Of a DNA stretch of 36,084 nt, positions 1-36,084 are shown piece after piece; positions within the stretch are counted from its first letter, which is position 1; each line of letters starts with the position of its first letter. The stretch is from an uncultured Methanospirillum sp. Its GTDB lineage: Archaea; Halobacteriota; Methanomicrobia; Methanomicrobiales; Methanospirillaceae. The notes below the pieces were generated by a model. The model did no database searches. It saw nothing but the letters and a program-made list of their open reading frames with translations, and was not told the origin of the DNA. The stretch spans positions 1 to 36,084 of the forward strand of contig CAZWTX010000028.1 of NCBI GenBank assembly GCA_964637135.1, read 5' to 3'. A program made the translations under genes and the position numbers.

Positions 1-2
1 TC

Positions 3-554
3 CCGTCCGGGCTTGCTGCAGGTTCATACCTGATTACGGTGTCTGCCGGTGGCGGGGAAACCACGGGCAGTACCCGGCCTGAAACCGTCTCTGACAGCGA
101 GAAAATCATCTTCGCCAATGACCCGGTTCAGGAGGAGATGAGCGATCAAAAGAAGATGCCACCGGAAAAAACTCCTCCCTATCTCTCCATCGATGCTCTT
201 CCGGAGATGGAGATCGATGAAAAATATGTCATTTCCGGTACAACGAATCTTCCATCCGGAGAGGTGCTATTATTTCAGGTCAGCACCCCCGGGGCGATGA
301 CAAATTATAATTTTTCCTTTAACCCGCGTGATAAAACGCAATCCGGGGATATATCGGGTGTTGTGGGATGCACACCCGTGGAGAACGGCAGCGGAACGGA
401 AAACCTCTGGTCGTTTGACTTTGATACGTATTTCCAGAAACCCGGGGAGTATGGGGTAAATATCAGTAATGCAGGACTCTATCCCGGTACCATGGAGATG
501 ACTCCTGCGACTGCTTCCTGCTCACGGACATTTACGCTTCATGGAGGCGACTGA
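3..554 (+). CDS. 5'-truncated hypothetical protein with a Methanomicrobiales-type Ig-like surface domain
   Basis: The frame is open from position 3 (PSGLAAGSYLITVSAGG...), so the real start lies upstream of the window. The motif PYLSIDAL...YVISGTTNLPSGEVLLFQV...NLWSFDFDT...PGEY resembles beta-sandwich domains of methanogen surface proteins. Confidence 0.6.
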   Translation, partial: PSGLAAGSYLITVSAGGGETTGSTRPETVSDSEKIIFANDPVQEEMSDQKKMPPEKTPPYLSIDALPEMEIDEKYVISGTTNLPSGEVLLFQVSTPGAMTNYNFSFNPRDKTQSGDISGVVGCTPVENGSGTENLWSFDFDTYFQKPGEYGVNISNAGLYPGTMEMTPATASCSRTFTLHGGD

Positions 555-1132
555 TGAAATACCTGACATACCTTATTCTATCAGTAATAACTGCCTGCCT
601 GGTGGCATCACTGATCGGATGGTCCATCGCTACCGGCTATCTCATCGTTCCGGTTATTGCCATTCCGCTTGGGGTGATCGTCATCCTGGCATGCCGGCAG
701 CATGTTGATGTCATCCTGAAGGATGATCGTGTCCGAGAGATTCATTCGCTTGCAGCACTGCGGACACTTGAAATAGGGATTATTCTCGGGGCAATCGGGG
801 CCGTCATCCTCTATGCATACGTGATCAGTGATCCGCTCGCCCCAATCATAACGGGAAAATATTATACGAACGAAGACGGGATGAGATCCATGGAGATTAC
901 CCTGTACCAACCGGGATTTCCGGGTAGTCCTGCCCGTCTCATCCGTTCAACAACAATCCCGGATGTCGATGCCATGAACGAATTTGAAGCCATGGAATAC
1001 TGCCAGTTCCGCCGGGAAAGTTTCCAGGATAATGAGCGGAAAGGGGTTGCAGGAATGACCCTCGCCGGCGGAGTCATCTCCCTCCTGGCACTCTTCGGAG
1101 TGTTTAATCTCTATTACAGCCGTAAATACTGA
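554..1132 (+). CDS. DUF2178-like membrane protein
   Basis: Two N-terminal TM helices, then DDRVREIHSLAALRTLEI, a further TM, a soluble insert and a C-terminal TM ending YYSRKY. The ATG overlaps the upstream TGA, and the gene is paired with an XRE gene as is usual for this family. Confidence 0.75.
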   Translation: MKYLTYLILSVITACLVASLIGWSIATGYLIVPVIAIPLGVIVILACRQHVDVILKDDRVREIHSLAALRTLEIGIILGAIGAVILYAYVISDPLAPIITGKYYTNEDGMRSMEITLYQPGFPGSPARLIRSTTIPDVDAMNEFEAMEYCQFRRESFQDNERKGVAGMTLAGGVISLLALFGVFNLYYSRKY

Positions 1133-1146
1133 AGACCTAGGTTCCC

Positions 1147-1371
1147 ATGAAAAACCGGATAAAAGTACTGAGAGCCGAGCATGACATGACCCAGGAAGCG
1201 CTTGCAAAACTCATCGGGGTAACCAGAAATACCATAATTTCCATTGAAAAGGACAAATACTGCCCCTCGATGAAGGTTGGGTTCCGGATTGCCCGGGTCT
1301 TCGGGGTGGGGCTTGAGGATGTCTTTGCCTATGAAGAGGAGAAAGACGGTCCTGCAGCTGAAATTGAATAA
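1147..1371 (+). CDS. XRE/Cro-CI family HTH transcriptional regulator
   Basis: MKNRIKVLRAEHDMTQEALAKLIGVTRNTIISIEKDKYCPS is a classic HTH_3 pattern. Confidence 0.95.
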   Translation: MKNRIKVLRAEHDMTQEALAKLIGVTRNTIISIEKDKYCPSMKVGFRIARVFGVGLEDVFAYEEEKDGPAAEIE

Positions 1372-1682
1372 CCAGACTTCATCCCCGGTCTGTCCGGGAA
1401 CAATTCGCTCGTTCGCAGGTTGTCTCCGTCCGGGGTATTTCCCGGGAACGGGGGGTGCCCACCCGGGAACCCGGGGAGACGGACCCGGCTGCCTGTTCGC
1501 CTGGTGCCTGATTCAAAGATAATTAATACCTGCAGGCCCGATGAAGGAGAAGGTATGGTATAACCAGCAGGACCGGTCAGTCCTGTTCGGTCTAACTGGC
1601 AGAAATCTGGCATTTTCGGATGGATTAACCCATCCGGAACGGATAGACTGTCAGATTATGACCCTACTACCCGGGTATTTCC

Positions 1683-2619
1683 ATGATAACAGTCCTCTGT
1701 GTTGCTGACGAGGGCACCCTCCTCCATGATATCAAAGACGTGCTTGGGCAGTCAGGTGAGTTCAGGGTGGATACCTGCGGCTCGGCAGAGGAAGCCCGTG
1801 ATATTCTTCGCAACCAGTTGTACGATATGGTCGTGTCAGATTTTACTCTCCCGGGAATGGACGGGATTGCCTTCCTTACGACATTGAAAACACAATCGCA
1901 CGATGTTTCCTTCATCCTCCTGATTGATCCCGGTCAGGAGGAAATGGGAATCGAAGCCATTTCCCGGGGGGCCGCCTTTTATCTCCAAAAAACTGCAGAC
2001 CCCCAGATCCTCGCCGGTTCTCTGATCCATCTGATCAGGCAGGCGGCGCGATGCGAACATGCCGGGAATAATCTCCAGGTGTATGAAGGATTATTCAACA
2101 GAATCGCTGAACGCGAATCTCTTTTCATTCTCATCCTGGATACTACTCTCACGGTCCGGCATGCTTCTCTGAATAGTCTGACGATGACCCGGGATAATCC
2201 TGAAGAATTCATAGGAAAACCCGTGGAATCCATCTGTTCTTTGATCTTTCCCGTAAATGGTCCGATTATTCTCTCCGCTGTCACCACTGCTATGACGGGA
2301 AAGAGGATCGACAATATCGAGATAGAGGAAAAAAGATCAGACGGAACCGGCATTTTCTTCAGTCTTTTTGCCGAGCCGATCCGGTCACGGGGAACAGTGA
2401 CCGGTGTGCAGGTCATGATGCATGATATCACCCCGGTCAAAAAGATGCAACAGGCACTTGCCGAGAGCGAGAACAAGTACCGGGTTCTCTTTGATAACGC
2501 GATCCTTGGCATATTCAGATCAACACCGGCCGGGCAGTATCTCGATATTAATCCGGCTTTTTCCCATATTGCCGGGTATGACTCTCCTGAAGAGATGATG
2601 TCGGAGATTCATGAGATCG
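1683..2619 (+). CDS. N-terminal part of a hybrid sensor protein: receiver domain plus PAS domains, running into the assembly gap
   Basis: REC motifs (VLCVADE, DMVVSDFTLPGMDGIAFL, FYLQK), a PAS ending MHDIT and a second PAS starting YRVLFDNAILGIF, cut by Ns at 2620. Confidence 0.85.
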
Positions 2620-2719
2620 NNNNNNNNNNNNNNNNNNNNNNNNNNNNNNNNNNNNNNNNNNNNNNNNNNNNNNNNNNNNNNNNNNNNNNNNNNNNNNNNN
2701 NNNNNNNNNNNNNNNNNNN
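2620..2719. other. Scaffold gap (100 N)
   Basis: A run of exactly 100 N, typical of a placeholder for a gap of unknown size. Confidence 0.98.
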
Positions 2720-5700
2720 CTGGAGGAGTTGTCGGGAGCAGAGGAAGAACTAAAAGAACAATTAAACGAGGTTTTTTCGGCACGATTCGAGATTGAAGAG
2801 CGGGAACTGAGATTCAGGCAACTCTTTAAAGAAAATGACATGGGGATCGCGGTGCATGAAATCATCTGTGATGAGACCGGAACACCGGTTGATTACCGGT
2901 TTCTCGATGTCAATCCTGCCTTTGAAAAACTGACCGGATTGTCAGCAGATTCTCTCATCGGCAGGACAGCGCGAGAGGTATTGCCTGGGATCGAGCAGTA
3001 CTGGATAGATATATATGGTCATGTAGCCCTCACCGGGGAAACAACCCATTTTGAGAATTACAGCCGGGCTCTCGGAAGATATTATGAGGTAACTGCGTAC
3101 TTGACTCAAAAAGGCCAGTTTGCCACCCTCTTCCAGGATATAACCGAACGGATAGCCTTTGAGAATGAGATACAGAAGACAAATGCCTACCTTGAGAGCC
3201 TCATCTCCCATGCAAATGTTCCAATCGTGGTCTGGGATGCCTCCTTAAAGATCACCCGGATTAACCACTCCTTTGACCTGCTTATCGGGCGTTCAGAACA
3301 GGAACTAGTCAGTCAGCCGGTATCCATTCTCTTCCCCCCCAATCAAGCTGAATCCTCCCTGGAACTCTTCCGTTCGACACTCGATGGGGTCAGCCTCGAG
3401 TCTCTGAAGCTTGATCTCCAGCATCGGGACGGCTCGGTAAAAACAGTCCTGTGGAATACTGCAACCATTTTTACCCCGGACGGCTCCACTCCGGTTGCCA
3501 CCATCGCCCAGGGAAGGGATATCACGAGTGAACAACTCCTGGAACGTGAGAAAAATACCGCAACATTACAGATACAGGAGAATATCGCAAAACTTGCCAT
3601 CCTGAATGACGGGATCAGAAACCCGCTCTCGATCATTTCCCTTGTGACCAGTGCTATCAGCGATTCTGAAGTAGCAGGCATCGTCCTGGAACAGGTAACT
3701 CGTATCGATGAGATGGTATCCGGGCTGGACCGGGAATGGATACGGTCAGTCTCGATTCTCGACTTTTTGCGCAAGCACGAGAACATCCTCGGTAGTGGCA
3801 CTTCTCCCCTCTGTTCCGGTGATTCAGAGGCCGGTATCAATCTGTCAGAAGGTGAATGCTCCACAACATCCCCTCCCGAACAGGTTTCTGCTGAAACGGA
3901 ACCGATACCCCGGGCAGAAACCGTGAACCTTCTCAAGGAATCGTTTCATTCAGGACCTGACGGGATCATCATCCTTGAGACCGGAAACGGAAGAATTGTC
4001 ACGGCGAACAATGCTGCCTGTCGTATCCTTGACTGTTCTTTAGGGGATCTGGTAGAACCCGGGAGTAATGATCCGGAGTCCCGGCCGGGATATGTCGATT
4101 GGAAGGCGATTCTCGGTCAGGTACGAACCTTTGGACGATTGGAAGGGTATGAACTGGCGATCCGGAAGAAAAACGGCGAAGATTTGAGTATTTCCATATC
4201 GGCTGATACTGTCGTCATCGACGGCACTGAGTACCTGATATGCACCATTCGTACCCTCATCGTGAATGAATCAAAGGACGGGTCAGGTTATGGCACCGAT
4301 GAAAAATATCAGGCGCTCGTTGAGTATTCACTGGAACCGCATCTCATCATCGATCCCGGCGGTACCATTCTCTATGCAAACGCCACAGCACGCCGTCTCA
4401 TGGCAATATCAGACGAAAAAGGGATGGACCGCGTCAGAAATGTCATGACGTTCGTCGCTCCCGAGTCACGTGATGATGTAATCCGTGATTTTAATCAGGT
4501 ATCCCGGGGGATTGACGGGTATATTGCCCGGTACAAGATCATTACCGGTGATGGCCAGGAGCGGTGGATCGAAAGCATCGGACGATTGATTCAGAGCGGT
4601 GAGAATGCATCCATCCTGCTCTCTCTTCGTGATATTACCGATCAGCATATATCAGAGATCCGGCTCATGGAACGGGAGAAGACATTCCGGACCATCTTTG
4701 AGAACAGCCCGTATCCTATAGCGATGAACAGTTTTCCGGAATACCGTTTTATTGAGGTCAATCCCTCATTCCTTACGGCGAGCGGGTTTTCCGCTGAAGA
4801 GGTTATCGGGAAAAATCCCGTTGAGATCGGCATTATCTCCCCGGGAGAAGCAGCGAAACTCATATCCCGGCGAATCCTGTATGGAAAAATTGATCATGCA
4901 CCCCTGGTACTGACCGTGAAGGATGGCAGACGTGTTCATGTTCAGTTCACGACGATTCCGGTTACCATCAATGAAACCCCGGTTATGCTCACGGTTACTG
5001 CTGAGGTCACCGCGTTAAAGAGGACTGAAGAAGAACTTCTCCGTACGAATGAAGAACTCAATGCGGCATATGATGAACTTCGTGCCAGTGAAGAGAAATA
5101 CCGTCATCTAACCGAAGTAACCAACGATATCATCTACCTGACTGATCCCACCGGGGTGATTATCCATGTCAGCCCCCAGGTTTCGCGGTATGGATTCACC
5201 ACGGAAGAGGTTATCTCTCATCATCTTGCCGAATTTATTTATGAAGACGATCTGTCGGTCGTTCATGCAGGCATGGAAAAAACCCTTCATGCCCGTCATC
5301 CCCTGATAACCCTGTTCAGGATCCGAGATAAAGCGGGAAATATCCGCTGGCTTGAAAATAACGGCGGTCCGGTTTCCGATAAATACGGGACGGTCACGGG
5401 CATCTCCGGGATTCTCCGGGATGTTACCGAACGCACCCGGCTCGAGGAAGCACTCCGGAAGAGCGAGGAACAGTTCCGGATTCTGGTCCAGAATGCACTT
5501 GAGGGAATAATAATCATTGATTTCTCAGGCTCTCTTCTCTTTGCCAACCCGGCAGCAGGGTTCATCATGAATGTCCCGGATCCTGAAGGGATGATCGGAA
5601 CGATAAATGTCCTCGATTTTGTCGCACCTGAGTCCCACGATGCTGTGCTTCATGATATCAGCCAGGTTGCGATGGGCATCGATGCCTATCTCGTTCATTA

Positions 5701-6895
5701 TAAACTCATCACCCTGGACAGACGGGAGATCTGGGTGGAATGTATCGGGAAAAAGGTTCCATTTGGAGATACCGATGCCATGCTGGTCTCAATGCGGGAT
5801 GTCACCGAACGGGTTGCCGTGGATGAGGCGATCCGCGAATCCGGGAAAAAGTTTGCCAAGTTATTCCAGAACAATCCAGCGACGCTGACCCTGGTCTCTG
5901 CGACTGACGGGAGATTTGTGGATGTGAATGAATCTTTCCAGATACTGAGCGGATATACCCGCGATGAGGTTGTCGGCCGGACAGCAGAAGAGATTGGTAT
6001 TTTTTCAGATCAAACCGAGGTCAGGGAGATGCTCGTAAAAATACAGCGGGGAGAGCCGTTATTTGGCATGGAATTACATTGCCGGATAAAAACCGGTGAG
6101 ATACGGGAGTGTCTCTTCTCTTCAGGATTCATTCTCATGGGTGGTAAACCTCATATCCTCTCGACGATCGAGGATATAACAGAACAGAAGAATGCAGAAC
6201 GGCTGATGCGTGAAAGTGAAAAACGGCTGAGAAAGGCGAATCGTCAGCTCAGTCTGCTGACCGGTATAACCCGGCATGATATCCTCAACAGCACCTCCGC
6301 GATAAATATCATCCTCGAATTAATCCGGGTAAAAAACTCTGATCATACCCTGAATGAACACCTCGCCCAGATAGAGATGGCAACTGAAGCGATCCAGTCA
6401 CAGATTGAATTCACCCGGGTGTATGAGGATCTTGGATCCCAGGATCCGGTGTGGATCGCCGTTTCCCCCCTCATTCATCGTCTGGTAATCCCTGATATCA
6501 TGACTCTTTCGGCCAGTGTTGATGATATCTGTGTATTTGCAGATCCGATGCTCGAAAAAGTCTTCCAGAACCTTCTGGATAATACGGTACGACACGGTGG
6601 AGGGGTGACTGAGATCTGCATCTCTGCAGCTGTATCCGGTGAAAACCTGGTACTCGTATGGAGTGATAACGGAGTCGGTATTCCTACTGATGATAAGGAA
6701 CTGATTTTTGACCGGGGGTTTGGAAAAAATACCGGTTTGGGCTTGTTCCTTGCCCGGGAGATCCTCTCCCTTACCGATATCTCCATCAGGGAGGCCGGTG
6801 AAGAAGGAGGAGGGGCACGGTTTGAACTGGTGGTACCGGAAGCCTGCTTCAAATATCGTGGAAATGATGGTTGTGACGGGAACACGGATGGATGA
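2720..6895 (+). CDS. C-terminal part of a multi-PAS histidine kinase (about 8 PAS, internal His-less HisKA-like segment, HisKA, HATPase_c)
   Basis: The frame is open from the gap edge (LEELSGAEEELKEQL coiled coil). Repeated PAS/PAC ends (QDIT, RDIT, RDVT, EDIT), H-box TRHDILN, N-box VFQNLLDNTVRHG, G1 DNGVGI and G2 GFGKNTGLGL are present. Confidence 0.9.
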   Translation: MEELSGAEEELKEQLNEVFSARFEIEERELRFRQLFKENDMGIAVHEIICDETGTPVDYRFLDVNPAFEKLTGLSADSLIGRTAREVLPGIEQYWIDIYGHVALTGETTHFENYSRALGRYYEVTAYLTQKGQFATLFQDITERIAFENEIQKTNAYLESLISHANVPIVVWDASLKITRINHSFDLLIGRSEQELVSQPVSILFPPNQAESSLELFRSTLDGVSLESLKLDLQHRDGSVKTVLWNTATIFTPDGSTPVATIAQGRDITSEQLLEREKNTATLQIQENIAKLAILNDGIRNPLSIISLVTSAISDSEVAGIVLEQVTRIDEMVSGLDREWIRSVSILDFLRKHENILGSGTSPLCSGDSEAGINLSEGECSTTSPPEQVSAETEPIPRAETVNLLKESFHSGPDGIIILETGNGRIVTANNAACRILDCSLGDLVEPGSNDPESRPGYVDWKAILGQVRTFGRLEGYELAIRKKNGEDLSISISADTVVIDGTEYLICTIRTLIVNESKDGSGYGTDEKYQALVEYSLEPHLIIDPGGTILYANATARRLMAISDEKGMDRVRNVMTFVAPESRDDVIRDFNQVSRGIDGYIARYKIITGDGQERWIESIGRLIQSGENASILLSLRDITDQHISEIRLMEREKTFRTIFENSPYPIAMNSFPEYRFIEVNPSFLTASGFSAEEVIGKNPVEIGIISPGEAAKLISRRILYGKIDHAPLVLTVKDGRRVHVQFTTIPVTINETPVMLTVTAEVTALKRTEEELLRTNEELNAAYDELRASEEKYRHLTEVTNDIIYLTDPTGVIIHVSPQVSRYGFTTEEVISHHLAEFIYEDDLSVVHAGMEKTLHARHPLITLFRIRDKAGNIRWLENNGGPVSDKYGTVTGISGILRDVTERTRLEEALRKSEEQFRILVQNALEGIIIIDFSGSLLFANPAAGFIMNVPDPEGMIGTINVLDFVAPESHDAVLHDISQVAMGIDAYLVHYKLITLDRREIWVECIGKKVPFGDTDAMLVSMRDVTERVAVDEAIRESGKKFAKLFQNNPATLTLVSATDGRFVDVNESFQILSGYTRDEVVGRTAEEIGIFSDQTEVREMLVKIQRGEPLFGMELHCRIKTGEIRECLFSSGFILMGGKPHILSTIEDITEQKNAERLMRESEKRLRKANRQLSLLTGITRHDILNSTSAINIILELIRVKNSDHTLNEHLAQIEMATEAIQSQIEFTRVYEDLGSQDPVWIAVSPLIHRLVIPDIMTLSASVDDICVFADPMLEKVFQNLLDNTVRHGGGVTEICISAAVSGENLVLVWSDNGVGIPTDDKELIFDRGFGKNTGLGLFLAREILSLTDISIREAGEEGGGARFELVVPEACFKYRGNDGCDGNTDG

Positions 6896-7103
6896 TGCCA
6901 TGTACCAGTATCGATGAGGCCTCTCTTCTTCATCCATATCCATGGCACTTTCCCGTCTCGAAATAAGGTACCTGTACCTTTTTTTGTGTATACCCGGGCA
7001 CTCATTCCGCCTGTCGGAGTTAATTCCGGCTTTTAAAAGAATGTCACCTTCTCTGATGCAAACATTCAACATGGATCTCCCCAGATAATCACGTTGTATC
7101 AGT

Positions 7104-7619
7104 ATGGATCCCTTTACTACAGCCCAATGGTCTCCATATCTGGCGGGAGCCGGAATAGGGATTATCGTCTGCCTGGCTATGCTTTTGTCGGGAAAACCCC
7201 TCGGAACCGGGACCACCTTCACGGGTATTGCCGGTATGGCAGGGAGTATTATATGGGGACGAAAAAAGATCGCTGAAATGCTGTACTTCAGAATGTTTCC
7301 GCTGGAGATCGAATGGCAGTGGATGCTTGTCCTCGGTATTGTGCTTGGAGGCCTGATCAGTTCCGCACTCTCCGGGAGTTTTAGGATCAGCTGGATTCCC
7401 CCGGCTTTTTTGGCCCAGTTTGGAGACAGCCCCCCGCTCAGGATTATAACTGCCCTCATCGGGGGGATCATCGTCGGTATCGGGGCACGATGGTGCTGGG
7501 GATGTCCGAGCAGTCATGGTATGTGTGGAATTCCCCAGCTTTCGCTGGCAAGTTTCGTTGCCGTTGCATGCATGTTTGCGGTTGGTATCGGGACCGCTTT
7601 TATATTGTTTTCCCTCTAG
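7104..7619 (+). CDS. YeeE/YedE family (thiosulfate/sulfur-compound transporter) half protein
   Basis: WSPYLAGAGIG, LGIVLGGLISS and GGIIVGIGARWCWGCPSSHG match the YeeE/YedE GC motif. The protein is hydrophobic. Confidence 0.88.
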   Translation: MDPFTTAQWSPYLAGAGIGIIVCLAMLLSGKPLGTGTTFTGIAGMAGSIIWGRKKIAEMLYFRMFPLEIEWQWMLVLGIVLGGLISSALSGSFRISWIPPAFLAQFGDSPPLRIITALIGGIIVGIGARWCWGCPSSHGMCGIPQLSLASFVAVACMFAVGIGTAFILFSL

Positions 7620-8186
7620 GTGAAACGAATGTTTGAATCACTCCATAACAACAAACCGGTTCAACTGTTGCTTGGTCTGATCCTTGGTACCGGGTTTGGA
7701 TTTCTCCTTCAGAAAGGAAACGTGGCCTCGTACGATGTTATCATCGGTCAGTTACTACTGACAGACTTTACAGTCCTGAAACTGATGCTCTCTGCAGTTC
7801 TGGTCAGCATGATCCTCCTTCATATCATGAAATACTTCGGGTGGATCACTTTTCATATCTTCCCGGGTTCTCTGGGCTCCAGTGCTCTTGGAGGGTGCAT
7901 TTTTGGGATAGGTTTTGCAGTTCTGGGATTATGCCCGGGAACCCTTGCTGCTGCCATCGGAACAGGCCAGATGGATACGCTTCTTGGGGGAGCGGTGGGC
8001 ATGGTCATCGGAACAGGAGTCTTTGCGTATTCCTACCCGATTATAAATGAAAAGTTCATGGACCGCGGAGTATTTCCTGCTGTAACTATTCCCGGTCTGC
8101 TTCAAATCCCCGACTGGATTGTCGTGGTCATGATGGCTGTTATTATCGTCGGTTTCCTTCTCATGCTTGAATACCTCGGATTATAA
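7620..8186 (+). CDS. YeeE/YedE family second half protein
   Basis: GFGFLLQKG, DFTVLKLMLSA and GGCIFGIGFAVLGLCPGT. It abuts the previous gene; the start is GTG 7620 or ATG 7629. Confidence 0.88.
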   Translation: MKRMFESLHNNKPVQLLLGLILGTGFGFLLQKGNVASYDVIIGQLLLTDFTVLKLMLSAVLVSMILLHIMKYFGWITFHIFPGSLGSSALGGCIFGIGFAVLGLCPGTLAAAIGTGQMDTLLGGAVGMVIGTGVFAYSYPIINEKFMDRGVFPAVTIPGLLQIPDWIVVVMMAVIIVGFLLMLEYLGL

Positions 8187-8284
8187 CCTTTTTTCAATCC
8201 AGGAGGCCGGGGTCCACAATCGTGAATTGCTCATGAGATACCTATATCCGCCCGGATGCATAGTTCCATACAGGTGAACAGGGA

Positions 8285-8998
8285 ATGCAGGATACGATCC
8301 GGACAAAAATTGATTACCAGAATGTTGCCAGCGTTTTAAAAGACCTTCTTCACCTCGAAGGTTCGCCGGTGGCAGTTAAATTCATCACGAGTGCAGATCA
8401 CCTGCCGCAGGGGATGAAACAGGTTGGAGAGACAATTCCCCATTGCCAGATGGTCAACCGGGCCCGGAAAGAGGGTGAGATATTCTATTCGACCAAGGAG
8501 AACCACAGTTGCATGGGCGGATCCTGGGCACTCGGTCTCCGGGAGATCACGTCGACCCTGAAAACCGGGGAGTTCTACTATAAACTGGGGAAATACGACA
8601 GCTGGCCGTCATGCAAGCGAACCATCGACCGGATTCCCCACGTAGAATCGGGAGCAACCTATGCTATTGCCTATGCCCCGCTGGAAAAGACGCCGTTTGA
8701 TCCGACCATCGTCCTGATTGTCACTACCCCGAAGATGATGCTGAAACTCGCCCAGAGTAGTTTATACCATCTTGGGGGACGGATATCCGCGAATTTTGCC
8801 GGGATCCAATCGGTCTGTGCCGATGCCACGGCACAGGTTTACCTGACCGGGGCCGTAAACTTCTCGCTGGGGTGCGACGGTTCACGGAAGTACTCCGGGA
8901 TCCAGGAGCAGGAGATGGTGATGGGGATTCCTGCCGAGATGCTGCCGTTGATCATCGAGGCACTGCCGGTGGTTGTCGGTGCCGCCGGGTCGTCATAA
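8285..8998 (+). CDS. DUF169 domain protein
   Basis: LEGSPVAVKF, HCQMVNRAR, SCMGGSWALG, QSVCAD and SLGCDGSR are conserved Cys motifs of DUF169 (COG2043). Confidence 0.88.
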   Translation: MQDTIRTKIDYQNVASVLKDLLHLEGSPVAVKFITSADHLPQGMKQVGETIPHCQMVNRARKEGEIFYSTKENHSCMGGSWALGLREITSTLKTGEFYYKLGKYDSWPSCKRTIDRIPHVESGATYAIAYAPLEKTPFDPTIVLIVTTPKMMLKLAQSSLYHLGGRISANFAGIQSVCADATAQVYLTGAVNFSLGCDGSRKYSGIQEQEMVMGIPAEMLPLIIEALPVVVGAAGSS

Positions 8999-9018
8999 CA
9001 TTTTCAGGGAACCGGATG

Positions 9019-9052
9019 ATCCCGGGGTATCCCGGGATGAAGAATCTTTTTT
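9019..9052. terminator. Hairpin plus T-tract between the convergent DUF169 and GntP genes
   Basis: ATCCCGGG-gtat-CCCGGGAT (9019-9038) followed by a T6 run. Confidence 0.45.
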
Positions 9053-9061
9053 CCTGCCTTT

Positions 9062-10339
9062 TCAGAATACCAGGAATTCGAGCAGGATCGCAACCAAAAA
9101 AATCCCGACTCCGGCAATGGCGATCGGGATGGTATAATTTTTCACCACCGTCCTGATGTCGTCTCCGGTTGTCCGCTGGACCAGCCAAAAGAAGGGGTCC
9201 GTCACGTAGGAGAAGATGCATGAGCCGGCACTGATGAGCAGAATCAGGGGTATCGGGTGTATTGCAGCGACGATTGAGGAACCTGCAAGGATCTGTGAGG
9301 CAATCACCGCGGTTACTACCCGTGAACCCTGGGCGGTCTCGATGAGTGCGGCGAGGATGAACGGGATGAATATCGCCGGGATAAGGAGAGTGAGCTGGTC
9401 GAGGGTCATCTCTGCAAACCCGCTGTGTACGATCACGAACCCGAGGGCGCCTGCCCCGCAGATATCAAATATGATCAGGCCGGCATGCTTTGCCCCGAGG
9501 GTAAGTCCCGGTGCCCTGACCGACGGGGGTGCCAGGGCGATTGCCGTTGCGGCACCGGCGAGCATGATGACGGTGATCATGCCTGACTGGGAGAGGTGGA
9601 GAACGAACAGGGAAATGGGGATTGCAACCATGATCACGATGAATGGAGCCCAGGCACGCCAGTGTATTCCTCCGGTTTCCAATGCCGGTGCCGACGTATC
9701 ACCGACATTCCCCTCCCCGTTTCCTTCCGGGAATGATCCCTCCGACCGGGTACCCCGGAAGTACAGGAGAATTCCCCCGAGGATGAGCAGTGATATCGGA
9801 ATAACCACGGCATCATAGAGAAACGGACTCATTCCCCCGGCAAATGCATTGTAGAGGGGAATGACCACCGGTGTTGGGTACACAAGGGCGTACGAGATGA
9901 TTCCGCCGACAGCAGCCATGTAGAGGAGCACGTTTCGCCGGATGGTATCTTTCTCAAGGCTCTCAAGGATCGGATTGAGCATGATGTACGCGGTGATGCA
10001 GCAGGTAATCGGAATTGAGAGGAGGTACCCGGCAAAACCGGCTAATATCGGAGGATTTTTGATAACCCGGCTGATGTCAGCAACGATATCTGCGGTCTGA
10101 TGCTGTTCCTGCAGAAGTTTTGCAATAACCGCCCCACAGAGGATGATGATACCAAAAGCCGAGAACACCTTTCCGATACCCGCGGTGATCCCCTGGATGG
10201 TCTCATCGGGAGTCATCCCCACGAGAAGCCCGAAGAGGATAGCCCCCCCTGTCAGGGTAAAGAACGGGGATATCCGGTACCAGATGCTGACAACCGTGAT
10301 CAGGGCAAGGGTGATGACAAATGCAATGAGGGGATCCAC
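9062..10339 (-). CDS. GntP family (gluconate/organic acid:H+) permease
   Basis: Polytopic membrane protein with ALVYPTP, LIETAQGSRVVTA and SYVTDPFFWLV motifs. GTG start. Confidence 0.9.
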   Translation of the reverse strand: MDPLIAFVITLALITVVSIWYRISPFFTLTGGAILFGLLVGMTPDETIQGITAGIGKVFSAFGIIILCGAVIAKLLQEQHQTADIVADISRVIKNPPILAGFAGYLLSIPITCCITAYIMLNPILESLEKDTIRRNVLLYMAAVGGIISYALVYPTPVVIPLYNAFAGGMSPFLYDAVVIPISLLILGGILLYFRGTRSEGSFPEGNGEGNVGDTSAPALETGGIHWRAWAPFIVIMVAIPISLFVLHLSQSGMITVIMLAGAATAIALAPPSVRAPGLTLGAKHAGLIIFDICGAGALGFVIVHSGFAEMTLDQLTLLIPAIFIPFILAALIETAQGSRVVTAVIASQILAGSSIVAAIHPIPLILLISAGSCIFSYVTDPFFWLVQRTTGDDIRTVVKNYTIPIAIAGVGIFLVAILLEFLVF

Positions 10340-10576
10340 AGGGAGTATTGCTATGAAGAGGAGAAAAATGAATTGAAACTATTATCTCTCCTCTGAATCT
10401 CTCGTTTCAGAAGTATTTACCTTCCTGCCGGGTTGTAACCAGATACCATATCCCTTCTTTCCCGGCTTTATAGTCGGAATAGATCCGGCTTACTCTCATT
10501 AGTGGCTGGTGGTCGATACCATCCCATGGTCATATCGCTGTTAACGTGGGTTCGTACGATGCTGTCACTTTGGTTC

Positions 10577-10831
10577 TTACATAAACAGGATAAGCAGGGC
10601 GACAACAAATCCGAAGATGATGATCGTTTCGGGAAGCAGGGTGAGAACAATACCGGTTCCCAGGAATTTTTTGTCTTCAGCGATGGCTCCGACTGCTGCT
10701 GCACCGATGCCCATCTCTGCATTTCCTGCTCCGATCCCTGCAAGTCCAAGTGAAAGACCTGCTCCGATTGTCTTCAGTCCTGTACTCATAGTCGTTTCGT
10801 TTAAGAGTGCTGTTGCTATTTCTCCAACCAT
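10577..10831 (-). CDS. atpK: A/V-type ATP synthase proteolipid subunit K (c), single hairpin, orphan copy
   Basis: 84 aa: GAGLSLGLAGIGAGNAEMGIGAAAVGAIAED...LLPETIIIFGFVVALL, with a Gly-rich helix 1 and the ion-binding Glu in PET. ATG 10831 follows GAGGAATAAAA and is preferred to the ORF-track start at 10861. Confidence 0.93.
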   Translation of the reverse strand: MVGEIATALLNETTMSTGLKTIGAGLSLGLAGIGAGNAEMGIGAAAVGAIAEDKKFLGTGIVLTLLPETIIIFGFVVALLILFM

Positions 10832-10996
10832 TTTTATTCCTCTGGTTTTTTGTAACTGCATTATACTCTGGTTGCCGGTGTGAGATCTGCAACCAGCCGG
10901 GATTACCTGGTTTCTCTATACTGCTGCTCCTGATCATGCTACTGATGCAATAAACGAGATATTTCCCGGGAACTCCCGGTGATATCTGATATCTGG

Positions 10997-11242
10997 TCAG
11001 GACACAGAGCCTTCGCTTTTCCAACTGGCCTGTGGGGTGGTGGTGATCATCGTGGTTACCAGGGTGCTAACATCATGGGAGAACTGTTCCTGGCATACAC
11101 CCTTCTGTTCAAGGATCATCTTCAGATCTGGTCGTATCTGTGACATTCCATCAAATATCAGGGATAGCAGTACGGCAATTTCAACGGGTTCGATCTCTGT
11201 TGCCTGGGTATCGTTTGTGTATGTTTTATCTTCTGTGTTCAT
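10997..11242 (-). CDS. Small protein homologous to the C-terminal helices of the adjacent TetR
   Basis: 31/51 identical residues, ungapped, to the TetR C-terminus. GAGGTAATC directly precedes the ATG and the frame is intact. Confidence 0.75.
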   Translation of the reverse strand: MNTEDKTYTNDTQATEIEPVEIAVLLSLIFDGMSQIRPDLKMILEQKGVCQEQFSHDVSTLVTTMITTTPQASWKSEGSVS

Positions 11243-11386
11243 GATTACCTCATTGGGAGGATTGACGCTCTATTCTATATCGATACGCATCGCTAATGCT
11301 GGATGATCTATGCCCGGTACGGGCAGGATGAGGGATCGATATACCCGTTTAGCCGATCCCTGACGGTGCAAAATTCTCTTTCATGA

Positions 11387-12070
11387 TCATCCTCCCTGAC
11401 CACCGGTACTGGTTTGTTTACTGGTTCCGGACCTGGTGATCATGGCGGTGATCAGGCGCTTGACATCCAGGGCAAATTTCTCTTTATCGACACCTTTGCT
11501 GGCAAGGATCATCACCAGGTCAGGTCTCATGTTGATGATACCATCCGAGATCAGGGTAAGCAGGACCGCAATCTCTTCAGGTTCCACATCTGATCGAATC
11601 GATCCTTCATTCATTCCAGCCTGTATTGCACTCAGAAACCGGGCATACATCTCTCCCACTAACCCGCCGATCTCCTGGATATCCTTGTTGGCCATAAGGG
11701 AGGCAGGATCAAACCTTCCTGACATCACAAAGGAGCAGCACTTCTGATAATCGGGATATTCCCGTGCGAATGTATCCCCGATATCACGATATGCAATAAC
11801 TTTCTCAAGATTCGTTGCAGCCTGGTCCATGGCTTCTTTCTGCATATTTGCGAGAATCCTGGTACCCCGAAGGACAATGGAAAAGAACAGGGCTTCTTTG
11901 TTCTCGAAGTACCGGTAAAGGGCACCTTTGGTAAGACCTACTTCGGCTGCAATTTCATCCATTGATACCATATCATAACCCTTTGCGAAGAACAACTTCT
12001 CCGCAGCATCGATGATGAGATTCAAGCGTTGCTCCTTCTCTTTCTCCTTGTATTCCTTCATGTCTGCCAT
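11387..12070 (-). CDS. TetR/AcrR family transcriptional regulator
   Basis: IIDAAEKLFFAKGYDMVSMDEIAAEVGLTKGALYRYFENKEALF is a TetR_N HTH. Confidence 0.96.
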   Translation of the reverse strand: MADMKEYKEKEKEQRLNLIIDAAEKLFFAKGYDMVSMDEIAAEVGLTKGALYRYFENKEALFFSIVLRGTRILANMQKEAMDQAATNLEKVIAYRDIGDTFAREYPDYQKCCSFVMSGRFDPASLMANKDIQEIGGLVGEMYARFLSAIQAGMNEGSIRSDVEPEEIAVLLTLISDGIINMRPDLVMILASKGVDKEKFALDVKRLITAMITRSGTSKQTSTGGQGG

Positions 12071-12081
12071 AATAAAACCCA

Positions 12082-12148
12082 GTAACCTTCATTCACGAGA
12101 GTGAATGTGAGTTACCTCAGTAACCAATGGTCGCTCATCCTATATAAT
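12082..12148 (-). promoter_or_regulatory. Putative tetR promoter/operator
   Basis: Minus-strand TATA-like ATTATATA (12141-12148), imperfect palindrome AGTAACC-aat-GGTCGCT (12119-12135) and inverted repeat GTAAC-ctt-CATTCAC-gaga-GTGAATG-tga-GTTAC (12082-12115). Confidence 0.55.
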
Positions 12149-12288
12149 TGTGAAACCTGTTGTTGTTTCACGACCTGTCGGGGATACCGTTCCTGTGATA
12201 CGGCCATCGCTGCCTTCTGCCATCCAAAAAAAGAATCGGAATGATACCTGTTCGAGAATAATTCCAGAGTTCAAAATTGAATGAGAGC

Positions 12289-13392
12289 CTATCCTTTCTG
12301 ATTCAATAGCCCTTCTCCCCGGGCATCGGCCGCTACCATGGCGTCGTACACCATCTCCGGGCTCACGGCAAACGGTTCACTGTCCATGAAATTTTCCGGG
12401 CTGCAGGCGGCGGTTGCAACCGCCATGAGGTCCTCCCGTGAGAGACCGGTCTCGCTGATATCGGCAAGGGTAACCGGTAATCCTACGCTGATACAGAACC
12501 GGATCACTTCGTTGATCTCATCCTCCGGCTGGTTTTCAAGCACCAGCTGGACGATCGTCCCGAATGCCACGAGTTCGCCATGGTACATCCGGTGGCAGGA
12601 GGGGAGGATTGTCAGGGCGTTATAGATCGAATGGGCACCGGCAAGACCATTGCTCTCGAACCCGACGCCGCTGAGGTAGATATTCGCCTCGATCACGTGT
12701 TCCAGTTCCCGGGTGCAGATCCTCTCTTCTGCCGACTCCTTCGCTTTCACCCCGTTCCGGATCAGGATATCGTAACAGATCCGGGAGAGTGCCAGCGAGG
12801 TGTACGTGTATTTTCCCCCGACGAAATTATCATGATCAGACATGGCATTCGCCCGTGCCTCGAAGTAGGTCGAGAGGGCATCCCCCATCCCGGCGACGAG
12901 GAACCTGACCGGGGCAGCAGCGATCACCTCCGTGTCAACGAGGACCATCTCCGGGTTTTTCGGAAGAAGGATGTTCCCGTCAAAGGCATGATCCTCGGTG
13001 TAGGTTACGGCAATGGCACTGGTCGGGGCATCGGTCGAGGCAATCGTCGGGATCGAGATCACCGGACCGCCTACGCGGACCGACACGCCCTTGGCGGTGT
13101 CGAGAGCCTTGCCCCCGCCGACCCCCACCGTCACCCGGCACCCGTGCTCCCCGGCAACTTTCACCAGCCGGGCGATCTCGGTTCTCGTGCATTCGCCGGA
13201 GAAGGGTTCGAATACCGCGGTCTTCCCGGTGACCCGGCAACTCTCCTCGATGACCGGTTTCAGGTTCCGGTACGCATATCCCCCCATCACAAAGAGAAAC
13301 GGTCCTTCAAATCCTGCGAGATGGTCTCCTATCCGGGCAAGTTCCCCTGGTCCCTGGATATATCGTCCCGGTGATGCGAGTATTCTGGTCAT
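12289..13392 (-). CDS. gldA: Glycerol dehydrogenase (family III metal-dependent alcohol dehydrogenase)
   Basis: SPGRYIQGPG, GVGGGKALDTAK, PTIASTDAPTS, AGMGDALSTYFEA, GLAGAHSIYNAL and YHGELVAFG. AGGAGG RBS upstream. Confidence 0.9.
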   Translation of the reverse strand: MTRILASPGRYIQGPGELARIGDHLAGFEGPFLFVMGGYAYRNLKPVIEESCRVTGKTAVFEPFSGECTRTEIARLVKVAGEHGCRVTVGVGGGKALDTAKGVSVRVGGPVISIPTIASTDAPTSAIAVTYTEDHAFDGNILLPKNPEMVLVDTEVIAAAPVRFLVAGMGDALSTYFEARANAMSDHDNFVGGKYTYTSLALSRICYDILIRNGVKAKESAEERICTRELEHVIEANIYLSGVGFESNGLAGAHSIYNALTILPSCHRMYHGELVAFGTIVQLVLENQPEDEINEVIRFCISVGLPVTLADISETGLSREDLMAVATAACSPENFMDSEPFAVSPEMVYDAMVAADARGEGLLNQKG

Positions 13393-13578
13393 GGTACAGT
13401 ACCTCCTGTCCCTGAAAGAGTATGGCCTCCCTCCTGATAAACACGGGAGAAAAGCATAACGCCGTATTGAAAAGAGAAAAAATGTATCCCCCCATCAGGG
13501 CCGGATAAACGGCTGGCAGGTTCCGCACCGCAGCATCCTGCCTGACCATCGTTTCCGGGATGAGCCGGTGGCGAAGGA

Positions 13579-14676
13579 TCAGAGCCTGAATCCTGATCGT
13601 CCGGTAAATGTCTTCTGGAAAGTCCTGATCCCGCCGGTCACGGCTGTTGAATCAGACCACTGATTATCGGCAGCAGTCCTGTTATAAGATGATGTGCTAT
13701 ACCCGCCCCTGGCTTCGAGAATGTGACCCGCAATGGTGGTCGAGATGGATCCTTCGGCAATTCCGTATCCAGATTCTGTATCAGGGGTCACCGCGATCTG
13801 GTATGAGAATCCGGCAGGAATATCGGCAGAATTCGCAACACTCCTGACTTGTGCCCTGGTCGAGACCTGACCACTGTTCATATTGATGAGAGCACTTTTC
13901 GCCGTTACGATGTTGCAGAACGCCGGGAGTGCCGGAGTGGTACTGCTCGCAAAGACACACCGGATACTGCTGGACGTGTCCTCCGGCCCACCGGCAGTAT
14001 CAAGGATCAGGGACTCTTCCCCTGCCAGATGTGCCCCATCGGTGCTGGTATATGTCAGTACCTTCCCGGCATCGAGATTGTCCATGCCGCTTGCCTTATT
14101 CCGGGAGTCAAATCTGAAATTTTTGTTTTCAGTCAGTCTGCCACCGCTGGTGAGGATCTGATCTGAATAGGTGACAGTCGACAGTTCCTGGTACGGCTGG
14201 ATCATACCGGTCGGAATAGTGTCCCATACGGTGGTATCTGAACTGACAAAGTACAGGGAATTATCCAGGTACGTGATAAGGGATTGTAAGGTGGTCATTC
14301 CCCATATCGAGTCCTGGTAGCGGTTTGATTCCGCATATTTCGGAACGATAATCGAAATAATGGATTCACGAGCAGCATCAAAAGGTTGTGCTGTAACAAT
14401 TGCCCCTGCAGCACGCATTCCTGCAATGTCATTATGGGTAAAAGCATTTGCGACGGGATTACTGGTCACATGCTTTGTTGCTTCCGCTCCTTTGCCGGCG
14501 ATGATCCAGTTGATTCCGGTTTCGTCATCAACGATACCGGTTGCATCAATCATCGTCGATATGTCAAACTGCTGATTCTCAGGTACCTGTTCGGGTAGAC
14601 GATCTGCACAGCCCGGGTCTGTCCCGACGATGGCGATAATGATCATGAGTACCCATCCGATGTCTCTTCTTCTCAC
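13579..14676 (-). CDS. Secreted beta-rich protein, probable Methanospirillum sheath-protein (MspA-like) paralog
   Basis: Signal peptide then ADRLPEQVPENQ. Thr/Ser/Gly-rich, with a C-x12-C loop (IRCVFASSTTPALPAFCNIV) and C-terminal FQKTFTGRSGFRL. The family assignment is from recall only. Confidence 0.55.
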   Translation of the reverse strand: MRRRDIGWVLMIIIAIVGTDPGCADRLPEQVPENQQFDISTMIDATGIVDDETGINWIIAGKGAEATKHVTSNPVANAFTHNDIAGMRAAGAIVTAQPFDAARESIISIIVPKYAESNRYQDSIWGMTTLQSLITYLDNSLYFVSSDTTVWDTIPTGMIQPYQELSTVTYSDQILTSGGRLTENKNFRFDSRNKASGMDNLDAGKVLTYTSTDGAHLAGEESLILDTAGGPEDTSSSIRCVFASSTTPALPAFCNIVTAKSALINMNSGQVSTRAQVRSVANSADIPAGFSYQIAVTPDTESGYGIAEGSISTTIAGHILEARGGYSTSSYNRTAADNQWSDSTAVTGGIRTFQKTFTGRSGFRL

Positions 14677-14899
14677 TGATTCACCCGGTCACCAAAAATG
14701 CCTTAAAATGTTACTCTGATTTCTCGTTAAGGGTTTGCCAAAAAGGATATCAGATACATCATGGATGTGGCGGGTATCGCTGTCATGAATCTGTAGTACC
14801 GGAGGGGCCGGTCACCAGGGGATACCTGAAACATACCGGTCATCTCTGGTACCGGATAAACCAGATGAGCACCAATAGTACTTCAGGACTTGACTTGCG

Positions 14900-15172
14900 A
14901 TGAAGAAGGCAATCATTACCGTCGTCGGGAAGGACACGGTCGGCATTATTGCAAAGATCTGCACGTACCTTGCTGATAACCAGTATAATGTCGAAGATAT
15001 CTCGCAGACGATCGTACAGGGATACTTCAATATGATGATGATCGTCGATACCGAACGGTCTTCAAAACCGTTCTCTGATATGGTGACCGATCTTGAGGCG
15101 CTCGGTGAAACCATCGGTGTGCGGATCCGGTGCCAGCGTGAAGATATTTTCGAGAAGATGCACCGGATTTAA
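14900..15172 (+). CDS. ACT domain protein (UPF0237)
   Basis: [20 protein letters not shown]...[19 protein letters not shown]...[12 protein letters not shown]. Confidence 0.93.
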
Positions 15173-15189
15173 CGGTAATAACCAGTATC

Positions 15190-16554
15190 ATGATCAATAT
15201 TTTCGAGGTCAACGAGACGAACCAGATGATCGAGCAGGAACAGCTCGACGTCAGGACGATCACGCTCGGGATCAGCCTGCTTGACTGCTGCGATGCGGAT
15301 TGCGATATTCTGAACCAGAAAATATACGAAAAAATCACCCGGCTTGCCCGGAACCTTGTCGCAACCGGGCGGGAGATAGAACTGGAATTCGGAATCCCGA
15401 TCGTCAACAAGCGGATATCGGTTACCCCGATCGCCCTTATCGCCGGATCTGCCTGTAAGAGCCCTGAAGACTTTGTCTCGGTTGCAAAAACCCTGGATAT
15501 GGCTGCCAGGGACACGGGGGTCAACTTCATCGGCGGGTACTCGGCAATCGTCTCAAAGGGGATGACCCCGACCGATGAGAACCTGATCCGGTCCATCCCG
15601 CAGGCACTCGCGGTCACGGAACGGGTCTGCAGCTCGGTGAACATCGGTTCGACGAAGACTGGGATCAACATGGATGCCGTCAAACTCATGGGCGAGATCG
15701 TGAAGGAGACGGCTGAGGCAACGAAGGAGCAGAACTCCCTGGGCTGCGCCAAGCTGGTCGTCTTCTGCAATGCCCCGGATGACAACCCGTTCATGGCCGG
15801 AGCGTTTCATGGCGTCTCCGAGGCTGATGCGGTCATCAACGTCGGCGTTTCCGGTCCGGGCGTTGTCAAGCATGCCCTTGAGGGGGTCAGGGGAAAGGAT
15901 TTCGAGATCCTTTGTGAAACAGTCAAAAAGACGGCGTTCAAGGTGACCCGGGCTGGCCAGCTCGTCGCCCAGGCAGCATCCGAACGGCTTGGGATCCCGT
16001 TCGGGATCGTCGATCTCTCACTGGCCCCGACCCCTTCCGTAGGGGACAGCGTCGCCGGGATCCTCGAGGAGATGGGGCTTGAATCGGTCGGTGCCCCGGG
16101 GACGACCGCTGCCCTGGCCCTCCTGAACGATCAGGTCAAGAAAGGTGGGGTGATGGCAAGTTCCTTTGTCGGCGGGCTCTCCGGGGCGTTCATCCCGGTG
16201 AGCGAGGACCAGGGGATGATCGATGCCGTGAACCGGGGAGCCCTGACACTTGAGAAACTCGAGGCGATGACCTGTGTATGCTCAGTCGGTCTTGACATGA
16301 TCGCCATTCCAGGTAGCACGCCGGCAACGACGATCTCGGGAATCATCGCCGACGAGGCGGCTATCGGGATGATCAACCAGAAGACAACCGCCGTACGTCT
16401 GATCCCGGTAATCGGAAAAGATATCGGGGATATGGTGGAGTTCGGCGGGCTTCTCGGCCATGCCCCGGTCCAGGCAGTGAACCGGTTCGGGTGTAGCGAG
16501 TTTATCAACCGGGGCGGCCGGATTCCTGCTCCGATTCATAGTTTCAGAAATTAG
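15190..16554 (+). CDS. DUF711 / UPF0210 ('PFL family') protein
   Basis: [55 protein letters not shown] and [13 protein letters not shown]. It has its conserved pairing with the ACT gene. Confidence 0.95.
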
Positions 16555-16966
16555 GTGTGACAGACTGGACTGTGCCATCATAGGTATCTTTCTGATTCTG
16601 GTATCCTTTCACAAGGGGGAAAACTGTTTCCCATTTGACCGGGACAGGGATCCCGGAGATACCTGTCCCTTGGATTCGACTATTGAAGTTCTACTGGATT
16701 CCATAGAACGTATCTGATGGTGTACAGGCACGAATATCCTTCTTGATTTGCGCCTCAACAGGAATATGCTTCAATGGGGTGGGGTTTGGGTGTTCCATCC
16801 CCAATCCTGATAAAATTGATTGTTATTTACGTTTCACAGCCAGTAAAAGCATACCTGATTGGTATATTCTAGAAAAGGGTATCAGACATTGGAAATGGGT
16901 TCTCCAGCCTTGAATGGTGGTCGTACCCGATGTAGATAGAAAAAAACCGGTTCACAGACAAAAAAA

Positions 16967-17680
16967 TCAGAGGATCCTGGTACCATTCCAGGAATCATCA
17001 ACAGAACCTTCCATCTGGGTTTCTTCACCGAATCCATAGGTTCCGTTAAAGGAGTTTGCATCGTCGGAGAGGGTAAAAAGCAGTTTCCCGGTCTCTGTCC
17101 AGATCCCGGTGAATTCTTTGCCGTCTTCTGAAACAATACCCTCAAGAACACCTGGTTCAGATAAATCGTCTGCACCCGGTTGGTACGGATCATAATTCCC
17201 GGAAATGGCTGTGCCATTCACCTGCAGGGTCAGTATATCCATATCCGAATCCCAGATGCCATCCCATCCGGCTGCTTCTGTCGATGTTTCATCAGTCTTT
17301 CTGACACCATCCCATAACCCCGAATATTCGCGGTCGTTGCTGTCGGTTGATGCATAGGTACCGTTAAAGTAGGTCTCATCATCGGAGAGCGTAAATGTGA
17401 AAACCCCTGATTCCGTCCAGGTTCCGGTTAATTCTGTTCCATCCTCTGACAGCGTGCCTTCGATGACTCCCGGTTCCCCGGTTTTGGGATCGATGGGATA
17501 ATAGGTTGCGCTAACGTCACCGTTCTCGTTCACGGTTATATTCATCAGGTACTGTCCTGCAGTCCATGAACCTTCAAAGCCGATTACAGTGTCTGATGTT
17601 TTTTCCTCTTCAGCAGTACAAATGCTCACAAAAACGAGAGAAATGAGGGCACATGTCCAGAATACATTGATCATGTTCAT
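16967..17680 (-). CDS. Secreted acidic protein made of two tandem beta-barrel-like repeats
   Basis: Signal peptide. Repeat 1 EPGVIEGTLSEDGTELTGTWTESGVFTFTLSDDETYFNGTY matches repeat 2 EPGVLEGIVSEDGKEFTGIWTETGKLLFTLSDDANSFNGTY. Confidence 0.8.
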   Translation of the reverse strand: MNMINVFWTCALISLVFVSICTAEEEKTSDTVIGFEGSWTAGQYLMNITVNENGDVSATYYPIDPKTGEPGVIEGTLSEDGTELTGTWTESGVFTFTLSDDETYFNGTYASTDSNDREYSGLWDGVRKTDETSTEAAGWDGIWDSDMDILTLQVNGTAISGNYDPYQPGADDLSEPGVLEGIVSEDGKEFTGIWTETGKLLFTLSDDANSFNGTYGFGEETQMEGSVDDSWNGTRIL

Positions 17681-17986
17681 TGTGATACACCCGGTCCATA
17701 TTATACTACCATGAGAGGCTTTTTAATACTATATATGTAATATCTACGAATAAATTTCCAATTCCGGTTCCTCCGCGTATTCTCTTCTGTTATCATCAGA
17801 ACGCCTCAGTTCACCCATTACAGTCAGTCTTCATCAGGACTGGCATGATGGTGATCAGATATCCTGGTAAAATCAGGATGTACTATTCAGTTCTCCTATA
17901 TTCAGGTGACAATAAGGCTCCAGTCGGCAGATCGATCCATCATCTGCTATAATATCCATTACCATCCACATATACAGTGAGAAAAT

Positions 17987-18235
17987 ATGTATTGTCCGAA
18001 TTGTGGAGAACAACTTGACGACTCCGCCCGGTTCTGTCCGAAATGTGGCACCCAGATCGGGGGAGGAGCACCGGCGGCTCAGACCGGCGGGTACCGCTCT
18101 ACCCGTTCAAACCGATCCATGGATTTTGATCCGAAAGATCGGATGATGCGGTTGATCTGGGCACTCGTTGTTGTTTTTGCCTTTATCCTGGTCTTCGGAG
18201 GCTACCATCTCCTGAAAACGAACCTGGGTCTGTAA
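17987..18235 (+). CDS. Zinc-ribbon domain membrane protein
   Basis: MYCPNCG...RFCPKCG, a flexible linker and one C-terminal TM helix. Confidence 0.85.
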   Translation: MYCPNCGEQLDDSARFCPKCGTQIGGGAPAAQTGGYRSTRSNRSMDFDPKDRMMRLIWALVVVFAFILVFGGYHLLKTNLGL

Positions 18236-18317
18236 GACCAGAGAACACCCGTTTTTTGAGATTCCGGGAAAGATCCTCTTCGATGTATGGTCATCGTTCG
18301 TTCCCGGGAGCGTGTTC

Positions 18318-18563
18318 TCACTTCGCCTTGTAATAGTTCCTGTACATCTCCTCTCCAACACACTCTTTCGCGTATTTACACCATTGGATACAGGAGAGGG
18401 CATCGTTATAGATTATAAATCCGCATTCTGAACAGGCAACCGAGGTGTCGTTAGAGAATATCTCGATCTCCACGCCGCACTGAGGGCATTGCCTGATCAT
18501 AAGGGTGGGTGTTTTCAGGTGAGCAGCACCCGGGCAGTGGTCCAGTATCATCTTCTCATCCAA
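18318..18563 (-). CDS. Small Cys-rich metal-binding protein
   Basis: Eight Cys in the pattern CPG...CPQC...CSEC...CIQWCKYAKEC. Co-oriented downstream of the HxlR gene. Confidence 0.8.
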   Translation of the reverse strand: MDEKMILDHCPGAAHLKTPTLMIRQCPQCGVEIEIFSNDTSVACSECGFIIYNDALSCIQWCKYAKECVGEEMYRNYYKAK

Positions 18564-18611
18564 TTATCTTTCTGCATCTCTCTACATTCGTCACCTTATC
18601 AGGCCCCCCCT

Positions 18612-18971
18612 TCAGAGCACGCAGTTCTTACAGTCCTGCCGGCCACAGGGAAGGTTATCGATCTTCCATTTCAGAGCCCATCCCTTGATTCCCTTGATGA
18701 GCGTGATCAGATCAAGCCCGCTCTCAGTCAGGGTATACTCGCATTTCACCGGGAATGATGAAGTATCAATCTTTTTTGTAATAATGCCTTCATCTTCGAG
18801 TTCCTTGAGTCGTTCTGAAAGGATCTTCGGGGTGATCTCTTCGAGAGCATCTTTCAGTTCAGAGAACCTCCGGGTATAGTTCTTACCCTTGTACAACTCC
18901 AGGATAATGAGAAATGTCCATTTCTTTGCCAGATATTTAACCGTCAGGTTGACCGTACAGATCTCATTCAC
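18612..18971 (-). CDS. HxlR (DUF24) family winged-helix regulator with N- and C-terminal cysteines
   Basis: KKWTFLIILEL...RRFSELKDALEEITPKILSERLKELEDEGII...PVKCEYTLTESG. Cys5 and a terminal CGRQDCKNC are present. GTG start. Confidence 0.93.
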   Translation of the reverse strand: MNEICTVNLTVKYLAKKWTFLIILELYKGKNYTRRFSELKDALEEITPKILSERLKELEDEGIITKKIDTSSFPVKCEYTLTESGLDLITLIKGIKGWALKWKIDNLPCGRQDCKNCVL

Positions 18972-18976
18972 GGTAT

Positions 18977-19025
18977 AGTTTTTGAAACTGGTACCTATTA
19001 ATAATTTGATATGGATAAGATATCA
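18977..19025. promoter_or_regulatory. Divergent hxlR/hcp promoter with two flanking palindromes
   Basis: Self-complementary TATTAATA (18996-19003) flanked by AGTTT-ttg-AAACT (18977-18989) and TGATAT-ggataag-ATATCA (19007-19025). Confidence 0.5.
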
Positions 19026-19054
19026 TACAGGAAGCCTATCCAGGAAGACGAATT

Positions 19055-20671
19055 ATGTTCTGTTATCAATGCGAAGAAACCGCCCGGGGAACCGGTTGCA
19101 CCGTGAAAGGTGTCTGTGGGAAGGAAGATCACACCGCAGGAGTTCAGGATGTGCTCATCTATCTCTGCAAGGGAATTTCATCCCGGAATAGTGCCGCCAT
19201 GGCAAATGGTCGTGGAAACAAAGACGCAGGCCCGTTCATTACTGAAGCCCTTTTTGCAACCCTGACAAACACGAATTTTGACGATGACCGGCTGAAGGAA
19301 ATGATCCGACAGGCCGTTGCCATCAGGGATGCCCTCCCGAAAGCAGGATCCCCTGAACATGATGCCTGCACCTGGACCCCGAAAAGCGATGCAGACATCG
19401 AAGCCAAGGCGAAGGAAATTGCCGAAGAGGCCAATGTCAACGATGATGTCCATTCGCTCAGGGCCCTGCTGGTCTTCGGATTGAAAGGCGTTGCAGCATA
19501 TTATCACCATGCAGAGATGCTCGGGTATACCGACGAGTCGATCCCTGATTTCATGCAGAAAGGACTTGCCTCCACGCTCCAGAGCCTTCCGGCTGAGGAG
19601 ATGATCGCCCTTGTGCTCGAATGCGGGGGCATTGGTGTCAAAACGCTCGCCCTGCTCGACGAAGCGAATACGAAGACCTATGGCTCCCCTGAGATCACTC
19701 CGGTGAAGACCACGGTGGGAACAAAACCAGGAATCCTGATCACCGGGCATGATCTCAGGGATCTCGAACAGCTCCTTGAACAGTCAAAGGACAGCGGGAT
19801 TGATATCTATACCCACGGTGAGATGCTTCCGGCGAATGCGTATCCGGCCCTGAAAAAATACCGGCATCTGGTCGGAAATTACGGATCATCCTGGTGGCAC
19901 CAGAAGGAAGAATTCGAAAAGTTCAATGGACCGATCGTTGTCACCACGAACTGTATTGTTCCTCCGAAAGAAACCTACCGGGACAAGATTTATACCACCG
20001 GACCGGCCGGGTACCCCGGGGTGAAACACATCGCCAGGTCAGCAGACGGGACAAAAGACTTTTCAAAAGTCATCGAACATGCAAAGACCTGTCCGCCGCC
20101 ACAGGAACCGGGAACGAACGGGCGTGACCTGATCACCGGCTGCGGTCATGATGCCGTCCTGGCACTGGCCGGGACGGTTGTCGAAGCAGTGAAAAAGGGT
20201 GATATAAAACGTTTTATCGTGATGGCCGGGTGTGACGGCCGCCAGTCTGAGCGGCAGTACTACACCGATTTTGCCCAGGCCCTCCCGAAAGACACGGTCA
20301 TCCTGACCGCCGGATGTGCCAAGTACCGGTATAACTACCTTGATCTTGGTACCATTGGCGGAATCCCCCGGGTGATTGACGCCGGCCAGTGCAATGACTG
20401 CTACTCGCTCGTTGTGATCGCGAAGGCCCTTGCCGAAGCATTCGGTGTCGGAATCAACGAACTTCCCGTCTCCTACAACATTGCCTGGTACGAACAGAAA
20501 GCAGCCCTCGTGCTGCTTGCCCTTCTTCACCTCGGTGTGAAGAACATCACCCTCGGGCCGAAACTTCCCGGATTTGTCTCACCCGGAGTGCTCAAGGTTC
20601 TGGTTGACACATTCAATCTCGGAAAAAACAGTACCGTCGAAGAGGATATGAAGCTGATGGTTCCGGCCTGA
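19055..20671 (+). CDS. hcp: Hybrid cluster protein (hydroxylamine/NO reductase), class I spacing
   Basis: MFCYQCEETARGTGCTVKGVCGK (C-x2-C-x8-C-x5-C), ITGHDL, YTHGEMLP, TTNC, GCDG, AGCAKYR, GQCND and WYEQKA. Confidence 0.98.
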   Translation: MFCYQCEETARGTGCTVKGVCGKEDHTAGVQDVLIYLCKGISSRNSAAMANGRGNKDAGPFITEALFATLTNTNFDDDRLKEMIRQAVAIRDALPKAGSPEHDACTWTPKSDADIEAKAKEIAEEANVNDDVHSLRALLVFGLKGVAAYYHHAEMLGYTDESIPDFMQKGLASTLQSLPAEEMIALVLECGGIGVKTLALLDEANTKTYGSPEITPVKTTVGTKPGILITGHDLRDLEQLLEQSKDSGIDIYTHGEMLPANAYPALKKYRHLVGNYGSSWWHQKEEFEKFNGPIVVTTNCIVPPKETYRDKIYTTGPAGYPGVKHIARSADGTKDFSKVIEHAKTCPPPQEPGTNGRDLITGCGHDAVLALAGTVVEAVKKGDIKRFIVMAGCDGRQSERQYYTDFAQALPKDTVILTAGCAKYRYNYLDLGTIGGIPRVIDAGQCNDCYSLVVIAKALAEAFGVGINELPVSYNIAWYEQKAALVLLALLHLGVKNITLGPKLPGFVSPGVLKVLVDTFNLGKNSTVEEDMKLMVPA

Positions 20672-20757
20672 ACCCGGGAACCGGGGAATCCCGCTTCTTT
20701 TCGCCGGGAGAAGAGATATCTGAAGAGAGATGGAGTTCATAGTATCGCGGTGATAAC

Positions 20758-21138
20758 ATGGAATTCAACGAGGAGACATTGGAAAAATCAGAAAAGTCCG
20801 GAAGAAAACGGGACGAACTCAAGGCAAAAGTACTCACCCTCAAAGACCTGGTGGACTACCAGGACGGTACGGTAGCAAGCCGGATGATCGTGAACACGAA
20901 AGCCGGTTCAATCACCCTTTTCTCCTTTGACGAGGATGAGGGTCTTTCCGAGCATACTGCCCCGTTTGATGCCGTGGTGACCATCCTGGATGGAGCATGC
21001 GAGGTCTGGATCCAGGGAGTAACCCACCAGATGAAGGAAGGAGATACCATCATCTTCCCGGCAGGGGCCCCCCATGCCCTGAGTGCTGTCACCCGGTTCA
21101 AGATGTCGCTGACCATGATCCGCGAGAAAGAATCATGA
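20758..21138 (+). CDS. Cupin domain protein
   Basis: TLFSFDEDEGLSEHTAPFDAVVTILDG...GDTIIFPAGAPHAL is a cupin_2 type often found near hcp. Confidence 0.92.
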   Translation: MEFNEETLEKSEKSGRKRDELKAKVLTLKDLVDYQDGTVASRMIVNTKAGSITLFSFDEDEGLSEHTAPFDAVVTILDGACEVWIQGVTHQMKEGDTIIFPAGAPHALSAVTRFKMSLTMIREKES

Positions 21139-21419
21139 GTGACGAGAAAGACGGGGTGTACTGCAAGGTCTGCGGCGGCATCATCCCGCAGGATACGAAG
21201 ATTGGATCCATCGACGTTGAAGGGAAACCGACCGGGATCAACCAGCTGGATTTCATCCTTGACGAAGTTTCTGCCCTGTCCCTGCAGAATGATTCAGACC
21301 TGAAGAATGAACTCATATCACGGGCAAAGGTACTCAATTACATCCCGACGAAGATGACGGAGAAGTATGCAAATGCCCTTCTCCGTGTGTATAAAGAACG
21401 ACAGCAAAAGGAAGAGTAA
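21135..21419 (+). CDS. Conserved hypothetical protein with N-terminal CxxC
   Basis: ATGA overlap with the cupin stop. 94 aa, [15 protein letters not shown]...GINQLD...NYIP...YANALL. Confidence 0.75.
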
Positions 21420-21421
21420 AA

Positions 21422-21583
21422 ATGGACTCATACATATGCTCGATCTGCGGGTATGTCTATGACCCGGAGAAGGGTGATGAAACTGGCGGTATTGCACCCG
21501 GAACCGCATTCGACGATATCCCCGATGACTGGCTCTGTCCTCTGTGCCAGGAAGGGAAGGAAGTCTTTGAGATTGTTGAATAA
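21422..21583 (+). CDS. Rubredoxin (53 aa, absent from the ORF track)
   Basis: Translated by hand: [53 protein letters not shown]. Confidence 0.96.
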
Positions 21584-21627
21584 TCCCCTTTTTACCGGAC
21601 GATCACTCGTGATCTGGAAGGATAACA

Positions 21628-22110
21628 ATGATTCATGGCATCATGGGAGATATGATCCGGTATTTTACCGGTGATGTGAAACGAATCAACCATGCCCTCA
21701 AGGTATACTCGTTTGCTACGCTGATATCCCTGGAATCAGGGACAAATGAACGGACCCACCGGATCATCTCCATCACGGCACTATTACATGACATCGGGAT
21801 TGTGGAAGCTGAGCAGAAGTACCGGTCGTCAGCCGGGAATTACCAGGAACGGGAAGGACCGCCTGTTGCACGGAAGATCTTACAGCCGTATTCCCTGGAT
21901 GAGAAAGACTGCGAACGGATATGTTTCATCATCGGGAACCATCATTCCTATCAGAAGATCGACGGTACCGATTTTCAGATCCTCGTTGAGGCAGATTTTC
22001 TCGTGAATATCTTTGAAGACGGGATGGGCAGTGACTCTGTCCGGCATATCAGGGAGAAGATATTCAGAACCGAATCCGGAACCCGGCTTCTTGACGGCAT
22101 GTACCTCTGA
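21628..22110 (+). CDS. HD domain phosphohydrolase-like protein
   Basis: RINHALKV...ALLHDIG...QEREGPPVA...IGNHH...EAD supplies the HD-superfamily metal ligands. Confidence 0.9.
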   Translation: MIHGIMGDMIRYFTGDVKRINHALKVYSFATLISLESGTNERTHRIISITALLHDIGIVEAEQKYRSSAGNYQEREGPPVARKILQPYSLDEKDCERICFIIGNHHSYQKIDGTDFQILVEADFLVNIFEDGMGSDSVRHIREKIFRTESGTRLLDGMYL

Positions 22111-22229
22111 TTGCCGTCACGGTTTTTTCAGGAGGTACACCCACAGGCTCGTACCGGATCACCATCTGGTTCCCATTGATGGGAGGGTCTGCAGAGCTCT
22201 ATTCATGATCGGCATTCCTGTAAAGGAGG

Positions 22230-25091
22230 TTACCCCGAAGCATCCGGACCGGGCTCATTCCCCCGGCTCATCCTGAACCGGTCAGCCGGGACACCAATCT
22301 CAAACCGAGCCCCCTTTCCCGAATCTCCGCACTCACGGATAGAAAGCCCGGTGATCGAGAGGATCTCCCTGGCGATAAAAAGCCCGATCCCGGTATTTGC
22401 TCCATATCCCGAGGTAAAGATGAGTTCCTTCTCATCCGGATGAATACCGATGCCGTCGTCTTCACAGGTGAGAATCAGGTCATCGCTCATCGTGTGGCAC
22501 TCAAACCGGATCTCCGTGATCTTTCCCCCATGCCTGATGGCATTGTCAAAAATGGTGACAAATATTTTCTGGATGATTGGATCAGCATAGATTTCGAGAT
22601 TCTCCGGGATATGATTCACAATTGCAATCCCGTCAAGCGCAACCTGGTCATGGGCAGCCGTGATCAGCCGGTGCACCGGTTGCCACCCGCTGGATGCGAT
22701 CCCGAATCCTTCATATTCCTTTGTGAATTCGATGATTCGTTGCATCTTCTCACGTACCCGGTCTGCCCGGGCGATGAGACTGGTCATCATGCCGGGATCC
22801 TGGTCTTCGATCGCGAGAGTATGGTACCCTTCCAAAGCAACGAGCTGATTCAGGATATCATGCCTGGTCAGACTGGTAAGAAGCCTGAGTTTCTGATGTG
22901 CCTCGTGGAGCGTTTCTTCCGAGCGTTTGAGTTCCGAGAGATCGGTTGCGATCCTGAGCAGAACGTCTCTTCCGCCCCATTCTACGACTTTCGTATTGAT
23001 GTGAAGGGGGATACGTGTTCCATCTTTCCGGAAATGTTCTGCCTCATATTCTTCTTCTCTCTGCAGCTTCTCATGACTGTCCGGATTTTTCTTCCCGTCA
23101 CCGCGAACGGGTATGACGATATCAGAGAGGTTTTTTGCGAGAAATTCCTCCCTGGTGTATCCGTGTAACCGGAAGGTATGGTCGTTGGCATAGAGCATTG
23201 TCCCGTCAAAATCGTGGATCATGAAGCATACCGGGGCTTCATTAGACATCTTTGCGAGAAGCCGGTTAAATTCGCCCATTTTTTTCCGGTCAGTCTCGTC
23301 AAAAATACCGCCATCAAAGAAGAGGGTATCATGTTCCATCGATGGGCTTGAGATGGCTTTCAGCCAGATCTCTTCTCCGGAGGGCCTGATATACGAACCC
23401 TCAAATACCCAGAGGCTTTTCGTGCTGATTGCGTTCCGAAAGGAATTGAGCAGCCGTACCCGGTCTTTTGGGATAACTCCCGCAACAAGATTGTCAAAAA
23501 ATGAGTCCGGGCTGGTATCAATTCCCAGGATTTCCCGGCATCGATCACTGATATAATCAAATCCTTCTGTCCCGTCGGCATTTACAAAGAACCGGAAGAT
23601 CACCCCGGGGATGTTATCAGCCATCGTATGCAGCTGGTGCTCGCTTTTATGCAGTTCCTCTCCCTGCCTTGTTATCTCAGCGAGGTTTTCCCGAAGTTCC
23701 TCCTCTGTCTCGGAGATATGCCGGTATGCAACCCGGAGTTCCTCGTGCTTCCTGATAAGGGCCTCTTCCGCCTCTTTCCGCTTGATGATCGTCCACATTC
23801 CGCCCATGAGGAGTTCCAGCTGGCGGATATCTGACTGACCATACAATCCGGTTTTATTTGCAACGCCGGCTACGATGACGATCCGGGTCCCGTCAAAGAT
23901 CGGGACATTCATGTGACGAACCAGTTGCACATGCCCTTTTGGAATCCCCCGTTTGAGGGGATTTTCTGCCGCATAATCATTGGTGATCACCGGCCGCCGC
24001 TGCCTGATCGCCTCACCCCACAGCCCCGTGTCCTCAACCGGGTATTCAAGGGGTTTATCAGTGATCTGACATGCATGCATGGCATCTTTTGACCAGGCAT
24101 ACATCGTGAGAACAGATTCATCCTCGTTTACAAAGGCAATGTACCCAAGGGAGCTCCCGGTCAGCCTGACCGCTTCCTCCATGGCAAAATGGGTGATGGT
24201 ATGGGTAGATTCACCGATCATCAGGTTTAACTGGAGAAGCGCCTCAAGACGTGCTTCGTCAAGCTGGTATTTCTTTTCCGTTCGTTTGATCGCAGTTATG
24301 TTCCTGATAGACTCTATCGCTCCGATGATGGTTCCCCGGGTATCGTAGAACGGAGCTGCGGTAAACCAGAACGATTGCTCGCCCCGGTCCTGGAAGTCCT
24401 TCAGGGTTACTTCGGCTGAGAGCAGTTCTCCGTCCTGTTGAAGCGACGGGTAACGAGTGGCGGTATCCGGATCCCTATCCAGGACAAGGTCGATGAGGAC
24501 CGGCCGGTGTTCATGGTAGAAGGGGAGTGCATATTCATAATCTCCTTTTCCGAGCATATCCCCGGCTGGGATACCGGTCATCTGTTCCATTGCCCGGTTC
24601 CAGGCGATGATCCTCCCGTCAGTATCGATCGCAAAGGTCGGATCCGGAAGAAAACTGATGATATTTGCTTCACGGCACTGCAGATCCCTGAGCTGGTTCT
24701 CCCGTCTCCGGTGGTTAACCGCCTTCCTGATCATATGGGCAAGCTCGGCAAACCGGGAAAGCGGATCCCCCCCTTTCTGGAGGTAAAAATCGACACCTTC
24801 GTTGAATGCCTGGATGACGACCTCTTCACTGCCTTTTCCGGTGAACAGGATAAACGGAATAGAATCCCCATCTCTCCTGACCGCTTTGAGGAATTCGATC
24901 CCGTCCATCTGTGGCATCAGGTAGTCAGCAACGATCACGTCAAATGAGCGGTTTTTCAGAAGATCCAATGCCGTCAGTGATTCCGGTGAGGTTGTGACCG
25001 AAAAATCTCCCTGCCGTTCAAGGAATATTTTACCAAGGGAGAGGAGATCGGTTTCATCGTCGACGTACAGAACCCGGATATATTCAGGCAT
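22230..25091 (-). CDS. Hybrid sensor histidine kinase REC-PAS-GAF-PAS-PAS-HisKA-HATPase
   Basis: VLYVDDE/ADYLMPQMDG REC, GAF (GLWGEAIRQRRPVITNDY...HMNVPIF), H-box LTRHDILN, DNAIRHG, DDGIGI and GYGANTGIGL. Confidence 0.95.
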   Translation of the reverse strand: MPEYIRVLYVDDETDLLSLGKIFLERQGDFSVTTSPESLTALDLLKNRSFDVIVADYLMPQMDGIEFLKAVRRDGDSIPFILFTGKGSEEVVIQAFNEGVDFYLQKGGDPLSRFAELAHMIRKAVNHRRRENQLRDLQCREANIISFLPDPTFAIDTDGRIIAWNRAMEQMTGIPAGDMLGKGDYEYALPFYHEHRPVLIDLVLDRDPDTATRYPSLQQDGELLSAEVTLKDFQDRGEQSFWFTAAPFYDTRGTIIGAIESIRNITAIKRTEKKYQLDEARLEALLQLNLMIGESTHTITHFAMEEAVRLTGSSLGYIAFVNEDESVLTMYAWSKDAMHACQITDKPLEYPVEDTGLWGEAIRQRRPVITNDYAAENPLKRGIPKGHVQLVRHMNVPIFDGTRIVIVAGVANKTGLYGQSDIRQLELLMGGMWTIIKRKEAEEALIRKHEELRVAYRHISETEEELRENLAEITRQGEELHKSEHQLHTMADNIPGVIFRFFVNADGTEGFDYISDRCREILGIDTSPDSFFDNLVAGVIPKDRVRLLNSFRNAISTKSLWVFEGSYIRPSGEEIWLKAISSPSMEHDTLFFDGGIFDETDRKKMGEFNRLLAKMSNEAPVCFMIHDFDGTMLYANDHTFRLHGYTREEFLAKNLSDIVIPVRGDGKKNPDSHEKLQREEEYEAEHFRKDGTRIPLHINTKVVEWGGRDVLLRIATDLSELKRSEETLHEAHQKLRLLTSLTRHDILNQLVALEGYHTLAIEDQDPGMMTSLIARADRVREKMQRIIEFTKEYEGFGIASSGWQPVHRLITAAHDQVALDGIAIVNHIPENLEIYADPIIQKIFVTIFDNAIRHGGKITEIRFECHTMSDDLILTCEDDGIGIHPDEKELIFTSGYGANTGIGLFIAREILSITGLSIRECGDSGKGARFEIGVPADRFRMSRGNEPGPDASG

Positions 25092-25580
25092 ACTATTACC
25101 CGGATACCCCTGTTTCCCAATGGATCACCTGAGTAAATGATCTCTTACCGGCGAAGATACTGCGGGGATCATCAATTGGAGATATTCCTCGCAGTACTTC
25201 AGATAGAATCCACGGGCGGGTAAATACACTGTTATTCGTACTCGTATGATATGAGTAGGTTTTTTCTTATGGATGAATGTTATCCAGATTCAGGCTGCCC
25301 TGAATGCCGGTTGTTCTTCTTGGAAATAATCCTGGAATTATCCGTGTTCGAGGATGACAGATGAATCCGGCTGTTCTGCGGTGCCCGAACATGTTGAATC
25401 CGGTCTCATCTTAACCAGGAGTAATCTGCCCCGGTTCTTGTGCCATACAGGCGTTTCGTCACCGGGAGTGTTCCTATCTTCCGGGGACCTGGGCCCGGGG
25501 TGATCCTATATCATCTCACACAATGAGATATCTCCATGGAAAGCCCTCCGGATCCGGTGATTTATCGTAAACATCCCGGA

Positions 25581-26015
25581 ATGGGTGAAATATACAGCCT
25601 GATTGGGATATCAGCATCGCCCCGGGAGATCTGGGAAGTTCTTACCCGTTTTGATCAGTATCCGGAATGGAATCCGTTTATCCGGGAAATCCAGGGGAAC
25701 CTGGATGTGGGATCCCGGCTGAACGTCTTCCTGCAGCCACCGGGTTCCTGGGGGATGAGAATCCGGCCGGTTCTGCTGAGCGTTGTCCCATCCCGCGAAC
25801 TCCGGTGGAAGGGGTTGTTCCTCGTCCGGGGACTTCTTGACGGCGAACATTCTTTTACAATCCGGGAACACGGAGATGGAACGTCCCTCTTTATTCAGCG
25901 TGAATGTTTTTCCGGGATTCTTCTTCCCCTCATGGAACGACTATTGATACAAAGCACCTGCCAGGGATTTCGCGCAATGAACGAAGCACTCCGGAGCCGT
26001 TGCGACCGCAGGTAA
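25581..26015 (+). CDS. SRPBCC (polyketide cyclase/START-like) domain protein
   Basis: ISASPREIWEVLTRFDQYPEWNPFI...ELRWKG...DGEHSF...FRAMNEALR. The start is ATG 25581 or 25536. Confidence 0.88.
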   Translation: MGEIYSLIGISASPREIWEVLTRFDQYPEWNPFIREIQGNLDVGSRLNVFLQPPGSWGMRIRPVLLSVVPSRELRWKGLFLVRGLLDGEHSFTIREHGDGTSLFIQRECFSGILLPLMERLLIQSTCQGFRAMNEALRSRCDRR

Positions 26016-26041
26016 GATTGTCTCTCCCTGCTCTTTTCATG

Positions 26042-26980
26042 TCAGAGTCGTTCCGGAAAGACGGTGCATACCCTCCTGATACTCCATCCCCCGATACTGA
26101 TCCCGATCATGATGTCCAGAACTCCAAACCACATTCGTGGATTTTCGAGCGCATCAAGGGTGAAGTAGAGCGGGACAAGCCCATAGTAGATGAAGGCTGT
26201 GAACCAGGCCAGAAAGAAGAGACCGATCAGGCCGGGGAGTGCAGGCCTGGTCAGGGCGACGAACCGGGAAAAGAACGGGACGAAAATGAGAATAAACCCC
26301 ATGATGATGAGGGGCGTTCCGAATACGGATATGATACCGTGCGGGAGGTTCAACCCCCATTCTAAGTAAAAAATATCTCCGCCCTGGTACTGGACTGACC
26401 GCTGGGGGATGTATGACCAGAGTTGGGAGATATTCATGAGGGCCGCCCAGAAGAAAAATGATCCAAGGAGGTATGACCGCCGGATCTGCTCCCTGGTAAG
26501 AAGGACGAGGGAGAGGATGGCAAGAAGGATGTTCATTGATGGGCCGGCGATAGCGACAAGTCCTGCAGTCACTCCCTGCCCGCTATTAATCAGATCCGGG
26601 TAGAAGGTACCGTCATCAACCGCCGTGCACCCGGAGAAAGTGAATCCATGACCATAATTGATATCCAGGGGGCTCTTGTCGGTAACCCCGGTCAGGAGGG
26701 CGACGGTTGCATGAGACCACTCGTGGAGGAAGAATGAGGAATACCGTGCGAGGAGGGAGAGGAATAGTGTTATTCCAGCGAAGAAAAAGGGTTCTTTCTG
26801 CCAGAATGAGCGGTTGGATCGGCACCGTATGGTATAGAGGATCCCACCGGTGAGTCCGGCGAGTCCGGCAAGGATGAGGAGCGTGAAGGGAACGGATTCC
26901 CCGAAGATGTGAGACAGGAAGTATCCGGTGCAGAAGAGTATGGAGAAGAGTGCGGAGAGGGCGGTCCGGGGGGAGATCAT
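26042..26980 (-). CDS. Membrane protein with M50 (site-2-protease-like) metalloprotease motifs
   Basis: Multi-TM protein with HEWSH (HExxH), AIAGPSMN and a downstream GGD. The start is placed at MISPRT (26980) to avoid overlap with the MFS gene. Confidence 0.65.
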   Translation of the reverse strand: MISPRTALSALFSILFCTGYFLSHIFGESVPFTLLILAGLAGLTGGILYTIRCRSNRSFWQKEPFFFAGITLFLSLLARYSSFFLHEWSHATVALLTGVTDKSPLDINYGHGFTFSGCTAVDDGTFYPDLINSGQGVTAGLVAIAGPSMNILLAILSLVLLTREQIRRSYLLGSFFFWAALMNISQLWSYIPQRSVQYQGGDIFYLEWGLNLPHGIISVFGTPLIIMGFILIFVPFFSRFVALTRPALPGLIGLFFLAWFTAFIYYGLVPLYFTLDALENPRMWFGVLDIMIGISIGGWSIRRVCTVFPERL

Positions 26981-27065
26981 ACGGAGGAGTGGGCCGGTCA
27001 GGATGATAATCGTTGAGATATGGTACGGACCACTGAGACCATGTGATCTGATTACTCCGGTGCTG

Positions 27066-28529
27066 TTATTTCCCGGAACACGAGTCCAGGTGGATATCAT
27101 CACGGGCAGTGCAGGCAAAGGCGAGGATCATCACACTGACGAGGAAGGCGAAGAGGAATGCCTGGTCAAAGCCGGGAATGAGGTCTTCGACGGGGATACC
27201 GGCGAGTGTTATCCCGGTGCTTCCTTCCGGGATGACCCCGGCAGGGATCCCGGCCATGAAGATGATCGTGAAGATGGCAACGCCCATGGTGATCGGGAGG
27301 AACCGGAGCAGGCTGATGAACCCTGAGATCATCCCCCGGTACTGCCGTGCAACGGTATTGATGATCATGTTGGATCCGGTGGTGGTCATCGTTCCGGCTC
27401 CGAACCCGATGAGGAGCAGGCATACAATCATACCTTCGTTGCCCATGCCGGGCTGTATCCGGGTGAGAATGAGGAATCCGAGAGCATAGGGGATCCACGA
27501 GAGGGTATTCATCTTCCTCCCCCCGATCTTCTGATTCAACATACCACCCAGAATCCCTCCGATCATGATTCCGATGGAGAGTGATGTATAGATCGCCCCG
27601 ACCAGCGAGGGAGTGAGTTCTTTGACATACTGAAGATAGAAGGGAACAAGGTACATCACCCCGGCTAGGGAGAGGTTTACCAGAAGAACCAGGATCGTAG
27701 GCATGAGAAAGGTTCTCTGCTGAAAGAGGCGCAGTTCGAGGAGCGGGTCGGGAACGGCCAGTTCACGGCGTGCAAATCCGGCAAGCGTGAGGATGGCAAG
27801 GAGAACGAATCCGAGGATGACCGGGCTTGTCCATCCGGCGGCCTCTCCGTTCGAGAGGACGAACAGGAGCGACGAGAGACCGGCGAATACGAGGAGTGCC
27901 CCTGTGGTATCAAATCCGGATCCTGTTGTCCTGGTATCGATATCCGGAATGATGAGGTGAGCGAGGAGAATCGTCCCGATCCCGATCGGGATGTTAATGA
28001 AGAAGATCCAGCTCCAGTGGAAAAATTCTGTCATGATACCCCCGGCTGTCGGACCGATTGCCATCCCGAGGGCAGCAAGGGTGAAGATGGTCCCCATCGC
28101 CGTTCCCCGCTTGCTGAGAGGGATATAGGAGGCTATCATGCCCGGCCCGATGGCGGTGATCATCGTGGCCCCGATAGCCTGGAACGCCCGGGCGGCAACA
28201 AAGACCGGAAAAGAGTCAAAGAGTGCCGGGAGCAGTCCGCAGAAGAGCGATCCGAGGGTGAAGATGCCAAATCCGGTGATGAACATCTTCTTAAACCCGA
28301 CCCGATCTGCAACCTTTCCGAAGATGAGGACCGTACCTGCCATGACGAGGACGTATACGGTGAGGACGAGGCTCGCGGTACCCGGGAGGATGGCAAAGAT
28401 CTCCGAGATGGTCGGAAGGGCAACATTCACGATCGACGCATCGAGAGCTGACATGAAGTTAGCGAGGGCAATCGTGATCATGAGGATTGAAAACCGGGTC
28501 TGCGGGGATGTATACCGGGATACCGCCAT
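27066..28529 (-). CDS. MFS transporter, DHA2 (EmrB/QacA-like, 14 TM)
   Basis: LDASIVNVALPTI, GKVADRVGFKK (motif A), ARAFQAIGA, GPTAGG and WSWIFFINIPIG. Confidence 0.95.
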   Translation of the reverse strand: MAVSRYTSPQTRFSILMITIALANFMSALDASIVNVALPTISEIFAILPGTASLVLTVYVLVMAGTVLIFGKVADRVGFKKMFITGFGIFTLGSLFCGLLPALFDSFPVFVAARAFQAIGATMITAIGPGMIASYIPLSKRGTAMGTIFTLAALGMAIGPTAGGIMTEFFHWSWIFFINIPIGIGTILLAHLIIPDIDTRTTGSGFDTTGALLVFAGLSSLLFVLSNGEAAGWTSPVILGFVLLAILTLAGFARRELAVPDPLLELRLFQQRTFLMPTILVLLVNLSLAGVMYLVPFYLQYVKELTPSLVGAIYTSLSIGIMIGGILGGMLNQKIGGRKMNTLSWIPYALGFLILTRIQPGMGNEGMIVCLLLIGFGAGTMTTTGSNMIINTVARQYRGMISGFISLLRFLPITMGVAIFTIIFMAGIPAGVIPEGSTGITLAGIPVEDLIPGFDQAFLFAFLVSVMILAFACTARDDIHLDSCSGK

Positions 28530-28963
28530 TATCGAGAGTTTTTAAGTCAAAGGTATTTCACTGTTGTGAAGTGAATCACGAATAGAGGGGTCAGAGAAAT
28601 CGGCTCTGATCGTGAATGATGATCGGTTGAAATCCGCACCACTCGGCAGCGACTTTGTTCTCCATTATTCCTTCGCGTTTCCACGACCCCTGTTACGGAC
28701 TCTTTTCCGCTGAAAGTGATTAATGCGGAGTGAACAGATCCCGGTCTTTCTGTTTCCGGACCGGTTAATGCAGTTTCTGTCCTCCTCGTTCATTCCAGGA
28801 TAATCATGTTTAGGGACTGGTTTTGGTATTCCTCTGTTGCATCATGTTAAATCCGGGGAAAATGCGTATAATCCGTATCTGTTCTGAGGTCCGGATCTCA
28901 TTGTAAACCGGTTTTCCGGTGATATTTCCATACCTTCTTCTCCTCACACTGGTATCTTCTGGT

Positions 28964-30760
28964 ATGGCCCCGCTACACCTGCTTGTAATCCTCGTTATGG
29001 CGATGATCCTCGTACAGGGTGTTTCATCCTGCACCACCTTCGTGGTGACGAAAGATGCTTCTGCCGACGGTTCGACCTTTGTCGGCCACACGAATGACGG
29101 ATTTGGTGATTCTGACATCGGTGGTCTCGTGAGGGAGGATGATGTCAGCATCTCATATATCCCCCCGACAGATCATCCGGCCGGGGCGACCCGTCAGGTT
29201 GTCTACGATCCAAACAGTGGCGGGGAGTTCATTGATGAAGGGCCGATGCCCGGTAATGAAACTGTCGTGATCGGAGAGATCCCACAGGTTTCCCATACCT
29301 ACGGGTATATCACCGGGAGTTACGGGATAATCAACGAATACCAGCTCATGAGCGGGGAGTGCACGGATTTCGCAAAGATTCATCCGGATGCCGAAAAAAA
29401 CAAACGGATATTCTACAGTTCTGAACTCTCGAACATCGCCCTCGAACGGTGTAAGACGGCAAAAGAGGCCGTTCTCCTGATTGGCTCCCTTATCGAGCGG
29501 TATGGGTATTACGGAACCGGGGAGACGCTCATCTTTGCTGACCCGGAGGATGCCTGGGTCATCGAGATGTGTGGCGGAACACCGGATGGATCTGGCGGGT
29601 ACTGGGCTGCCGAGGAAGTTCCTCCCGGGCATGTCTTTGTCGCCGCAAACCAGTTCCGGATCCGGGAACTTGACGAAAACAACCCGCGGCAGATCTATTC
29701 CAGGAACCTGATGGCTGATGCCCGGAAGATGGGGTGGTGGGATCCGGCGGAAGGATCGCTTGACTGGGCGAAGGTTTTCGGGATCGGCGAGTACTCCCAT
29801 CCGTATTATTCACTGGCACGGGTCTGGCGGATCTTTGATCGCCTCGCCCCGTCCCGGAATCTCTCGCCGTATGTCATCGACGCGTTCTCAAATGAGTATC
29901 CGTTCTCGCTTGAACCTGATGTTCCGGTGAATATCACCCGGGCGTTTGCCCTGTACCGGGATCATTACGAGGGAACGGTCTTTGATCTGACAACCGGGAT
30001 AGCTGCTGGTCCGTTTGGGGATCCATACCGGGTCTGGGGGCCGTATGATCTCCACGATGCCCCCTATCCCGGTGAACTCAAGCCCGGATCCTGGCAGCGT
30101 CCGATCTCCACCGATCCCTGCAGTTACTCGTATGTCTGCCAGGGAAGGCCTGATCTCCCCGGATCGATAGGCGGTGTCTGCTGGTATGGCCCCTCCTCTC
30201 CGGCAGAGACCTGTTATGTTCCCTTCTATGCCGGGATAACCGGTCTGCCCGATCCCTACACTGAGGGATCCCACTGGACATTTGATATGACGACGTCGTT
30301 CTGGCCGTTCGAACTGGTCCAGAACTGGGAACGGTTCATGTATGACAAAATTTCGCCTGACGTGAAGGCTGAACAGAACCGGCTCGAGACCGCAGCACTT
30401 GCACGTCAGGATGTCATCGAGGAGCAGGCCCTTGCCCTCTACAAAACGAATGAATCTGCTGCCCGGGAGTTCCTCACGGCGTACTCGAACCAGACGGCGA
30501 TGGATGTTATTGCTGACTGGAACGAACTGGCGGGCCGGATCGTGGTCACCTACCGGAACGGAAATTACAATGATATCCGGAATAAGACGATCAGTAACAT
30601 CGGGTATCCGGACTGGTGGTACCAGCTTGCCGGGTACCAGTATGGTCCCCGGGTCTACGATCTGGCTGCCTTACACGAGATCCCGGGTGTGAAGTATACC
30701 GGGAGCGTTGCAAACATCACCGGAGACCCGATCGAGTATATCAGGAAATACCAGACCTGA
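28964..30760 (+). CDS. Secreted peptidase family C69 (Ntn-hydrolase dipeptidase)
   Basis: Hydrophobic leader then CTTFVVTKDASADGSTFVGHTNDG (N-terminal Cys nucleophile), INEYQL..GECT, ALERCKTA, ANQFRI and RDHYEGT. The start is uncertain (28919, 28964 or 28997). Confidence 0.92.
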   Translation: MAPLHLLVILVMAMILVQGVSSCTTFVVTKDASADGSTFVGHTNDGFGDSDIGGLVREDDVSISYIPPTDHPAGATRQVVYDPNSGGEFIDEGPMPGNETVVIGEIPQVSHTYGYITGSYGIINEYQLMSGECTDFAKIHPDAEKNKRIFYSSELSNIALERCKTAKEAVLLIGSLIERYGYYGTGETLIFADPEDAWVIEMCGGTPDGSGGYWAAEEVPPGHVFVAANQFRIRELDENNPRQIYSRNLMADARKMGWWDPAEGSLDWAKVFGIGEYSHPYYSLARVWRIFDRLAPSRNLSPYVIDAFSNEYPFSLEPDVPVNITRAFALYRDHYEGTVFDLTTGIAAGPFGDPYRVWGPYDLHDAPYPGELKPGSWQRPISTDPCSYSYVCQGRPDLPGSIGGVCWYGPSSPAETCYVPFYAGITGLPDPYTEGSHWTFDMTTSFWPFELVQNWERFMYDKISPDVKAEQNRLETAALARQDVIEEQALALYKTNESAAREFLTAYSNQTAMDVIADWNELAGRIVVTYRNGNYNDIRNKTISNIGYPDWWYQLAGYQYGPRVYDLAALHEIPGVKYTGSVANITGDPIEYIRKYQT

Positions 30761-30863
30761 TTTTTTTAACTGCCTTCAGAATAGCTGCGGTACAAACCTG
30801 TTTCAGCCTGACAAGGATCCCCTCTTCTTTTCATGAATGAGACCACTATTCTTGATGATATCA

Positions 30864-31673
30864 ATGACACAACCGGATCGGTCATTCACCTGGAACCCGG
30901 CTGATTACCAGGCAAGTTCGCCGGTCCAGCACCTGTGGGCATGTGAACTGATCGGTAAACTCTCACTCTCCGGCAGGGAAGTGGTACTTGATATCGGATG
31001 CGGGGACGGACGGGTCACAGCAGAGATCGCCCGGGCGGTTCCCCGGGGACAGGTAACCGGTATTGACAGTTCTCCCGAGATGATCAGGTATGCTTCCGAA
31101 AACTTTCCAAAAGCCCGTTACCCGAACCTTTCATTCCGGGAGATGGATGCCCGGGCCCTTTCGTTCACCGGGGAGTTCGACCTTGTCTTTTCCAACGCGG
31201 CTCTCCACTGGATAAGCGACCATCGGCCGTTGATTACCGGTATTGCCCGGGCTCTCCGCCCAGGGGGGCGGATGGTGGTTCAGATGGGCGGAAAGGGGAA
31301 TGCCCACCAGATCTTCAGGCAGCTCGAAACGTTCCTGAACAGACCTGAATGGAGCAACTACTTTATGGATTTCTCGTTTGCGTATGGATTCTTCAGCCCT
31401 GATGAGTACCGGCAGTGGCTGGCAGATGCCGGACTCAGCCCGGTCAGAGTTGAGTTAATCCGGAAAGATATGACCTACTCGTCCATAGAGGGATTTGCCG
31501 GCTGGATTCGGACTACCTGGCTTCCGTGGATGGCACAGGTTCCGGAAGGCGAACGATCCCGGTTCATCAGGGAATTTATTGATACATTCCTCCTCAGGTA
31601 CCCGGCCAGAGAGGGAGTCATCCACGTGGAGATGTTCCGGCTTGAAGTTGAGGCAGAAAAGCGTATTTCCTGA
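30864..31673 (+). CDS. Class I SAM methyltransferase (trans-aconitate methyltransferase-like)
   Basis: WNPADY, VLDIGCGDG, GIDSSPEMI, FDLVFSNAALHWI and LRPGG. Confidence 0.92.
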   Translation: MTQPDRSFTWNPADYQASSPVQHLWACELIGKLSLSGREVVLDIGCGDGRVTAEIARAVPRGQVTGIDSSPEMIRYASENFPKARYPNLSFREMDARALSFTGEFDLVFSNAALHWISDHRPLITGIARALRPGGRMVVQMGGKGNAHQIFRQLETFLNRPEWSNYFMDFSFAYGFFSPDEYRQWLADAGLSPVRVELIRKDMTYSSIEGFAGWIRTTWLPWMAQVPEGERSRFIREFIDTFLLRYPAREGVIHVEMFRLEVEAEKRIS

Positions 31674-31852
31674 ACATTCATCGCACAAATTTTTACAGTT
31701 TAACAAAATATCCCCACTCTGCTGAATCGGACATAATATCACCTCATCCGGAGGTATGAAAATGTCATGGTCTTCCTGATGAATGGAATAAAACCACAAC
31801 AGAACGGGTCTTCAGGCAATTTGAACAGAGAAACTGCCCTGGCGTAAGTTTC

Positions 31853-31878
31853 CCGGTTCCGTTGGCGAATGGAACCGG
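31853..31878. terminator. Strong hairpin between convergent genes
   Basis: CCGGTTCCGTT-ggcg-AATGGAACCGG forms an 11-bp stem with one G.U pair. Confidence 0.4.
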
Positions 31879-31916
31879 ATGTACTATGGTGCTTTGAGGA
31901 TTATCACCGACAAAAA

Positions 31917-32117
31917 TTACCTTTTTTGGAGTAATCCTTCAATTCGGCTGACTTTTTCCAATATCATCTGCTGTTGTTGTATCAATTGTGCGAGATCTGC
32001 CCTGATCTCCCTGACATCTGTTTGCAGTCCGGATTGATCCGGAAACCGATTCTCAAGCCACTCCTGAATGTCCCGGGTATCTCCGGGATGAATGATGCCG
32101 GTTATTCGTGTATCCAT
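31917..32117 (-). CDS. Small hypothetical coiled-coil protein
   Basis: 66 aa from ATG 32117, MDTRITGIIHP...VREIRADLAQL...ILEKVSRIEGLLQKR, with a heptad pattern. Confidence 0.6.
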   Translation of the reverse strand: MDTRITGIIHPGDTRDIQEWLENRFPDQSGLQTDVREIRADLAQLIQQQQMILEKVSRIEGLLQKR

Positions 32118-32180
32118 GGTACTACCTAGTGTCTTCTCTTCTGAAATATACTCAATAATCGATCCTCCGCCCAATCGATG

Positions 32181-32597
32181 TCATGTCTCCTTTTTCAGTT
32201 TACAAAGCACGGAAAAGTTATCCGAATCATTCACGAGGAGAATCAGTTCCATTTCATCTGGCGAGAGGAGGTACCCGGTATCTGTCCCGGTCCCGTATTC
32301 CGCAATCTCCAGCGTTTTCATGTCATGGGAGACTACTCCTGATAGGGGGTATTCTTTTGTCGGGTCAAGCCCGGAGACGATGAGGGTTCCATGAAAGATC
32401 CTCCCTTCCTGCTCGTTGATGCTGAGGACATACTGATAATCACCGGGATGGAAATATCCATATCCGGCGTGATACCCGTCAGATGTACCGTTCCAGGTAC
32501 CGACGAGATCCGGTACCACCGATTCGTCAGCCAGTACCGGTACAGTCCAGAGACCACCAGCGAGCAGGAACATCAGGAGGGTCCATCTTCGTATCAT
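32181..32597 (-). CDS. Secreted hypothetical beta-barrel protein
   Basis: Signal peptide ending VLA, then VPDLVGTWNGTS...INEQEGRIFHG. Beta-strand-rich. Confidence 0.75.
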   Translation of the reverse strand: MIRRWTLLMFLLAGGLWTVPVLADESVVPDLVGTWNGTSDGYHAGYGYFHPGDYQYVLSINEQEGRIFHGTLIVSGLDPTKEYPLSGVVSHDMKTLEIAEYGTGTDTGYLLSPDEMELILLVNDSDNFSVLCKLKKET

Positions 32598-32758
32598 GAA
32601 TGATACTGGATAGTACCCGGATATATTCGTATTGTTCTCGTTTCCTGACCCTGGCCGGGTTTTTTATCAGGGGACTCTTCTATTTGACGAGAATGTCGGG
32701 TCGGGACACCCCCCTCTCTTTTATATAATGATACCGAATACTCACCAGAGTACTACCC

Positions 32759-33574
32759 ATGAAACACCCTGACCGGTCTGGTATTTGTACCTGGGACCCG
32801 TCTGATTACCAGGTAAGTTCGGCTGTCCCGCATCAGTGGGCCGCTGACCTGATAGCAGACCTCCCGCTCACCGGCAGGGAAGCGGTGCTTGATATAGGAT
32901 GCGGTGACGGGGAGATAACAGCTGCAATCGCCCGGATGGTCCCCCATGGAATGGTAACCGGGATTGACCTTTCTGCCGGCATGGTAAGGTCTGATTCTAA
33001 TCAGTTTCCACCGGAAACAAACCCAAATATGGTGTTTCTGGAGGCAGATGCTGACACCCTTCCATTCTCATGCGAGTTTGACCTGGTCCATTCGTACGGG
33101 ACACTGGACCGGATAGCCGATCACCGGCAGGTGCTCGCCGGGATTGCAGAGGCACTCCGGCCGGGAGGACGGGTAGTGATCCGGTTGGGCGGGACGGGAA
33201 CGGCTCATCATATCTTCCGGCTGCTGGGTGATTTCATAAAAAAACCTGAATGGAGCGGGTACTTTACAGACTATCCCTGGAATTATGATTTTTTCGATCC
33301 TGCCCGGTACCGGGATTGGCTCACTGATGCCGGGCTCATCCCGGTGCGGGTTGATCGTACGGAAGAAGTTATCCAGTACTCGTCATGGGAGTGTTTCTAC
33401 CGATGGATTCAGGACACCTGGCTCCCGTGGATCACCCGGGTTCCCGAAGGAGAACGGTCCCGGTTCATCAGGGAGTTTATCGATACCATTCTTCTCATGT
33501 ACCCGGCGGTCGGGGGGGTGGTCCGGGTAGATATGGTGAAACTTTCGGTGGAGGCTGTTAAGCCGGAACGGTGA
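32759..33574 (+). CDS. Class I SAM methyltransferase, paralog of 30864-31673
   Basis: Colinear with the first copy and shares VLDIGCGDG, LRPGGR, TWLPW and VPEGERSRFIREFIDT. Confidence 0.88.
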   Translation: MKHPDRSGICTWDPSDYQVSSAVPHQWAADLIADLPLTGREAVLDIGCGDGEITAAIARMVPHGMVTGIDLSAGMVRSDSNQFPPETNPNMVFLEADADTLPFSCEFDLVHSYGTLDRIADHRQVLAGIAEALRPGGRVVIRLGGTGTAHHIFRLLGDFIKKPEWSGYFTDYPWNYDFFDPARYRDWLTDAGLIPVRVDRTEEVIQYSSWECFYRWIQDTWLPWITRVPEGERSRFIREFIDTILLMYPAVGGVVRVDMVKLSVEAVKPER

Positions 33575-33732
33575 GAGAGAACTCCTTTCAGGCCAGAGAG
33601 AATGTATTCCGGTCTCTATCTTCCCAGGTTCTCCGGCGCCGGTACTGGTGAATTCAGGCAACCATTTTTAACCTGACAATTCACTTCCACGGAGATTCAA
33701 AAGAGCCATCCTTTTTTGACAGTATTCCAGGA

Positions 33733-34227
33733 TCATCCGCCCAGCCGATCCAGATTCCCCGATCTTCGCAGACACTCCACATATTCAGCAACCAGGAAAT
33801 AATTGGTTAAATCATGCTCATCAAGACCCATGAAGATGAATAACTCATCCCAGAGCCGGCTGCTCCCCTCTACCATAAACTCTCCGGTTTCACGGTCAAA
33901 TCCGACGATGATTCGGATTCCCCTGAAGACCTCGTCCTGGTCGTCATAGAGTTCTCTTCCTGTCCCTGTCTCTTCGACCCTGAACACCTGCGGATCGGGT
34001 GCCCGTCCTGGAGGAAGTTTTTTTGCATACCACTCGTTTCCGGTAACATTCGCGCTGACCACCTCCAGTACCGTGGCATCGGTCAGTTCGGTCACGGGAT
34101 ATTTCCCGGTAAGATAGGCTATGAGTTCCTCTACCGGCCTCTTGTTCGGACGAAGCATCGGGCGGTAGATCGCATATGTCTCCTTCCAGGCCTGAACCAT
34201 TCCGGGTGTTACTTCTTTCATCAACAT
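33733..34227 (-). CDS. Conserved hypothetical protein
   Basis: Intact 164-aa ORF preceded by GAGGT/GAGTGA, with globular composition and no recognised motif. Confidence 0.7.
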   Translation of the reverse strand: MLMKEVTPGMVQAWKETYAIYRPMLRPNKRPVEELIAYLTGKYPVTELTDATVLEVVSANVTGNEWYAKKLPPGRAPDPQVFRVEETGTGRELYDDQDEVFRGIRIIVGFDRETGEFMVEGSSRLWDELFIFMGLDEHDLTNYFLVAEYVECLRRSGNLDRLGG

Positions 34228-34263
34228 TATTCACTCAACCTCAAGGCACGCTGCCCGTCTCTC

Positions 34264-36084
34264 TTATGAACCGGTCTGAAGGGATTCAGGTCCGGTCCTG
34301 AACATCCCGGCACAGACAATATAGTCTGTTCCATCGCTGCCTTGGACATGCTGGTACCGCGTTTTCTTCCAGAACAGCCCGCTTTCAGCCGGGCTGCTGT
34401 AGATGTAATCTACCCAGCCGGTGCCATTTGCGAGGGCTCCTGCAACGATATCGTCACGGAACGGTTTTCCGGTGACATCGGTCTTGTTATGGTAATTAAT
34501 CCCGACCGTCCGGATGTTATCGGCATGGGCTGCCATGTTCACGTCGGTATCGTATACAAAGACGTAGAGATCCGGTTTCTCGGCACTCTTGTACGGGGGA
34601 ATACCGGCATTGATCTTCTCCAGCGTTCCCCTGGCGTCTCTGGTCAGATCGGTACTTGTCCGGTTGACGAGATCTATAACCTCGCTTTCGGAGATCATGG
34701 ATTCCGAATACACGGGCTTTAGGTACCGGTACAGGATCCGGTCATACATGGATATCCCGGCCTCATCCTTCTCGGTTCTGATAATCTCCAGCATCTCCTG
34801 GAATGACCGGATCACCTGGGGAGAAGTATTCGGATTGAAGGCAAAATAAAAGTCGTATGTCTCCAGTGTCTGTACCGGTACAATCGCTGCCGGATCGGTG
34901 GCATACTCGCTGATCCGTTGGCGTCCGGGTGTTGATGCATATGCCCACCCGTCGATTCCGCCGCTCTCAAGCATCCGTATCAGGTCTGCAGGCTGATCAG
35001 AATACACGATATCTTTTCCTCCGGCATTGATGAGGGCAGTGGCTGCGATATCATCGGTGATTGTACCGATTTTCATCTCCCCCGGGCTCATGTTCCGGAA
35101 TCTATCGGCCTGATCTGCCATAGAGAAGATGACGACCGGCGTTTTGTCTATCGGGCCTGCCCACCTGAAGAGATTCTCCCGTTCGGGAGATCGTGCAAGG
35201 ATGAGAAGGGCTGTTCCGTTACGGGTCAGGGTCTGCCGGTAGACATTATCCCAGATTCCAAAGCCGATCTGATCCTCCGGTATATCTACCCCGTACCGGG
35301 AGCAGATAAACCGGAGTATATCGACGGAGATCCCACTCGCCACCCCGCCCTCTTCGAAGGTATACGGGTAATACCCCTCGGTCAGGTACTCCATCTGCAA
35401 GAGGTTGTTTTCGAGAAGCCATGATGAGAGGATCTGATCGAATTCACTCATCCCTCCTTCAGGTGGCTTTTTTTTCAGTTCCTCAAAGGCGGTCTGCATC
35501 GTCTCTGCCAGGTGCTCAGGTGTTCCCCTGCTGATGCCGATATACACCGGGAATGTGCCGATAGTTCCGGATACCTTGTAATAGCCTGATTTTCCGGTTG
35601 CATTCCGTATATGGTAATCTGCCGCAATATTACCATAGGCGAAGAGGTCAATGGTGCCATTGTCCAGGGAGGTAAGCATCATGTACGGATCAGGACTGGT
35701 GATGATGGCATTTTTGTCGATGCCGGCAGTTACGAGGTAATCAACCGCAACATCGTCTGTGACCGTTCCGATGGTATACTGAGCCAGGTCACGGGTATCG
35801 GTGTTGGTGATGTTCCTGCTGCGGGATGAATAGAGGACGATATCTGACGAGACAACCGGCCCGACCCAGGAGAAGCGGGTTTCACGGTCCGGAGTCCGTG
35901 CGATCGAGAAGATAGCAGTCCCCGGAACAGTTACTGCCATCTGGTATGCGTCATTCCAGGGAAGGAACCGGATCGATTTTCGGGGAAGTTCATCTCCAGC
36001 CTTCCTTGTTATCGCCGTTACCATGTCCACCATCAGGCCTGTTGCCGTTCCGTTGTCCTGGTAGGTGTACGGGGGATACTCCTC
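34264..36084 (-). CDS. 5'-truncated protein: two family-3 solute-binding domains plus a C-terminal Cache domain
   Basis: The frame is open to the window end (EEYPPYTYQDNGTATGLMVD). SBP motifs occur twice (RTPDRETRFSWVGP; TEGYYPYTF...RSPERENLFRWAGP). Cache motif YVFVYD...AH...DVTGKPF...GTGWVDY...YIVCAG. Confidence 0.88.
   Translation of the reverse strand, partial: EEYPPYTYQDNGTATGLMVDMVTAITRKAGDELPRKSIRFLPWNDAYQMAVTVPGTAIFSIARTPDRETRFSWVGPVVSSDIVLYSSRSRNITNTDTRDLAQYTIGTVTDDVAVDYLVTAGIDKNAIITSPDPYMMLTSLDNGTIDLFAYGNIAADYHIRNATGKSGYYKVSGTIGTFPVYIGISRGTPEHLAETMQTAFEELKKKPPEGGMSEFDQILSSWLLENNLLQMEYLTEGYYPYTFEEGGVASGISVDILRFICSRYGVDIPEDQIGFGIWDNVYRQTLTRNGTALLILARSPERENLFRWAGPIDKTPVVIFSMADQADRFRNMSPGEMKIGTITDDIAATALINAGGKDIVYSDQPADLIRMLESGGIDGWAYASTPGRQRISEYATDPAAIVPVQTLETYDFYFAFNPNTSPQVIRSFQEMLEIIRTEKDEAGISMYDRILYRYLKPVYSESMISESEVIDLVNRTSTDLTRDARGTLEKINAGIPPYKSAEKPDLYVFVYDTDVNMAAHADNIRTVGINYHNKTDVTGKPFRDDIVAGALANGTGWVDYIYSSPAESGLFWKKTRYQHVQGSDGTDYIVCAGMFRTGPESLQTGS

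Follow-up and report, generated by a model that had tools for sequence, protein, structure and literature searches.

A small gene derived from the dimer interface of a neighbouring TetR-family regulator in Methanospirillum and its candidate role as an anti-repressor

TetR-family proteins are among the most numerous regulators of prokaryotes and a workhorse of synthetic biology, and small-molecule ligands are generally regarded as the means of their control. The locus described here raises the question of whether such a regulator could also be antagonised by a small protein made from its own dimer interface. The window, i.e. the whole 36,084-nt stretch of DNA from an uncultured Methanospirillum sp. 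that was analysed, carries on its minus strand the gene of a 227-aa TetR-family regulator (11387..12070; hereafter the parent TetR) and an open reading frame of 81 aa (10997..11242; the mini-ORF, or mini), with a spacer of 144 nt between the stop codon of the former and the start codon of the latter (11243..11386, minus strand). The original prediction was that the mini is a stand-alone copy of the TetR dimerisation region which could pair with the TetR and inactivate it.

The parent TetR was recognised by the Pfam family TetR_N (PF00440, E 6.4e-19, residues 19-64 of the 227-aa protein). In BLASTP, 35 of 68 residues of the mini were identical to the parent (E 4e-20), the homology being limited to TetR residues 160-227. 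Within this region, a segment of 51 residues could be aligned without gaps, with 31 of 51 residues and 99 of 153 bases identical and with synonymous codon differences at 15 of the 31 identical residues. The copied segment comprises TetR residues 162-212 (11435..11587, minus strand), and TetR 162-213 has its homologue in the core of the mini, residues 17-68 (11039..11194, minus strand), where selection on the mini is strongest. The core is flanked by a leader that is new and hydrophilic (residues 1-16) and by a short tail at the C-terminus. Neither Pfam nor NCBIfam returned any family for the mini, the HTH of TetR_N included, and a tblastn search with the whole TetR at E values of up to 100 gave, within 10900-11420, the tail match and chance matches only, with no remnant of the HTH or the ligand pocket and no trace of a TetR in the spacer. 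The start of the mini-ORF is preceded by GAGGTAATC-ATG, with the Shine-Dalgarno-like motif GAGGT (11247..11251, minus strand) 4 nt upstream of the ATG, and the minis of two further loci, L017 and L018, have GGAG 8 nt upstream of the ATG, so that a Shine-Dalgarno sequence is present in all three. The features on which the original prediction had been built, namely the gapless alignment with its 31 identities (the count was repeated), the lack of HTH and ligand pocket, the own RBS, a spacer that hides no TetR N-terminus and the differing codons at identical residues, were thus all confirmed. Lacking the HTH and helices 1-7, the mini, judged by its sequence, cannot itself be a TetR-type DNA-binding or ligand-sensing regulator.

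A profile of the TetR subfamily matched the mini at profile positions 152-215 of 219 (E 2.3e-14). When the same profile was run against the 37,528 stop-to-stop ORFs of the window's genome, 11 were matched, i.e. 10 of 201-250 aa and the mini, and the parent TetR is the only one of the genome's 10 TetR-like genes with a tail-only second copy. The possibility that the mini is a pseudogene remnant of a full tandem TetR was rejected, as the N-terminal remnant is absent in every frame, and that of a copy of another TetR paralogue was rejected as well, the adjacent TetR being the closest one in the genome and the mini clade being sister to the parent group. Whether the mini is reached by read-through from the TetR, or is fused to it, was also considered and rejected: the two ORFs of the window are in one frame but are separated by 3 stop codons, and in L017 and L018 the coordinates place TetR and mini in different frames. 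P0118, described below, is the only copy that joins the two. A protein search for longer relatives of the mini found none among 14 candidates. The best score in the ESM Atlas was 0.77, to clusters without names that gave no lead, and a profile search of the mini alignment against the PDB gave nothing below E 0.29. For structured RNA, Rfam had no match at E<=1 in 10400-12400.

Eight copies of the mini are known, of which seven appear intact. Four of these are available as DNA (the window and the loci L016, L017 and L018, where L017 is the same contig as G223/L024) and three as protein (P0002, P0127 and P0128). P0002 has 85 aa and is 61% identical to the mini; P0127 (84 aa) and P0128 (123 aa, its start probably called too early) came from an exhaustive profile search. 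The eighth copy, P0118 (162 aa, protein only), is a single called ORF that runs from a TetR tail through a spacer into a mini copy. Behind FSHDVRQ its homology breaks off, for which decay of the locus, a fusion or a wrong assembly may account. No stand-alone mini was found in the 24 other genomes of the genus, in four of which the query matched solely tails that belong to full-length TetRs, with open frames between 216 and 268 aa; in the order, 2 of 401 sampled genomes had one (the window's genome G000, and G223). The parent TetR subgroup is itself small, with 9 orthologue clusters at 68-80% identity and the next ones at <=46%.

A search for proteins of similar length returned only the mini of the window and P0002, with no called protein for the copies in L016-L018. 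These copies may be missing as called proteins because an open antisense frame covers the mini: on the antisense strand, one frame is free of stop codons across the mini in 4 of 4 loci, with ORFs of 207 and 213 aa in L017 and L018, respectively. The antisense ORFs (207, 213 and 89 aa) were rejected as true genes, since no Pfam family was found in them and the window does not share the long one. Eight further short proteins (P0129, P0132, P0135, P0136, P0138, P0139, P0141 and P0142; 54-147 aa) resemble the tails of other TetR subfamilies, and some of them retain part of helix 7. They may be fragments from contig ends or further tail-only genes.

Selection on the mini was assessed by Nei-Gojobori dN/dS on the four copies with DNA. 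For the whole mini, dN/dS was 0.18-0.35 (0.24-0.30 for the three unsaturated pairs), and for the core of 52 codons it was 0.09-0.32, with pN below pS at one-sided Fisher p values of 3e-7 to 2e-3. In the unsaturated pairs, three in number, the leader was near neutral at 0.7-1.1. Values for the partner TetR were 0.12-0.14, and those for the third gene of the locus, described below, 0.02-0.21. The core of 52 codons is free of indels among lineages whose dS exceeds 1. The claim that selection acts on the protein, made earlier from the differing codons, is therefore borne out by values well below 1, and since dN/dS of the core is low, the core has no indels and the Shine-Dalgarno sequence has been kept, the sequences indicate that the mini is a real, conserved and selected gene rather than a decaying fragment.

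The age of the mini was addressed with two trees. The first one contained 55 tails, among them 6 minis, over 63 columns, which limits its resolution, and left out seven long-branch rows; it supported the mini clade with 99/98, the 13 tails of the parent group with 99/98 and the two joined with 92/94. In the second tree, to which P0127 and P0128 were added and from which nine long-branch rows were left out, the clade of eight minis had an SH-aLRT of 89 and the joint clade of minis and parent tails one of 97. The sister position of the mini clade to the tails of the partner TetRs points to a single old partial duplication at the base of the parent TetR subgroup, after which repressor and mini would have diverged side by side.

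The mini and its TetR are accompanied by a third conserved gene on which the original prediction was silent, a lone paralogue of the A/V-type ATPase proteolipid (subunit K/c; 10577..10831, minus strand; 84 aa, with an ORF extending to an upstream ATG at 10861). The order TetR, mini and 84-aa ATP-synt_C gene was seen in 3 of 3 loci that show both sides (the window, L017 and L018), in agreement with the orthologues and the conserved TetR-mini order that had been proposed as a check. L016 starts just upstream of the mini and shows the mini and the same 84-aa gene; the K-subunit paralogue thus follows the mini in 4 of 4 loci with DNA, while beyond the trio the gene content varies. The orthologues lie at 512-766 in L016, 10432-10686 in L017 and 2601-2855 in L018, and their start region GGAGGAA-N-ATGGTT is conserved across loci. 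Pfam assigned the third gene to PF00137 (ATP-synt_C, E 3.6e-14), and the LPET motif of the second helix is kept. The NCBIfam models for V-type subunit K gave <=52.7 bits, all under their cut-offs of at least 101 bits; by its sequence, the gene is therefore to be regarded as a member of the ATP-synt_C family and not as an equivalog. The canonical I-K-E ATPase cluster of the window's genome is located elsewhere, on contig C8, while C36 has a frame of 243 aa in which a K-like repeat occurs three times.

Other features of the surroundings were observed as well. Alignment of the spacer at 10832-11010 (minus strand) with L016-L018 (alignment A7) gave an RNAalifold model with a long-range stem, which pairs the region of the mini stop codon with a position some 110 nt further downstream, and with a second, short stem that covers the start of the K-subunit gene; of 27 pairs, 3 were compensatory, and the covariation was weak (-0.44 kcal/mol). 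Genes for a leucine carboxyl methyltransferase (LCM) and an NADPH-dependent FMN reductase recur beside the parent TetR group and its nearest relatives (L017 10878-12586, L016 958-1692, and also L026, L027, L028 and L040). A related TetR is immediately followed by the LCM gene in L026 and L028, with neither a mini nor a K-subunit gene in between. In the window, a glycerol-dehydrogenase-like gene that matches NCBIfam NF006941 with E 7.9e-143 (12289-13392, minus strand) lies on one side of the trio, and on the other side lies a permease-like gene of the GntP family (9062-10339, minus strand); neither is conserved at the other loci.

Upstream of the trio, a TATA-box-like element, ATTATATA (12141..12148, minus strand), lies 78 nt before the TetR start. 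With TTTATAT at -80 in L017 and L018, a TATA-like element is conserved in each of the three loci. Operator-like inverted repeats of GTTAC/GTAAC (12082..12124, no strand assigned) lie between this element and the start of the TetR, among them one inverted repeat with arms of 15 nt (12082-12096 and 12101-12115), and the GTTAC/GTAAC block is conserved across the window, L017 and L018. Both GTAAC-N24-GTTAC and GTTAC-N4-GTAAC occur at one site each in the 2.8-Mb genome, upstream of the TetR. In the window, the spacer between TetR and mini contains a weak TATA-like ATATAGA at -38 that is not conserved in L017 and L018; no conserved TATA-like element was found in either of the two internal spacers of the trio, and a T-run of at least 5 appeared there only once, in L017. 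Because the internal spacers have neither conserved promoters nor conserved T-runs, we infer that TetR, mini and K-subunit paralogue may form one autoregulated three-gene operon. Two RNA runs from one study, probably a single data set filed twice and of a kind that was guessed, yielded no more than a fold-back contig of 252 nt covering 11170-11397 and a fragment of 35 nt, which weighs neither for nor against expression.

What the copied segment does in the parent protein was examined on an AF2 model. The parent TetR was modelled with a pLDDT of 92.3 as an all-helical protein of 11 helical segments; the TetR family fold has about 9-10 helices. Foldseek gave 431 PDB matches at E<=0.001, and the best 40 or so of these 431 were almost all TetR-family regulators. 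In the model, the copied segment covers helices 164-179, 183-191 and 196-211 and corresponds to the predicted dimer interface. Typical TetR-family dimers are described as being held by a four-helix bundle, two of its helices coming from each protomer, and the family as two-headed homodimers that place two HTH heads on palindromic operators (PMC11667970). On the model, the copied segment is the TetR region that matches this four-helix bundle, as had been anticipated. The mini alone was modelled with a pLDDT of 56.7, with helices at 19-30, 38-46 and 51-68 and disordered ends. Such low confidence would be expected of a protein that needs a partner, and the shallow alignment of 5 rows could also explain it.

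In a complex model of TetR and mini, which had been proposed as a check, the mini was docked on the TetR dimer helices with an ipSAE of 0.69 (runs of 0.00, 0.69 and 0.73) compared to 0.00 for the best of 3 controls, a result that may reflect likeness to solved TetR dimers. Of 157 solved complexes, 116 came up to the mark applied to such models, as did 2 of 215 mismatched pairs. The runs shared at least 2% of contacts with a partner pLDDT of at least 41 (42 in the run that scored 0.00). The predicted interface is formed by TetR 159-213 and mini 14-69, with 36 contact residues of the TetR and 33 of the mini, and it is pseudo-symmetric, 31 contact positions being equivalent and 16 of the 25 best pairs reciprocal or self. 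The mini is thus predicted to sit where the helices of the second TetR subunit would be. Since the mini is homologous to a much-crystallised interface, the pass of the complex model may be a memory of the many solved TetR homodimers.

The reading of the mini that is best supported by these results is that of an anti-repressor. The mini would pair with a TetR monomer and replace the second TetR subunit, and the resulting complex would be one-headed and likely unable to hold a palindromic operator, so that the mini would act as a titrating anti-repressor, as SinI does on SinR. We infer that docking on the TetR helices would lead to loss of DNA binding, because the TetR family works that way. TetR, mini and K-subunit paralogue would be transcribed from the single TATA/operator region upstream of the TetR, and de-repression would raise the antagonist along with the repressor and thereby sharpen or prolong the induced state of the operon. 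We hold this whole chain, from pairing to an inactive heterodimer and anti-repression, to be a tentative reading whose chance falls a little short of even; binding of the mini to the TetR, taken by itself and as judged from the model, is rated higher. Some observations speak against the anti-repressor reading. Should both genes share a transcript on which the mini carries the better RBS, it is difficult to see how the repressor could ever prevail, and the rarity and patchiness of the trio and the possible disruption of P0118 also count against it. The substitutions specific to the mini clade, among them Ser175 to Phe and Glu165 to Val, show no significant pattern with respect to the predicted interface: 3 of 30 positions inside it and 5 of 22 outside carry one (p 0.26; a second p value was 0.24), so that they do not cluster outside it and could equally serve self-association or another partner.

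The first alternative is that the mini is independent of the TetR, self-associating into a small helical bundle that acts elsewhere, most plausibly on the K-subunit paralogue or the ATPase. Such a role would fit the position of the K-subunit paralogue behind the mini in all four loci, and methanogens are known to have small proteins that attach to energy-converting complexes of the membrane, e.g. MtrR and MtrI of Methanosarcina mazei. It would also fit the residues specific to the mini, which are more hydrophobic than those of the TetR tails, with an invariant Phe in place of Ser and an invariant Val in place of Glu. However, 12 of the 30 predicted interface positions are invariant and common to minis and TetR tails, the mini has co-diverged beside its parent TetR, and a K-subunit paralogue with 71% identity in G366 has neither a TetR nor a mini adjoining; we consider a TetR-independent role unlikely.

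Alternatively, the mini may bind the TetR and modulate it, e.g. by stabilising monomers, altering the response to the ligand or allowing one-headed binding to the repeated GTTAC half-sites, and would in this way tune repression rather than relieve it. The docking model is the same as for the anti-repressor, the promoter region contains several GTTAC/GTAAC half-sites instead of one simple palindrome, and a mini that sits behind the TetR and is preceded by no conserved promoter would suit a stoichiometric partner. On the other hand, the family is described as acting in the form of two-headed homodimers on palindromic operators (PMC11667970), and the literature searched offered no precedent for a one-headed TetR complex that acts on DNA; a modulating subunit appears to us a rather improbable outcome. 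Least probable of all, and given little credence here, is a tolerated functionless leftover of a partial tandem duplication, perhaps translated, which would agree with the rare and patchy distribution, the disrupted look of P0118 and the almost neutral leader but is opposed by the intact frame and indel-free core in lineages with dS above 1, by the low dN/dS of the core, by the conserved Shine-Dalgarno sequence and by eight copies forming a clade as deep as the parent TetR group, a depth across which neutral decay would not preserve an open frame.

For the anti-repressor reading, the closest parallels are found in other families. In Bacillus subtilis, SinI is encoded beside SinR, shares its oligomerisation surface, heterodimerises with it and abolishes its DNA binding (PMC3163267). 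The mini resembles SinI as a small protein encoded beside a repressor whose oligomerisation surface it shares, a likeness predicted for the mini from the model. SinR, however, is a bacterial Xre-type HTH protein with helical hooks, whereas the parent described here is an archaeal TetR; sinI is under its own Spo0A-controlled promoter, whereas no conserved promoter precedes the mini; and binding is proven for SinI and modelled for the mini. The mini has no Pfam match and its homology is to the TetR tail, so that it does not belong to the helical-hook family of SinI/SinR and resembles it in logic alone. In Agrobacterium tumefaciens, TrlR is a TraR paralogue without the DNA-binding domain which is thought to stem from gene duplication and which blocks TraR by forming inactive mixed dimers (PMC3907764). 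As for the mini, this is a paralogue of a regulator minus its DNA-binding domain with an origin in duplication, but TrlR belongs to the LuxR family, TraR is an activator while the parent TetR would be a repressor, the ligand-binding domain is complete in TrlR whereas no more than three helices are left in the mini, and TrlR is plasmid-borne and opine-induced.

An archaeal parallel is provided by DM1, a stand-alone RAM-domain protein that forms hetero-octamers with FL11 (Lrp/FFRP) in vitro and whose physiological role is described as unclear (PMC2995911). Both DM1 and the mini are paralogues of archaeal regulators reduced to the assembly domain; they differ in that DM1 is of the Lrp/AsnC family and is a complete ligand-binding domain forming octamers, and in that the mini, unlike DM1, is a tandem copy of its partner's tail. 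Eukaryotic microProteins such as Id and LITTLE ZIPPER are small, consist of a single domain akin to the interaction domain of larger factors, and draw these factors into non-productive complexes, and are defined as being <20 kDa, with a single domain and without the functional domain of the larger relative (PMC5381583, PMC9638782). With its 81 aa, its single homologous region and its missing HTH, the mini agrees with this definition in size and domain content; the known examples are eukaryotic and have other folds (HLH, leucine zipper), and no prokaryotic TetR example was met in the microProtein literature searched. Compared to ordinary TetR/AcrR repressors, of which the parent gene is a standard member, the mini is homologous to the last helices of the family but has no HTH and no helices 1-7. 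Its sequence places the mini outside the Sin, LuxR and Lrp families, and the absent HTH also excludes it from the TetR-type regulators. A TetR-family antagonist built from a TetR tail was not found among the top-ranked papers of the literature searches, which covered papers available without subscription. The earlier statement that no such TetR system is known in archaea agrees with these searches, but has to be qualified by the prokaryotic analogues SinI/SinR, TrlR/TraR and DM1/FL11 in other families.

These results suggest that the mini is an overlooked small gene derived from the dimer interface of its neighbour, by which an anti-repressor logic known from other regulator families would be extended to the TetR family, and the case shows how such small genes escape annotation. 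Further reaching, and rather doubtful as yet, is the proposal of a natural TetR-family anti-repressor that arose from duplicated dimerisation helices and is co-inherited as part of a self-contained switch for an alternative ATPase rotor subunit in methanogens. The candidate regulated gene, a lone ATPase proteolipid paralogue, is unusual and may hint at a conditional remodelling of the ATP synthase rotor. If the anti-repressor reading is true, a genetically encoded antagonist from the family's own dimer interface would add a protein-level layer of control to TetR regulation and would represent a dominant-negative design of natural origin, open to imitation for other TetR proteins. Tail-only TetR genes, as the eight further short tail-like proteins may indicate, could then form a wider overlooked class. 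The microProtein principle of SinI, TrlR and DM1 would likewise be extended to a further family of regulators and to methanogenic archaea.
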